Positions 1-64,000 of a stretch of 64,000 nucleotides of DNA are shown here, piece by piece; position 1 is the first letter of the stretch; each line of letters opens with the position of its first letter. The notes beneath the pieces were generated by a model. It had not been told where the DNA came from and made no database searches. It worked only from the letters and a program-made list of their open reading frames with translations. Source of the stretch: Myxococcota bacterium (GTDB taxonomy: Bacteria > Myxococcota_A > UBA9160 > UBA6930); the NCBI GenBank assembly GCA_965223415.1, contig OZ245002.1, positions 4,416,001 to 4,480,000 of the forward strand. Reading direction: 5' to 3'. A program made the position numbers and the translations under genes.

Positions 1-177
1 GCAGCGACGCCTGCCCGCCGCTGCACGGCGCCGCCCGACCGGGTCGGCCCGTGCGGCGCCGGCCGCCTACGTCGGGGCTGGGAGCGACACACGAGCCCGC
101 GGCGATCGCGTTCGCGTCGCGCGGAGGCGGAAGGCGCCTCGCGCTTCACGCCCCCGCGGACGCCGGTCCGCGGGCCG

Positions 178-217
178 AAAACGCAAGATGCAAGGAACGT
201 CCCCGGTCTTGCGTTTT
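178..217. terminator. Inverted repeat after LysM gene (terminator or REP-like element)
   Basis: AAAACGCAAGA (178-188) / TCTTGCGTTTT (207-217), perfect 11-bp IR enclosing GAACGTCCCC. Confidence 0.5.
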
Positions 218-219
218 GG

Positions 220-678
220 CTAGGGGGCGGGGAGGAGGAGGCGCTGGCCGGGGACGAGGCGGTCGGGGTCGTCGATGCGGTCCCGGTTGGCTTCGAGGAT
301 GCGCTCGGCGTCGGCGGCGGAGCCGTAGTGGTCGCGGGCGATCTGGACGAGCCAGTCGCCCTCGCGGACGGTGTAGTGGCGAGGAGACTCGGACGTCGTG
401 GTCGTGGCGGTGTGGTAGGTGGGGTCCGGGTCCTCGGGCTCGGCCCGTTCCTCGCGGTCGAGGGTCTCCGGGGGCGCCGCCTCCATGGCGATCGGCTCCT
501 CGGCCTCGGTCTCCTCGTCGGCGGGCTCGCCGATCTCCACGAGCAGCACGTCCCGGCGCTCTGCGGGAGGAGCCGCGACGTCGGGCGGGGGAAGGGCGGC
601 CGGTGGCGCGCTGGGCTCGGCACCGCATGCCCAGCTCGAAGCGAAGAGTGCCACCGCCGCCAACCACGCCGATCGCAA
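220..678 (-). CDS. LysM peptidoglycan-binding (lipo)protein
   Basis: Signal peptide ending WAC, acidic/Pro linker, C-terminal LysM pattern YTVREGDWLVQIARDHYG...ILEANRDRIDDPDRLVPGQRLLLP. Confidence 0.85.
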   Translation of the reverse strand: MRSAWLAAVALFASSWACGAEPSAPPAALPPPDVAAPPAERRDVLLVEIGEPADEETEAEEPIAMEAAPPETLDREERAEPEDPDPTYHTATTTTSESPRHYTVREGDWLVQIARDHYGSAADAERILEANRDRIDDPDRLVPGQRLLLPAP

Positions 679-732
679 GCTCTCCCCTCCACGCCAAGGG
701 CCAGCGCGTCGGAGCGTCCAGTCAGCGATGCG

Positions 733-3700
733 CTAGCGCCGCTTCCGCCAGAACGAATGGAAGCGGCCGCAATCGAGCTTACCCAGGGGAGCACCCAAAT
801 CGGTGACGCCGCGCACATCCACCAGCTCCTGGCCCTCGAAGCAGCGGTCGACGCTGCCGTCGCGGGTCGAGTCCTCGCACTGCAGGGTTACGGCCCCGCC
901 GGAGACGTACTGGATGACGTCGGCCTTGCCGTCGGCGTCCGTGTCGATCTCGTTGCGGGCCACCTGACCGCCCTCGAAGATCTGGCGGATCTCACCCTGG
1001 CCGTTGCCGTTCTGGTCGATCAGGCCCTCCACGACGACGCCGCCGGCGAGGCGGTAGCGGATGTCCAGGCTGCGGTTGCCGTCGCTGTCGACGCACTGGC
1101 TGCGCGCCGCGCCGCCCGGCTCGAGGAAGACCTTCACGTCGGGACGCTTCTTCCCCTCACTCACCAGCTCCTGGTGGGTGGCGACGCCGTTGGGGCCGAA
1201 ACGGCTCAGCACGGTCGCGTGGCCGGCCTTCCGCTGGTCCATGGCCTGCCAGGTCATGACGCCGTTCTCCTGGTGGGACCAGAGATCGAACTTGCAGTCG
1301 CCGTCCTGGTCGACGGCCTGGTCGCTCAGATCGCCGTTGCGGTCGTACTGCTCCTCCAGATCGAAGCAGCCCCGCAGCTCGCGATCCTGGCGCACGAGAC
1401 GCGGCTTGCCGTTCGGGCCGAACTCCGTGAGGGCGTCCTTCTTCCCGTCGTGGTTCCGGTCTTCCTCCTGCCGGACGACGACACCCTCCGCGTCCGTCGT
1501 CACCCACAGGTCCGGCCGGCCGTCCCCGTTGCGATCCTGGGTCTGTTGCTGCGTGCCCCCCTCTCCGAGGGCCACCTGGATCTCGAACACGCCGTCGAAG
1601 TCGTCGTCCTGCTCGACGAAGGCGGGCTCGCCGTTCTCGAAGCGGGTGCGCACGTCTGGCTGGCCGTCGCCGTTGCGGTCGCGCTCGCTGCGCACCGGCA
1701 CGCCGCCCTCTAGGAAGGTGCGGGTCTCCCGGCTTCCGTCGCCGTCGCCGTCTTCCAGGATCTCGGCGGGCTCCTCGTCCGGTCCGAAGGTCGTCTCGAC
1801 GTCGATCTGGCCGTCGAAGTTCCGGTCCTCCCGCTGGACGTGCTTTCGCCCCTCCCGGTAGGCAATCAACACGTCGGGCTTGCCGTCGCCGTTGCCGTCG
1901 CGCTCGGAGCGGGTGGGCTTGCCGCCCTCGAGCCAGGTGGTGAGCTCGAAGCTTCCGTCGAAGTCGCCGTCCTGCTCCTCGCGGGAGGCGGTGCCGTTCT
2001 CGTAGTGGCGCCGCAGGTCCGGCTGGCCGTCGGCGTTGCTGTCGACCTCGTCGCGCACGGGCGCCTCGTCGGTGCCGTAGAAGACGATCTGGTCCACCCG
2101 GCCGTCGCCGGTCGTGTCCTTCTCCTGGCGGGTGCGCCGCCCGGCCCCGAACAGGAGGAAAGTGTCCTTCTTCCCGCTGGCATTCGTGTCCAGCTCCTGC
2201 CGGACCATCTCGCCCCCTTCGAAGAGGGAGAGAACGTCTGGCTGGCCGTCGCCGGTGGTGTCCCGGCGCTCGCGGACCTTCTGGCCGTTCTCGTACTCGA
2301 CCTGGACGTCGAAGCCCCCGCCATCGCCGGTGGCGCGCTGCTCGGCCACCACCTGACCCTCTGCGTCGAGGCTGCCCTTCACGTCCGGCTTGCCGTCGAA
2401 GTCCGTGTCCTCCTGGAAGCGGACGGCCCTGCCCGCTTCGTAGAAGACGACCCGGTCCGCGTCTCCGTCTGCGTTCTTGTCCTCCTCGAGCCGCTCCGTC
2501 GCACCGCCGGCGCCCTTCGTCACCCAACGGTCCACCTTGCCGTCGGCGTCCGTGTCCTCGAGGAGCCGGCGCTCCTCCCCGGTGACGACGTCGAGGGTGA
2601 CGAACTTGTCCGGCTGGCCGCTTCCGTCCGTGTCCTGCTCCTGCTTCTCGAGCCGGCCCTCCGGGTCGTAGAAATTGCGCAGCTCGAAGCCGCCGTCACC
2701 GTCCTCGTCGAGGTCGACCCGCAGGAGCCGGCCCTCGCCGTGGAGCTCGATGCGGTCCGGGCGGCCGCGGCCGGCCCGGTCGATCTCCGTGCGCGCGAGC
2801 TGGCCCTGCTCGTAGCGGCTCTGGGCCTCGAAGCGGCCGTCGAAGTCCGCATCCCGTCGCGTGCGCAGCAGCGCCTCGCCGTCCGGCGCGTACTCGAACT
2901 CGGCGTCGATCTTCCCGTCGTCGTTCTGGTCTTCCTTCTGGACGGAACGCTTGCCGGCCTGGAACTCGACGAAGGTGTCGCGGCGGCCGTCCCGGTTCGA
3001 GTCCGCCTCGGTTTTCAGGATCATGTCGCCGGCGAACCAGGTCTCGAGGTCGACCTGGCCGTCGTCGTCCTGGTCTTCCTCTTCCCGGGCTTTCTGGCCG
3101 TTCTCGTAGTGGCGGGCCAGGTCGATGCGGCCGTCGTCGTCCGGATCGAAGCGCTCCTGCTCCCGGTCGCCGTTCGGGCGGTAGAGCACCACGGCTTCCG
3201 GCGTCCCGTCCCGGTCCTCGTCCTTCACCTGGCGCCGCTCGCGGCCGTCCTCGTAGCTCGACTCGGTATCGAAGCGGCCGTCGTCGGTGGTGTCGGCCCG
3301 CCGGGCGACGATCTTGTCGTTCTCGTAGTCGGTGACCACGTCCACCTTGCCCGAGTGGTTCGTGTCCTCCTCGACCCGGGCCTTCCGGCCGTTCCGGAAG
3401 CGGATGGTGACGTCGAAGCGGCCGTTTCCGTTCGTGTCCTGGAGCTCCAGGGTCTTGGTGCCGTCGGGCTCGTACTCGGCGCGGAACTCGGGCTTGCGGT
3501 CCCCGTCCTCGTCTTCCTCGACGATGGCCGGCTCGCCGCCGGCGTAGGTGACGCGCCGCTCGATCGTGCCGTCGAAGTCCGGATCCTCCTCCTTGCGGAC
3601 GGGCACGCCGTTTTCGTAGAAGAGGGTGGCGTCGGTCTTGCCGTCGAAGTTGTGGTCGTCCCGCTGCTGGGCCGGCTTGCCGTTCTGGAAGTCGATCCAC

Positions 3701-4011
3701 TGGTCCTTGCGGCCGTCGGCATTGGTGTCCCGCTCCTGGAGCTTCGGCTGGCCCTCGCCCTCGAAGGCGATCCAGGTATCGACCTTTCCGTCGAAGGTGG
3801 TGTCCTGCTCGGCCTTCACCGGCTGGCCGCCCTGGTACTCGACGAACTCGTCGTAGCGGCCGTCCCGGTTCGTGTCGGCCTTCTTCGACTTCACCTGCTC
3901 GTTCTCGTCGAAGTCGAGCACGGTGGGGGCGCCCTGGGCCCAGGAGGCGAGGGGAAGGGCGGCGAGCGCTGTAAGAAGCAGCGCGAAGGGGGCGAGCCGG
4001 ATGCTAGTCAA
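733..4011 (-). CDS. Large secreted protein of tandem ~22-23 aa DxDxDG(x)2D repeats (putative Ca2+-binding beta-hairpin repeats)
   Basis: 1092 aa; signal peptide (ASWA|Q); recurring units such as DTNRDGRYD, DTTFDGKVD, DRNGDGQPD; TTG start overlaps stop of upstream TonB-like gene. Confidence 0.85.
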   Translation of the reverse strand: MTSIRLAPFALLLTALAALPLASWAQGAPTVLDFDENEQVKSKKADTNRDGRYDEFVEYQGGQPVKAEQDTTFDGKVDTWIAFEGEGQPKLQERDTNADGRKDQWIDFQNGKPAQQRDDHNFDGKTDATLFYENGVPVRKEEDPDFDGTIERRVTYAGGEPAIVEEDEDGDRKPEFRAEYEPDGTKTLELQDTNGNGRFDVTIRFRNGRKARVEEDTNHSGKVDVVTDYENDKIVARRADTTDDGRFDTESSYEDGRERRQVKDEDRDGTPEAVVLYRPNGDREQERFDPDDDGRIDLARHYENGQKAREEEDQDDDGQVDLETWFAGDMILKTEADSNRDGRRDTFVEFQAGKRSVQKEDQNDDGKIDAEFEYAPDGEALLRTRRDADFDGRFEAQSRYEQGQLARTEIDRAGRGRPDRIELHGEGRLLRVDLDEDGDGGFELRNFYDPEGRLEKQEQDTDGSGQPDKFVTLDVVTGEERRLLEDTDADGKVDRWVTKGAGGATERLEEDKNADGDADRVVFYEAGRAVRFQEDTDFDGKPDVKGSLDAEGQVVAEQRATGDGGGFDVQVEYENGQKVRERRDTTGDGQPDVLSLFEGGEMVRQELDTNASGKKDTFLLFGAGRRTRQEKDTTGDGRVDQIVFYGTDEAPVRDEVDSNADGQPDLRRHYENGTASREEQDGDFDGSFELTTWLEGGKPTRSERDGNGDGKPDVLIAYREGRKHVQREDRNFDGQIDVETTFGPDEEPAEILEDGDGDGSRETRTFLEGGVPVRSERDRNGDGQPDVRTRFENGEPAFVEQDDDFDGVFEIQVALGEGGTQQQTQDRNGDGRPDLWVTTDAEGVVVRQEEDRNHDGKKDALTEFGPNGKPRLVRQDRELRGCFDLEEQYDRNGDLSDQAVDQDGDCKFDLWSHQENGVMTWQAMDQRKAGHATVLSRFGPNGVATHQELVSEGKKRPDVKVFLEPGGAARSQCVDSDGNRSLDIRYRLAGGVVVEGLIDQNGNGQGEIRQIFEGGQVARNEIDTDADGKADVIQYVSGGAVTLQCEDSTRDGSVDRCFEGQELVDVRGVTDLGAPLGKLDCGRFHSFWRKRR

Positions 4012-5131
4012 GGGTGTTGGTGAAGCTGCCGAACAGGTTGTGGTTCGCGAGGCAGCGCACCTGCGGCCCCATGTGGCTGAAGGGCGAGGCCGCCAGGAGC
4101 GCCTCGACCGCCGCCTTGCCCGCCGCCGGATCCGAGCCCGAGTCCACCACCGACACGCCGCTGGCGGAGCCGGCGGGATCGATGCGGAAGCGGAGCTTTG
4201 CGGTGGACGTGCGCACGCCCTCCGGCAGGATCCAGCGGGAGAGCGTCCTGTCCTTCACCCGGGCGAGGTAGGCGTTCACCTCGGGCCGGGCCAGGCAGGC
4301 GTCGAAGCTGACGGCCCCCGGGCCCCGGCCGTCCCCGCCGACGCCGGCGCCGCCCATCCTGCCGAGGTTCATGTTCGGGTTGGCGACGACGCCCTGGTCC
4401 GCCCCGAACACGTCCCGGCTCGACGCGATGCCCTGGCGGACGCTCGAGCCGCTGCCGAGAGAGTTCGGACCGGCGGTGCCGATCGTGTTGCCCGAGGGCA
4501 CCACCTGACGCGGGCCGCTCACCACGCCGACCGGCGCCTGGTGCTGGATCGGCCCGGCCAAGGCCGGGCCCTGGTAGTTGGGGACGACCGGGGCCGTGGT
4601 CGCACTCGCCACCGAGGCGACGCGGCCCGTCGTCTCGACGGTGACGGAGCGGAAGTCGACCTGGGTCGGCGCGACGGTGGGCGCCACGACCGCGGTGTCG
4701 ATCCGGGCCGCTTCGACGGGCTGGGCGAAGTCCTGGATGACCGTCGGGTTCACGATCTGCGGGGCCATCGCCATGGGCGCCGGATCGAAGGCGGCCAGGC
4801 TCTCGGCGATGGCGGTGGGCGCCGGCGCGGGCTCCTCCTCGCTGGCCACCTCCTCCGGGAGGATCAGCTCGATGATCTTCTCCTTCTCCTCCTCCGGGAT
4901 CTGGCTGGCGATAAAGAGAAGCAGGGCGATGGCGCCGCCGTGGACCAGGAGCGAGATGCCGCTCGTGACCCAGGCCCGCCCGCCGCCTTCGGGATCCGGC
5001 ATCTCCGAGCCGGGGAACGGGATCGCCTCGCCGGAGGAGGCGCCGCCGTGGGCGCCCACGGCGCCGATGCGCCGGGTCCGCATCGGGTGGTTGCGCTTCG
5101 GGCGCAGGCTGACGACGAATCCAGCGGTCAT
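4004..5131 (-). CDS. TonB/TolA-like energy transducer
   Basis: One N-terminal TM with S..VH (SLLVHGGAIALL), Pro/Ala/Gly-rich linker, TonB_C-like C-terminus (LRFRIDPAGSASGVSVVDS...AAVEALLAASPF); ATG 5131 after GGGGAG. Confidence 0.8.
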   Translation of the reverse strand: MTAGFVVSLRPKRNHPMRTRRIGAVGAHGGASSGEAIPFPGSEMPDPEGGGRAWVTSGISLLVHGGAIALLLFIASQIPEEEKEKIIELILPEEVASEEEPAPAPTAIAESLAAFDPAPMAMAPQIVNPTVIQDFAQPVEAARIDTAVVAPTVAPTQVDFRSVTVETTGRVASVASATTAPVVPNYQGPALAGPIQHQAPVGVVSGPRQVVPSGNTIGTAGPNSLGSGSSVRQGIASSRDVFGADQGVVANPNMNLGRMGGAGVGGDGRGPGAVSFDACLARPEVNAYLARVKDRTLSRWILPEGVRTSTAKLRFRIDPAGSASGVSVVDSGSDPAAGKAAVEALLAASPFSHMGPQVRCLANHNLFGSFTNTLD

Positions 5132-5419
5132 CGGGCGCTCCCCCTGCTTCGAAGGCTCGGAACCCGCCTGGGGGCGCGCGGTTCGGAGCTTCGGGGTGCG
5201 TTCGGCCGGCCGGGCGCAGACGCCCGCAGGGAGCCCTTCATAACGTGGCAAGAAAGACGCAACTTACCGGCACCATTGTGGATTTTCCGACCCCGGAGCG
5301 ATCCTATGGGAGCCACCCGGGGGTGTCAACGAGGCACTCACCTCTGTAAGGTAGGTCGACTTCGAGGCCCGGTTGGTGTCGGTGGGTCCACACCGGGCAG
5401 GGGGAACGAGCCCGTGAAC

Positions 5420-6097
5420 ATGGAACTCAACGAGCTCCTGGAGCTCCTGCACCAGGGCCGGCTCACGGTGTACCCGCTCGGGGTGCTCTCGGTGATCGTC
5501 TTCGGCATCGCCATCGAGCGCTTCTGGAAGTACCGCGGGCTCGACCGCGCGACGCGGGATCTGACCCGGAAGCTGGTCGACACGCTCGTGCGTCACGACC
5601 TCTCCGCGGCCCGCACCCTGTGCGAGGCCTCGAGCACGCCCATGTCGGAGGTGTTCGGCGAGGGCCTGCGCTGGCGCAACATCGCGTTGGAGGATCTCCA
5701 CGAGGTGCTCGCCACCGCCCGCAACGAGGTGGTGACCGAGCTCCGGCGGGGGCTCTGGTTCATCGGCACGATCGGCTCCCTGGCGCCCTACATCGGGCTG
5801 CTCGGGACCGTGGTGGGCATCATGGTCGCCTTCGGCGCCATCGCCGAGAGCGGCGACGCCGGCTTCGAGGTGGTCTCCGCGGGCATCTCCGAGGCGCTGA
5901 TCGCCACGGCGGTGGGCCTGCTCGTGGCGATCGTGTCCCTGGCGCTCTTCAACTTCCTGCAGGTGCGGGTCAACACCATTGCGTCGACCTTCTCCCGGGC
6001 CAGCGAGCGCTTCGTCCAGGCGCTCCTGTTCGTGGAAGCCGGCACCGAAGGTGACAAGGAGGCGTCCCATGGCGAACTCAGTCCCGCACGAGGGTGA
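5420..6097 (+). CDS. exbB: MotA/TolQ/ExbB proton channel protein
   Basis: APYIGLLGTVVGIM...GISEALIATAVGL motifs; start ATG 5420 or GTG 5414. Confidence 0.9.
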   Translation: MELNELLELLHQGRLTVYPLGVLSVIVFGIAIERFWKYRGLDRATRDLTRKLVDTLVRHDLSAARTLCEASSTPMSEVFGEGLRWRNIALEDLHEVLATARNEVVTELRRGLWFIGTIGSLAPYIGLLGTVVGIMVAFGAIAESGDAGFEVVSAGISEALIATAVGLLVAIVSLALFNFLQVRVNTIASTFSRASERFVQALLFVEAGTEGDKEASHGELSPARG

Positions 6098-6494
6098 CGA
6101 CGCCGGCGGCATCGTCGCCGAGATCAACATCACGCCCCTCACCGATGTCTTCCTCGTCCTGCTGATCATCTTCATGGTCACGTCGTCGGTCATCGCGAAC
6201 ACCGGCAAGAACGTGAACCTGCCCGAGGCGGTGGAGAGCTCCCAGACGCCCAAGCAGGCCGTGAACGTGACGATCACCGAGGGCGGCGAGGTCCAGATCA
6301 ACGGCGCCGATGTGGCCTACGACAACCTCTTCGCCCACCTGAAGGCCGCCCTCGACGCCGCCGAGCAGAAGACCGTGATCCTCCGTGGCGACCGCAAGAT
6401 CTACCTCGAGAGAGCGGTCCACGTCCTCGACCAGGCCCAGCTCGCCGGCGCCGAGGGCTTCGCCCTCGCCACCAAGAGACCCGGCAAGAACTGA
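6069..6494 (+). CDS. exbD: ExbD/TolR biopolymer transport protein
   Basis: EINITPLTDVFLVLLIIFMV motif, VILRGD. Confidence 0.9.
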   Translation: MANSVPHEGDDAGGIVAEINITPLTDVFLVLLIIFMVTSSVIANTGKNVNLPEAVESSQTPKQAVNVTITEGGEVQINGADVAYDNLFAHLKAALDAAEQKTVILRGDRKIYLERAVHVLDQAQLAGAEGFALATKRPGKN

Positions 6495-6512
6495 ACGTCC
6501 CCCCAGTTGCGT

Positions 6513-8051
6513 TCAGCGGCTGCGGGACCAGAGCAGGGCGGCGGCGATGAGCAGGAGCTCGGGGAGGAGCAGCCCCAGGCTCTGGTACATCGTGAGCGTG
6601 TTCGGCAGGGCCAGGGGGAACTGGGACTTGCCGGAGATGCCTTCCTTGGGGCGGATCGTGAGGTGGGGCGTCCGCTCGGCGGCCCAGTGGACGGCGTTGA
6701 GCACGAGATCGAGGTTGTAGAGGGAGCGCAGGTAGTGGTTGGAGGCGAGGTCGGCATCGCCGAAGGCCACGATGCGGGTCTCGCCGGCTTCGCGCGGGTA
6801 GGCGCCGGCGACGACGAGGGGCCAGTAGTCGCGGTCGACGTCCGGGGGCGGAGTGGGCGCGGTGTTCGACCGCACGGCGGCGGCCTCGGGGACGATCCAC
6901 GAGCGCGGGCTCGCGAAGGCGACGCCGCGGATCTTGTCACCGATCTGCGGCTTGCGCAGGCGGAAGCTGCGCACGCCCTTGAAGAAGGTCATGCGGTTCG
7001 GTCCCAGGCCCTGGCCGACGGGATGGGAGGGGCTGTAGCTGTAGGAGAGGGGCGCCAGCCCCTTCGCCAGGCCCTCCAGCTCGCCGGACGCCGGGTCCAC
7101 GACCGCCCCGGGAAGCGGCTCGAGGCCCCACTCGGCGAGCACCGCCTCCAGGCCGGTGTCCGAGCCGGGCTCGACCATCGCGACCAGGCGCCCTCCGCCC
7201 GCCAGGTAGCGGCGCAGGGCGGCGCCGGCTCCCTCGGCCAGGCCGCGCTCTGGCCGCACCCACAGGACGACGTCCGCGTCGGACGGGATCTCCGCCGTTG
7301 CCGCGCTCACGAACTCGCGCACCTCGTATCCCTCGGTCTGGAGGGCGGCAGTGAGCCCCGAGAACCCCGTGTCTCCCGACGCGCTGAAGTCTCCCTCGCC
7401 CGCGCCCCGGGCCACGTAGACCGTGCCGCTCTGGAGCTGGCGCAGGCGGAAGAGGGCCTCGTAGAGGGCGCCCTGGGTGGGTCGCTCGACCGTCTCCCAG
7501 CTCTCCCGGCCCTCGCGCCGGAGCGTCAGGACCACGCTGTTCGAGGAGCCGATGGCGAAGCGGTCTTCGTCCTCCGGGTGGTCGTCGATGCGCCGCTCGT
7601 CGAAGCCCAGGCAGCTCGCATTGCCCAGGGTCCGCAGCAGGGAGCGGGTGGCGCGGATGCGCGGATCGAGATCGTCGTAGTAGAGGCCGGCGTGAAGCTC
7701 GCCCTGGCCGCACAGGTCGTCGAGGGCGGCTTGCAGGGCGTCCGCCACCTCGTACTTGTTCTCGAAGCTCCAATCGAGCTGCACGTCGCTGCGGGCCGCG
7801 GCCCGCTCCAGGGCGACGGCGGCCAGGAGCGCGAGGGCCACGCGCCCGAGAGCACGCAGCACGGGCCTCCGGAAGGCCGGCGCGCCGGCGCCGCGCGCCC
7901 GCAGCAGCGCCTGCACCGTCGCGACGGCGACCACGAGCCCGCCGCCCACCAGGTTCACGCGAGTGAACCAGGTGCGCTCACCGCTGCCCGCCAGGGCCGC
8001 CGCGCCGAAGGCGAGCATCACGAGCCCGCACAGGACGATGCCCCGTCTCAT
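6513..8051 (-). CDS. GldG-like ABC transporter auxiliary component
   Basis: N-terminal TMs, GAGEG, LRRYLAGGGRLVAMVEP, RIVAFGDAD, LNAVHW, C-terminal TM; follows ABC permease. Confidence 0.75.
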   Translation of the reverse strand: MRRGIVLCGLVMLAFGAAALAGSGERTWFTRVNLVGGGLVVAVATVQALLRARGAGAPAFRRPVLRALGRVALALLAAVALERAAARSDVQLDWSFENKYEVADALQAALDDLCGQGELHAGLYYDDLDPRIRATRSLLRTLGNASCLGFDERRIDDHPEDEDRFAIGSSNSVVLTLRREGRESWETVERPTQGALYEALFRLRQLQSGTVYVARGAGEGDFSASGDTGFSGLTAALQTEGYEVREFVSAATAEIPSDADVVLWVRPERGLAEGAGAALRRYLAGGGRLVAMVEPGSDTGLEAVLAEWGLEPLPGAVVDPASGELEGLAKGLAPLSYSYSPSHPVGQGLGPNRMTFFKGVRSFRLRKPQIGDKIRGVAFASPRSWIVPEAAAVRSNTAPTPPPDVDRDYWPLVVAGAYPREAGETRIVAFGDADLASNHYLRSLYNLDLVLNAVHWAAERTPHLTIRPKEGISGKSQFPLALPNTLTMYQSLGLLLPELLLIAAALLWSRSR

Positions 8052-8845
8052 CCGGCGATCCGCCGCCAGTCCAGGGCGAAACGCGCCAGGGCGTAGGCCA
8101 CGAGGGCGACGCCGACGAAGTAGACGAGGTTCGCCAGGTTGACGATGCCCTCGGCGAAGATCGAGTAGCGGGGGTGGATCGAGATGGCGTCGAAGAAGCG
8201 GGCCACGCCCTCCGCCTCGCGCAGGAACGGTGTGAGCCAGCTCCAATCCCACAGCACGAAGCCCACCGCCCAGGAGGCCACCACGGCGATGAGCTGGCTT
8301 GAGGTCCAGGCGGAGCACACCAGGCCGATCGATGCCAGGGAGATCGCCAGCAGCGTGAGCCCCATGAACACCGAGAACAGGTGCTGGAGCCCGATTCCGC
8401 CCTGGAGGATCGCGAGCGCCGGGTAGACGAAGCTCGCGAGCATGGCGACGACGACGAAGAGGTAGGTCACGGCGAACTTCCCGAGCACGATCTCGTGGTG
8501 GGAGAGCCGCGTCGTCACCAGCAGCTCGTCGGTGCCGCGCGCCCGCTCCTCGGCGAAGACGCGCATCGTGATCATGGGGATCACGGCGATCAGCGTGATG
8601 CCGAGGTTCTCCATCACCGGGAAGAAGACCGTGTCGCGCAGGTTCACGTGGTCCGGAATCGTGTCGGTCTCGAAGCCGCCCATGGTCGACGACTGGAACA
8701 GGAACAGGATCTGGTTGTAGGCGCGCAGGTGATCGAAGAAGATCAGGCCCGCCACGAGCACGACGAGGGTGAGCACCAGGTAGGCGAGGGGGGAGCCGAA
8801 CAGGACGAGGAGCTCCTTGCGCATCAGGGCGCGGAGCCGGCTCAC
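8048..8845 (-). CDS. ABC-2 permease (GldF-like)
   Basis: RKELLVLFGSPLAY, TMRVFAEERARGTDELL, IVLGKF. Confidence 0.85.
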   Translation of the reverse strand: MSRLRALMRKELLVLFGSPLAYLVLTLVVLVAGLIFFDHLRAYNQILFLFQSSTMGGFETDTIPDHVNLRDTVFFPVMENLGITLIAVIPMITMRVFAEERARGTDELLVTTRLSHHEIVLGKFAVTYLFVVVAMLASFVYPALAILQGGIGLQHLFSVFMGLTLLAISLASIGLVCSAWTSSQLIAVVASWAVGFVLWDWSWLTPFLREAEGVARFFDAISIHPRYSIFAEGIVNLANLVYFVGVALVAYALARFALDWRRIAG

Positions 8846-9615
8846 GCTGCGTGCTCCCCGCGGAAGAGCGCCAGGGGGTCGTTGCCGCCCAGCACCTCCG
8901 CCGTCGCGCCCTCGGTCACCAGGGCTCCCCGGTGCAGCACGGCGGCCCGCTCGCTCAGCGCTCGCGCCTCCGAGAGATCGTGGGTGCAGAGGATCAGCGT
9001 GTGTCGGCCGTGCAGCCCCCGCAGCACGCGGCGCACCTCCTCCTGCTGGAGCGGATCGAGGCCGCTCGTCGGCTCGTCGACGATCAGGAGCGGCGGGTCG
9101 AGCAGGAAAGCCTGGGCCAGGGAGACCCGCTGCTGGAAGCCCTTCGAAAGCTGGCCGATCCAGCGCCCGGCCACGTCCTCCAGCGAGAAGCGCTCGATCA
9201 CCCGCTCGATGGCGGCGTCCAGGTCTCCGCCGCCGAGATCCCGCGCCGCGCCCGCGAAGCGCAGGAAGGCGCGGACGCGCAGGTCCGGATAGATGCGCGA
9301 GGTCTCCGGCACGTAGCCCAGGCGGCGGCGCACCTCGGCCGGCTCGCCGGCCGGCGAGAAGCCGTCGACCCGCACTTCGCCGCCCGAGGGCAGCAGCACG
9401 CCGGTCACGAGGCGGATGAACGTGGTCTTGCCGGCGCCGTTCGCTCCCAGCAGGCCGAAGGCCTGGCCCGGCTCGATCTCCAGGTCGAGGTGGTCCAGGG
9501 CCACGTGGCTGCCGAAACGGCGCGAGACCGCGCGCGCGGCGACGTGGGCCCCCTTCTCGGCAGCGTCCGCTCGCTCCGACGCCGCGCCGGTCTTCCCCTG
9601 TTCCTCGCTGCTCAC
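8842..9615 (-). CDS. ABC transporter ATP-binding protein (GldA-like)
   Basis: Walker A GANGAGKTT, LSKGFQQR, IVDEPTSGLDP. Confidence 0.92.
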   Translation of the reverse strand: MSSEEQGKTGAASERADAAEKGAHVAARAVSRRFGSHVALDHLDLEIEPGQAFGLLGANGAGKTTFIRLVTGVLLPSGGEVRVDGFSPAGEPAEVRRRLGYVPETSRIYPDLRVRAFLRFAGAARDLGGGDLDAAIERVIERFSLEDVAGRWIGQLSKGFQQRVSLAQAFLLDPPLLIVDEPTSGLDPLQQEEVRRVLRGLHGRHTLILCTHDLSEARALSERAAVLHRGALVTEGATAEVLGGNDPLALFRGEHAA

Positions 9616-9706
9616 TCTGTCGGGCCCCGCTTGCCCATGGTACGCCGGCCAGTGGGCCCGCGTTTCACCGTACGGGAGGACACCGTGACGCTGCCGGCCG
9701 ATCCAC

Positions 9707-10990
9707 TCACAGCCGCTCCAGCACCTCGAAGAAGTCGGGCCAGGTCTTGGCGACGCAGCCCGGGTCCCGGATGGCCACCTCGGGCACCCGCAGCCCGGCC
9801 AGGGCGAAGGACATGGCCATGCGGTGGTCGTCGTAGGTCTCGATCGCCGCGCCGTGGAGCGGGGCCGGCGCGACGCGCAGCCAGTCCGGCCCCACCTCGG
9901 CCCCGGCGCCCAGCCGGCGCAGCTCGGTGCGCAGGGCGGCGAGGCGGTCCGTCTCCTTCAGCGGCAGGTGGCCGAGCCCGGTGACCGTGGTCGGGCCGTC
10001 GGCGAAGAGCGCCACGACTGCGAGGGCGAGGACGGCGTCGGGGAAGGCGTTGCCGTCCACCTCCGTGCCGCGCAGCGGGCGGTCCGGGGGGCGGCGCACG
10101 ACCACCGCCTCCGGGCGGCGCTCCACGGTGCAGCCCATCGCCTCGAGCACGTCGAGGAGCAGGAGATCGGTCTGGCGGGAGTGGGCCGGGATGCCTTCGA
10201 CCGTCACCTCGCCGCCGGCGATGGCCGCGGCGCAGAAGGGGTAGACCGCGGACTGGGCGTCGGGCTCGACGGCGTAGCGGCACGGCTGGTAGCCCTTCGC
10301 CGCGACGACCAGGCCGGCGCCGCCCCGCCAGGCCACCTCGGCGCCGAAGGCCCGCATCACCTCCAGGGTGAGCTCGACGAAGGGGCGGGAGACGAGCTGG
10401 CCGTCGGCCAGGGCGAGCTCCACGTCGCGGGAGGCGCAGGGCGCCGCCAGGAGCAGGCCCGAGACGAACTGGCTCGAGCGGCTGGCGTCGATGGTCGCGC
10501 GTCCCCCCGGCAGGCCGCCGCCCGCGATGCGCAGCGGGGGACAGCCGTCGCGGCCGAGGACCTCGACCGGCGCGCCCAGGGCGCCCAGCGCCGTCACCAG
10601 CTCCTGGATGGGGCGCGCTCGCATGCGCGGGGTGCCGTCCAGCTCCGAGGGGCCGTCCGCCAGGGTCGCCACCGCCGTCAGGAAGCGCGCCGTCGTTCCG
10701 GAGGCGCCCACGTCGAGCCGTCCCGACGCGATCAGGCGGCCTCCGCGGCCTTGCACGCTCCAGGCCTCGCGGCCGCGGGCCACATCGATGCCGAGGGCTG
10801 CGAGCCCGTGGGCCATGGCGAGGGTGTCGTCGCTCCCGGTCGCCCCCAGGAGCCGGCTCGTTCCCGGGGCCAGGGCCGCCGCCACCAAGGCGCGGTTGGT
10901 GATGCTGCGGGAGCCGGGCGGGCGAAGCCGCGCCTCCAGGGGGCCGCGGGGTCGCACGGGGAGGGGATCGGGAAGACGGGACGCGACCAT
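9707..10990 (-). CDS. aroA: 3-phosphoshikimate 1-carboxyvinyltransferase
   Basis: PGSRSITNRAL, GASGTTARF, SSQFVSGLL, KETDRL, DHRMAM. Confidence 0.95.
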   Translation of the reverse strand: MVASRLPDPLPVRPRGPLEARLRPPGSRSITNRALVAAALAPGTSRLLGATGSDDTLAMAHGLAALGIDVARGREAWSVQGRGGRLIASGRLDVGASGTTARFLTAVATLADGPSELDGTPRMRARPIQELVTALGALGAPVEVLGRDGCPPLRIAGGGLPGGRATIDASRSSQFVSGLLLAAPCASRDVELALADGQLVSRPFVELTLEVMRAFGAEVAWRGGAGLVVAAKGYQPCRYAVEPDAQSAVYPFCAAAIAGGEVTVEGIPAHSRQTDLLLLDVLEAMGCTVERRPEAVVVRRPPDRPLRGTEVDGNAFPDAVLALAVVALFADGPTTVTGLGHLPLKETDRLAALRTELRRLGAGAEVGPDWLRVAPAPLHGAAIETYDDHRMAMSFALAGLRVPEVAIRDPGCVAKTWPDFFEVLERL

Positions 10991-11180
10991 GGCCGCCGAC
11001 CGTAGGCAAGCCCCCTCCGCGTTGACACCCCCGGGGCCGTCGGCCACCCTCCTTCCTCTGGTGGGTCTCGGCGGCCCGCGCGCCGCCCCCGCCCCGGGGC
11101 CGTGCCGGGCGCGCGCGACCCCCGACCGACCCCGGCACCGCTCTGGCCGGAGTCCAAGAAGCCCCACTCGAGGAGAGACC

Positions 11181-14059
<2,879 letters not shown>

Positions 14060-14074
14060 GCTCCGGGGGCCGGG

Positions 14075-15067
14075 ATGAAGAAGCTCCTCGCTTCGCTGGT
14101 CGTGCTCGGGGTCGGCGCGCTCGCCCTGCTGGGCCTGGCGCTGCGCGCGCCAGCGCCCCCGGCCGCTCCGGAGCGGGGCTTCGCGCTGGCCGGCGTGAAC
14201 CTGGTCGAGCCCGGCGGCAGCCGGCGCGAAGCGACGACGCTGCGGGTCGAAGGGGGTCGGATCGAGGCGATCGGCGAACGGGAGGCCGGGGCCGACGAGC
14301 GCTTCGCCGGCGCGACCGTGCTGCCCGGATTGACCGACATGCACGTGCACTTCCCGGCGCTCGGCCTGCCCGGCGACGACGCCTACACCGGCCTGCTGCT
14401 CCTCGCCCACGGCGTCACGACCGTGCGGATCGCGGGCGGCACGGCGCCGGAAGACGCCGGACGCCTGCGTGCCGAGAGCAGGGCAGGCCGCCTGCCGTTT
14501 CCGCGGGTCTTCTCCTGCGGCCGCTGGCTCGACGGCCCGGAGCCGGTGCTGCCGGGCGGCCGTGCCGACCCGGTGCGCTTCATGACCGACGCGGACTTCG
14601 CCATGGTCGAGCGCGCCTTCCGACGCATGCAGTGGACCGCCGGCCGCCTCCACGCCGCCGGCATCCCGCTCCACACAGGCACCGACTGCAATGCGCCCAA
14701 CGTGGTGCCGGGCGCGAGCCTGCACCGCGAGCTCGAGCTGCTGGTCGGCGCCGGCCTGGTGCCCGAGCAGGCGCTGGCCCTCTCGACCCGGGCCTCGCCG
14801 GCGTTCCTGGGCGTCGAGGGAGCGGGCAGCCTGCTTCCCGGTGCGCCCGCGGACCTGGCGATCTTCCGGGAGGATCCGACGCGGGACATCGCGGCCCTCG
14901 CGACGCTCCGCGCCGTGGTTCGCGACGGTCGTCTCTACACGCGGGAAGAGCTCGAGGCCCGCCTCGCGGGGTACCGCCGCCACTACGAAGGCGCGGGCTT
15001 CCAGGGCATCGTCATGCCCACCCTGCGAGCGGGCCTGCGTGGCCTCGTCGCCTGGCTGCGCGACTAG
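14075..15067 (+). CDS. Amidohydrolase family protein, probably internally deleted
   Basis: PGLTDMHVH, GVTTVR, GTD, PADL present; central barrel strands appear absent. Confidence 0.7.
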   Translation: MKKLLASLVVLGVGALALLGLALRAPAPPAAPERGFALAGVNLVEPGGSRREATTLRVEGGRIEAIGEREAGADERFAGATVLPGLTDMHVHFPALGLPGDDAYTGLLLLAHGVTTVRIAGGTAPEDAGRLRAESRAGRLPFPRVFSCGRWLDGPEPVLPGGRADPVRFMTDADFAMVERAFRRMQWTAGRLHAAGIPLHTGTDCNAPNVVPGASLHRELELLVGAGLVPEQALALSTRASPAFLGVEGAGSLLPGAPADLAIFREDPTRDIAALATLRAVVRDGRLYTREELEARLAGYRRHYEGAGFQGIVMPTLRAGLRGLVAWLRD

Positions 15068-15363
15068 CAATCCAGCCGCGACCGCCACCGACGCGGGTGG
15101 CGAGTGTCTCGGCTCGCGGTCTTCCTCCCAGACCTCGAGCACCCGGCGGCACGGCCGGGCCGATCTTCCATGAGTGAGGCCGGTGGTCCCCTCGGCCCTT
15201 CTCTTCACTCACCCCGCCGGCGCATCTCGCTCCCGGCAGGTCGGACGATCGCAACGACGCTCGCCTCCCGCGGCCCCCGCCCCGGTCTCCTCTGGCTCTC
15301 CACTGCGCCAAGGCCAGCGCCTCCAGATTCGACCGCGACGGGGTAGGGGGTGGCATGTCCAGC

Positions 15364-15392
15364 ACCCTACTCGAAGAAAAAGCGAAAATCAA
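15364..15392 (-). promoter_or_regulatory. sigma70-like promoter divergent from tRNA-Lys
   Basis: TTGATT-17 nt-TAGGGT on minus strand in an AT-rich patch. Confidence 0.5.
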
Positions 15393-15473
15393 CACGAAAA
15401 CTGCAGGGCAGGCGAAAATGGTCGCCGTCGACAGTCCCAGGGCCGGTTGGTACTCCAGACCAGGACGGGATTC

Positions 15474-15546
15474 GGGCCGTTAGCTCAACTGGTAGAGCAG
15501 GGGGCTTTTAACCCTCGGGTTCTGGGTTCGAGTCCCAGGCGGCCTA
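15474..15546 (+). tRNA. tRNA-Lys(TTT)
   Basis: GGGCCGTTAGCTCAACTGGTAGAGCA, anticodon loop CTTTTAA, GGTTCGAGTCC; CCA not encoded. Confidence 0.95.
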
Positions 15547-15563
15547 CCGTTCGGCCTCGCCGA

Positions 15564-16196
15564 ATGACGAAGACGATTCGCACCGAGCTTCCTCCTGGAT
15601 TCCTCGCCGCCAAGGCGCGGATGACGCGCCGCTACCTGGCCCACTCGGATCCGCGTCAGCAATCCGGGTTCGGAGGGGGCGCAGAGCGCTGGGCCAACGA
15701 GCGGCGGCCCATCCTCGGGCCGGTCGACCGCGACGGGAGCCTCCTCGATCTCGGCTGCGCCAACGGGTACCTGCTCGAGTGCCTCGTGGCGTGGGCCGCG
15801 GAGGATGGCTTCGAGCTCGAGCCCCACGGCGTCGACCAGTGTGAGGAGCTGATCGAGCTCGCGCGGCAGCGGCACACGCGCTTCGCCTCCCATTTCCACA
15901 CGGACGACGTCTGGTCGTGGGAGCCGCCGCGCCGCTTCACCCATGTGTACACGCTGGCCGACGTTGTCCCGGAGACGCATCTGCAGGCCTACCTGCAACG
16001 ACTGCTGGATCGCGCCGTCGAGCCCGACGGCACGCTGATCGTGGGCTCCTACGGCAGCCACTCGCGGGGGCTCCGTCCCCTTGAGCTCGAGGCGCTCCTG
16101 CGCCGGTACGGCCTCGAAGTCGCGGGCTCCGTTCGAGCGGGGCCGGACGAGGTGGTGCGCTTCGCCTGGGTCACCCGACCCCGGGTGGTACGATGA
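15564..16196 (+). CDS. Class I SAM-dependent methyltransferase
   Basis: LLDLGCANG, HGVD motifs. Confidence 0.85.
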   Translation: MTKTIRTELPPGFLAAKARMTRRYLAHSDPRQQSGFGGGAERWANERRPILGPVDRDGSLLDLGCANGYLLECLVAWAAEDGFELEPHGVDQCEELIELARQRHTRFASHFHTDDVWSWEPPRRFTHVYTLADVVPETHLQAYLQRLLDRAVEPDGTLIVGSYGSHSRGLRPLELEALLRRYGLEVAGSVRAGPDEVVRFAWVTRPRVVR

Positions 16197-16218
16197 GGCT
16201 CCAGCCGGAGGATTCCCG

Positions 16219-16632
16219 ATCCGCATCGCACGCTGGCTCCTCGGCGGAGCCGCCATCCTGGTCGTCGCCTTCTTCGGCCTGGTGCTCCTCGCATCGGAGT
16301 CGGGGGAGGTGGTCACCCTGCGAACGAGGGCCCCGGACGGCGGAACGGTCACGACGCGGCTCTGGGTCGTCGACCACGCCGGCTCCGAATGGGTCCGGAC
16401 CGGGCACCCCGGGAAGGGCTGGTTCACCCACGTCGTCGAGGATCCCCGCGTCGATTTGGAGCGCGCCGGCTCCCGCAGCGCCCGGCTCGCCGTCCCGGTG
16501 CGCGAGGGCCCGGTCGTCGGCGAGGTCAACGGGGCGTTCACCTCGAAGTACGGTGTGGCCGACGCGATCGTGGCGCTCTCGGGGGACGCGAGCCTGCGCG
16601 TGCCGGTGCGGCTCGACCCGGAGCCCCCGTGA
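16219..16632 (+). CDS. Membrane-anchored split-barrel (deazaflavin-dependent nitroreductase/DUF2255-like) protein; start uncertain
   Basis: N-terminal TM, VVTLRTR..G..TTRLWVV, W...KYG; SD GGAGG precedes ATC at 16219. Confidence 0.6.
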   Translation: MRIARWLLGGAAILVVAFFGLVLLASESGEVVTLRTRAPDGGTVTTRLWVVDHAGSEWVRTGHPGKGWFTHVVEDPRVDLERAGSRSARLAVPVREGPVVGEVNGAFTSKYGVADAIVALSGDASLRVPVRLDPEPP

Positions 16633-17060
16633 GCGGCGACCTCCGCCCGCTCGTCCACGCCGCGCGCGACGCGCTCCGGAATGCCTATGCCCCGTACTCG
16701 AAGGTCCGCGTCGGGGCGGCTGTCCGGTCGGCGGCGGGAGCCACGTACACGGGCTGCAACGTCGAGAACGTCTCGTTCTCCTCGAGCGCCTGCGCCGAAC
16801 GCAACGCGATCGCAGCTGCGGTGTGCGCGGAGGGCCCGGGCTTCGAGCTCGAGGCGATTGCCGTCGTGGCGCTGACGGGCGACGGCCAGTCCATCCCCCT
16901 GTCGCCGTGCGGTGCGTGCCGCCAGGTGATCGCCGAGTTCGGCGATGCAGCGCAGGTCGTCACCGAGGGCGCTTCCGGCGAGGTGCGGAGCCTCGCGATC
17001 GCCGAGCTGCTGCCACACCCGGTCGCGTACGCGCCATCGCCGGGGCGGGAGATGCCATGA
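16629..17060 (+). CDS. cdd: Cytidine deaminase
   Basis: AYAPYS.VRVGAA, GCNVEN, CAE, SPCGACRQ. Confidence 0.93.
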   Translation: MSGDLRPLVHAARDALRNAYAPYSKVRVGAAVRSAAGATYTGCNVENVSFSSSACAERNAIAAAVCAEGPGFELEAIAVVALTGDGQSIPLSPCGACRQVIAEFGDAAQVVTEGASGEVRSLAIAELLPHPVAYAPSPGREMP

Positions 17061-17713
17061 CCCACTTCGAAGACCTCGCGTCCCTCCTCACCCCCGAGAA
17101 GCTCCCCTATCCGAGCGGCGTCGAGCGCCTTCCGGACGGGATCCTGCACGTGGCCGTGCTGACGCGGATGCCCGGCGTCACGCCCGCCATGATCGAGTGG
17201 TGGTTCGGTGACTACATGGAGACGACCGAGCACTACCGGCGCTGGCATCCCCGCGACCACGTGTGGATGGACTGGGAGGACAAGGAGCCGGGAACCCATG
17301 TCGGCGCGAAGCACCTCGTGCACGAGTACATCGGCGGGCGCATGAACAAGCTGCGGATCTCCTTCGTGCCGCCGGAGGAGTTCGGCTTCGGGGCGGTGCG
17401 GCAGGTGCCGGGTGCTGCCGCGATCTGTGCGCGGGCGGGCCTCCTGGACCGTCCGATCGACCTCGGGCGGATGGTGCACCTGGCGTTGCCGAGGTCGTGG
17501 GGCTGCGAGCTGCACAGCCGGTTCTGGCTGGGCTACGTGCGCTCGCGGGGGGGATCCGGCCGGCTCGACGCGCTCGCCAACCGCCCCTGGGTGCGCCGGC
17601 TCGCGACGCGCGTCTCCTCGGGACGCGCTCTGCTCGTGCACTGCCACGAGGAGATGACGACCCTTGCGGGGTTCCTCCCGGATCTCTACGCATCGGAGTC
17701 GAAGGCGTCGTAG
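17057..17713 (+). CDS. PhlG/DAPG hydrolase family protein
   Basis: MPGVTPAMIEWWF, YRRWHPRDH, EYIGG, SRFWLG, HCHEEM..LA.FLP.LY. Confidence 0.8.
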   Translation: MTHFEDLASLLTPEKLPYPSGVERLPDGILHVAVLTRMPGVTPAMIEWWFGDYMETTEHYRRWHPRDHVWMDWEDKEPGTHVGAKHLVHEYIGGRMNKLRISFVPPEEFGFGAVRQVPGAAAICARAGLLDRPIDLGRMVHLALPRSWGCELHSRFWLGYVRSRGGSGRLDALANRPWVRRLATRVSSGRALLVHCHEEMTTLAGFLPDLYASESKAS

Positions 17714-17773
17714 TCGCGGCGCGGGTCGCCGGGGAAGGCCGGCCCCCTCCCTGCGGCCATGGGGCCACCTCCC

Positions 17774-18244
17774 ATGACGAACCTGGAAGAGAAGATCGCG
17801 AACGTCTTCGCGCCGGTTCCTCGCCCGGCAGCGGGGAAGCTCCTTCACCCGGACAGTCGGGACCCGGCGGCGATCGTACCCTTCGAGCCGTGGGAATCGT
17901 GGCAGGAGGTCCCGAAAGAGATCCTCTGCCGGCATTGGGACGCGCTCAGCTTCTTCGGCCCCGAGGCGTTCCGCTTCTTCCCGCCGGCCTTCATGGTCGC
18001 GACGCTTCGCCTGTACCGGACGTCGACCGAGTACGTGTCGGACGCGACGGTCTTCGAGCTCCAACCCCACTCGGACTACGCGCGCTCGCGGTATGCCCTC
18101 TTCACACGCAAGGAGTGCGAGGTGGTCGTCGAGTTCCTGGAGCGGATGGCGGCTTCTCCGGAGCACGCGGACGCGGAGGCTGCGAAGTACGCACTCCGGG
18201 AGTTCTGGTCGTCTGCAGCGAGGGGTCGCGGCCGAGGCGCATGA
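17774..18244 (+). CDS. Hypothetical protein (DUF6714-like)
   Basis: ALSFFGPEAFRFFPPAFM segment; genome-typical codon usage. Confidence 0.55.
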   Translation: MTNLEEKIANVFAPVPRPAAGKLLHPDSRDPAAIVPFEPWESWQEVPKEILCRHWDALSFFGPEAFRFFPPAFMVATLRLYRTSTEYVSDATVFELQPHSDYARSRYALFTRKECEVVVEFLERMAASPEHADAEAAKYALREFWSSAARGRGRGA

Positions 18245-18297
18245 GACGGCCCGCCGCCGTGGGCGTGCCGCCCGCCGACCCGCGCTAGCGTCGGGCG

Positions 18298-19473
18298 ATG
18301 AGCGATCGCCTGCGCACCTCCCTCTTCTACCTCCCCTCGATCGGGAGCCGCGCCGAGGTGAGCCGCGGCATGGCCGGGCTGCGGCGAGATCTCTACGGCC
18401 GGATGCTGGACGAGATCGGCGAGCAGGCCCGCCTCGCCGACGATCTCGGCTACGACTCGATCTCCTTCACCGAGCACCACTTCCACGTCGAAGGCTTCGA
18501 GCTCTCGAACAATCCGATCCTGCTCGACCTCTTCGTCGCCATGCAGACGAAGCGCATCCGCGTGGGCCAGCTCGGCATCGTGCTGCCGTCCCAGAACCCG
18601 ATCCGCATCGCCGAGGACATCGCGATGCTCGACCACATGAGCGGAGGGCGTGCCTGTGCCGGCTTCGCGCGGGGCTACCAGCGTCGCTGGGTGGACGTGC
18701 TCGCCCAGCAGACCCACGGCATCCACGGCGCCACGCCCCACGAGCACGACGCTATCGACGAGGCGAACCGGGAGGCCTTCGAGGAGTGCTACCGGCTGAT
18801 CAAGCGCGCCTGGACCGAGGACCTGCTGGACTTCGAGGGGAAGTACTGGCGGGTGCCGGCGGGACCGACGCCCTGGGAGCTGGAGGCGACGCGCACGATG
18901 GGGGGCGGCGTCGCGGACGGTGTGGTTCGCCAGGTCGGGGTGGTGCCGAAGCCGCTGCAGGAGCCCCATCCGCCGATCTTCCAGCCCTTCGCTTCCTCGG
19001 AGCGCAGCATCCGTTGGTGCGCGGAAGAGGGCATCACGGCGGTGCTCCCGCCGCTCCATCCCAGCCTCGAGGCCCGGCTCTTCGAGCTCTACGCGGAGGT
19101 CTCGGGCCGGGCGCTCGGGGAGGGGATCGGCGTGCTGCGCGACGTCGTCGTCGCCGATACCGACGAAGAGGCCCAGGCCCTGTGGCACGACTCGGGCATC
19201 TTCGTCGGCGCCGCCTGGTTCGAGCCCTTCGGCTTCTCGAAGGGGATGGTGGATCCGGCGACCGGCGCGGGCCCCGACATGCTAGGCGAGAGCCTCGCTC
19301 TGGTCGGCTCCGTCGACACGGTCTGCCGCCAGCTCGAGCGGCTCACGGGCCGCCTCCCCGCCCGCTGGCTCTTCGCTTGGACCTACAACGGCTTCATCCC
19401 CCACGACAAGCTGATGCGCTCGATCGAGCGCTTCGCCACCGAGGTCCTCCCGCGCGTGGGCCTCGCCCCCTAG
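18298..19473 (+). CDS. LLM-class flavin-dependent oxidoreductase
   Basis: SFTEHHF, PIRIAEDIAMLDHMSGGR, PKPLQEPHPP. Confidence 0.9.
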   Translation: MSDRLRTSLFYLPSIGSRAEVSRGMAGLRRDLYGRMLDEIGEQARLADDLGYDSISFTEHHFHVEGFELSNNPILLDLFVAMQTKRIRVGQLGIVLPSQNPIRIAEDIAMLDHMSGGRACAGFARGYQRRWVDVLAQQTHGIHGATPHEHDAIDEANREAFEECYRLIKRAWTEDLLDFEGKYWRVPAGPTPWELEATRTMGGGVADGVVRQVGVVPKPLQEPHPPIFQPFASSERSIRWCAEEGITAVLPPLHPSLEARLFELYAEVSGRALGEGIGVLRDVVVADTDEEAQALWHDSGIFVGAAWFEPFGFSKGMVDPATGAGPDMLGESLALVGSVDTVCRQLERLTGRLPARWLFAWTYNGFIPHDKLMRSIERFATEVLPRVGLAP

Positions 19474-19519
19474 GGCATTCGCCCGAGTTCCCGTGGCAGC
19501 GGAGCGCGTCCGTTCCCGC

Positions 19520-19547
19520 TCAAGGCCCCTCGGGCCGCACCCGATAG
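19520..19547 (+). promoter_or_regulatory. sigma28(FliA)-like promoter candidate
   Basis: TCAAG-15 nt-CCCGATAG. Confidence 0.35.
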
Positions 19548-19574
19548 GGCCGCGAGGGGAGGGGGACGGAGATC

Positions 19575-20447
19575 GTGCGTCATCTGCTCGCGTTCCTGTC
19601 GCTGGGGCGGCCGTGCTTTCCGGACACGCTGAGCGCGGGCGATCCGGTCGAGCGCCACGTCTACATGGAGCTGACCATCGAGCGGCTGGCGGGCGTGGCG
19701 CGTCCGCTCCGGGTGCTCGAGATCGGCAGCTGGCTCGGCTTCTCCGCCCTTACCTGGGCCGAGGCCCTCGCCCGACGCCCCGAGGGCGGCAGGGTCCTGT
19801 GCGTGGATCCCTGGGTTCCCTACCACACCCCGGAAGACGCCCGGACCCTCGAGTTCCCCCAGCGGATGGACGCGGCCCTGCATGCCGACGTGCCCTACCA
19901 CGTCTTCCTCCACAACGTCCGCACGGCGCCGGAGGCGGTGACGATCGATCACCTGCGCGGGCGGTCTCGCGACGTCCTCCCCTACCTGCGCGACGGCTAC
20001 TTCGACGTCGTCTACGTCGACGGCTCCCACTACTACCTGGACGTGCTGGACGATCTGCGCGAAGCCGTCCGGCTCACCGCCTTGGGCGGCATCCTCTGTG
20101 GCGACGACCTGGAGCGCCAGATCGGCGAGAGCGATGCCGCCCGCGGCATCGAGGGCGTGAGCGAAGAAGAGGTGCTCCGCGACGGCGGTACCGACACGAA
20201 ACTGCTCGAGAACGACGGCTTCTATCACCCCGGGGTCACCCGGGCGGTGGCCGAGGTGCTCGGCCGCGTCCCCTGCTGGGACGGCTTCTGGGCGGTGGAG
20301 CGCACGGCGGACGGCGTGTGCGATCTCGCCCTCGCGCCCGGCGAGCCCTTCGTGCCCGGTCACTTCGGCCCCGGTGAGCGCCTCCGCATCCAGGCGCCGG
20401 CGGCGGCCTGGACCTCGCCTTCCCCGCCCCCCGGGAGTCCGACATGA
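19575..20447 (+). CDS. Class I SAM methyltransferase (Methyltransf_24-like)
   Basis: VLEIGSWLGFS, CVDPW, VYVDGSH.Y..V..D, GGILCGDD. Confidence 0.88.
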   Translation: MRHLLAFLSLGRPCFPDTLSAGDPVERHVYMELTIERLAGVARPLRVLEIGSWLGFSALTWAEALARRPEGGRVLCVDPWVPYHTPEDARTLEFPQRMDAALHADVPYHVFLHNVRTAPEAVTIDHLRGRSRDVLPYLRDGYFDVVYVDGSHYYLDVLDDLREAVRLTALGGILCGDDLERQIGESDAARGIEGVSEEEVLRDGGTDTKLLENDGFYHPGVTRAVAEVLGRVPCWDGFWAVERTADGVCDLALAPGEPFVPGHFGPGERLRIQAPAAAWTSPSPPPGSPT

Positions 20448-21496
20448 AGGACGTCCTCCTCGTGCTCTGCACCCCCGACCACCGCCGGGAGACGGCCCGA
20501 CGCTGTCTCGAGACGGTGCGCTCCACCGATCTCTCCCGAGCCGAGCTGCTGATCGTCGACAACGCCTGGGACGCGGGCTTCCAGCACCCGGCGACGATGG
20601 AGCGTTTCCGCGTGCTCGGCGGCAATCGGCCGATCATCTACCTGGACGACGACGTCGAGATCGACACGTCGGACTGGATCGAGCGCCTGCTGGCGACCCA
20701 CCGCAGCAGCGGCGCGAACGTGGTGGGCTGCCGCCACCGCTCGCGCGAAGGAACGCCGAACCACGTCGGCGCCCAGGTGTTCCGGGACGGAACCACCGAG
20801 ATCCTCTGCGAGCGCCCGGCCGAGGCGGGCCCCGGGCCCTTCGTCCCGGCGGTGAGCAGCGCGGTGATGCTGATCGCCGACCCGACCCGCGTGCGCTTCG
20901 ACCTGCGCTTCGCGAAGTACCAGCACGATCTCGACGTCGGCCTGCAGACGTGGGAGCAGGGCGGGCGGGTGGCCTGCTGTCCCGAGCTCTCGGTCGTGCA
21001 CGTGATGGGCGACTACGCCACGACGCGCCCCGAGGTAATCGGGCGCTTCTGGCCCGACGCGACGCGCTTCCGCGAGAAGTGGCAGACCTTCGCGAGCGAG
21101 AGCCTCTACGTGATCCCGGAGCTCGCGGGCTTCGCCGCCACGGCGCGCCAGTCGAACTGGCTGATGGTCTACCGCGAGGCCTCGGCCCGCCAGCCGCACG
21201 AGCCGGACCTCGCGGCCGAGGTGTTCCGGCGCATCGCCCGCGAGTGCCCGACGCCGGAGCGTGTCTCGGGCGCCTGGTTCCACCTCTATCAGATCGAAGG
21301 GGAGCGCTCCCACCTCGAGGCCTGCCTCGAAGCGGAGCCGGGTCACCGCAAGGCCCGGGCGCTCCTCGAACAGCACCCCCAGGAGAACCCGCCATGCGCG
21401 ACCTCAGGGCCATCAAGCTCACTGTCGGCATCGCCACGGCCGAAGACCTCGGCGCTACCTGCGCGCTCCGGCTGGGCACGTTCGCCTTCGACCTGA
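20444..21496 (+). CDS. Family 2 glycosyltransferase with helical (TPR-like) C-terminus
   Basis: LIVDN, YLDDDV (DxD), DLDVGL...GGRV...P...VVH. Confidence 0.75.
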   Translation: MKDVLLVLCTPDHRRETARRCLETVRSTDLSRAELLIVDNAWDAGFQHPATMERFRVLGGNRPIIYLDDDVEIDTSDWIERLLATHRSSGANVVGCRHRSREGTPNHVGAQVFRDGTTEILCERPAEAGPGPFVPAVSSAVMLIADPTRVRFDLRFAKYQHDLDVGLQTWEQGGRVACCPELSVVHVMGDYATTRPEVIGRFWPDATRFREKWQTFASESLYVIPELAGFAATARQSNWLMVYREASARQPHEPDLAAEVFRRIARECPTPERVSGAWFHLYQIEGERSHLEACLEAEPGHRKARALLEQHPQENPPCATSGPSSSLSASPRPKTSALPARSGWARSPST

Positions 21497-23541
21497 GCCA
21501 GGTGTTCCACGGCGCCAGCTCCTGCGGCTGGCGCCATGATGCGAGCCCCGTGCGGGCGCGGCAGGCGCTCCTGCGGGCCGCCGTGTTCGAGAGCTTCCGC
21601 ACCCACTGGGATTGGTGGGTGTTGGCTACCGATGCGAGCGCTCCTTCCGTAACGCGCCTGGCGGCCCTCGTCACCCGCGCCGAGACCGAGGCGATGGACG
21701 TCCTCGCCTCCGGGGGCGGCGAGGAGGAGGGCTCCTTCGATCTCCTGCTCGTTCGCGGTGCTGCGGTGCGGGCGCTCCTCGAAGACGGGCCCGTGGCGAA
21801 GACGTTCGGCCCGCTCGACGGCACCCACCCAGACGTCGCGCTGCTCGCGGGCCTCTCCCGCCTGGGCTTCAAGGTCGAGCGGGAGGCGGAGACGGTCGGT
21901 ACGCCGGCCGCGGAGCGCTCCCCCCATCAACCCGTCCGCCTGCCTCGCGAGGTCCACTTCTTCCCGACCGCCTACACCGCGAGCCGGGACGTCGCCTCCC
22001 TCTCCGAGGTCGCGACGCCCCTGCGCACCGCCATCCGCGTGCTGCGGGAGGTGCGGGAGGGCGGCCGCATCGCGGTGTACGGCGCCGGCCAGGTCGCGGA
22101 GGAGGTGGTGCCGCTGCTCGGCGAGCAGGTGGCCTTCGTCCTCGACCGCAACCCCGAGCGCCACGGCAAGCCCTTCCACGGCGTGGAGGTGCATCCGCCG
22201 GAGACCCTGGTCGAGCGCGTGGAGGAAGTGGACGCCGTGCTGATCACGGCCCTCGGCCGGGAGAGCGAGGTGACGACGGCGCTGCTCGACCTGCTGGGCG
22301 CTCGGGCCGATGCGGTTCGCATCCTGGCCCTGGACGGCAGCCGGGTCGCCCGGTCCGAGGCGCCGGCGGACGAGGCGCGGGTGCGCTTCACCAGCGAAGA
22401 GGAAGCCCAGGCCATCGCCGAGGGCGACGCCTTCGTCCCGGCCAAGATCGACCCGGCGTGGAGCACACCGCCGCGTCCGGAGACGACTACCGAGCGCACG
22501 ATCACGAAGCGGGCGGTCCTCTACACCGGCTTCCCCTGCAACATCCGCTGCATCTTCTGTTACTACACCTACGTGATGGACGGGGCCAAGTGGAACCCGC
22601 TCGAGCAGTGCATCCACGACGCGGACCTCTACCGCGACCACTACGGCAACGACGCGGTGGACATCACCGGCGGCGAGCCCACGGCCTATCCGAAGATCGT
22701 GCCGCTGGTCGAGCACTGCGCCACGATCGGCCTGCGCCCGACGCTCATCACGAACATGCGGAAGCTGGCGAAGCTCGATCACGCGCGGGCACTGAAGGAC
22801 GCCGGGGTCGACGACTTCCTGTGCTCGGTGCACGCTCTGGGCCGCGCCTACGACTTCATCGCCCAGACGCGCAACGGCTGGGAGAAGCTCACCCGCGGGC
22901 TCGGCCACATCAACCAGCTGGGTATGCCCTGGCGGACGAACTGCACGCTGACCCTGCGCAACCTGCGCCAGCTCAAGAAGATCGCCGAGTTCTCCCTGCT
23001 GAACGGGAGCCGGGCGATCAACTTCATCAACTACAACCCGTTCTACGAGTGGCAGACGAAGATGGACATCGACTTCCAGGCCCGCCACACCGAGGTGGCG
23101 CCCTACCTGGCCGAGGCGCTGGCCTACTGCGACGAGGTCGGGCTGGAGGCGAACGTCCGCTACTTCCCCCTCTGCATGATGAAGGGGCACGAGGAGAAGG
23201 CCTACAACTACGGCCAGCTCTCCTACGACCACCACGAGTGGGATTACAACAGCTGGTACTCGATCGATGTCGAGAACCCCTCGGCGAAGTATCCGACCTG
23301 GCTTCCGTCTCTCGAGGAGGACGAGCACGCGCTCCACGAGTTCCAGGCCCGCCGGACCCGGGAGGATGCCTACGCGTCCTGTACGACCTGCTCGACCTGC
23401 AGCGTGCGGAGCATCTGCGACGGCTTCACCAAGCAGTACGCCGAGCGCTTCGGCACCGCGGAGGCGGTGCCCTACGAGGGCGCGCCGGTCACCGAGCTGA
23501 CCCACTTCATCCGCGAGCAGCGCAAGATCGTGGACCGCTAG
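21394..23541 (+). CDS. Multidomain radical SAM protein with C-terminal Cys cluster
   Basis: CNIRCIFC, ITGGEPT, C-terminal CTTCSTCSVRSIC; Rossmann-like IAVYGAG domain upstream; ATG after AGGAG. Confidence 0.9.
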   Translation: MRDLRAIKLTVGIATAEDLGATCALRLGTFAFDLSQVFHGASSCGWRHDASPVRARQALLRAAVFESFRTHWDWWVLATDASAPSVTRLAALVTRAETEAMDVLASGGGEEEGSFDLLLVRGAAVRALLEDGPVAKTFGPLDGTHPDVALLAGLSRLGFKVEREAETVGTPAAERSPHQPVRLPREVHFFPTAYTASRDVASLSEVATPLRTAIRVLREVREGGRIAVYGAGQVAEEVVPLLGEQVAFVLDRNPERHGKPFHGVEVHPPETLVERVEEVDAVLITALGRESEVTTALLDLLGARADAVRILALDGSRVARSEAPADEARVRFTSEEEAQAIAEGDAFVPAKIDPAWSTPPRPETTTERTITKRAVLYTGFPCNIRCIFCYYTYVMDGAKWNPLEQCIHDADLYRDHYGNDAVDITGGEPTAYPKIVPLVEHCATIGLRPTLITNMRKLAKLDHARALKDAGVDDFLCSVHALGRAYDFIAQTRNGWEKLTRGLGHINQLGMPWRTNCTLTLRNLRQLKKIAEFSLLNGSRAINFINYNPFYEWQTKMDIDFQARHTEVAPYLAEALAYCDEVGLEANVRYFPLCMMKGHEEKAYNYGQLSYDHHEWDYNSWYSIDVENPSAKYPTWLPSLEEDEHALHEFQARRTREDAYASCTTCSTCSVRSICDGFTKQYAERFGTAEAVPYEGAPVTELTHFIREQRKIVDR

Positions 23542-23582
23542 GCATCGGCGTGCAGCAGGAGATCGCGGACCGCTAGCATCGG
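23525..23582 (+). repeat. Imperfect tandem duplication of the radical SAM gene 3' end
   Basis: agatcgtggaccgctaggcatcgg (23525-23548) vs agatcgcggaccgctagcatcgg (23560-23582). Confidence 0.75.
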
Positions 23583-23587
23583 GGGCC

Positions 23588-24175
23588 GTGTCCGGCCCCC
23601 CGTCCGCGTTCCGAGAAGGCTCCCTGCTGCTCGCCGAGCCGGGCTTCCGCCGGCTCTTCGCGGCGCGCTTCGTCTCGGCCTTCGGAAGCGCGATGGCGCC
23701 GGTGGCGATGGCCTTCGGGGTGCTCGAGCTGACCGACGCGCCGCGGATGGTGGGCTGGGTGATCGCCTCCCAGACGGCGGCGCAGGTGGCCGTCCAGCTC
23801 TTCGGTGGCGCCCTCGCCGACCGGGGCTCCCGCAAGCGCATGATGATCGGCGGGGACCTCCTGGCCGCGGCCGCGGAGCTCGCGCTGGCCTGGCTGCTGC
23901 TGCGCGGGGACGCGCCGGTGCTGTGGCAGACGGCCCTGCACACCCACGTGGCACCGGAGGCCCTCTCGCGGGTGAGCGCCTACGACATCCTCGGATCGAT
24001 CGCCCTGGCGCCGCTGGGCGAAGCCGTGGCCGGCCCTCTGGTCGAAGCCCTCGGTGCCGGCACGACCCTGGCCTGGGGCGTCGGCTTCATCGTCGTACCG
24101 ACCCTGCTGGTGCTGACGGTTCCCGAGGTGCGGCAGCTCCGATCCGGGCATACCCTGGCGGCTGAGGAGACGTGA
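23588..24175 (+). pseudogene. MFS transporter remnant with in-frame internal deletion
   Basis: MFS N-terminus (FRRLFAARFVS, GGALADRGSRKR) joined directly to the C-terminus (LWQTALHTHVAPEALSRV); only 195 aa. Confidence 0.7.
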
Positions 24176-25002
24176 TGAAGAACCTGTTCGGCTACGAAGG
24201 CAAGCGCTGCCTGTTCGCGGGCTGCTTCTCGGGCATGGGGGAGGCGGCGGCCCAGATCGTCGAGAGCCTCGGCGGGACCGTGGTCGCCGCGGACATCAAG
24301 CGCCCCACCAGCTTCGGCTACGAGCGCTTCCTGGAGGTGGACCTGCGCGAGGCCGCGGCCATCGAGCAGATGGTGGCGGAGGCGGCGTCGGGCGGGCCCA
24401 TCGATCGCCTCTTCTACTGTGCGGGGCTCCCGGGCACCTTCCCCACCGTCGACGTGATGCTCGTCAACTTCGTCGGGCTCAAGCACACGATCGAGACGGC
24501 GGTGCCCCACATGCCCCGGAGCGGGGCCGCCGTGAGCATCTCCTCCTCCGCGGGAATGGGCTACCTGGCGCAGATGCAGGCGGTGATGCCCCTGGTGGAT
24601 GCGGCCGGTCATGCGGAAGGCAAGAAGTGGGTCGAGGAGCATGCCGGAGAGATCGAGGCCTACTCCTTCTCGAAGATGTGCACCATCGTCTACACGCTGA
24701 AGCGCGCGGCCACGCTCACGGCGGAGACCGGGATTCGACTCAACTGCACGAGCCCCGGCCCCACGGACACGCCGATGATGCCGGCGTTCGTGGAGCAGGC
24801 CGGCAAGAGGTTCATGGATGCCTACCCGAAGCCGGTCGGACGGAACTCGACCTCCGAGGAGCAGGGCTGGCCCCTGGCATTCCTGAACAGCAACGCCGCC
24901 AGCTACGTGTCTGGGGAGAACCTCTACACCGACGGGGGCGGGGCAGCCGGCATGATGACCGGCCAGCTCACGATGGACGTGAGTCTGATGGGACAGGACT
25001 GA
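24172..25002 (+). CDS. SDR oxidoreductase (coniferyl-alcohol/3-hydroxysteroid dehydrogenase-like)
   Basis: GCFSGMG, YSFSK, RLNCTSPGPTDTPM. Confidence 0.85.
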   Translation: MMKNLFGYEGKRCLFAGCFSGMGEAAAQIVESLGGTVVAADIKRPTSFGYERFLEVDLREAAAIEQMVAEAASGGPIDRLFYCAGLPGTFPTVDVMLVNFVGLKHTIETAVPHMPRSGAAVSISSSAGMGYLAQMQAVMPLVDAAGHAEGKKWVEEHAGEIEAYSFSKMCTIVYTLKRAATLTAETGIRLNCTSPGPTDTPMMPAFVEQAGKRFMDAYPKPVGRNSTSEEQGWPLAFLNSNAASYVSGENLYTDGGGAAGMMTGQLTMDVSLMGQD

Positions 25003-25009
25003 CCGCCGG

Positions 25010-25840
25010 GTGACGCCGGACGCGATCCTCCTGACCGACCGCGTGGCGATCGTCACCGGCGGCGGGCGCGGCATCGGCGAAGGAGTCGCACGGACGCTGG
25101 CTGCCTTCGGCGCCGCCGTGGTGATCGCGGACAAGGACGCCGACGCCGGGGAGCGCGTGGCGGCGGGCCTGGGGGAGGCGGGCCAGCGCGCCCTCGCGGT
25201 GGCGACCGACGTCCGCGACCCCGAGGCCTGCGACGAGCTGGTGAAGCGCGCCAGAGCGGAGCTGGGCCGGGTCGACATCCTCGTCAACAACGCCGGAGGG
25301 GTGCGCCCCGCCGACTTCCTCGAGCTCGGCCCCGAGGGGCGCCGCCGCCACGTGGCCCTGAACTTCGAGGGGCTCTTCGCGCCCACGGATCCCACGGCCC
25401 GGGCGATGATCGCGGGGGGAAGCGGCGGAAGCATCGTCAACGTCGCCAGCATCGAGGGGCTGCGTGCGGCGCCGGGCTACTCGGTCTACGCCGCCTGCAA
25501 GGCGGGCATGCTCGGCTTCACGAAGAGCCTCGCCCTCGAGCTGGCTCCCCACGGCATCCGGGTCAATGCGATTGCCCCCGACGTCGTCGACACCCCGGGA
25601 CTGGCGGGCTTCTTCGAGGCCGGCGCCGGCGCGCGCGCCCGCGCCGAGCGCCTGGTTCCCCTGGGCCGTCTCGGGAGCGTCGATGACTGCGCGGCGGCCT
25701 GCGTGTTCCTGGCATCGGACATGGCGGCCTATGTGACGGGTGTGACCCTCTCGGTGGACGGGGGCACCGCGGCCGCCGGCGGCTGGCGGCAGGGGGCTGG
25801 CGGAGGCTGGATCCTCGGCGACGACCCGCGAGGCCGTTGA
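25010..25840 (+). CDS. SDR oxidoreductase (FabG-like)
   Basis: TGGGRGIG, NNAG, YAACK, RVNAIAP. Confidence 0.9.
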   Translation: MTPDAILLTDRVAIVTGGGRGIGEGVARTLAAFGAAVVIADKDADAGERVAAGLGEAGQRALAVATDVRDPEACDELVKRARAELGRVDILVNNAGGVRPADFLELGPEGRRRHVALNFEGLFAPTDPTARAMIAGGSGGSIVNVASIEGLRAAPGYSVYAACKAGMLGFTKSLALELAPHGIRVNAIAPDVVDTPGLAGFFEAGAGARARAERLVPLGRLGSVDDCAAACVFLASDMAAYVTGVTLSVDGGTAAAGGWRQGAGGGWILGDDPRGR

Positions 25841-25898
25841 GTCCGCGGGGCGGGCCAGTATCCTCCGCGCCCGGGCCGAAAGCAGGGGGAGGGCCGCG

Positions 25899-27776
25899 GT
25901 GTTCGCAGGGCGTGTGGGTCGGGTCCGTCTGGGCCTCCTCGTGGTGCTCGGCCTGCTCGTCTGGGGGCTCGCCTCCGGCGCCACGCCCTTCGACGAGGCC
26001 GGGGTCGGCTGGGCCCTGGAGCGGGGCCACAGCCCGCAGCCCGTCGACTACTGGGCGAGCTTCGGCTTCCCCTTCGCCGTCGCGGACGTCGTGCTCCTGG
26101 CGCTGGCGATCGCCTTCGTGCCGCTCTGGCTCGGGGGAACCCAGGTCTCGGAGGTCGCCGGTCTCGGCCGTCCGCGTCGCCGTCTCGCCGGTGTGCTCCT
26201 GGTGCTCGCCGCCATGGCCACCCTCGCGGTCCTGGCCTGGCCCAGGCTCTCCCACAGCCTGTGGGACGACGAGTCCTACGCGGTCGCGCGGGTGATCGCC
26301 GGCAACTGGGTCGTCGACGAACGCAGCGGGGAGATCGACTACAAGAAGACGGATTGGGCGGCGGCGTTCTGGTTCTACCGCAAGCCCACCAATCACGTCC
26401 CGGCCAGCATCCTCGCGCGGACCACGGCGAAGCTCGCGAAGCGCGACGACAAGCGGGTCGACGAACGCGCCTTGCGTGCACCGGCTTTCGTGTTCGGCCT
26501 GCTGGCGGTTGGAGCGGTGGCCTGGATGCTGTGGCGGCTCGGCTTCGGCACGGCGGGGATCTTCGCCGCCTGGCTGGTGGCGCTGCACCCGTGGACGCTC
26601 CGCTACACCGCGGAGGCGCGTGGCTACTCGATGGCGATGTTCCTGGGCTGCCTCAGTGTCACGGCCGCGGTGGCGGCGCTCCACCGCGGCGCCTGGCGGG
26701 CCTGGTTGGGCTTCGGAGCGGCGCAGTTCTTCCTGCTCTGGACGAACCCCTCCGTCGTCTACTTCCTGGTCCTCCTGAACCTCGCGATCCTGGCGTCGCT
26801 TCTCCGTCTGCACCCCGGGCCTTCGGAGCGTCGCGAGCAGGTGACCCGGTGGAGCGCGGTCAACATCCTGGGCGGCATGCTCTGGCTGCCCCTGATGGCG
26901 CCGAACGTGCCGCAGCTTCTTCGCTACCTGGCCGAAGGGAGCAGCAAGGTCTGGATCACACCCCGATTCCTGCGCGACAGCGCCGCGAACCTGATCTCGG
27001 GCATGGACTGGCGCCACGGGGGCGCGCCGCTCTATCCGGAGCTCTCCGCGATGGTCTCGGAGCATCCGCTTCCCGCCTGCACCCTGATCGCCGCGTTGGT
27101 GCTGCTGGTGCTCGCCGGCGCCGCGCGGCTCGTCCGGTCGGGCGTCGTCCGGCGCAACCTGGCCTTCCCGCTGCTCCTCGCCCTGCCGGTCACGGTCTTC
27201 TACCTGTGGCTGCGGGACGACCGCAGCTACACCTGGTACTTCGTGTTCTTCGTTCCCCAGCTCGCGGCCCTGGCGGCACTGGGGGCCACCTGGCTGCTCG
27301 AAGCGGGGCGGGCGCGCCGCCCGGTGGCGGCGGGGGGGGTCGTGCTGGCCACTCTCGTCCTCGTCGGGTTCGCCTGGCTGACCGAGCCCGGTCGAAGCGC
27401 CCTCCGCGCCCGTGCCTACTTCCCGGAGAGGGACTCGGTGCTCCTCACCCGGCCGAGCCTCGACCCGAGCAGCGCAGAGAACGGCCGGATCCTGACCGCC
27501 ACCTGGACGTCGCCCCCGGTCTACTACGACCCCCAGGCCCGCTACGTGCCGAAGCACGAGGACTTCCTGGCGGTCATCGCCGAGGCCGAGGAGAGAGGCC
27601 TGCCGCTCTTCGTCAACTTCGGACGCCGCAACATGGCGGTCCGGCGGGCGCCGGAGAACCTGGCCCTGGTCGAGGATCCCTCGCGCTTCGAGCACATAGC
27701 GACCCTCCCCGGCTATACGCCGGTGCGCACGCGCTACGTCTACCGGTATCTCGGAGGCGACGACCCTCCGCGCTAG
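25899..27776 (+). CDS. GT-C fold membrane glycosyltransferase (GT39/PMT-like)
   Basis: SLWDDE in first loop, LRAPA, EARGYS, many TMs. Confidence 0.75.
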   Translation: MFAGRVGRVRLGLLVVLGLLVWGLASGATPFDEAGVGWALERGHSPQPVDYWASFGFPFAVADVVLLALAIAFVPLWLGGTQVSEVAGLGRPRRRLAGVLLVLAAMATLAVLAWPRLSHSLWDDESYAVARVIAGNWVVDERSGEIDYKKTDWAAAFWFYRKPTNHVPASILARTTAKLAKRDDKRVDERALRAPAFVFGLLAVGAVAWMLWRLGFGTAGIFAAWLVALHPWTLRYTAEARGYSMAMFLGCLSVTAAVAALHRGAWRAWLGFGAAQFFLLWTNPSVVYFLVLLNLAILASLLRLHPGPSERREQVTRWSAVNILGGMLWLPLMAPNVPQLLRYLAEGSSKVWITPRFLRDSAANLISGMDWRHGGAPLYPELSAMVSEHPLPACTLIAALVLLVLAGAARLVRSGVVRRNLAFPLLLALPVTVFYLWLRDDRSYTWYFVFFVPQLAALAALGATWLLEAGRARRPVAAGGVVLATLVLVGFAWLTEPGRSALRARAYFPERDSVLLTRPSLDPSSAENGRILTATWTSPPVYYDPQARYVPKHEDFLAVIAEAEERGLPLFVNFGRRNMAVRRAPENLALVEDPSRFEHIATLPGYTPVRTRYVYRYLGGDDPPR

Positions 27777-27798
27777 GATGGCGCCCGAGGAGGTCGCC

Positions 27799-28650
27799 AT
27801 GCCGGAGCTCGCCCGTCTGAAGCCCGCCGACGGTCCCGACGCCGTCGTCGCCGCCCTGGAGGCGGACGGTGCCGTCATCGTCGAAGGCCTGCTAGCGGGG
27901 GACACGCTCGCCCGGGTGAACGAGGAGCTCACGCCGCACCTCGAGGCCGCCGATCCGGGGATGGCCCACCTGAACCCGGGCGTGGCCTTCTTCTTCGGGG
28001 ACAAGACCCGCCACGTCTCGGGGGTGGCCGGGAAGTCCCGGAGCTTCGCCACCGAGGTGATGATCGACCCGCTCCTGCTGGCGGTGTGCGACCGGGTGCT
28101 GCTGCCGGCCTGCGCGGCCTACCAGCTGAACCTGGGCCACGTGATCGACCGGGGGCCCGGCTCCGAGGCCCAGCTGCTGCACCGCGACGAGCTGGTCTGG
28201 TCCTTCGTGCCCGATCCCCACCCGGAGCTCCAGGTGGCGACGATGATCGCCCTGGAGGACTTCACCGGCGAGATCGGAGCGACGCGGCTCGTGCCCGGGA
28301 GCCACCGCTGGCCGAGGGATCGGCAGGCGAAGCCCGAGGAGGTCGTAGAGGCGATCATGCCCGCCGGCTCGGCGGCGATCTACCTGGGCTCGACCATCCA
28401 CGGCGGCGGCGCCAACTCGACGTCCGACCGCTTCCGGCGCGGCCTGCACCTGAGCTACACGCTCGGCTGGCTGCGCACCGAGGAGAGCAACCTGCTCGCC
28501 GTGCCGCCGGAGCTGGCCCGCGAACTGCCGCGGCGCGCCCAGGAGCTCCTCGGCTACGCGGTGCACGACGCCATCCGCCACGGCGGGGGCTACCTGGGCA
28601 TGCTCGGCCTCGAGGATCCGGTGGACCTGCTCCGGGACGGACGCCTCTAG
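27799..28650 (+). CDS. Phytanoyl-CoA dioxygenase (PhyH) family Fe/2OG enzyme
   Basis: QLLHRD, GATRLVPGSH, HGGGAN..R; start 27799 (SD GAGGAGG) or 27778. Confidence 0.88.
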   Translation: MPELARLKPADGPDAVVAALEADGAVIVEGLLAGDTLARVNEELTPHLEAADPGMAHLNPGVAFFFGDKTRHVSGVAGKSRSFATEVMIDPLLLAVCDRVLLPACAAYQLNLGHVIDRGPGSEAQLLHRDELVWSFVPDPHPELQVATMIALEDFTGEIGATRLVPGSHRWPRDRQAKPEEVVEAIMPAGSAAIYLGSTIHGGGANSTSDRFRRGLHLSYTLGWLRTEESNLLAVPPELARELPRRAQELLGYAVHDAIRHGGGYLGMLGLEDPVDLLRDGRL

Positions 28651-28657
28651 CTCCGGG

Positions 28658-29026
28658 ATGATCCACCACCTGGGCGAGTTCGCCTCGGATTTCCCGGCGA
28701 GTCGCGCCTTCTACGCGGCCGCCCTGGCGCCGCTCGGTATCGTGGTGGGCTACGAGGCCGAGGAGGTCTGCGAGTTCTGGCGAGAGGAGGCGGACACGCC
28801 GTCACTCTCCCTGGGCGTCGCCCGCGACGAGGTGACGCGCGGGGTGCACCTGGCCTTCCAGGCCGCCGATCGGACGCAGGTCGACGCCTTCTTCCGCGCG
28901 GCTCTCGCCGCCGGAGGCCGCGAGCGCGAGAGGCCGCGCTACTGGCCGCAGTACCGCGCCTACTGCGCCTTCGTCAGCGACCCGGACGGCAACAACATCG
29001 AGGCCGTCCACAAGGAGGTGGCGTGA
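28658..29026 (+). CDS. VOC/glyoxalase family protein
   Basis: HLAF, AFVSDPDGNNIEAV. Confidence 0.88.
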   Translation: MIHHLGEFASDFPASRAFYAAALAPLGIVVGYEAEEVCEFWREEADTPSLSLGVARDEVTRGVHLAFQAADRTQVDAFFRAALAAGGRERERPRYWPQYRAYCAFVSDPDGNNIEAVHKEVA

Positions 29027-29057
29027 GCGCTACCCTGGTGCCGGCGAGGAGGCTCCC

Positions 29058-30743
29058 ATGAGCGAAGCGTTCGATCTCCTGGTTCGCGGTGGCACGCTGG
29101 TCGACGGGACGGGGGCGCAGGCCGTGCGTGCCGACGTCGGCGTGCGGGCAGGCCGCATCGAAGCCGTCGGTCCGGATCTCGGGGCCGCGGCCGAGCGCAC
29201 CATCGAGGCCGACGGACGCGTCGTCGCGCCGGGCTTCGTCGACATCCACACCCACTACGACGCCCAGGTGTTCTGGGATCGCATGCTCACGATCTCGCCC
29301 TGGCACGGAGTGACGTCGGTCGTGGTGGGCAACTGCGGCTTCGGGATCGCCCCGACCCGCCCGGAGCATCGCGAGCTGATCCTGCGCACGCTGGAGAACG
29401 TCGAGGGGATGGGGCTCGAGGCGCTCCAGGAGGGGGTCGGCGAGGACTGGCCCTTCGAGACCTTTCCGGAGTTCCTGGACGCGATCGAGCGGCGGGGCAC
29501 CGCGATCAACGTCGGAGCCCTGATCGGGCACACGCCGCTCCGCACGTACGTGATGGGGGAGGCGTCGACCGAGCGGGAGGCGAGCGCGGACGAAGTCGCC
29601 GAGATGCGCCGGCTGGTCGCGGAGGCGATGCGCGCCGGCGCCCTGGGCTTCGCCACGTCCAAGGCGCCGACCCATGTGGGCTACGCGGGGCGGCCTGTGC
29701 CGAGCCGCGCGGCGTCCCTCGACGAGATCGAGACGATCGCGAGCGTGCTGGCCGAGAGCGAGCACGGCGTCGTGCAGGCGACCCTCGGCCCGGGCTTCCT
29801 CCCCGACCAGTTCGCCTCGATCGCGCGCGCCACCGGCAAGCCCTTCAGCTGGACGGCGCTCCTCGGCGGCGCCTTCGGTCCCGAGGGTCATCGCGGCATC
29901 CTCGAGCAAGCCGCGAAGCTCCAGGCCGAGGGCCTCGAGATCGTGCCCCAGGTGACCGGCCGGCCGCTGATGTTCGAGTTCCAGTGGAAGGCGCCGTTCC
30001 CCTTCGAGTCGATGCCGCTTTTCCATCCGGTCTCCGCCGCCGATTTCGAGGGCAAGAAGGCGATCTACGCCGATCCGGAGTTCCGCCGGCAGCTGCGCGA
30101 GTGGGACGCCCCCACCGGCTTCGGGGTGCGCTGGGACCGGACGACGATCGCCGACGTGCCTGGGCAGCCGGAGCTGGCGGAGCGCTCCCTCGACGAGGTG
30201 GCCCGGGAGCGCGGCGTCCACCCGGCGGACCTGGCCCTCGACCTCGGTCTCGAGAGCGAGCTCGAGGCGCGCTTCCGCTCGGCGATCGCCAATGCGGAGG
30301 AGTCGATCGTCGCGGAGCTCCTCACCCATCCGGCGGCGATGCTCGGGCTCTCGGACGCTGGCGCCCACGCCAGCCAGCTCTGCGACGCCTGCTTCAGCAC
30401 GCACCTGCTGGGGCACTGGGTGCGGGAGAAGGGTGCGCTCTCCCTCGAGGAGGGGGTGCGGCTGCTGACCTCGCGCTCCGCGGACGTCTTCGGCCTTCAC
30501 GATCGGGGGCGCGTCGCGCCGGGCCTGGCGGCGGATCTCGTCGTCTTCGCCCCGGAGATCGTCGGATGCGGGCCGCTCCAGCGGGTGCACGACTTGCCCG
30601 GCGGCGCCGATCGGCTGCAGTCCGAGGCCTTCGGCATCGACGCGGTGGTGGTGAACGGCGTCGTCCTGCGGGAGGGCGGCGAGGACCGGGTCGACCCGGA
30701 CGGGGCCCTGCCGGGCCGCGTTCTTCGGGGAGGATCGTCATGA
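29058..30743 (+). CDS. N-acyl-D-amino-acid deacylase family amidohydrolase
   Basis: PGFVDIHTHYD, GNCG, SDAGAH, ADLVVF. Confidence 0.88.
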   Translation: MSEAFDLLVRGGTLVDGTGAQAVRADVGVRAGRIEAVGPDLGAAAERTIEADGRVVAPGFVDIHTHYDAQVFWDRMLTISPWHGVTSVVVGNCGFGIAPTRPEHRELILRTLENVEGMGLEALQEGVGEDWPFETFPEFLDAIERRGTAINVGALIGHTPLRTYVMGEASTEREASADEVAEMRRLVAEAMRAGALGFATSKAPTHVGYAGRPVPSRAASLDEIETIASVLAESEHGVVQATLGPGFLPDQFASIARATGKPFSWTALLGGAFGPEGHRGILEQAAKLQAEGLEIVPQVTGRPLMFEFQWKAPFPFESMPLFHPVSAADFEGKKAIYADPEFRRQLREWDAPTGFGVRWDRTTIADVPGQPELAERSLDEVARERGVHPADLALDLGLESELEARFRSAIANAEESIVAELLTHPAAMLGLSDAGAHASQLCDACFSTHLLGHWVREKGALSLEEGVRLLTSRSADVFGLHDRGRVAPGLAADLVVFAPEIVGCGPLQRVHDLPGGADRLQSEAFGIDAVVVNGVVLREGGEDRVDPDGALPGRVLRGGSS

Positions 30744-31861
30744 GCGGGCTCTGCATCTCGGCGGACAGCCACATCACGGAGCCGGCGGGAACCTACGTCG
30801 ACTTCATCGACGCGAAGTACCGGGCTCGGGCGCCGCAGCTCCGCTACCACGAGAAGCTCGGCGACGCGTTCTTCGTCGAGGGGCTCGACAAGCCCGTGCC
30901 GATGGGGCTCGTGGCGGCGGCGGGGAAGCCACCGGAGGAGATTCGGGTCACCGGCGTGCGCTTCGAGGAGATGCACCCCGGCGGCTGGGACGCGGACGCG
31001 CGGATGGCGGAGCAGGACCGCGACGGGGTGGCGGCGGAAGTCATCTATCCCACCGTCGGCATGGTCCTCTGCAACCACCCGGACTTCGACTACAAGAAGG
31101 CGTGCTTCGAGGCCTACAACCGCTGGCTCGCCGCCTACTGCGAGAAGCACCCGGCCCGGCTGATCGGGCTCGGCCAGGTCTCGATGCGATCCCCGGAGGA
31201 CGGCGTGGCGGAGCTCGAGGCCGTGGCGGCGCTGCGCCTGCGGGGCGTGATGATGCCCGGCGACCCGGCGGTCGAGGACTACGACTCCCCGGTCTACGAC
31301 CCGTTCTGGGACAAGTGCGTGGAGCTGGGGCTGCCCCCGTCGTTCCACATCCTGACCGACCGCAACTACGCGTTCCGCGCCAAGCCGCGCGGTCCGGCGA
31401 TGAACGGCTTCCTCTCCATCGTGCGGGGCTGCCAGGACGTGATGGGCACGCTCGTGCTGGGCGGCGTGTTCGAGCGGCACCCGGAGCTCCGGGTGGTGTG
31501 CGCAGAGGCCGACGCCGGATGGATTCCCCACTACATGTACCGGATGGATCACGCCTACAAGCGCCATCGCTACTGGCTGCCCGCGGGTCAGAAGCTCTCC
31601 AAGCTGCCGAGCGAGTACTTCGGCGAGAACATCTACGCGACCTTCCAGGACGACTGGGTCGCCTTCAAGGTCGCGCACCTGATGAACTGGCGGCGGCTCC
31701 TGTGGGCGAACGATTTCCCCCACAGCGATTCCACCTGGCCCTGGAGCCAGGACATGCTGGCCGAGCACACCACCCACCTCACCGACGAGCAGCGCAGAGG
31801 CATTCTCGCCGCCAACGTCGCCGAGCTCTATCGCATCGACACCGATTCCCTAACAACTTGA
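30740..31861 (+). CDS. Amidohydrolase_2 family protein
   Basis: ISADSHITEP, DGVAAEVIYPT, WANDFPHSD. Confidence 0.88.
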   Translation: MSGLCISADSHITEPAGTYVDFIDAKYRARAPQLRYHEKLGDAFFVEGLDKPVPMGLVAAAGKPPEEIRVTGVRFEEMHPGGWDADARMAEQDRDGVAAEVIYPTVGMVLCNHPDFDYKKACFEAYNRWLAAYCEKHPARLIGLGQVSMRSPEDGVAELEAVAALRLRGVMMPGDPAVEDYDSPVYDPFWDKCVELGLPPSFHILTDRNYAFRAKPRGPAMNGFLSIVRGCQDVMGTLVLGGVFERHPELRVVCAEADAGWIPHYMYRMDHAYKRHRYWLPAGQKLSKLPSEYFGENIYATFQDDWVAFKVAHLMNWRRLLWANDFPHSDSTWPWSQDMLAEHTTHLTDEQRRGILAANVAELYRIDTDSLTT

Positions 31862-31877
31862 CAAACGGAACCGGCCC

Positions 31878-32540
31878 CTAACTTGACAGCTCGGATTGGA
31901 TGGCGGCTTCGAGGGCGGCGGGGTCGAAGCCGAACGGGCCGGGGGCGCCCTGGTAGACGATGCGGGCGCCGCGGCCTACGAGGTAGAGGCGGTCGGGGAG
32001 GGCGCCGTAGGCGCGGGCCAGGGCGTCGTCGATCTCGTCGACGACGACGGGCATGCGGATGCGGAGACCGATGGCGCAGCTGGCGGCGGCTTCGGTGCGC
32101 TCCTCGGTGGTGGTGGGGTCGTCGAAGGCGATGTCCTCGTCGCGGTTCATGCTGACGACCCAGCCGTCCTCCGGGTGGGCCTCGCGGATGTAGACGACGA
32201 CGAAGTCGACCCGGTCGCGGTAGCGCTCCCACTGCTCGTGCAGGGCGCCCAACTGGGCGCGGAACGGCGGTCAGGTATAGGAGCCGAATACGAGCGCCAC
32301 GGGACGCTTCCGGGCGGCGCCGTGGAGGTGGAAGGTCTCGCCGGTCTCCCGGCGCACGCCCTCCCTGAAGTCGTAGACCGGGAGCGAGAAGTCGTGGGCC
32401 AGATCGGCCGGGGCCAGCTTCGCACGGGTCAGGTCCTGCACCTTGGCGTCGGCGAAGAGGTCCGGCGGCGTCTTCGGCGAGTCGTCCGGGGTGATGGCCT
32501 TCCAGTCGAAGCCCTCGGGGAGGATGTCGTCCTGTGCCAT
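31878..32540 (-). CDS. Iodothyronine deiodinase-like selenoprotein (Sec at TGA 32273-32271)
   Basis: RPVALVFGSYT-TGA-PPF reads in frame into YIREAHPEDGW, VVVD, YGALPDRLY, YQGAPGPFG; joins ORF-track pieces 32271..33257 and 31878..32252. Confidence 0.9.
32245..32260 (-). promoter_or_regulatory. Bacterial SECIS-like hairpin
   Basis: GCGCCC-AGUU-GGGCGC starting 11 nt after the UGA; G in apical loop. Confidence 0.7.
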
Positions 32541-32558
32541 TCCGTTACTGTAGCGCGC
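32541..32558. promoter_or_regulatory. Overlapping bidirectional -10 elements for two leaderless genes
   Basis: TACTGT (+, 32546-32551) 7 nt before GTG 32559; TACAGT (-, 32552-32547) 6 nt before ATG 32540. Confidence 0.55.
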
Positions 32559-33455
32559 GTGCACGCCGCCCTCGCCCAGCTCCTCCAGGTGCTCGATCTG
32601 CGTCCGGAGGGCGCCGACGTGTTCGTCGGGAGCAACGAGCCCGGGCGCCACCGCCGGCTCTTCGGGGGGCAGGTGGCGGGCCAGGCCCTGGCCGCCGCGG
32701 CTCGCACCGTCGAAGGCCGGCCCGCCCACTCCCTCCACGCCTACTTTCTGCGTGGCGGGGATCCAGAGCTCCCGGTCCGCTACGAGGTGGACCGCATCCG
32801 AGACGGCTCGTCCTTCACGACCCGCCGCGTGGTCGCGATGCAGGGCGAGCGGGCCATCTTCAACCTCTCCGCCTCGTTCCACGCGCCCGAGCCCAGCTAC
32901 GAGCACCAGGCGCCGCTGCCGGCCGTGGTCGGGCCCGAGGGCCTGCCCACCTGGGAGGAGCGGGCCCGCGACGTCGAGTTGCAGATTCCCGAGCCCGCCC
33001 GCGGCTGGCTCACGAACGAGACCCCCATCGAGATCCGCACGGAGCATGCGCCCAGCTGGTTCGCCCGCCAGCCGACGGCGGGCCCCAACACGGTCTGGCT
33101 CAAGGCTCGAGGTGAGCTTCCGGACGACCCGCTGCTCCACCAGTGCCTGTTCGCCTACGCCTCGGACATGGGCTTCGTCGACAATCTCTTCCGTCCCCAC
33201 GCCGGCGGAAAGCGCGACGTGATGATCGCCAGCCTCGACCACGCCCTGTGGCTGCACCGCCCTTTCCGCATGGACGACTGGCTGGTCTCGATCCAGGAGA
33301 GCCCGGCGGCCTACGGCGCCCGGGGCTTCGCCCAGGCCGCCGTCTACACCGCCGACGGAACGCGGGTGGCCAGCGTCGTGCAGGAGGGGCTCCTGCGACG
33401 CATCGGCCAGGAGGCGCTCTGGGACCGTGAGATGGGTGGGCCGCGTCCCGAGTAG
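32559..33455 (+). CDS. tesB: Acyl-CoA thioesterase II
   Basis: LFGGQVAGQAL, HSLHAYFLR, RDGSSFTTRRV, YASD, ASLDHALWLH, QEGL. Confidence 0.92.
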   Translation: MHAALAQLLQVLDLRPEGADVFVGSNEPGRHRRLFGGQVAGQALAAAARTVEGRPAHSLHAYFLRGGDPELPVRYEVDRIRDGSSFTTRRVVAMQGERAIFNLSASFHAPEPSYEHQAPLPAVVGPEGLPTWEERARDVELQIPEPARGWLTNETPIEIRTEHAPSWFARQPTAGPNTVWLKARGELPDDPLLHQCLFAYASDMGFVDNLFRPHAGGKRDVMIASLDHALWLHRPFRMDDWLVSIQESPAAYGARGFAQAAVYTADGTRVASVVQEGLLRRIGQEALWDREMGGPRPE

Positions 33456-33469
33456 GACGAAACGGGCGC

Positions 33470-33661
33470 CTAGCTCTCGACGCGCAGCGCCTCTTCCGGG
33501 CAGTTGACGACGGCCAGTCGGGCGCGGGTCTCGTGCTCCGGGGGCACGTCCGGCGCCAGCACCACGCAGTAGCCCTCGTCGTCCTCGCCGAACACGTCAG
33601 GGGCGAGCGCATAGCAACGCCCGTGCCCGACACAGGTCGCGCGGTCGAGGGCCACCTTCAA
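33470..33661 (-). CDS. 3Fe-4S-type ferredoxin (P450 partner)
   Basis: CVGHGRC...APDVF...CPEEAL. Confidence 0.9.
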   Translation of the reverse strand: MKVALDRATCVGHGRCYALAPDVFGEDDEGYCVVLAPDVPPEHETRARLAVVNCPEEALRVES

Positions 33662-33700
33662 GGCGCCGGCCCCGCGAGGGCCACCTTCAAGGCGCCGGCC
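33646..33700. repeat. Perfect 26-bp direct repeat at the P450/ferredoxin junction
   Basis: cgagggccaccttcaaggcgccggcc at 33646-33671 and 33675-33700. Confidence 0.9.
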
Positions 33701-34895
33701 AGACCAGCGGCAGGTAGGTCACTTCGCGGATGCCCGGGCTGTAGCGCGGCGTCTCGCCGGGCCGGATCGCGTAGCTCGGGATCCGCTCGTGCCACACCTC
33801 CATGGCCACCTGCAGCTCCATGCGGGCCAGGTGGGAGCCGAGGCAGCGGTGGGGGCCCGAGCCGAAGGCCACGTGGCGGTTGCGCTCGCGGCCCAGGTCC
33901 ACCTCCTCGGGGCGCGGGAACTCGCCCTCGTCCACGTTCGCCGCGCCGAGCAGCAGCGTGACCAGCTGGCCCTCCTCGAGGGTCACGTCGTGGAGCGTCG
34001 TTCGCTGCTTCACGACCCGGGGCACGCCGGTGACCGGCGTCTCCCAGCGCATCAGCTCCTCGATGGCCGCCGGGATCAGTGTGGGGTCGGCCACGAGCCG
34101 CTCCCGCTGGGCCGGGTTCGCGGCCAGGTAGGCGACGTTGCATCCGAGGGTCGCGGTCACCGTGTCGAGGCCCGCCAGGATCAGGAGGAAGCTCACGTCG
34201 AGGACCTCTTCGTCGCTGAGCCGCTGGCCGTCGATCTCCGCCTGGAGCAGGTAGGAAAGCAGGTCCTCCCCCGGCCGATCGCGGCGCTCCTTCATCACCT
34301 CGCGGAAGTAGCCGTAGATCTCCGCTCCGGTCTGCTTGCGGTGCGCGACGAGACTCTCGGCCGTGACCTCGCCCTCGACCTGGGCCTGGGGCCGGATGAT
34401 GCCGTCCTTCAGGCGCAGGAAGAAGGGGAGCTCGCTCTGGGGCAGGCCCATCAGGCTGAGGAAGGCGCTGCAGGGCAGCGGGATGGCGAAGGCCGGATCG
34501 AAGTCGCAGTGGCCCTGGCCGAGGAACGCGTCGATGAGCTCGTTGGCCTGCTGCCGCACGGCGGGCTCGATGGCCGTCATGCGCTTCCGCGAGAACTGGG
34601 GATCGAGCAGCTTGCGGAAGCGGGTCTGGGCTGGCGGGTCGATCTGCTGGGGAATCATCGGCCGCTCGGTGCCGAGCATCACCTGCATCTCCATCTCCGA
34701 CGAGAAGATCTCGGGATGCCGCAGGGCCCAGACCACGTCCTCGTAGCGGGAGATCACCGGTCCGTCGGTGAGGGCCTGCCGCGCGACGGGACAGTGGAGG
34801 TTCAGGTCGCGGTAGGTGGCCTGGGGACAGGCGGCGTGCTCGCCGCTGAAGAGGTTGACCGTCCCCGTGCCCCGGTCCAGGTGGGATTCGCTCAT
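33687..34895 (-). CDS. Cytochrome P450
   Basis: AGLDTV (I-helix), EELMR, FGSGPHRCLG. Confidence 0.95.
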   Translation of the reverse strand: MSESHLDRGTGTVNLFSGEHAACPQATYRDLNLHCPVARQALTDGPVISRYEDVVWALRHPEIFSSEMEMQVMLGTERPMIPQQIDPPAQTRFRKLLDPQFSRKRMTAIEPAVRQQANELIDAFLGQGHCDFDPAFAIPLPCSAFLSLMGLPQSELPFFLRLKDGIIRPQAQVEGEVTAESLVAHRKQTGAEIYGYFREVMKERRDRPGEDLLSYLLQAEIDGQRLSDEEVLDVSFLLILAGLDTVTATLGCNVAYLAANPAQRERLVADPTLIPAAIEELMRWETPVTGVPRVVKQRTTLHDVTLEEGQLVTLLLGAANVDEGEFPRPEEVDLGRERNRHVAFGSGPHRCLGSHLARMELQVAMEVWHERIPSYAIRPGETPRYSPGIREVTYLPLVWPAP

Positions 34896-34953
34896 GGTCG
34901 GCCTCCACCGGCAGCGTACCGCAGGCGGAGGTGCGAGCGATGGAGCGGGGGGG

Positions 34954-35595
34954 CTAGGCCTGGCGGCGAGCCCGCACCGGGCGGCCGGCGAGGGCCAGGC
35001 CCGCCAGGCCGAGCACGAGCATCACCGAGGTGGCCGGCTCCGCCACGGACTCGAAGTGGAACTCGTCGAAGATGATCAGGTTGCTGCCGCTGACCGCGAT
35101 GCTGTCGAAGGCGATGCCGGCGAAGCCGAGCACGTGGCCGTTGCAGCAGGCGGTGTCGGTGAAGGTGAGGGACTCGACCAGGCTGCCCCCCAGGTAGGCG
35201 TCGAGGGTGATCGTGTTGCCCTTGTTCGTCGCGAAGAAGGCGGCGAAGTCGGTCATCACCGAGGTGAAGCTCACCGTGAAGTTGATCGGCGGGAGGGCGC
35301 CGCCCGGGGCGGCGCTGGAGCGGAAGTTGGCCATGCTGGCGCCGTCGAAGTTCGGGAAGAAGCGCGTGTTCTCGAACCAGACGTTCGGCGAGAAGGTGAT
35401 GCCCAGGCCCGCGAACTCGTTGGTCACGGCCTGGAAGGGGGTCAGCGGCACCTCGTCGAAGTCGATCACGGTCTCGCTGCCGCTGAAGCCGGCGAAGCTG
35501 CCGTCGAGGATCGGAACGGCCTGGGCGCTCGTGGCCAGCACGAGGGCGCTCAGGCCGGCCAGGGCCAGACGGAGGAGGGAGGGGGAGCGATTCAT
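34954..35595 (-). CDS. PEP-CTERM-type surface protein (VAEP variant)
   Basis: Signal peptide AQA|VP; C-terminal VAEPATSVMLVLGLAGLALAGRPVRARR. Confidence 0.75.
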   Translation of the reverse strand: MNRSPSLLRLALAGLSALVLATSAQAVPILDGSFAGFSGSETVIDFDEVPLTPFQAVTNEFAGLGITFSPNVWFENTRFFPNFDGASMANFRSSAAPGGALPPINFTVSFTSVMTDFAAFFATNKGNTITLDAYLGGSLVESLTFTDTACCNGHVLGFAGIAFDSIAVSGSNLIIFDEFHFESVAEPATSVMLVLGLAGLALAGRPVRARRQA

Positions 35596-35690
35596 GGTCG
35601 GGATTCCTGAGGTGAGCTGCGTCACAAATTCTCATCGGGTGTTTTCTCCAACGACTTGAGTCGGTCCCCGAGGGGTGGTACCACCAGGCC

Positions 35691-36113
35691 ATGTCGGACC
35701 TCGAAGACCGCCTGGCGATCCAGGACCTGCTCTCCCGCTACGCCCACGCCATCGATGACCGGGACTGGCCCGCCCTGGAGGCCTGCTTCGCACCCGGGGC
35801 CCGGGTGCTCTACGGCGGCACGAAGCCCCTGGAAGGGCCGGAGGCCACCGCAGCCTATTGCCGGGCTGTGGTGGAGCCCCTGGACGGCACCCAGCATCGG
35901 GTGGCCTCGGCCCTGATCGAAGTCGACGGCGTTCGGGCCCGCTCCCGCTGCCATCTTGCGGCGGAGCACTGGACCGCGGCCGGTCGCTACACGGTGGGCG
36001 GCACCTACGTGGACGAGCTGGCCCGCACCGCCGACGGCTGGCAGATCACCGCGCGAGAGCTGCGGGTCACCTGGACCGAAGGCGATCCGTCGGTGCTCGC
36101 GCGGCGCTCCTAG
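35691..36113 (+). CDS. SnoaL-like/NTF2 family protein
   Basis: DRLAIQDLLSRYAHAIDDRDW, GTYVDELARTADGWQI. Confidence 0.88.
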   Translation: MSDLEDRLAIQDLLSRYAHAIDDRDWPALEACFAPGARVLYGGTKPLEGPEATAAYCRAVVEPLDGTQHRVASALIEVDGVRARSRCHLAAEHWTAAGRYTVGGTYVDELARTADGWQITARELRVTWTEGDPSVLARRS

Positions 36114-36128
36114 GCGCGGTTCGCGGCC

Positions 36129-36929
36129 TCAGCCCTTCCGCGCCCGCCGCAGCTTGACCAGGTAGTTCCCGCGCTTCTCGTCCCACTCCAGCTCCACGGC
36201 GCCCTTGTCCTCCAGGGCCTCCAGCAGGTCGTGGAAGGAGGAGAAGCCCGCGGCGGATTCGCTGAAGCCGGGATAGACCCGCTTCACGGTCTGCTTGACC
36301 ATCGAGCCCCAGATCTGGTCGTAGTCGCCGGCCAGGGACTCGACGATCTCGAACACCTGCTTCAGCCCCTCGCCGAGGGGCGCCGGCGCCTTCGCGCCGC
36401 CGCTCTTGCTCTTCGCCGTCTTCGTCTTCGGGGCCGCCCGCTCGGCGCGTCCGCGCTCCGCCCGCACGAGATCGTCGTAGTAAAGGAACTCGTCGGAGGC
36501 GTTGACCAGGAGATCGGAGGTGGAGCTCTTCACGCCGCAGCTGATCACCCGCTTGTCGTTCTCCTTCAGCTTCGCGACGAGGGGGGAGAAGTCGCTGTCG
36601 CCGGAGAGCAGGGCGAAGAGGTCGATGTGCTGCTTCGCATAACAGAGGTCGAGGGCGTCGACGACCATGTGGATGTCCGCGCTGTTCTTCCCGCTCACCT
36701 TGGTCTGGGGGATGTCGACCATCTCGACGCCGTGGCGGTGGAGCTCTTTACCCTCTTTCTGGTAGCCGCTCCAGTCGCAGTAGGCGCGCTTGTACACGAT
36801 GCGGCCCTTCTCGAGCAGGCGCTTCAGGACCAGGTCGATCTTGATCGGGCCCAGCTTCGAGCGTCGTGCGCCGATCGCCAGGTTCTCGAAGTCGATGAAG
36901 ACGGCGATCAGCGGCTCGCTGTCGGCCAT
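36129..36929 (-). CDS. NYN (PIN-like) domain protein with C-terminal OST-HTH/LOTUS
   Basis: FIDFEN, KNSADIHMVVDA, LSGDSDF, PGFSESAAGFSSF. Confidence 0.88.
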   Translation of the reverse strand: MADSEPLIAVFIDFENLAIGARRSKLGPIKIDLVLKRLLEKGRIVYKRAYCDWSGYQKEGKELHRHGVEMVDIPQTKVSGKNSADIHMVVDALDLCYAKQHIDLFALLSGDSDFSPLVAKLKENDKRVISCGVKSSTSDLLVNASDEFLYYDDLVRAERGRAERAAPKTKTAKSKSGGAKAPAPLGEGLKQVFEIVESLAGDYDQIWGSMVKQTVKRVYPGFSESAAGFSSFHDLLEALEDKGAVELEWDEKRGNYLVKLRRARKG

Positions 36930-36942
36930 GGATGGGTGTCCT

Positions 36943-37179
36943 TCACTCGAGCAGGGCTTCCTCGTCGCTCACGGCGGACGCGGCGATCGGGTGGGGGGCG
37001 TACTCGTGGCCGTCGTTCCAGCCGGGCAGCTTCTCCGCCTCGGCGAGCCACGACGCCGCGATGGCGTCGTCGACGATGACGGAGCTTCCGTCGTCGCACA
37101 GCCCCTCCCAGAGCTCCTGGCCGCCGGACTCCCACCAGATGCGGGAGGCGTGCTCGAAGTCCACCTGGAGCTTGGTCAC
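36943..37179 (-). CDS. Small acidic hypothetical protein
   Basis: 78-aa ORF filling the gap between co-oriented genes; typical codon usage. Confidence 0.6.
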   Translation of the reverse strand: MTKLQVDFEHASRIWWESGGQELWEGLCDDGSSVIVDDAIAASWLAEAEKLPGWNDGHEYAPHPIAASAVSDEEALLE

Positions 37180-37234
37180 CGCGGGTTGATAGCCGGCGCT
37201 CCGCTCCCGAGCCAGTCGGTGGAACCCCGGGGGC

Positions 37235-38221
37235 TCAGCCCACGAGCCAGTCGGCGGCTCGCTGCAAGCACCAGAAGACGCCCAGGCTGCCGATCACGGT
37301 GGCCGGCAGCTCGGCGAGCAGGCGCGGCAGGGAGGGCTCGGCGCGGCGCAGCATCCGGACCGCGCCCCAGCCGAGGAGCACGACGCCGATCTGCCCCAGC
37401 TCGATCCCGACGTTGAAGGCGAAGAGCGCCAGCGGGATGGCGTGGCCCGGCAGGCCCAGCTCGGCCAGTGCGCCGGCAAAGCCCAGGCCGTGGATCAGGC
37501 CGAAGGCGGCCGGCGCCATCCACGGCCGGCGCACCAGAGGCGAGGCGTCGGGCCGGGGCACGGTCGCCTCCCGGGCCAGGGCCACCAGGGTGCCGGCGAT
37601 GGCCAGCTCGACCAGGCCCTGGGGCAGGCCGATCACGCCGAGCACCGCGAGGGCCAGGGTGACGCTGTGGCCGAGGGTGAACGCGGTGACCGCGGCGAGG
37701 AGCTTGCGCGCGCTCGGCATGAGCAGCATGAGGCCGAGGACGAAGAGCAGGTGGTCCGGCCCGCCGAGCAGGTGCTCGACGCCGAGGCGCAAGTAGCCCA
37801 GGAAGACCTGGCCCCGGCTCTCCCGCTCCGGGACCTGCATCTCGGGCTCGCTTCGGGTGAGGATGGTGCGCACCTCGCGGCCGTCGGCGAAGGCGATGCG
37901 CACCAGCGCGTCGGTGCCGCTGGCCTCGAGGCCCTCGACCGCGATCCGCTCGCCGACGAGGCCGGTCGGACAGGTGAGCCGGATGCGGGTGACCCAGGCC
38001 GTGTCCTCGGCCGAGGTCTCGGGCTCGCCGGCCGGCTGGCAGCCCGCCGGGAGGATCGGCTCCACCCGCGCACCCCGGGCCACGATGCGCGAGGTCTTCC
38101 ACAGGGCCTCGACCCGGCCGCCTTCGTCTTCCTCGAGCGAGAGGAAGGAGGGCGCGAGGCGATGGGCGCTCGCCGGCGCGGCCAGGGCCGACGCGAAGAG
38201 CACGAGGGCGATGGCCCGCAT
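37235..38221 (-). CDS. HupE/UreJ family membrane protein
   Basis: Signal ASA|H, LGVEHLLGGPDHLLF, AFTLGHSVTL, FGLIHGLGFA, FNVGIELGQ. Confidence 0.9.
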   Translation of the reverse strand: MRAIALVLFASALAAPASAHRLAPSFLSLEEDEGGRVEALWKTSRIVARGARVEPILPAGCQPAGEPETSAEDTAWVTRIRLTCPTGLVGERIAVEGLEASGTDALVRIAFADGREVRTILTRSEPEMQVPERESRGQVFLGYLRLGVEHLLGGPDHLLFVLGLMLLMPSARKLLAAVTAFTLGHSVTLALAVLGVIGLPQGLVELAIAGTLVALAREATVPRPDASPLVRRPWMAPAAFGLIHGLGFAGALAELGLPGHAIPLALFAFNVGIELGQIGVVLLGWGAVRMLRRAEPSLPRLLAELPATVIGSLGVFWCLQRAADWLVG

Positions 38222-39102
38222 CACGACGCGGCTCCGGGCTCGTTCGACGATGGGCCTCTGGGATCGCTGGCGCCGGGCGGCGGCAGGTCGTAGCGGGCCC
38301 GGAGCTCGGCGATCCATTCCTCGAGCGCCCGAGCCCCGCGCTCGGCGAGGAGCGACTCGCGCACCTCGGTGCGCACGGCGTCCAGGGGCACGGGGCCCTC
38401 GGGCGTGCGGTCGTGGAGGTACACCCAGTGGTGTCCGTAGGCGGAGGCGATCGGTCCGGACCAGGCCCGATCTCCTGCGGCGAAGGCCTCGCGTGCGAAG
38501 TCCGGGCCCAGCAGCTTGGCGAGCTCCCGCTCCGCGTGGCGGGGCAGGTGCATCGGAATCGGCAACGGGTGGGGAAGGGCGCGCAGGGCGGGGTCCTCCG
38601 GGTCCGGCGGGTCGGGCAGGCGGTTCGCCACCGCCCGCGCCGCCTCGGGGGTGCGGAAGTAGAGCTGGGTTGCCGTCACCCGGGCCGGTCGCCGCCAGCG
38701 CTCCGGGTGGGCATCCAGGTAGGCCTGCAGCTCCTGCTCGGTGGGAGCGGGGTGGCGGCCGCGCTCCTGGCCGAGCAGGCGAAGCTTCTGGACCAGCCGC
38801 CGCCTCACGACCAGATCGCTCTCGTGCATGCCGAGCGCCAACGCTTCCTCCACCAGGTCGGCGTCGCTGCGCGCCTCGTCGGCTCCGGCGAAGCGCATGT
38901 TGCGGGCGAGGCGCATGCGCACGATCGAGTCGCTCTCGTGGTAGCCCCGCAGCACGGCCTCGCGGAACAGGAGCTCGTCGTCGCTGAGCGCCGTCCCGGG
39001 AGGCGCGGGGGGACGGTTCGCGTCGGCGACGCGGCCCATCAGCCCGTCCGCCAGGAAGAGCGTCACGCCCAGCACGACGAAGCGGAGGAGCGGCCGTTTC
39101 AC
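38221..39102 (-). CDS. PpiC-type peptidyl-prolyl isomerase (Rotamase_2-like)
   Basis: [23 protein letters not shown]; start GTG 39102. Confidence 0.78.
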
Positions 39103-41018
39103 GAGCTCTCCTCGCCGGCGGGCCGATACCAGATGGGCGAGGTCCAGGCGCGCTCCTGGACGACGGGCCGGTGGTCCTCGCTGCAGCAGGCTTCGTAGCC
39201 CTCGCCGATCGTCGCCGGGTCGGCGCAGTCGACGCCGGCGGCGAGGCACAGGCGCTGGCTCCAGCGGCAGGTCGGGTTCTGCAGCACGCGGGCGTAGTAG
39301 AAGGCCGGCTGCTGCGGGTCGAAGGCGGGGTCGCGCCACACGCTGCAGAGCGAACGCGCGCCCACTCCGCGCGGCTCGCAGGTGGTCGGATCGACGTCGG
39401 CCCCGTTCGGGCCGCCGGCCACGTCGAAGACCTGCTCGCGAGGGGTGTCGCCCTCGAGCCAGCCCTTCACGATCTGCACCCGCTGCAGCGGGACGCCGGG
39501 GCGCCCTGGCGGGCCCGGATCCTGGAGCGCCCAGACCGCCAGGGCCGGGGCGCCGACCTCTGGCGGGCGCGGACCGAGATCGGCGCCCATCGGCACGCCG
39601 CCCTCGTAGCCCTGCTCGACGAAGTCGTCGCTCCCGCACAGCGCGGCGGAGGTGTCCCATCCGCCGAACAGGCGGACGGTCAGGCGCGGCCCGCTCGTGC
39701 CGTAGACCTCGCGGCGCTGCATGGCGGCGAACAGCGCGTCCCGGCTGTTCTCCTCGGCCCACACCACCGCCAGCCCGCCGGGGCCGAACTCCGGGTTGTC
39801 CGGCAGGCCCGGCGGCAGCGCATCGGCGGCGGGATCACCGGCGCCCCCGTGGCCCGGGTAGTCGGACTCGGCGACCAGGCCTGGCGTTCCGAGATGGGTA
39901 TCCGTGCTTGCAACGAGGCCGTAGCGGAACGGGTTGGCGCCGAGCTCTCGCTCGAGGCGCAGGCCTTCCTTCAGGGCGTGGCGAACGAACTGGCTCGGCC
40001 GCGGCGTCGAGTCCCCTCCGGAGAACTGGGCCCCGAAGCTGTCGACGGAGAGCTTCTCGAAGCCGCAGGCCTCGTCGGTGGTGTCGCCGCCGAGGAGGCA
40101 CTCCGAGTCGCCCTTGTGCTGCATGACCTCCACCAGGGGCTCCCAGCGGGCGCGCCGCCGTGCCTCTTCCTCGCCGATCGGTGCGCCCACCTCCGCCGCG
40201 GAGAGGAACAGCAGGCCTCCGTCCAGGTTCGAGTTGTGGGGGATCGTGAGCACGTCGCAGCCGGGCATGGCGCCCAGGCACTCCCGATCGAGTGCGTCCC
40301 AGAGATCCCTCGCGGTGACGCCAGTCTCCATCACGCTGATCGGCAGCTCCGGGACCCGATCGTTCCGGAAGACGACGTTGCGGTGGAGGTTCTTGCCCGT
40401 GGCGCCGCTGGCGGTCCACTCGTAGCCCACGAAGCTGGTGAAGCGGCAGCTCGGGGTGCGGTCGTAGGCGGCCTCGGCGGCGGCCCGCGTGTCGTCCCAC
40501 ACCGTGCGCGCGGCGTTCAGACAGTGGACGTCGTCCTCGCCGCAGAAGCCCCAGCGCTCGCCGCCGTCGCTGTAGCTGAAGTTCATCGCGTAGAAGGCGA
40601 TGCGGGGGAAGCTGCGATACAGGTGGCACACGAGCGAGCCGTGGCCCGGGGAGCCCGGCGTCTTGCACACGTGCACCTCCCCGATCTGCTCGGCGTGGTC
40701 GGTGACCACCGCGAAGTCCAGGGGCCGGTCGAGGCGAACCGTGCGCTGGGGCAGGCCGTCCGCGTCCCAGGGCTGGATGCCCAGGGCCTCGCCCTGCGCG
40801 AAGGCGTAGGCGTCCCGGGGCGTGCTGCGGGTTCCCTGGGTGCTGGCGTCCTGGCTGTAGCCGGTGTGCACGTGGGTATCGCCGAAGAAGGGCCGGCGCA
40901 GCGGGTCGTGCTGGCTGCAGGGCTCGCGGGTCTCGGTCCGTGCGAAGGGCGGGGCAGCGGCGTGCGCCGCCGCGCTCGCGACGGCCCAGACGAGGACGAT
41001 GAGGGCGATCTTCGGCAA
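39099..41018 (-). CDS. DUF3604 domain secreted protein
   Basis: [50 protein letters not shown] after GGAGG. Confidence 0.88.
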
Positions 41019-41153
41019 CGGTCCTCCCGCCGAGGGCAAGCCTCCGGCCGTGGGGGGCGGAGCATAACCGGCCGGATCCGGGGGGCGAAACCGCCTCTCT
41101 CGAGCGCCCGCTCGGCTCGATTCGCCCACGCCCAAGTGATACGGTGGCCCGTC

Positions 41154-42833
41154 ATGGCTCGCCTGAACCGCTTCTCGCGCCGTCTGACCCAGGAGAAAGC
41201 CCAGGGCGCCTCCCAGGCCATGCTCCACGCCGCCGGCCTCACCGATGCGGACATGGACAAGGCCCAGGTCGGCATCGTCGACATGGCCTACGAGGGCAAC
41301 CCCTGCAACATGCACCTCGGCCTGCTGGGCGAAGCCGTGAAGGAGGGTGTCGAAGAGGCGGACCTGGTGGGCCTGCGCTTCCACACCATCGGCGTGTCCG
41401 ACGGCATCTCCATGGGCACCGAAGGCATGAGCTTCTCGCTCCAGAGCCGCGACCTGATCGCGGACTCGATCGAGACGGTGATGGGCGCCCAGTTCTACGA
41501 CGCCAACGTCTCGATCCCGGGCTGCGACAAGAACATGCCCGGCTGCCTGATCGCCATGGCCCGGGTGAACCGGCCGGCCATCATGGTCTACGGCGGGACC
41601 ATCCGGGCGGGGCGGAGCACCTCCGGAAAGCCGATCGACGTGGTGTCCGCCTTCCAGAGCTACGGCGAGTACATCGCCGGCACGATCACCGACGAAGAGC
41701 GCCTCTCGGTCATCCACCGCGCCTGCCCCGGCGCCGGCGCCTGCGGCGGCATGTACACCGCGAACACCATGGCCAGCGCCATCGAAGCCATGGGGATGTC
41801 ATTGCCCTACAGCGCTTCGACACCTGCCGAGGACGGCCAGAAGATCGAAGAGTGCCGGCAGGCAGGCGCCGCGATCCGCAGGCTGCTCGAGCGGGACCTC
41901 AAGCCTCGCGACATCATGACGCGCCAGGCCTTCGAGAACGCGATGGTGGTGGGGATGGTGCTCGGTGGCTCCACGAACCTGGTGCTGCACCTGCTGGCCA
42001 TGGCACGGGCGGCCGGCGTCGCCCTCTCGATCGACGACTTCCAGGCGGTGAGCGATCGCACGCCGCTCCTGGCGGACTTCAAGCCCAGCGGTGAGTTCGT
42101 GATGGAGGATCTCCACAAGGTGGGCGGCACGCCGGCGGTGATGAAGCTGCTGCTCGAGCACGGGCTCCTGGACGGTGACTGCATGACCGTCACGGGACGA
42201 ACCCTCGCGGAGAACCTGGCGGAGCTTCCCGGGCTCTCCCGGGGCCAGCACGTGGTGCATCCCATCGACCATCCGATCAAGGAGACGGGCCACATCCGCA
42301 TCCTGAAGGGCAGCCTGGCTCCGGAGGGGGCCGTCGCGAAGATCACAGGCAAGGAGGGGCTCTCCTTCACCGGCCCCGCCCAGGTGTTCGACTGCGAGGA
42401 AGACATGGTCGCCGCGGCGGAAAAGGGAGAGATCCGCGAGGGCTCGGTGATCGTCATCCGCTACGAGGGGCCGAAGGGGGGGCCGGGCATGCCCGAGATG
42501 CTCTCGCCCACGTCGATCCTCATGGGTGCGGGGCTCGGCGACAAGGTCGCGCTCATCACCGACGGCCGCTTCAGCGGCGGCTCCCACGGCTTCATCATCG
42601 GCCACGTCACCCCGGAGGCCCAAGAGGGCGGGCCCATCGCCCTGGTGCGCGACGGCGACCGCCTGCACATCGACGCGAAGCAGAACCTGATCGAGGTCGA
42701 CCTCCCGCCGGAGGAGCTCGAGGGCCGCCGCGCCGCCTGGACCCCGCCGCCCGTGAAGGCGACCCGGGGCACGCTCTTCAAGTACATCAAGAACGTGAAG
42801 TCGGCGTCCGAGGGCTGCGTCACCGACGAGTAG
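41154..42833 (+). CDS. ilvD: Dihydroxy-acid dehydratase
   Basis: [42 protein letters not shown]. Confidence 0.96.
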
Positions 42834-42849
42834 TCGGGGCCGGACGACC

Positions 42850-44301
42850 TTGAGCGACTCGAGTGGACTCGATGCCTGGGTGAACGACGCGGTCGCGCCC
42901 TGGGCCGAGGGCCTCTCGAGCTTGATTTTCTTCGAGGTGCCGGTACTCGGCGCCCAGCTGCCGCTGGTCGTGTTGTGGCTGGTGGTGGGCGCCGTCTGGT
43001 TCACGCTGATGTTCCGCTTCGTGAACCTGCGCGAGTTCGGCCGCGCCATCCGCATCGTGAGCGGCCGCACGCCGATCACCCACGACCCGGCCCACGGCGA
43101 AGTGACCCACTTCCAGGCCCTCGCGACGGCGGTGTCCGGCACCGTCGGCATCGGGAACATCGGCGGCGTGGCCGTGGCGATCTCCTTGGGCGGGCCCGGC
43201 GCCTCCTTCTGGCTCCTCGTCGCCGGCCTGCTCGGCATGTCGTCCAAGTTCGTCGAGTGCGCGTTGGGCGTGATCTACCGGCAGGAGCACGAGGACGGCT
43301 CGGTCTCCGGTGGGCCCATGTACTACCTCTCCCGCGGTCTCGCCGAGCGCGGCCTGCCGAGACTCGGACGCGCCATGGGCGCCTTCTACGCCGCCGGCAT
43401 CGTGATCGGCTGCATGGGCATCGGCAACATGTTCCAGTCGAACCAGGCCTTCGTGCAGCTCGTCACCGTGACCGGCGGGCCCGAGGCGAGCTGGCTGGCG
43501 GACAAGGGATGGCTGGTGGGCCTGGTCCTCGCCGTGCTGGTGGCGGTCGTCATCGTTGGTGGCATCCGCAGCATCGCGCGGGTGACCGAGAAGATCGTGC
43601 CCTTCATGGCCGGGCTCTACCTCTTCGGCTGCGCGGTCGTCCTCACGATGAACGCGGAAGCGCTGCCCTTCGCTCTCGGGCAGATCGTCGGCCAGGCCTT
43701 CGCGCCGGAGGCGGTCTCCGGCGGCGCACTCGGCGTGCTGATCATCGGCTTCAAGCGGGCCGTCTTCTCGAACGAGGCGGGCCTGGGCTCGGCCACCATC
43801 GCCCACGCGGCGGTGCGCACCGACGAGCCGATGACCGAAGGGCTCGTCGCGCTGCTCGAGCCCTTCATCGACACGGTGGTGATCTGCAGCGCCACTGCCC
43901 TCGTCATCGTGACGACCCTCTACTACGAGCCGGACCTCTTCGCTTCCGGGCTCGGCGGCGTCGAGATGACGTCGGCCGCCTTCGAACGGAGCCTGGCCTG
44001 GTCGCCGGCGCTGGTGGCGGTGGCGGCGCTGCTCTTCGCCTTCTCGACCATGCTCAGCTGGTCCTACTACGGCCTCAAGGGCTGGACCTATCTGGTGGGA
44101 GAGGGCCGCCGCCGGGCCCTCGGCTTCAACCTCGTCTTCTGCGTCTTCGTGGCGCTGGGCTGCATGGTGAAGCTCCAGGCCATCCTCGACTTCTCGGACG
44201 CCATGGTCTTCGTGCTGTGCGTGCCGAACGTGCTCGGGCTCTACCTGCTGGCCCCGGTCGTGCGCCGGGAGCTGGCCGGGTACTACCAGCGCCATCCCTA
44301 G
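42850..44301 (+). CDS. Alanine/glycine:cation symporter (AGCS)
   Basis: TVGIGNIGGV, GGPG, GGPMYY, FSNEAGLGS, EPFIDT. Confidence 0.93.
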   Translation: MSDSSGLDAWVNDAVAPWAEGLSSLIFFEVPVLGAQLPLVVLWLVVGAVWFTLMFRFVNLREFGRAIRIVSGRTPITHDPAHGEVTHFQALATAVSGTVGIGNIGGVAVAISLGGPGASFWLLVAGLLGMSSKFVECALGVIYRQEHEDGSVSGGPMYYLSRGLAERGLPRLGRAMGAFYAAGIVIGCMGIGNMFQSNQAFVQLVTVTGGPEASWLADKGWLVGLVLAVLVAVVIVGGIRSIARVTEKIVPFMAGLYLFGCAVVLTMNAEALPFALGQIVGQAFAPEAVSGGALGVLIIGFKRAVFSNEAGLGSATIAHAAVRTDEPMTEGLVALLEPFIDTVVICSATALVIVTTLYYEPDLFASGLGGVEMTSAAFERSLAWSPALVAVAALLFAFSTMLSWSYYGLKGWTYLVGEGRRRALGFNLVFCVFVALGCMVKLQAILDFSDAMVFVLCVPNVLGLYLLAPVVRRELAGYYQRHP

Positions 44302-44349
44302 CCGGTGGATGCCCGGAAACCTGAATCAAAGCATAATGTTACGTGGTTA

Positions 44350-44375
44350 TTGACTAAGTCAATTGACTTAGTCAA
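44350..44375. promoter_or_regulatory. Perfect 26-bp palindrome; probable TetR operator over promoter
   Basis: TTGACTAAGTCAATTGACTTAGTCAA, 9 nt before the TetR ATG. Confidence 0.75.
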
Positions 44376-44384
44376 AATCGGCCG

Positions 44385-44981
44385 ATGCCCCATGCCCTCG
44401 GCCAGGAGGCGATTCGCGAGTTCCGCAGCGAGCTGTGCCGCGTCGCCGCCCGACGCTTCGCCGAGCTTGGCTACGCCGGGGTCACCCTGCGCGCCCTCGC
44501 GGACGAGCTCGGCTGCAGCCGCATGACCCCCTACCGCTACTTCAAGGACAAGGCGGACATCCTGGCCGCGGTGCAGGCGGAGGGCTTTCGGCGCCTCGCC
44601 GAGCTCCAGGAAGCGGCGGCCCCTGGCGCCGGCGACCCGGCGGCCCGGGTCCAGGCCGTCTCCCGCGCCTACCTCCGTTTCGCCGCCGAGGAGTCCGACC
44701 GCTACCGCCTGATGTTCGAGCTCGCCGCGCGGACCGAGCCCTCACCGGAGCTTCGGGAGCAGGCCCAGCGCAGCCAGCGCCCCCTGGTGGAAGCGGTGCG
44801 CGAGGCGGTGCGTGCCGGTGCCCTGGAGGGCGATCCCGTCACGGTGACCCATCTCCTGTGGGCCGCGCTCCACGGGCTCGCCTCCCTTCACCTCGCCGAC
44901 CACCTGCAGATGGGCCGCTCCTTCGAGCGGCTCTCGGACGAGCTGGTCGCCTTCCTGTCGCGCCCGACGAGGAGTGGATGA
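44385..44981 (+). CDS. TetR/AcrR family regulator (WHG-type C-terminus)
   Basis: VTLRALADELGCSRMTPYRYFKDK, WAALHG. Confidence 0.92.
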   Translation: MPHALGQEAIREFRSELCRVAARRFAELGYAGVTLRALADELGCSRMTPYRYFKDKADILAAVQAEGFRRLAELQEAAAPGAGDPAARVQAVSRAYLRFAAEESDRYRLMFELAARTEPSPELREQAQRSQRPLVEAVREAVRAGALEGDPVTVTHLLWAALHGLASLHLADHLQMGRSFERLSDELVAFLSRPTRSG

Positions 44982-45325
44982 TGGCTTTCGAGGACCTCGA
45001 GCGGGGACTGTTCCGCGCCGTGAACGCGGTCGCCGGCCCGCTCGTGCGGCGCGGGCTGGCCGGACCCTGCGTGACGCCGCTGGGCCTCGTCGTGCTCGAG
45101 CATACTGGCCGCAGCAGTGGTCGCACCTACGCGTCCCCCCTGCTCGCGCTTCGGCTCGGACGGCGCGTCGTCGTGACCACGGTGCGCGACGCGCGCTCCC
45201 AGTGGGTGCGCAATCTCGAGGCCGAGCCCGAGGCGCACCTCTGGCTGAACGGCCGCCGACGAGCCGTGCGCGCCGAGGTGCTTCGCCGCGAGGGGCTCGC
45301 CGTGTCGGTGCTCGAGCCGGCCTAG
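44978..45325 (+). CDS. Deazaflavin-dependent nitroreductase-like split-barrel protein
   Basis: LEHTGRSSGR..PL, SQWVRNL. Confidence 0.75.
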   Translation: MMAFEDLERGLFRAVNAVAGPLVRRGLAGPCVTPLGLVVLEHTGRSSGRTYASPLLALRLGRRVVVTTVRDARSQWVRNLEAEPEAHLWLNGRRRAVRAEVLRREGLAVSVLEPA

Positions 45326-45849
45326 GTCTCCTGGAGCCCCCGGGCCATCAGGATCTTTCCCGAGCGCACGAGCTCGAGCAGGCCCTGGGGGCGCAGCAGC
45401 TCGATGAAGGCGTCGAGCTTCTCGCTGGCGCCGAAGACGCGCAGGATCAAGGACTCGTTTCCGTAGTCGACGACCTTGGCGCCAAAATGCTCGGCGATCT
45501 GGAGGATCTCGGTGCGCGACGAGAGCGGCGCCTCGACCTTGACCAGGGCGATCTCCGTCTCGTAGGCGTCGTCGCCGGTGTGGTCGATGGCGTGGACCAC
45601 GTCGACGAGCTTCGCGAGCTGCTTGATCATCTGCTCGAGGGTCGTGCTTTCCCCGGAGCAGGTGATCGTCATGCGCGAGAAGTCTCCGCGGGCCGCCGGG
45701 CTGACCACCAGGCTCTCGATGTTGTAGCCCCGCCGGGCGAACACCAGGGCGACGCGCACCAGCACGCCGGGCTTGTTGGTGACGTAGAGCGAGATGGTGT
45801 GGATCGGGCGCGCCTCGGCACGCCGCTCGACGAGATCAGGTGCTGCCAC
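45322..45849 (-). CDS. ilvH: Acetolactate synthase small subunit
   Basis: NKPGVLVRVALVFARRGYNIESL, ELVRSG. Confidence 0.93.
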   Translation of the reverse strand: MAAPDLVERRAEARPIHTISLYVTNKPGVLVRVALVFARRGYNIESLVVSPAARGDFSRMTITCSGESTTLEQMIKQLAKLVDVVHAIDHTGDDAYETEIALVKVEAPLSSRTEILQIAEHFGAKVVDYGNESLILRVFGASEKLDAFIELLRPQGLLELVRSGKILMARGLQET

Positions 45850-45900
45850 TGGGCCTCTCCATCTGGGTGAGATCAAGTGCTCCCACTGGGCCTCTCCATC
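45832..45900. repeat. 32-bp direct repeat (2 mismatches) at the ilvB/ilvH junction
   Basis: gagatcaggtgctgccactgggcctctccatc (45832-45863) vs gagatcaagtgctcccactgggcctctccatc (45869-45900). Confidence 0.88.
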
Positions 45901-47594
45901 CGCTCTTTGGGCGGCTCGATGATCATGTTCGCCACCGGGGCGCCCGCCGGGATCATCGGGAAGACGTTGTCTTCCTTCGCGACCTCGGCCACCAGCACCA
46001 CCGGACCGTCGTGCGCCCGGGCCTCCTGGATCTTGCGGTCGACGTCGCCGGGGCGGCGGATGCGCAGGCCTTTGACGCCGTAGGCCTCCGCCAGCTTCAC
46101 GAAGTCCGGGTTGCCCTCCAGGTCGACGCCCGAGAGCCGGTTCTCCCAGAAGAGCTCCTGCCACTGGCGGACCATGCCCAGGAAGTTGTTGTTGATCACG
46201 AGCACCTTCACCGCCAGGCCGTGGACGGCGGCGGTGGCGAGCTCGCAGAGGGTCATCTGGAAGCCGCCGTCGCCGACCACCGCCCAGACTTCCTTCTCCG
46301 GCCGCCCGAACTTCGCGCCGATGGCGGAAGGGAAGCCGAAGCCCATCGTGCCGGCGCCGCCGGAGGTGATCCAGTCCCGCCCGTTGCGGCTGCGGCAGAA
46401 CTGGGCGGCCCACATCTGGTGCTGGCCCACGTCGGCGGTGACGACCGCGTTGCCTTCGGTCAGGGCGTCGAGGCGGTCGAGTACGTGCTGGGCGCGCAAG
46501 CCGCCCTTCTTCGCGTACTTGAGCGGGTAGCGCTCGCGCCAGCCCTCGCAGGCGGCGAGCCACTCGGCGGTGTCGAGGGGTCCGACCTTGGGGAGCAGAT
46601 CTTCGAGCACCAGCCGGGCGTCGCCCAGCAGGCACACGTCGGGCCGCAGCACCTTGTTGAACTCCGAGGCATCCACGTCGAGGTGGATCTTCGCCGCGTC
46701 GACGCAGAACTCGTCGACCTTGCCCGTGATGCGGTCATCCCAGCGCGCGCCGATCGCGAAGATGAGGTCGCAGTTCACCACGGCCTTGTTCGCGTAGGCG
46801 GTGCCGTGCATGCCCAGCATGCCGAGGTGCAGGGGATGGGTCTCGTCGGCGGCTCCCTTGCCGAGGAGCGTGTTGACGATCGGCGCCCGCAGCGTCTCGG
46901 CGAGCTCCATGACCGCCTTGCCGGCGCCGGAGATGACCGCGCCGTGGCCGACGTAGAGGAGCGGTCGCCGCGAGCGACCGATCAGCTCCGCGGCGGCTTC
47001 GACGTCCAGCGGGTCCGCGTGCCCCGGCACCCGGTAGCCGGGCAGGTCGATCTCGGCCGCGTGGGGCGCGTCGCAGGGCGCCTCGCTCACGTCCTTCGGA
47101 ACGTCGATCAGGACCGGCCCCGGCCGGCCGGTGCTCGCCAGGTGGAACGACTCGCGCACGACGCGCGGGATGTCGTTCGGGTCGCGCACCAAGGTGCTGT
47201 ACTTCACGACGGGGTAGGTGATGCCGGTGACGTCCGCCTCCTGGAAGGCGTCCTTGCCCAGGTTGCTGGTGAGCGTCTGGCCGGAGATCACCACGATCGG
47301 CGCCGAGTCCATCTGGGCCGTCAGGAGGCCCGTCACGGTGTTGGTCGCGCCCGGGCCGGAGGTCACCAGCACGACGCCCGGCTTGCCCGTGGCGCGGGCG
47401 TAGCCGTCGGCCATGTGGGTGGCTCCCTGCTCGTGGCGCACCAGCACGAGCTGGATCGAGGAGTCGACCAGCGCATCGAAGATGGGGATGGCGGCGCCGC
47501 CCGAGAGGCCGAAGATGTACTCGACCCCTTCGCGCTCGAGGCAGCGGATCAGCACCTCGGCACCGTAGGGTGTGTTGTCGGGAGTCGGAGGCAT
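45873..47594 (-). CDS. ilvB: Acetolactate synthase large subunit
   Basis: RHEQGATHMADGYAR, TSGPGATN, DVGQHQMW, GDGGFQM, GMVRQWQ. Confidence 0.96.
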   Translation of the reverse strand: MPPTPDNTPYGAEVLIRCLEREGVEYIFGLSGGAAIPIFDALVDSSIQLVLVRHEQGATHMADGYARATGKPGVVLVTSGPGATNTVTGLLTAQMDSAPIVVISGQTLTSNLGKDAFQEADVTGITYPVVKYSTLVRDPNDIPRVVRESFHLASTGRPGPVLIDVPKDVSEAPCDAPHAAEIDLPGYRVPGHADPLDVEAAAELIGRSRRPLLYVGHGAVISGAGKAVMELAETLRAPIVNTLLGKGAADETHPLHLGMLGMHGTAYANKAVVNCDLIFAIGARWDDRITGKVDEFCVDAAKIHLDVDASEFNKVLRPDVCLLGDARLVLEDLLPKVGPLDTAEWLAACEGWRERYPLKYAKKGGLRAQHVLDRLDALTEGNAVVTADVGQHQMWAAQFCRSRNGRDWITSGGAGTMGFGFPSAIGAKFGRPEKEVWAVVGDGGFQMTLCELATAAVHGLAVKVLVINNNFLGMVRQWQELFWENRLSGVDLEGNPDFVKLAEAYGVKGLRIRRPGDVDRKIQEARAHDGPVVLVAEVAKEDNVFPMIPAGAPVANMIIEPPKERMERPSGST

Positions 47595-47737
47595 GAAGAC
47601 GCTCCGGAACGGGGGTTGGCTTCGGAATCCTAGGCGAGTCACCCTGGGATTCCAAGAAGAACTTGGTCATCCCGAGGGGACCATGCTGAACAATCGGGCA
47701 TTCAGAGGTCAAAATTGATAGCCCCCAGGGGATTCAA

Positions 47738-48931
47738 TTGAAGGATCGCTACCTCTACGACGTGACCCGCGAGCTCATCGGGGCCGACACGGTCAGCCAC
47801 CACGCCAGCGCACCAGCCATGGCGAGGCTGGCGAACCGCCTGGAGACGCTGGGCTTCTCCGTCCGTCTCCAGGAGTGGGACAAGGGCCGGAAGGCGAACC
47901 TGGTGGCCGTGGTCGGGCCCGAACGGGAGGGCGGCCTGGTGCTGTCGGGCCACGTGGACGTCGTGCCCTTCGAGGGCCAGCCCGGCTGGACCCGGGAGCC
48001 TCTGGCCCTCTCGGAGGAGGGCGAGCGGCTGTACGGCCGTGGGACGACCGACATGAAGGGCTTCCTCGCCCAGTGCCTGGCGGCGGCGCGTCGGCTCGAT
48101 CTCGAGCGGCTCGAGCGTCCGCTCGTCCTCCTCTTCACCTCCGACGAGGAGGTCGGCTGCCAGGGAGGTCGGCGCCTGGCCGACGAGCTGCCCGCGCTCC
48201 TCGGCGACTGCCCGCCGCCGCGTCTCGCCTGGATCGGCGAGCCGACCCGTTGGCAGGTCTTCCACGCCCACAAGGGCGTAGCCGGCTTCCAGGTCGAGGT
48301 GCGCGGCGAGGGCGGGCACAGCAGCCGGCCCGAGGAGGGCGTCAACGCCATCGCCGTCGCGGGGCGGGCGCTGGCCGTGATCGGCGAGCTGCAGGAGGCC
48401 CTGCGGCGGGAGGGGGGCTCGGCGGAGATGCGCACGCTCTTCCCCGAGGCGCCCTACGCGACCGTCAACTTCGGCACGATCGAGGGTGGCACGGCCGCCA
48501 ACATGATTGCGGAGGCCTGTCGCTTCACCGTCAGCTACCGACCGCTTCCCGACCAGGATCCCCAGGCGCTGCACCGGCGCGTACGGGAGGCCCTGGCGGC
48601 CCTCGACCCCCGCGACTGGGGCTCTCCCGGTCGCCGCGCCGAGCTCGCCGTCTCCGAGCCCTTCGTCGCGCCCGGCATGCTCTCGGCGCGGGGGACGGAC
48701 CTGGAGGCGGCGCTCTTCGCCGAGCTCGGCGTCTCTGGGTCCGGAGGGGCGCCGTTCTGCACGGACGGTGGGCAGTTCGCACGAGCGGGAATGGAGTGCC
48801 TGGTTTGCGGCCCCGGCGATCTGGACGAGGCCCATCAGCCCGACGAGAGCATCTCCCGCGCCGCCTTCGAGGCCGGCCCGGACCACGTCCTGGCCGTGGT
48901 GCGGCGCCTGCTCGGCGGCCGGGAGCGTTAG
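47738..48931 (+). CDS. argE: Acetylornithine deacetylase (M20)
   Basis: SGHVDVVP, GRGTTDMKG, DEEVGC, GEPT, AHQPDE. Confidence 0.85.
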   Translation: MKDRYLYDVTRELIGADTVSHHASAPAMARLANRLETLGFSVRLQEWDKGRKANLVAVVGPEREGGLVLSGHVDVVPFEGQPGWTREPLALSEEGERLYGRGTTDMKGFLAQCLAAARRLDLERLERPLVLLFTSDEEVGCQGGRRLADELPALLGDCPPPRLAWIGEPTRWQVFHAHKGVAGFQVEVRGEGGHSSRPEEGVNAIAVAGRALAVIGELQEALRREGGSAEMRTLFPEAPYATVNFGTIEGGTAANMIAEACRFTVSYRPLPDQDPQALHRRVREALAALDPRDWGSPGRRAELAVSEPFVAPGMLSARGTDLEAALFAELGVSGSGGAPFCTDGGQFARAGMECLVCGPGDLDEAHQPDESISRAAFEAGPDHVLAVVRRLLGGRER

Positions 48932-49021
48932 ATCCGGCCCGCGCCCCCGGTGTGTCGATATCGGCTCCCCCTTCATTGGTTCCGACTTGAGTGGAGCACG
49001 GGGCCGCCCGATGAGTCCCCC

Positions 49022-49954
49022 GTGGCCACCCTGCTCATCATCGATGATTCGCCCCAGCAGCGCGCCGCCCTGCGGGACGCCCTGATGGAGGCGCAGCTCT
49101 TCGAGCAGATCCTGGAGGCCGAGGACGGCATCCAGGGCCTGAAGCTGCTGCTCTCGGAGCCAGTGGACCTGGTGGTCTGCGACCTGGAGATGCCGGGCCT
49201 CGACGGCGACAAGCTCATTCGGATGTCCACCTCCGCGAAGGCCCGGGCCGTGCCGTTCCTGATGCTGACCGGCGTCGAGGACGCCAAGCGGCGTGCGCGG
49301 CTGTTTCGCCAGGGCGCCCGGGATGTCATCACCAAGCCCTTCCACCCGCTCGACATGATCGCGCGCATCGAGCTGCACCTGGAGCTGATGCGCCTCCAGG
49401 ACGAGCTGGTGGAGAAGAACCAGCTGCTCGAGCGCCTGTCGACGACCGATCCGCTCACCGGCCTGCCGAATCGTCGCCACCTGAACCAGGCCCTCGATCG
49501 CGAGTTCCGGCGGGCGCGTCGCCAGAGCACGCCGCTCTCGGCGGTGATGGTCGACATCGACCACTTCAAGGCGGTCAACGACCAGCACGGCCACGCCTCC
49601 GGCGACGCGATGATCCGCGCCGTCGGCGAGGCGCTCACGTCCCGTCTGCGCGCCACCGACGTCGGTGGCCGCTTCGGCGGCGAGGAGTTCCTGATGCTGC
49701 TGTGCGGGCCCGCCGAAGGCGCGCAGGTGCTGGCCGAGCGCTGTCGCGCCGAGGTGGAGCGACTCGTGGTGGACGCGGAGGACGGAACGCCGATCCAGGT
49801 GACCGCGAGCCTGGGCGTTGCCACCTACAGGGAGTCGATGGCGACGCCGGAGGCCCTGGTGTCCGCCGCGGACCAGGCCCTCTACCAGGCCAAGTCCCGC
49901 GGCCGCAATCAGGTCGTCGTCGACCCGGCGTCCCTGGAAGCCGCCGGGGATTGA
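49022..49954 (+). CDS. Receiver domain-diguanylate cyclase
   Basis: IIDD, DLEMPG, KP; DPLTGLPNRR, DIDHFK, GRFGGEEF. Confidence 0.92.
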   Translation: MATLLIIDDSPQQRAALRDALMEAQLFEQILEAEDGIQGLKLLLSEPVDLVVCDLEMPGLDGDKLIRMSTSAKARAVPFLMLTGVEDAKRRARLFRQGARDVITKPFHPLDMIARIELHLELMRLQDELVEKNQLLERLSTTDPLTGLPNRRHLNQALDREFRRARRQSTPLSAVMVDIDHFKAVNDQHGHASGDAMIRAVGEALTSRLRATDVGGRFGGEEFLMLLCGPAEGAQVLAERCRAEVERLVVDAEDGTPIQVTASLGVATYRESMATPEALVSAADQALYQAKSRGRNQVVVDPASLEAAGD

Positions 49955-49972
49955 GCGCGGCGCCGGCGCGAC

Positions 49973-52336
49973 TCAGCCGTCGGCGAAGAAATCCCGCGCC
50001 ACCTGGGCCGCGTCTCCCGCGAGCTCCTCCGGCTCCTGGCCGCCCAGCCAGGTGTCCGGCAACAGGCTGCGATAGGGCTCGCGCAGGAAGCGGCGGCCGA
50101 AGAGTGCGACCACGCCGCGGTCCTCCGGACCTCGCAGCAGGCGGCCCACCGCCTGCACGACGCGGACCATGCCGGGCACCGCGAAGGCCGCGTCCCGCCC
50201 CTCGCCGAGCCGCTCCTCCAGGTGCTCGGCGAGCAGCCGGCGCTCGAGCGTGGGGGGCGGCAGGCAGGGCCCCACGACCGCGACCGCCTGGAGCCGGTCT
50301 CCCGGGTAGTCGACGCCCTCGGTGTACAGGCCTCCCGCGACGGCGAGCAGGAGCACGTCGCGTCGCACTTCGAGCAGCGCCAGGCGGGCGCTGCGTTCGG
50401 CCTCGCCGTCGCGGGGCGACTGGGCCTCGACGTAGCCCCCGTGCTCCGGCAGCGCGCGCCGGATCTCGGCGAGCACCTCGTGGCTCGGCAGGACGGCGAG
50501 GATGTTGCCCGGGACCGCAGCCGCGAAGCCGGCGAGCCGTTCGGCGATGCGCGGGAGCTGGCGGGCGCGGGCCCGGAACGAGGTGTCGACAGTGGGGTCG
50601 ATCACGACCCGCTGGCGGTCTTCCGGGGGCGGGCCCGGCACGTGGACGACGTGGGTGCGGTCCGGATCCAGCCCGAGGCCGTCCCGGTGGAGCGCCGCCG
50701 GCTCGAGGGTGGCGGAGAGACCGATCAGTGCGTGGAGCCCGGCGAAGCGGTCGCGCAGCCGCGGGGACGGGTCCAGCTCGAGCCGGCGCAGCGCTGGCTC
50801 CCCGCCTTCGAGGCGGCCGACGAGCGTGACACAGCCCGGTCGCGCCCGGCCTTCGGCGAGCTGCGCCACACCGAGGGCCAGCTCCACGAACGGATCCGGC
50901 CCGCCGTCGAAGCCTTCGGTGCCGGAACGGATCAGGCTCTGCACCACCACCGGCTCCAGCTCCTCGGCGAGGCGAGCCAGCGCTTCGTGAGGGTGGGCGT
51001 GGAGCACCCAGCCGCTGCCTCCCTCCAGGCCGGCGTCCCGGGCGCTCTCCTCGAGCAGGTTCAGCGCCCTCTCGGCGAGCTCGCGCTGGGCGCGGTGGTG
51101 GGGATCGCTTCCGAGTGCCGCGCGCTCGAGCGCCGCGCGGGCCCGGCCGGCGTCGAGGGTGAGGCTCCCCGCTTCGCGCGCCCGCTCGAGCAGGTTGTGG
51201 ATTTCGTCCACGACGACGATGGCGCCCTCGAAGACGTCTTCGCCCGCATGGCTGCGGAGCGGGTTCGGACTCACGAGGTGGTGGACGTCGGCGACGCTGA
51301 TCGGCATCCGTTCGCCCGCCGTGTGGGCGAGGCCGTAGGGGCACACCCGCTCGCGGGTGCCGCGCTCGAGCAGGGTCTCTCCCTGGAGCACGCCTTCGGC
51401 GAGCAGCTCCTCCAGCACCGCTTCGCCGCGCTCGCCCGGATCGGCCGCCAGCGCACAGGCCGCCTCGTGGCACCAGACGACGCCGGTGGCGCAAAGATCG
51501 CGCTTGGCCCGGAGCTGCACGGCGAAGGGCAGGTCCGGCGGCGCCATGTGTGCCAGGGTCGCCAGGGGAAGCCGCTGCTGGGTGCGGCGGGAGGTGAGGT
51601 AGAAGACGCGTCGGTCCTGCTCCAGGGCGGCGCGGGCGACCGGCAGGAGCGTCGCGGCCGTCTTGCCGGTGCCGGTCGGCGCCTGCAGGAGCAGGTGCTC
51701 GCCGTGCTCCAGGGCGTGCAGGGCGGCGCGGCGCATCTCTTCCTGGGCGGGGCGCCAGGTCGGGTGGGGCGGTGTCAGGCGGCCGGCCGCCTCGCGACGC
51801 TGGGCGAGGCGCGCGGAGCGGGCCTCGACCGCGGCGAGGACGTGGTCCAGGCGGTCGCGCAGGCGGGCCTCGGTCTCGGCCTCGCTCCAGGTGAGCGGGA
51901 TCCGGCTCGGCGCGTCGTCTTCGAGGGGCCACCAGACCAGGCAGGCCTCGGTGCGCCGTCCCGTCTCGCGGGCCAGCATCCACGCGTAGGTGGCGGCCTG
52001 GAGCGCGTAGGCCTGGGCCTTGGGGCCGCCGGGCTCGAGCTTGCCGATCCCGGTCTTCACCTCCTCGACGAGGAGCGGTGTCTCCTCCGCGCCCGCGAGG
52101 CCCTGGACCCCGTCCGCCCGACCGCGCAGCTCGACCGTCCAGCCCCGGTGCAGGAGCTCCGCGCGGAGGGGATGCTCCGCCCGGTAGGTCGGGTCCTCGC
52201 CGAGCCGGAGGTCCTGGTAGCGGCGGTGTCGCGACGCGCCGAGGGCGCCGCCGAACGGGCTCGGTGCGCCGCCGCGCCCGGAGAGCGGCGCGCGCACCAG
52301 GGACCCGAGCGCCAGCTCGGTGACGGCCAGCTCCAC
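49973..52336 (-). CDS. DinG/XPD-family Fe-S helicase with N-terminal PD-(D/E)xK nuclease domain; start uncertain
   Basis: GRADG..VEEVKT, QAATY; APTGTGKT, Cys cluster, DEIH, SATL, EGVDY, QAVGRLLR. Confidence 0.88.
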   Translation of the reverse strand: MELAVTELALGSLVRAPLSGRGGAPSPFGGALGASRHRRYQDLRLGEDPTYRAEHPLRAELLHRGWTVELRGRADGVQGLAGAEETPLLVEEVKTGIGKLEPGGPKAQAYALQAATYAWMLARETGRRTEACLVWWPLEDDAPSRIPLTWSEAETEARLRDRLDHVLAAVEARSARLAQRREAAGRLTPPHPTWRPAQEEMRRAALHALEHGEHLLLQAPTGTGKTAATLLPVARAALEQDRRVFYLTSRRTQQRLPLATLAHMAPPDLPFAVQLRAKRDLCATGVVWCHEAACALAADPGERGEAVLEELLAEGVLQGETLLERGTRERVCPYGLAHTAGERMPISVADVHHLVSPNPLRSHAGEDVFEGAIVVVDEIHNLLERAREAGSLTLDAGRARAALERAALGSDPHHRAQRELAERALNLLEESARDAGLEGGSGWVLHAHPHEALARLAEELEPVVVQSLIRSGTEGFDGGPDPFVELALGVAQLAEGRARPGCVTLVGRLEGGEPALRRLELDPSPRLRDRFAGLHALIGLSATLEPAALHRDGLGLDPDRTHVVHVPGPPPEDRQRVVIDPTVDTSFRARARQLPRIAERLAGFAAAVPGNILAVLPSHEVLAEIRRALPEHGGYVEAQSPRDGEAERSARLALLEVRRDVLLLAVAGGLYTEGVDYPGDRLQAVAVVGPCLPPPTLERRLLAEHLEERLGEGRDAAFAVPGMVRVVQAVGRLLRGPEDRGVVALFGRRFLREPYRSLLPDTWLGGQEPEELAGDAAQVARDFFADG

Positions 52337-52377
52337 CCGGAGAGCGGCGGGATCGGCGCGCGCGGCTCCCTCCCTTC

Positions 52378-52668
52378 TCAGTCGCTGCCGTAGGTGGTGT
52401 GCTTCGGGCGCCCGGCCAGGATGTTCTCCGCGCCCCAGCTCGTCACCTTGCGGAAGGCGTCCGACCGCACGAACTCCCGGAAGGCCTCTTCGCTCGTCCA
52501 ACGGGAGACGATCAGGTACTCCGGGTCCCCATCCTCGACGTTGCGGAAGATCTTCGATTCCTCGTGCCCCCCTGCATCGCGGAGGGCGCCGAGGACGCTG
52601 GCGCAGGCATTCTCGAAGACCTGCTCCTTGCCCGGCAGGACGAAGTAGTTCATGCCGATCGTAACCAA
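52378..52668 (-). CDS. Antibiotic biosynthesis monooxygenase (ABM/IsdG-like) protein
   Basis: YFVLPGKEQVFE, YLIVSRWTSEEAF..F..SDAF. Confidence 0.8.
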   Translation of the reverse strand: MVTIGMNYFVLPGKEQVFENACASVLGALRDAGGHEESKIFRNVEDGDPEYLIVSRWTSEEAFREFVRSDAFRKVTSWGAENILAGRPKHTTYGSD

Positions 52669-52693
52669 GGTGTCGCTCTCCGCTCGGTGCCCG

Positions 52694-52942
52694 CTACGAG
52701 CCCGAGGATGCCAGGAACTTCTCGAGGGAGCGCTTGATCTGGTCGGCGCGCTCCCCCCGCCACCCGGCCAGGGTGGCCAGCACCAGGAACGCCTGCTCCC
52801 GAAGTGCGTCGGCGCCGCCGGCCTGCACGGCCTCCAGGGCCCGGGCGGCGTGCTGGCGGACGTGAGCATGGGGGCACTGGTCGCGGACCGCCACGATGGC
52901 CTCCACGACCCCGAGCACCCGGGGCTCCTGCGTTCCGTCCAT
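52694..52942 (-). CDS. Small helical hypothetical protein
   Basis: ATG after AGGAG; 82 aa; co-oriented with the ABM gene. Confidence 0.6.
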   Translation of the reverse strand: MDGTQEPRVLGVVEAIVAVRDQCPHAHVRQHAARALEAVQAGGADALREQAFLVLATLAGWRGERADQIKRSLEKFLASSGS

Positions 52943-53063
52943 CGCCGCCGCGTCTCCTGGCCCCGCGGGGCCCGTGGCTGGTGGGGACGACACGGTAGCG
53001 GGGCCGGGACGGGAGGGCAGGGCGCCTCATGTCCGGGAGGCGAAGACACCGCGAACAGCCTCA

Positions 53064-53110
53064 GAAACGGAAAAGCCCGCCGGAAGGCGGGCTTCGTTTC
53101 GCGATGTGGT
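53064..53110 (-). ncRNA. Candidate short sRNA or leader ending in an intrinsic terminator
   Basis: TTGCCA-16-(TG)TATCTT promoter (53144-53117) followed by hairpin AAGCCCGCC-TTCC-GGCGGGC-TTTT. Confidence 0.4.
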
Positions 53111-53403
53111 GTTCCGAAGATAGCATGGGTTCTCGATCTGGCAAGGCCGGGCGGACGGTTTTTCACTCGAAAGCCCGTACCCGCCCTGGAGCGCCCGAAA
53201 GCGGGGGCCGGAGGTGCCGAAACCGCCGCTCCGGGCCTCGGAACCGTGGTCCTGTGGGGCGGGTTTTCAGCGGCGAATCGGCGGGAGCCACGGCTGCGCT
53301 GGCGAAACCGAGCCGAAACTCCGGGAAGTCACCTGCGCGACGCTTGCGGCTACTCACCGGCATCACCCCGGTTGGCCCCTCAAGTGGGGCGTGGAGGCCT
53401 GCC

Positions 53404-53817
53404 ATGGACCGGAGCCCTCGAGCCATCGACTGGAACGAAGCCCAGCCCTTCCGCGCGGAGGATCTCCACGCGGACGCGTGCGGTCTGGTGCGCGACGAGT
53501 GGCCCGAGGCCCTCGAGCGGCGCGGCAGCCTGCGCCGCAGCAGCGGCCTCCCGGTGCGTGTCCTGTGGGGGCAGGAGTCGGCCTCGGCCTCGCTCGAGAA
53601 CCTCTCGCGGGGAGGGCTGGGGCTGCGCACGGACGCGGGCTTGCGGCTGGGCGCGGACGTCCGGGTCGAGCTGGAGGGCAACGCCACCATCGCCTGGGAG
53701 TGTCGGGTCGTGCAGCGCCGCGAGGTGCCCCGCAGCCTGACCGGGATGGGCTCCGGCAGCGTCGGCCTCGAGCTGAAGGAGCTCTCTCCGACGCTCGAGC
53801 TCCTGCTGCGGGACTAG
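53404..53817 (+). CDS. PilZ-domain protein
   Basis: ERRGSLRR (RxxxR) and NLSRGG (D/NxSxxG). Confidence 0.75.
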   Translation: MDRSPRAIDWNEAQPFRAEDLHADACGLVRDEWPEALERRGSLRRSSGLPVRVLWGQESASASLENLSRGGLGLRTDAGLRLGADVRVELEGNATIAWECRVVQRREVPRSLTGMGSGSVGLELKELSPTLELLLRD

Positions 53818-53862
53818 AGCGAAGCGCCTCGCCGGCGTGCTTCCCTCTGCGCAGGAGGTGCC

Positions 53863-54372
53863 ATGCCGGACACGACCCTCGACGACCTGCTCGCCAAGGA
53901 CGCCATCCACACGGTGGTCCAGAACCTGGCACGCGGAACCGACCGCCTGGACCGCGCGCTCATCGCCTCCTGCTACCACGACGATGCCTTCGACGACCAC
54001 GGCGCCTTCCAGGGCAGCGGCGACGCGTTCGCGGACTGGGTGCTCGAGGTGCTGCCCCACTTCGCCGCGACCACCCACTTCGTGGGGGCGCCGCGCATCG
54101 AGCTGGCCGGGGACCGCGCGGACGTGGAGACGACCTGCGTCGCCCATCACGTGTCGGCGCCGGACGAGGACGGTGCAGTGAGCGACCTGGTGATCGGCCT
54201 TCGTTATGCCGATCGCTTCGAGCGAAGGGCCGTCGGTTGGCGCATCGCCCGCCGCACCTGCGTGTTCGACTGGACCCATACGGTGCAGACCGCCGGGGAC
54301 GATCGCTTTCCCTTCACCGAGAGCTACGTGCTCGGGCGACGGTACCCGGAAGATGCCTCCTACCGGCGGTAG
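53863..54372 (+). CDS. SnoaL-like/NTF2 family protein
   Basis: RGTDRLD...YHDDA.DDHG, RYADRFERR..WRIARR. Confidence 0.85.
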   Translation: MPDTTLDDLLAKDAIHTVVQNLARGTDRLDRALIASCYHDDAFDDHGAFQGSGDAFADWVLEVLPHFAATTHFVGAPRIELAGDRADVETTCVAHHVSAPDEDGAVSDLVIGLRYADRFERRAVGWRIARRTCVFDWTHTVQTAGDDRFPFTESYVLGRRYPEDASYRR

Positions 54373-55553
54373 CGCCGCAGGTAGGCCTCCCGGCGGCGGG
54401 TCAGGCGTTGCTTCCGCTCCTGCGGGTCGACCCGCGCCGCCTCCCGGTGGAGCTCGCCGGGAAGGCCGGCGCGCTTCACCGCGCGATAGCGCGGCTCGAT
54501 CGCCGCCTCCGCGTCCACGAAGCGCGCGATCAGCGTGCCCTTGCGGTGGCCCGCCGTGTCGAGCCAGTTCGCGACGCCCGGGTCGTCGTGGCTGATCACG
54601 GCCCGGAACACCCCGTCCGGGTCGAGGGCCGCCTGGTGTCCGTTCAGGGAGGACTGCCGGCCGGCGGGATCGATCGCCTCCCACCACCAGGTGGCGAGGG
54701 ACACGCTCCAGTAGCGGCAGGGCGGCGGGGTGAACTCGAGGACGACCGCCTCGTCGGGGCCGCAGTGGAAGTTGCCCATTCCGTAGGACTGACCGGCGGT
54801 GCCCGAGTGCTCGCCGCTGCGCTCCGGCGGCACGACGAGCATCGAGTTGGGCTCGCGGCCGACCATCACCCGGCTCATGTTCTCCCAGAGCTGGCCGCCT
54901 TCGTCGAGCCAGCGCCGCAGCCGGTCGATGCGCCGGGCCATCGCGTCGGGATCGGGGCGGGGAGGACTCACCGGCGCGCCGAGGCGCTCGATCAGGAAGG
55001 TGCCGGGCTGCTCGCGCTCCCAGTCCGCGAAGAGCTGGCGGAGTAGCACGAACTCGGCGCCCTCGCCGAGGGGCAGCCAGTTGCCCGCCCGCTCCGGACC
55101 GCCCAGGAAGATCTCGATCCGCCCGTCCGGCGCGACCTCGAGCTGCGGGAGGTTCAGGGATCCCAGGGTGCGCACCGCCTCGACCGCACCGTAGGCGTAG
55201 TGGCCGGCGTTCACCTGCACGTCGAGATGGCAGGCGCTGCCGAGCTCGCCGTGGATGCGGTAGGCGGCGTCGCCTCGCAGCGGGGCAATGAGGTAGAGGC
55301 AGTCCGGGTTGTCGAGGCCCCAGCGCTCGTTCAGGTCCATCATGCGCCCGAACTCCGGGTGGTCCGGGTCCGAGTGCTCGACGCAGGCGTTGATGCCGGC
55401 GGCCAGGAAGCGCAGCAGGTAGCGGAAGCCCTCGGCCCGGTCCTTGGGACCGTCGGGCACGCCGTCGCCCAGGACGAAGCGGCGCGCGTCCTCGAGGGTG
55501 GCGCACAGCTCGCTCCAGATCTCGCCACTCGTGACGCGCGGGTCGTCGGACAC
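54360..55553 (-). CDS. DUF1214 domain protein
   Basis: RAEGFRYL, GLDNPDCLY, RQLFADW, DPGVANWLDT.GH. Confidence 0.8.
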   Translation of the reverse strand: MSDDPRVTSGEIWSELCATLEDARRFVLGDGVPDGPKDRAEGFRYLLRFLAAGINACVEHSDPDHPEFGRMMDLNERWGLDNPDCLYLIAPLRGDAAYRIHGELGSACHLDVQVNAGHYAYGAVEAVRTLGSLNLPQLEVAPDGRIEIFLGGPERAGNWLPLGEGAEFVLLRQLFADWEREQPGTFLIERLGAPVSPPRPDPDAMARRIDRLRRWLDEGGQLWENMSRVMVGREPNSMLVVPPERSGEHSGTAGQSYGMGNFHCGPDEAVVLEFTPPPCRYWSVSLATWWWEAIDPAGRQSSLNGHQAALDPDGVFRAVISHDDPGVANWLDTAGHRKGTLIARFVDAEAAIEPRYRAVKRAGLPGELHREAARVDPQERKQRLTRRREAYLRRYRR

Positions 55554-55585
55554 GGCTCTTCCTCCGGCGGTAGGATACTCGCGTC

Positions 55586-56545
55586 ATGCACCGATTCATC
55601 GTCGGCACCGGCCGCTGCGGCTCGACCCTGCTCTCGCGCATGCTGGCGTGCCACCCGGGCGCCCTCTCGATCTTCGAGTTCTTCAACGGGCTAGACGGGG
55701 CCCGGCGGTTCGCCACCGAGCCGATGACGGGCTCCGACTACGCCGCGCTGATCAGCGGCGAGCAGCCCTTCCTCACCATGGTCTACGAGCGCGGCTACGA
55801 CGCGCCGGAGGTCCTCTATCCCTTCGACGCCCCCGATGCGCGCTACGGGCGCAAGGACGGGCTGCCTTGGATCCTGGTGTGCACGCTGCCCGCCCTCACC
55901 GACGAGCCCCACGCGCTCCACGACGAGGTGCTGGCCTTCGCCCGGTCGCTCCCGCCGCGCCCTCCGCCGGACCATCACCGGGCGCTCTTCGACTGGCTGG
56001 CCCGGCGCTTCGGGCGCGAGGTGTGGGTCGAGCGCTCCGGCGCCTCGATCGACTACCTGGGACCGCTGAACGCCTCGTTCGAGGGCGCCCGCTTCCTGCA
56101 CATCCACCGCGCCGGCGAGGAGGCAGCGCTCTCCATGCGGGAGCACCACGCCTTCCGCCTCGCGATCCTGCTGGCGAACCAGCTGCCGCCGGATCCCGGG
56201 GCGCCGGGGGATGCCATCGGCCAGCTCCTGGCCTCCCGCCCGCCGGCCCGCTTCTTCGGGCGCTGGTGGACCGACCAGGTGCTGCGCGGCTTCCGCGCGA
56301 TGCCGGCCCTGGAGCCCACCCAGTACCAGGAGGTGCGCTTCGAGTCCCTCCTGGCCGAGCCCCACGAGACCCTGCACGCCGTCGCCACCTTCCTCGACCT
56401 GCCCGACCCGGCGGGCGCCTGGCGGGACGAAGCCGCCGCCCTGATCCGCGGTACGCCCGAGGCCCGCCTCCCCACCCTCGAGGACGACGAGCGCGGCGCC
56501 CTCGTGGACGCGTGTCGCCCGGGCAATCTCCTGCTCGGCCGCTGA
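55586..56545 (+). CDS. Sulfotransferase family protein
   Basis: FIVGTGRCGSTLL, FLHIHR....ALS, VRFESL..P. Confidence 0.85.
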   Translation: MHRFIVGTGRCGSTLLSRMLACHPGALSIFEFFNGLDGARRFATEPMTGSDYAALISGEQPFLTMVYERGYDAPEVLYPFDAPDARYGRKDGLPWILVCTLPALTDEPHALHDEVLAFARSLPPRPPPDHHRALFDWLARRFGREVWVERSGASIDYLGPLNASFEGARFLHIHRAGEEAALSMREHHAFRLAILLANQLPPDPGAPGDAIGQLLASRPPARFFGRWWTDQVLRGFRAMPALEPTQYQEVRFESLLAEPHETLHAVATFLDLPDPAGAWRDEAAALIRGTPEARLPTLEDDERGALVDACRPGNLLLGR

Positions 56546-56563
56546 GCGGCTAGCATCGCCGCC

Positions 56564-58576
56564 ATGGCCGACGGTCCCTATTCCGCGCTGCTCTCACCCG
56601 GGAGGATCGGGCGGGTCGAGCTCCGCAACCGGATCCTGATGACGCCCATGGGCACGAACCAGGAGCGGGACGACGGCCGGCTCGGCGAGAGGATCCTGCG
56701 CTACTACGAGGAGCGCGCGAAGGGTGGGGTGGGCTGCGTCATCGCTGGCGTGGCGGCAATCACCTGGCCCGAGGGCGCCTGCAACCCGAACCAGGCGGCG
56801 ATCTCCGACGATCGCTTCCTTCCCGAGTGGGCCGAGCTGGCCCGCCGCGTCCACAGCCATGGCGCGAAGCTCGCCGTGCAGCTCCAGCACGCGAGCAAGG
56901 TCGCGCAGGAGGACGTGAAGGCCGGCCGGCCCCTGTGGGTGCCCTCGGTCCCGGAGTCCAAGCGCGGCGACCTGATGGCGGACCTCTCCCCCACCGAGCT
57001 CGCCAAGGCCACCTCCGCCTACCGCGCGCCCACCGCGAAGCTCGCCTACCACGAGATGACCGAGGACGACGTCGCCACCCTCGTGCTGCGCTTCGCCGAG
57101 GCGGCGGAGCGCGCCCAGCGGGCCGGCGCCGACGCGGTCGAGCTCCACGCGGGCCATGGCTACGTGCTGTCGTCCTTCCTCTCGCCCGCCTCGAACCGGA
57201 GAGGGGATCGCTACGGCGGCTCCGTCCCGAACCGTGCGCGCTTCCTCGTGGAGACGATCCGTGCGACCCGCGAGCGGGTCGGCCCCGCGCTGGCGATCTG
57301 GTGCCGCATCGACGGCTGTGAGTTCGGCATCGAGGGGGGCATTCGCGAGGAGGACGCCCAGCGTACCGCCGTGCTGGCGGAAGAGGCCGGCGCCGACGCC
57401 GTCCACGTGAGTGCCTACGCGGATCCCACCTCCGCCATCGCCTTCACCGACGCACCCCTCGTGCACGAGCCGAGCCGCTACCTGCCCATGGCCGAGGCGA
57501 TCCGGAAACGCCTCTCCATCCCCGTGATCGCCGTGGGCCGCATCACTCCGGATGCGGCCGAGGAGGCCCTTCGCGCCGGGCGGGCGGACTTCGTCGCGAT
57601 GGGCCGTGCGCTCCTCGCCGACCCGGGGCTCCCGAGCAAGCTCGCGGCCGGCGCGGCGGACCGGGCCCGGCCCTGCGTGTACGCCTATCAATGCGTCGGC
57701 AACGTGTTCCTGCGCGAGCCGGCGCGCTGCATGATCAGCCCCGAGCTGGGGCGCGAAGAAGAGCTGGCGATCCGGCCCGCAGCCGAGCGCCGGCGCATCG
57801 CGGTAGCGGGCGGCGGGCCGGTCGGCCTCGACTTCGCGCGACGCGCCGCCGCCCGCGGTCACGAGGTGACGCTCTTCGAACAGGAAACGGAGCTCGGCGG
57901 CCGGGCCCGGCTGGCGGCGGCGCTGGCGGAGGAGACCGCCGACTGGCTGCACTGGCTCGAGAGCGAGGCGCGCCGGGCGGGCGTCGACATCCATGTGGGC
58001 CGGGAGGCCACGCCAGAGACACTCCGCACCCTGGCGCCCGACGAGGTCGTGGTCGCCACCGGCGCACGTCGGGCGACCCGGCTGCCTCGAGGCGAAGGGG
58101 CGCCGGAGCAGCTCGCCGTCGAGGCCCTGCCCGACGTCCTGGCGCGGAATCCGCTCCGGGTCGCGGTGCTCGGTGACGACGTCATCGCGGTGAAGGCCGC
58201 GGAGGCGCTGGCGACCGGGGGGCACCACGTGCTGCTGCTGGGAGACGCACCGGACGGCGCCTGGGCGCCCCAGGTGGGGCTCCCGCGCCGCTGGCGCGCC
58301 TTGCACCTGCTGCGCGGGGCGGGCGCCGAGCTGGTGCTCGCCTCCGGTCCGGTGCGCGCCGAGCAGGGCGCCGTCCACTTCGCACCGGAGGGCGGCGCGC
58401 CCGAGCGCCGCGCCGTCGATCTCGTGCTGGCGGCGAACGGACTCACCGCCGCCGACCCCGTGGCCGCGGCCCTCGAGGCGGAAGGCATCTCGCCCCACCG
58501 CCTCGGCGATTGCCGCGGCCCCGTCTATCTCCAACGCGGGCTGCTCGAGGGCGCCCGCCTCGCGCAGGCCCTGTAG
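56564..58576 (+). CDS. NADH:flavin oxidoreductase (OYE / 2,4-dienoyl-CoA reductase-like)
   Basis: LRNRILMTPM, ELHAGHGY, R.DRYGGS, CVYAYQC, GGGPVG. Confidence 0.9.
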   Translation: MADGPYSALLSPGRIGRVELRNRILMTPMGTNQERDDGRLGERILRYYEERAKGGVGCVIAGVAAITWPEGACNPNQAAISDDRFLPEWAELARRVHSHGAKLAVQLQHASKVAQEDVKAGRPLWVPSVPESKRGDLMADLSPTELAKATSAYRAPTAKLAYHEMTEDDVATLVLRFAEAAERAQRAGADAVELHAGHGYVLSSFLSPASNRRGDRYGGSVPNRARFLVETIRATRERVGPALAIWCRIDGCEFGIEGGIREEDAQRTAVLAEEAGADAVHVSAYADPTSAIAFTDAPLVHEPSRYLPMAEAIRKRLSIPVIAVGRITPDAAEEALRAGRADFVAMGRALLADPGLPSKLAAGAADRARPCVYAYQCVGNVFLREPARCMISPELGREEELAIRPAAERRRIAVAGGGPVGLDFARRAAARGHEVTLFEQETELGGRARLAAALAEETADWLHWLESEARRAGVDIHVGREATPETLRTLAPDEVVVATGARRATRLPRGEGAPEQLAVEALPDVLARNPLRVAVLGDDVIAVKAAEALATGGHHVLLLGDAPDGAWAPQVGLPRRWRALHLLRGAGAELVLASGPVRAEQGAVHFAPEGGAPERRAVDLVLAANGLTAADPVAAALEAEGISPHRLGDCRGPVYLQRGLLEGARLAQAL

Positions 58577-58589
58577 CCAAGGGGGAACG

Positions 58590-59345
58590 ATGACCGCCGA
58601 CACCGCACCTCCGGACCTCGACAGCGCCCGGGACTGGCGCCTGCGTCTCAGCATGGGCGTCACCATCGTCTGGCTCGTGATCGGCGCCTCCTACATCACC
58701 GCGATCGTCGGCTGGCCCAACTTCATCCAGCAGCGCGCCCCGGAGATGGGCGGCTTCCTCGAGGGCGCCTTCGCGCCCCTCGCCTTCCTGTGGCTCGTGG
58801 TCGGCTTCTTCCTCCAGCAGCAGCAGCTCGAGCAGAACACCGCGTCGATCCGCGCCCAGCTCGTCGAGATGCGCCGCGCCGCCGAGCAGGCCGAGGTGCA
58901 GTCCCGCGCCATCGAGGCCGACGAGCTCCACAGCCGCCAGGACACCTTCCTGCGCGTCGCCGACATGGTGAACGAGCAGCTGGGCACCATCGCCGGCTTC
59001 CTCGTCACCTCCAAGCTCATCGAGCTGCCGGGCGGGGTGGAGGGGAACGGCGGCAGCGACCTCTGGCGAGAGATGGGCCAGGGCGACTACTCCGCCTTCG
59101 ACCGCAAGATGTTCTCGATGGTCTACGGCGGCGTGATCGAGTCCGCCGATTTCTTCTGGGGCACCGAGGTGCGCAGCAACCACACCCGCGGCTTCATTCG
59201 CACCTTCGAGCGCCTGCTCGAGCACGCCGGCCGCTGCGACCCGGACGGCATCATCGCCGACGCCATCCGCGACGGCTCCCACGGCCGCATCTACCGCATG
59301 ATGGTGGACGCGCGGAGCGAGGCGCGGGGAGACGTGGAGGCCTAG
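58590..59345 (+). CDS. Hypothetical membrane protein (2 TM plus coiled coil)
   Basis: GGFLEGAFAPLAFLWLVVGFFLQ followed by a Gln/Glu-rich helix. Confidence 0.75.
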   Translation: MTADTAPPDLDSARDWRLRLSMGVTIVWLVIGASYITAIVGWPNFIQQRAPEMGGFLEGAFAPLAFLWLVVGFFLQQQQLEQNTASIRAQLVEMRRAAEQAEVQSRAIEADELHSRQDTFLRVADMVNEQLGTIAGFLVTSKLIELPGGVEGNGGSDLWREMGQGDYSAFDRKMFSMVYGGVIESADFFWGTEVRSNHTRGFIRTFERLLEHAGRCDPDGIIADAIRDGSHGRIYRMMVDARSEARGDVEA

Positions 59346-59383
59346 GCCGGAAACGCAGCGCGGGGCTAGAGCCCGAGCCCTAA

Positions 59384-60653
59384 CAGGCTGCTGAAAAACC
59401 CTGCGTTTCCGTGTTCTCGATGGTAGAAGATGGGTCGGGGGGAGAGAGGATGCGCGGCAGCGACCGAGAGCAGGGTTCGATGTTCAGCTACGTCTCGCTG
59501 GAGACGCGGATTCCGGAGGATCATCCGCTTCGCCCCATGCGGGCGATGGTGGACGAGGCGCTGAGGGGCCTGTCTCGGCGGTTCTCGGAGCTCTACGCGT
59601 CGACGGGCCGGCCGTCGATCCCACCGGAGCGGCTGCTGCGGGCTCTGTTGCTGCAGGTGCTCTACTCGATCCGGAGTGAGCGCCAGCTGATGGAGCAGCT
59701 CGAGTACAACCTGCTGTTCCGTTGGTTCGTAGGGCTGGGGATGGAGGATGCGGTCTGGGTCCCGACGGTCTTCACGAAGAACCGGGACCGGCTGCTGGAA
59801 GGGGACGTGGCGGAGGCGTTCTTTGAGGCGGTGCTGGCGCAGGGAAAGGACCACGGCCTTCTGTCGTCGGAGCACTTCACGGTGGATGGCACGCTGATCG
59901 AGGCGTGGGCGAGCCAGAAGAGCTTCCGGGCGAAGGACGGCTCGGGGGACGACGGAGACGACGATCCGGGCAACCCGACGGTGAACTTTCGGGGAGAGCG
60001 GCGGAGCAACGCGACGCACGAATCGACGACGGATCCCGAGGCGCGGCTGGCGCGCAAGAAGGGCCAGACCTCGCAGCTGGCCTACATGGGCCATCTGCTG
60101 ACGGAGAACCGCAACGGCCTGATCGTCTCGGCGCTGCTGACGGAGGCCGATGGCTACGCCGAGCGGCTGGCAGCGCTGGAGATGGCGGAGGACGTGGCGG
60201 GAAGGCGCCGGATCACGCTGGGCGGGGACAAGGGCTACGACACCGAGGAGTTCGTGGCGGGCTGCCGGAAGCGCAACATCACGCCGCACGTGGCGCAGCA
60301 CACGACGAATCGGGCCAGCCGGATCGACGGTCGCACGGTCCGTCACGAGGGCTACGCGATCAGCCAGCACAAACGCAAGCGGATCGAGGAGTGCTTCGGT
60401 TGGATGAAGACGGTCGGGGGAATGCGAAAGACGCGTCACCGGGGCACGGATCGGGTCGGGTGGATGTTCGTCTTCACGGCGGCGGTCTACAACCTGGTCC
60501 GCATACGCAACCTCGTAGAGGTCACATGACGCACCTGCATCGAGACGAGGTACCCCGGATCACTTCCGGGATCGAAGAGCGAGCCGAGCGGGCCGCGGGG
60601 ACCCGCGCCCTCTGGCGTTCTGGCGCCTCTCAGCGCCGAATTTCAGCAGCCTG
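59384..60653 (+). mobile_element. IS5-family insertion sequence (1270 bp)
   Basis: Terminal IR CAGGCTGCTGAAA / TTTCAGCAGCCTG; CTAA duplicated at 59380-59383 and 60654-60657. Confidence 0.93.
59450..60529 (+). CDS. IS5-family DDE transposase
   Basis: GRPSIPPE, SERQL, VDGT, GDKGYD, RKRIEECFGW.K. Confidence 0.95.
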   Translation: MRGSDREQGSMFSYVSLETRIPEDHPLRPMRAMVDEALRGLSRRFSELYASTGRPSIPPERLLRALLLQVLYSIRSERQLMEQLEYNLLFRWFVGLGMEDAVWVPTVFTKNRDRLLEGDVAEAFFEAVLAQGKDHGLLSSEHFTVDGTLIEAWASQKSFRAKDGSGDDGDDDPGNPTVNFRGERRSNATHESTTDPEARLARKKGQTSQLAYMGHLLTENRNGLIVSALLTEADGYAERLAALEMAEDVAGRRRITLGGDKGYDTEEFVAGCRKRNITPHVAQHTTNRASRIDGRTVRHEGYAISQHKRKRIEECFGWMKTVGGMRKTRHRGTDRVGWMFVFTAAVYNLVRIRNLVEVT

Positions 60654-60671
60654 CTAACCCCGCGGAAACCC

Positions 60672-60747
60672 TGGTGGAGCTGAGGGGAGTCGAACCCCTG
60701 ACCTCGTGAATGCCATTCACGCGCTCTCCCAACTGAGCTACAGCCCC
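60672..60747 (-). tRNA. tRNA-Ala(GGC)
   Basis: GGGGCTGTAGCTCAGTTGGGAGAGCG, anticodon loop ATGGCAT, GTTCGA, ends CCACCA. Confidence 0.97.
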
Positions 60748-60850
60748 AGGGGCAAACCAGGCTATCCGCCGGCTCTGGGCCTGTCAAAAGTGCCCTCTGC
60801 CGCGCGGGCCGGTCTTGCCCACGACCCCGGGCGGGCCGATAACCTCCGGG

Positions 60851-62227
60851 ATGATGGACCGGAGCGGGCGATCGGCACGGACCACGTGGGTGCTGATGGC
60901 GCTCGCGGCGCTGGTCCTGTGCGGGCCGCTCCTCTACGGGCTGACGGACCGGCCGGTCCAGCCGACCTGGTGGCGGTTCAGCAAGCGGCAGCTCCTCTGG
61001 ACCGCCCTGTACGGTGCGGCCTTCGTGGCCGTGGTGGGGAGCTACCGGCTGGCGGTGCCGGCCCTGGTCGAGCGGCTTCGGGCGAGCCTGGTGATGGTGG
61101 CCGCGACGCTCCTGGCCACCTGGCTGCTCGGAGAGCTGGCCCTGCGGGCGCTCGAGCCGGCGCCGCGCTTCGAGGCCCTGCCGAGGAACGATCGCCGGCA
61201 CGCGCCGGATCCGGACGTCGGCCACGTCTTCGCCCCGAACCAATCCCTCGAGCTCCAGACCGGGGAGTTCCGCTCCACCTGGCGTACGAACGGGGAGGGC
61301 GTGCGCGCCGATCGCGACTACGGCCCCAAGGCCGCCGGGGTGTTCCGGGTGCTGGTGATCGGCGATTCGTTCACGGCCGGCGGCCAGGTGTCCCTGGCCG
61401 AGACCTATCCGGGGATCCTCGAGGCCGAGCTGGCGACGGCCCTCGGCGAGGGTGCGGTGGAGGTGATCAACGCCGGTCACCCCGCCTACGGAACCGTGCA
61501 CGCGGCGCGCTGGGTGGGGAAGTTCGCCTCACACTTCCAGCCGGATCTCATCGTCCACGGCATGACGCCCAACGATCTCAGCGAGAACCTGCGTCCGCTG
61601 CTCGTCACCGCCGAGGACGGCCAGCTGCGCTGGAAGACGTCGACGGACGCGCACCGGACGCGTTGGGAGGACCGCCAGCAGTGGTACAGCGTGCCGGGCT
61701 GGGTGGATCGCAGCCTACTCGTGCAGCGGCTCCGGGGCGCGCCTCTCGTCCGGCGGCTCACGCACAGCCAGATCTATCCCCACCACCACGTCTACCAGCT
61801 CGCGCAGGACGCGGCCTCGCGCGACCGCTACGCCCTGGCCTACGAGCACCTGGGGCTGCTCCGCGAGCACGCCCAGGGCCTGGGGGCCCGCCTGGCGCTG
61901 GTCGTGATCCCGTTTCGGGAGCAGCTGACGGAGCTGCACGAAGGCCTCGATCCCCGCGCCTATGGTCGGCGGATCGCGGCCTGGGGCGCGGCCCACGGGG
62001 TCCCGGTGATCGACACCCTCGAGGCCTTCCGAAGCCACCCGGACCCGGCGAGCCTCTACTGGCGAAAGGACGCCCACTGCACGGCGGCCGGCTACCGGCT
62101 GGTCGGCGAGACCCTGGCGGCGGGACTGCTGGCCCGGGGCGCCGAGGTGGGGCTCTCAGCGGGACCGGGGGCGCCCGAAGGAAAGGGTCCGGCGCTCCCG
62201 GGCCGCTCGACGCCTCCGGGCCGATGA
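60851..62227 (+). CDS. Membrane-anchored SGNH/GDSL hydrolase
   Basis: N-terminal TMs, IGDSFT, VINAG, ND, DAH. Confidence 0.85.
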   Translation: MMDRSGRSARTTWVLMALAALVLCGPLLYGLTDRPVQPTWWRFSKRQLLWTALYGAAFVAVVGSYRLAVPALVERLRASLVMVAATLLATWLLGELALRALEPAPRFEALPRNDRRHAPDPDVGHVFAPNQSLELQTGEFRSTWRTNGEGVRADRDYGPKAAGVFRVLVIGDSFTAGGQVSLAETYPGILEAELATALGEGAVEVINAGHPAYGTVHAARWVGKFASHFQPDLIVHGMTPNDLSENLRPLLVTAEDGQLRWKTSTDAHRTRWEDRQQWYSVPGWVDRSLLVQRLRGAPLVRRLTHSQIYPHHHVYQLAQDAASRDRYALAYEHLGLLREHAQGLGARLALVVIPFREQLTELHEGLDPRAYGRRIAAWGAAHGVPVIDTLEAFRSHPDPASLYWRKDAHCTAAGYRLVGETLAAGLLARGAEVGLSAGPGAPEGKGPALPGRSTPPGR

Positions 62228-62249
62228 GCCATTCTCCTCTCCCTCACTC

Positions 62250-62338
62250 GCCGGAGTGATGGAATCGGTAGACATAGGGGACTCAAAATCCCCCGGCTGG
62301 AGACGGCCGTGTGGGTTCGAATCCCACCTCCGGCACCA
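62250..62338 (+). tRNA. tRNA-Leu(CAA)
   Basis: GCCGGAGTGATGGAATCGGTAGACA, loop CTCAAAA, long variable arm, GTTCGAATC, ends CCA. Confidence 0.96.
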
Positions 62339-62454
62339 GCTCTGGGGCCGCTGAGCCCGAAACCCCGGGGGCCGAATAAACCCGGTCCCCCTACGTCGAA
62401 GAGTCGAGCCGCACCCCGGCCGCCCGGGGGCGAGATACGGGAGAAAGAGACGGA

Positions 62455-62823
62455 ATGCGCAAGAGCAAGGGAATCGTCGGTCTGCTGAGCCTGGCCCTGG
62501 CCATGCCCCTCTTCGCCGCGGCGCCGGCAGCCGCCGATTGCGAGGGCATGCGGGAGTTCCGCGGCTTGATCCAGAAGTACAAGAAGAGCGGCCGGAAGGC
62601 CGGCTTCGTTCTCGACAACCGCATGGGCGACAAGGTCAAGTTCCAGAAGGCCGAGTCGGTCGAGGTGGTCGATACCAGCAGCGCCGGCAAGAAGGCGGAG
62701 AAGTGGGAAGACCTGAAGAACAACATGTACGTGGGCGTGTGCTGGAAGTTCACGGACAACCCGCGCCTGGCCTACAAGGTGACGGTCCAGGACGAGCCGG
62801 ACGACGGCGCCACCGACGAGTAA
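62455..62823 (+). CDS. Secreted hypothetical protein
   Basis: Signal peptide (AAA|D), Lys-rich mature part with two Cys. Confidence 0.75.
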   Translation: MRKSKGIVGLLSLALAMPLFAAAPAAADCEGMREFRGLIQKYKKSGRKAGFVLDNRMGDKVKFQKAESVEVVDTSSAGKKAEKWEDLKNNMYVGVCWKFTDNPRLAYKVTVQDEPDDGATDE

Positions 62824-62929
62824 AGCCATCGCTGACGAAGCCCCGCCCCGAGCGGGGCGCCGCGGCCCTCTGCCCGGCCGGGCGGAGGGCCGTTGTCTTC
62901 TGGGGGCGCGGGACTACCGTTTCCTCCTC

Positions 62930-64000
62930 ATGGCCGATTCCCCGCAACCGCTGCTGCGCCCGGACCAGTTCGATCGCTACCGCCGGCACCTGAACCTCCC
63001 GGAGTTCGGCGTCGAGGGGCAGTGCCGGTTGCTCGAGAGCCGCGTCCTGCTGATCGGCGCCGGGGGGCTGGGCTGCCCCCTCGCCCAGTACCTGGCGGCC
63101 GCCGGCGTGGGCACCCTGGGCCTGGTCGACTTCGACGTGGTCGACGCCTCCAACCTGCAGCGGCAGGTGCTCTTCGGCACCCGGGACGTGGGCCGGCCCA
63201 AGGTCGACGTGGCCCGCGAGCGCATCGAGGCCATGAACCCGGACGTCGACGTCCGCACCTTCCGCGAGCGCGTCACCTCCGACAACGCGCTCGAGCTGTT
63301 CGCCGGCTACGACGTCGTGGTGGACGGCACCGACAACTTCCCGACCCGCTACCTCTCGAGCGATGCCTGCGTGATGCTCGGCAAGCCCACGGTCTACGGG
63401 GCGATTCTCCGCTTCGAAGGCCAGGCCTCCACCTTCGATGGGAGCCGCGGGCCCTGCTACCGCTGCCTGTTCCCGGAGCCGCCGCCTCCGGGCTCGGTGC
63501 CGTCCTGTGCCGAGGGCGGGGTGCTCGGCATCCTGCCCGGGACGATCGCCCTGATCCAGGCGACCGAGACGGTGAAGCTGCTGACCGGGATCGGCGAGCC
63601 CCTGATCGGGCGTCTCGTCACCTACGACGCTCTGTCGATGAAGTTCCAGGAGTACCGGCTCCGAAAGGACCCGGACTGCCCCGTCTGCGGGGAGCACCCG
63701 TCGATCACCGAGCTGATCGACTACGACGGCTTCTGCGGCGTGCCCGCGGCCCACGAGGAGGAGACCCCGGTGAAGGAGATCTCGGCCAGCGAGACGAAGG
63801 CGCGGCTCGACGCGGGCGGGGCGTTCCTGCTGCTCGACGTGCGCAACCCGGAAGAGTGGGAGACGGCACGCATCGAGGGCGCGGAGCTGCTTCCCCTGGG
63901 CGAGCTCGAGAGCCGCGTGGCGGAGCTCGCCGAGTGGAAGGACCGCCCCATCGTGGTCCACTGTCATCACGGCGGGCGGAGCGCGATGGCGTGCGAGCTC
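62930..64000 (+). CDS. moeB: MoeB/MoeZ adenylyltransferase with C-terminal rhodanese (runs off window end)
   Basis: Read manually, absent from ORF track: RYRRHL.LPEFG, GAGGLG, SNLQRQ, CYRC, CPVC, LLDVR, HCHHGGRS. Confidence 0.93.
   Translation, partial: MADSPQPLLRPDQFDRYRRHLNLPEFGVEGQCRLLESRVLLIGAGGLGCPLAQYLAAAGVGTLGLVDFDVVDASNLQRQVLFGTRDVGRPKVDVARERIEAMNPDVDVRTFRERVTSDNALELFAGYDVVVDGTDNFPTRYLSSDACVMLGKPTVYGAILRFEGQASTFDGSRGPCYRCLFPEPPPPGSVPSCAEGGVLGILPGTIALIQATETVKLLTGIGEPLIGRLVTYDALSMKFQEYRLRKDPDCPVCGEHPSITELIDYDGFCGVPAAHEEETPVKEISASETKARLDAGGAFLLLDVRNPEEWETARIEGAELLPLGELESRVAELAEWKDRPIVVHCHHGGRSAMACEL

Follow-up and report, generated by a model that had tools for sequence, protein, structure and literature searches.

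Within the window, a stretch of 64,000 nucleotides from a single-contig genome of 5.83 Mb (97% complete), a deiodinase-like selenoprotein gene occupies positions 31878..32540 of the minus strand. From ATG to TAG, it codes for 220 amino acids including a soluble N-terminal extension. Translation of the minus strand (32540→31878) gave one frame of 220 codons plus the stop, with a sole internal TGA at codon 90 (32271..32273, minus strand). This TGA, which we read as selenocysteine (Sec), appears in the context FGSYT*PPF and is followed downstream by YIREAHPEDGW and then YGALPDRLY, as the preliminary description of a 220-codon frame broken by TGA had it. It aligns with Sec170 of Dio3 and with Cys in homologues. 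Under translation table 11, ORF calling split the frame into two ORFs, 32271..33257 and 31878..32252, the latter beginning at TTG. The two halves on either side of the TGA are both coding-like, with GC3 values of 0.93 and 0.95. The position of the ATG start is matched in 10 close homologues (L021-L030), which have an ATG 87-92 codons upstream of their own TGA.

The integrity of the sequence was examined with contigs from sequencing runs. One contig each from runs X1, X3 and X4, which may be the source sample, covers the full gene with zero mismatched letters. A 151-nt contig from X5, a different study, spans positions 32166-32316, TGA included, also with zero mismatches. A TGC or TGT in the reads had been named beforehand as what would speak against a selenoprotein; all of these contigs, that of the second study included, show TGA. 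Because contigs from two studies match letter for letter, the TGA is no assembly error.

Both flanking genes are on the strand opposite to the selenoprotein gene. The divergent neighbour encodes a TesB-like acyl-CoA thioesterase II (32559..33455, plus strand; putative GTG start codon), and the convergent one an amidohydrolase of the Amidohydro_2 family (30752..31861, plus strand; approximate start). SDRs, a PhyH dioxygenase, a glyoxalase and a P450 are encoded in the surrounding region. We compared this context with that of homologues, using 49 homologous loci from which redundancy had been removed. The neighbour clusters seen most often in these 49 loci were SDR (4), fatty-acid-hydroxylase-containing (4) and P450 (3), and the closest homologues are flanked by a mixture of lipid, aromatic and transport genes. 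TesB was met again at a single locus, L027, where it lies downstream. For the nitroreductases near L024 and L029, no NCBIfam family scored above its cut-off. Since the context is not conserved across the 49 loci, the neighbourhood says nothing on the substrate. The catabolic neighbourhood, initially taken as a functional clue, is therefore abandoned as such; the gene is, besides, opposite in strand to its flanks.

The ATG of the selenoprotein gene and the probable GTG of tesB are separated by 18 bases, within which the sequence TACTGTA (32546..32552) forms overlapping -10-like hexamers on both strands. TACAGT is found 6 nt before the selenoprotein ATG and TACTGT 7 nt before the tesB GTG, so that the two divergent starts, 19 positions apart (32540-32559), share a single TACTGTA. 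In the genome, TAnnnT peaks 6 nt before ATG, with 142 occurrences at 5316 in-frame sites as compared to 26 at 5418 out-of-frame ones, and TANNNTA occurs 245 times in all. Positions 2 and 6 pair in TACTGTA, as reported for bidirectional promoters (bioRxiv 2020.01.31.928960). TACTGTA is probably a bidirectional promoter of leaderless type, from which both genes would be transcribed leaderless. A sigma-70 promoter and terminator scan, which requires a -35 box, found nothing. Most close homologues have instead a Shine-Dalgarno-like GGAG or GGAGG upstream.

The preliminary description had proposed a search for selA, selB, selC and selD. All four are present in the genome, each above its curated cut-off: SelA with an E-value of 2e-131, SelB with 267 bits (cut-off 242), SelD with 253 bits (cut-off 125) and tRNA-Sec with 69 bits (cut-off 47), ARAGORN detecting tRNA-SeC too. 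The tRNA-Sec gene is located at G000:C1:4487765-4487863, about 8 kb past the end of the window; selA, selB and selD are scattered and distant. The SelD match (G000:C1:562702-563610) lies within an 883-codon open frame and may be fused to an N-terminal domain; SelD itself carries Cys (CGGCAAK). Among relatives, SelA is present in 14 of the 15 having a TGA-bearing match and absent from G011 (85% complete). Co-occurrence with SelA was considered as evidence for Sec and set aside as non-discriminating, SelA being found in 37 of 40 relatives regardless.

A SECIS-like hairpin, GCGCCC-AGUU-GGGCGC (32245..32260, minus strand), starts 11 nt after the UGA and has its loop G at position 32253. A small apical loop containing G is the published hallmark of the bacterial SECIS (PMC1088965). 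We examined the same region in the set of homologous loci. 47 of the 49 loci gave a row, two being unparsed; one locus holds two genes and one spurious row was dropped. In this way, 48 genes, the present one included, were parsed. The equivalent of codon 90 is TGA in 43 of them and TGC in the other 5. The 18th base after the UGA is the loop G in 43/43 TGA genes and in 0/5 TGC genes, which code other amino acids at the loop-G codon. One caveat to this count is the general preference for CAG among Gln codons (95%). However, GGG is used in all 10 genes that have Gly at the loop-G codon, although it makes up 19% of the Gly codons in the genome. Over 25 aligned rows, the loop G is invariant (25/25), the stem is paired in 66% of cells as compared to 34-54% in slid registers, and stem covariation reaches 0.45 as compared to at most 0.24 in controls, in a test that took its structure from the fold of this gene itself, a bias in favour of that structure over the slid controls. 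Two of the five stem measures, both-side changed pairs and further pair types, did not beat shuffles. Folding energy by itself did not set the region above shuffles (z 0.05 to -0.73), the genome being 71% GC. Therefore, the SECIS call rests on covariation and on the loop G. At 7 of 8 other TGA sites inspected in the genome (6 of 7 redoxins plus the CMD gene), a G is also found at this position.

Overall, we consider it nearly certain that the gene is intact, that SelB, acting at the hairpin, directs insertion of selenocysteine at its UGA, and that the product is a soluble 220-amino-acid protein of thioredoxin fold with a deiodinase insertion. That the locus is instead a pseudogene, an assembly error or two short genes, with only an 89-aa or a 124-aa product made, agrees with standard gene calls, which split the frame, but is very improbable in view of the partition of TGA and TGC among the 48 genes, the covarying SECIS stem, the complete Sec machinery, the agreement of contigs from two studies and a fold that continues across the TGA.

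How such genes escape annotation can be read from the hairpin. The sole TTG codon of the gene is codon 97, inside the hairpin, and TTG represents 2.9% of the Leu codons of the genome. The database copy of this gene is a 124-aa C-terminal piece. Likewise, of the best 120 database hits, 107 consist of a C-terminal fragment; 96 of these 107 begin exactly 20 residues before the Y-x-x-E-A motif, which is the position of the hairpin TTG. The fragment annotation thus arises from gene callers taking the hairpin TTG as a false start, and the misannotation that had been foreseen for this gene extends to most of its best database hits. Four database proteins, P0005, P0037, P0345 and P0362, have Trp at the catalytic position; these probably correspond to a TGA read as Trp by a code-4 call.

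Other redox-family genes of the same genome contain a single in-frame TGA: 7 of 14 AhpC/TSA matches (G000:C1 48831, 1053804, 1320654, 1621435, 1678180, 2980532 and 4270914), 1 of 3 GSHPx matches (GPx, G000:C1 1013073) and 1 of 10 DSBA matches (G000:C1 1600855), as well as a CMD gene (G000:C1 5147022). These ten or more further genes point to a large, redoxin-rich selenoproteome. No internal TGA was seen in the 13 molybdopterin matches of the genome.

Translated across the TGA, the protein matches PF00837 with 107.3 bits (cut-off 27; E 1e-30). Bacterial deiodinase-like selenoproteins, in Sec and Cys forms and with a bacterial SECIS, were described by Zhang et al. in 2005, who suggested a redox function (PMC1088965). 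22 deiodinase-like sequences were counted in GOS data (PMC2398784), and a 2026 review places the family among those known from bioinformatics alone, with a largely unresolved function (PMC13188914). With the proteins of 2005, the present one shares PF00837, a UGA at the catalytic position, the loop-G SECIS and Cys homologues, Cys being found in 118 of the 129 representatives having a residue at the column, a check on homologues that had been suggested at the outset. No feature was found setting it apart from the bacterial family. The gene shows all the testable features of the bacterial deiodinase-like selenoproteins, as that family was predicted in 2005. The family motif is UxxC in the table of the 2026 review, whereas it is UPPF in this protein and its clade (PMC13188914). 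In the literature searched, which covers open-access sources, no assayed bacterial deiodinase-like protein is reported, though selenoprotein catalogues in supplements may already list the clade; within the same coverage and in the accessible parts of the sources, no mention of the Cys in helix alphaD of the bacterial family was found.

The NCBIfam model NF038285 (deiodinase_rel) is matched over positions 190-340 of its 347 (E 1.8e-52) with 178.9 bits, below the cut-off of 250, this protein being without the N-terminal half of the model. In members above the cut-off, for instance P0123 and P0158, that N-terminal half carries EF-hands. The distribution is patchy: a family member was found in 18 of 41 related genomes and, in a phylum sample, in 24 of 201. 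The closest homologues are 60-69% identical, and their records are titled Pseudomonadales, Gammaproteobacteria, Pseudomonadota, Azotimanducaceae, Deltaproteobacteria and Myxococcota. A second TGA-bearing subfamily is found in related genomes (L048, L052-L054, L059, L060, L063, L064), with a long hydrophobic N-terminal region, a longer omega-loop (WxLGRSRTQR) and up to three paralogues per genome. Its hydrophobic N-terminal region suggests that membrane-anchored bacterial forms may exist. L048 (G005:C238) and G004:C473 each show a pair of deiodinase-like genes from different subfamilies, placed end to end with opposite strand orientation. A Pfam CMD/AhpD domain is present in 4 of 28 selected long homologues (P0123, P0155, P0158 and P0254), and P0231 has an AhpD-related NCBIfam match. 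CMD/AhpD fusions often come with EF-hands, and many TPR fusions are found in the wider family. Other wider-family fusions include tandem deiodinase-like domains (P0226, P0296), a PHB-depolymerase-like esterase (P0216) and a ceramidase-like domain (P0240).

A structure model of the protein was obtained with a pLDDT of 93.6 and a pTM of 0.90. In this model, the fold is continuous across the TGA and consists of a thioredoxin fold with the deiodinase insertion and a Prx-like N-terminal module. Animal deiodinase structures 4TR3 and 9H48 (PDB) were used for comparison. The best fold match is Dio2 (Z 19.5, rmsd 2.9, 172 residues), followed by Dio3 (Z 18.6, rmsd 2.9, 168 residues). The next folds, DsbE/TlpA, ResA, AhpE and BCP, have Z-scores of 15-16, all others than the deiodinases being at 16.1 or less. 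At the sequence level, alignment gave E-values of 5e-23 with mouse Dio3 and 4e-21 with Dio2. Dio3 residues are numbered hereafter as the chain index plus 113, an offset anchored on Sec170.

The hydrogen-bond network of Dio3, formed by Ser167, Thr169, Sec170, Tyr197, Glu200 and His202, is kept as Ser87, Thr89, Sec90, Tyr117, Glu120 and His122. The last three belong to YIREAHPEDGW (32160..32192, minus strand), in which Trp127 corresponds to Dio3 Trp207 and which marks the start of the omega-loop insertion. This insertion and the S-x-T-U-P-P-F sequence are features of animal Dio1-3 also seen here. Besides Trp207, Arg225 and Arg260 of Dio3 are kept, and Glu259 is replaced by Asp, still acidic. In Dio enzymes, the Glu200Ala, Thr169Ala and Ser167Ala substitutions lower activity (PMC7506546). 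In contrast, the recycling cysteines of Dio3 are replaced, the proximal Cys168 (a residue of Dio1 and Dio3) by Tyr88 and the distal Cys239 by a residue at about Met163; Cys occurs at these two positions in at most 3/236 and 1/363 family rows. Three further Dio3 residues are Pro here: His219 (Pro142), Phe258 (Pro182) and Arg275 (Pro200), and no basic residue is found at or beside position 275 (Ala199-Pro200). His219 and Arg275 of Dio3 have been tied to substrate binding, and Phe258Pro reduces Dio3 activity (PMC7506546, citing its ref. 14). Whereas animal Dio enzymes have a transmembrane anchor and a SECIS in the 3′ UTR, this protein is predicted to be soluble, with a bacterial in-frame SECIS and an extra Cys in helix alphaD. 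Indeed, no N-terminal transmembrane segment was found, the best 19-residue Kyte-Doolittle mean being 0.32 within residues 1-75 and 1.1 over the entire protein, in agreement with the initial observation. With the network kept and His219, Arg275, Phe258, Cys168 and Cys239 replaced, the core is deiodinase-like and the thyronine-binding and recycling residues are not. On these alignments, the predicted protein is not a member of the animal deiodinases. The initial proposal of a soluble Sec-dependent dehalogenase or redoxin in a catabolic neighbourhood holds as to a soluble, Sec-encoding, deiodinase-like protein, and fails as to the neighbourhood as a functional clue.

The extra Cys, Cys155 (32076..32078, minus strand), is the only Cys of the protein and a candidate resolving residue. 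It is located in the model helix alphaD (145-158). Cys155 is conserved in 118 of 120 near hits, in 74 of 95 long hits and in 116 of 148 aligned 50%-cluster representatives. When the count is limited to rows in which neither position is a gap, and those with Trp at position 90 are dropped, Cys155 is kept in 175/219 rows with Cys90 as compared to 3/11 without it (Fisher p 4e-4, kinship uncorrected). With representatives only, Cys155 is found in 94/117 rows with the catalytic Cys as compared to 2/9 without (p 6e-4). On a tree of 231 rows built with FastTree, at least 9 changes of state are counted for the catalytic Cys, but a kinship-aware co-loss test, left with 2 independent pairs on supported branches, gave a median sign-test p of 1 and has no power. 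Because the p of 4e-4 ignores kinship and the kinship-aware test is powerless, the coupling of positions 90 and 155 is suggestive, not shown.

A second link to the redoxins is given by Pro182 (31995..31997, minus strand), present in 359/363 family rows. HHalign of the protein with a TlpA-like protein of the same genome (probability 98%) places Sec90 on the first Cys of WCKPC and Pro182, which aligns with Dio3 Phe258, on the Pro of an FPE motif. We take this TlpA-like Pro to be at the thioredoxin cis-Pro position. Like the present protein, atypical 2-Cys GPx/Tpx and TlpA/ResA/DsbE have a thioredoxin or Prx-like fold with the nucleophile at the start of helix alpha1. The Cys of helix alphaD has a parallel in PtGPX5, whose resolving Cys92 is in the helix equivalent to alphaD; a similarly placed helix is found in E. 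coli thiol peroxidase, and Dio3 Cys239, unlike PtGPX5 Cys92, sits after the alphaD helix (PMC7506546). TlpA/ResA/DsbE differ by their CxxC dithiol, the present motif being U-P-P-F with Phe93 at the second position, and neither GPx/Tpx nor TlpA/ResA/DsbE has the deiodinase omega-loop carried here. GSHPx (PF00255) gave no match at E 0.01 or better, the locus being absent from the 3 PF00255 matches of the genome, and AhpC-TSA reached 25.6 bits, below its cut-off of 26. Peroxiredoxins carry the signature motif PxxxT/SxxC. This motif is absent here, and the genome's own Prx-like genes show a PK(D/A)FTPGU-type motif. Given that these searches yielded neither a peroxiredoxin nor a GPx signature, calling the protein a specific peroxidase would be unwarranted.

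Our best reading, though a tentative one, is a soluble two-electron Sec90/Cys155 redoxin acting on an S- or O-centred substrate. In such an enzyme, the Sec90 selenolate, at the start of helix alpha1 in the nucleophilic position (that of the first Cys of CxxC), would attack an electrophilic S-S, S-X or O-O bond of a substrate bound at the omega-loop pocket. The oxidised Sec would be resolved by Cys155 after local unfolding of alphaD, as in atypical 2-Cys GPx/Tpx, and thioredoxin, a partner of AhpD type or a small thiol would then reduce the resulting selenenylsulfide. The substrate would be no thyroid hormone and, most likely, no halogenated compound. In favour of the redoxin are the conservation of Cys155 and its place in helix alphaD, the replacement of both Dio3 recycling cysteines, the TlpA-type alignment of Sec90 and Pro182, the redoxin folds that rank next after the two deiodinases, and the CMD/AhpD fusions of some homologues. 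Several observations count against it, among them the lack of power of the kinship-aware test and the failure to find a peroxidase signature. Cys155 is lacking in 44/219 rows with the catalytic Cys. The homologues fused to AhpD, most of which also have EF-hands, come from a distant Cys-type subfamily and lie outside this clade, and the genome already encodes many other redoxins. Finally, conservation of the entire hydrogen-bond network of the deiodinases argues for a chemistry like theirs.

This last point bears on an alternative that is possible but rather unlikely, in which the protein is a soluble Sec-dependent reductive dehalogenase of halo-aromatics (a phenol, tyrosine or diphenyl ether). 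The selenolate would abstract I+ or Br+, the Ser/Thr/Tyr/Glu/His network would protonate the ring and Cys155 would resolve the selenenyl halide. Such chemistry is consistent with Dio3 and Dio2 being the closest sequences and folds, with the conservation of all of Dio3 Ser167, Thr169, Tyr197, Glu200, His202, Trp207 and Arg225, three of which lower Dio activity when changed to Ala (PMC7506546), with the patchy distribution, and with the neighbours of close homologues, which are often lipid or aromatic catabolic genes. However, Pro replaces His219, Arg275 and Phe258, the last of these changes making Dio3 less active (PMC7506546), the membrane anchor is missing, no halogen-related gene recurs among the neighbours of the 49 loci, and the same motif set is found in EF-hand and TPR-fused Cys forms. 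The reductive dehalogenase profile PF13486 matched 0 of 41 genomes, in a search where the controls gave no match either.

The assignment of Cys155 as resolving residue in the redoxin cycle may itself be questioned. We give a probability as low as that of the dehalogenase to a genuine selenoenzyme whose Cys155 would have a structural role or none, and in which Sec90 acts alone, re-reduced directly by an external thiol, on a substrate whose class we do not guess. The rows with the catalytic Cys and without Cys155 noted above argue for it, as do reports that Cys239Ala left Dio3 activity unchanged (PMC7506546) and that DTT sustains turnover by Dio1 and Dio3 in which neither conserved Cys is present (PMC11592359). 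The tree-based co-loss test, having no power, leaves it standing. Against it, 8 of the 11 rows without the catalytic Cys have also lost Cys155, on about 9 separate tree changes.

A broader and quite doubtful proposal extends the dehalogenase to the whole family. The bacterial proteins would be the soluble ancestral form of the thyroid-hormone deiodinases, cobalamin- and flavin-free selenoenzymes that remove iodine or bromine from natural organohalogens, recycle via the alphaD Cys and are hidden as split calls in thousands of genomes and metagenomes.

The gene is one more member of a family in print since 2005, and its value is that of a test case. As the protein is small, soluble and confidently modelled, with a single Cys and close natural Cys homologues, two questions become cheap to test. 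The first is what bacterial deiodinase-like proteins act on. The second is how deiodinase-fold enzymes are re-reduced, a matter debated even for Dio1-3 (PMC7506546, PMC11592359). The gene also shows, through the fragmentary state of most of its best database hits, the extent to which annotation hides the Sec forms of this family.
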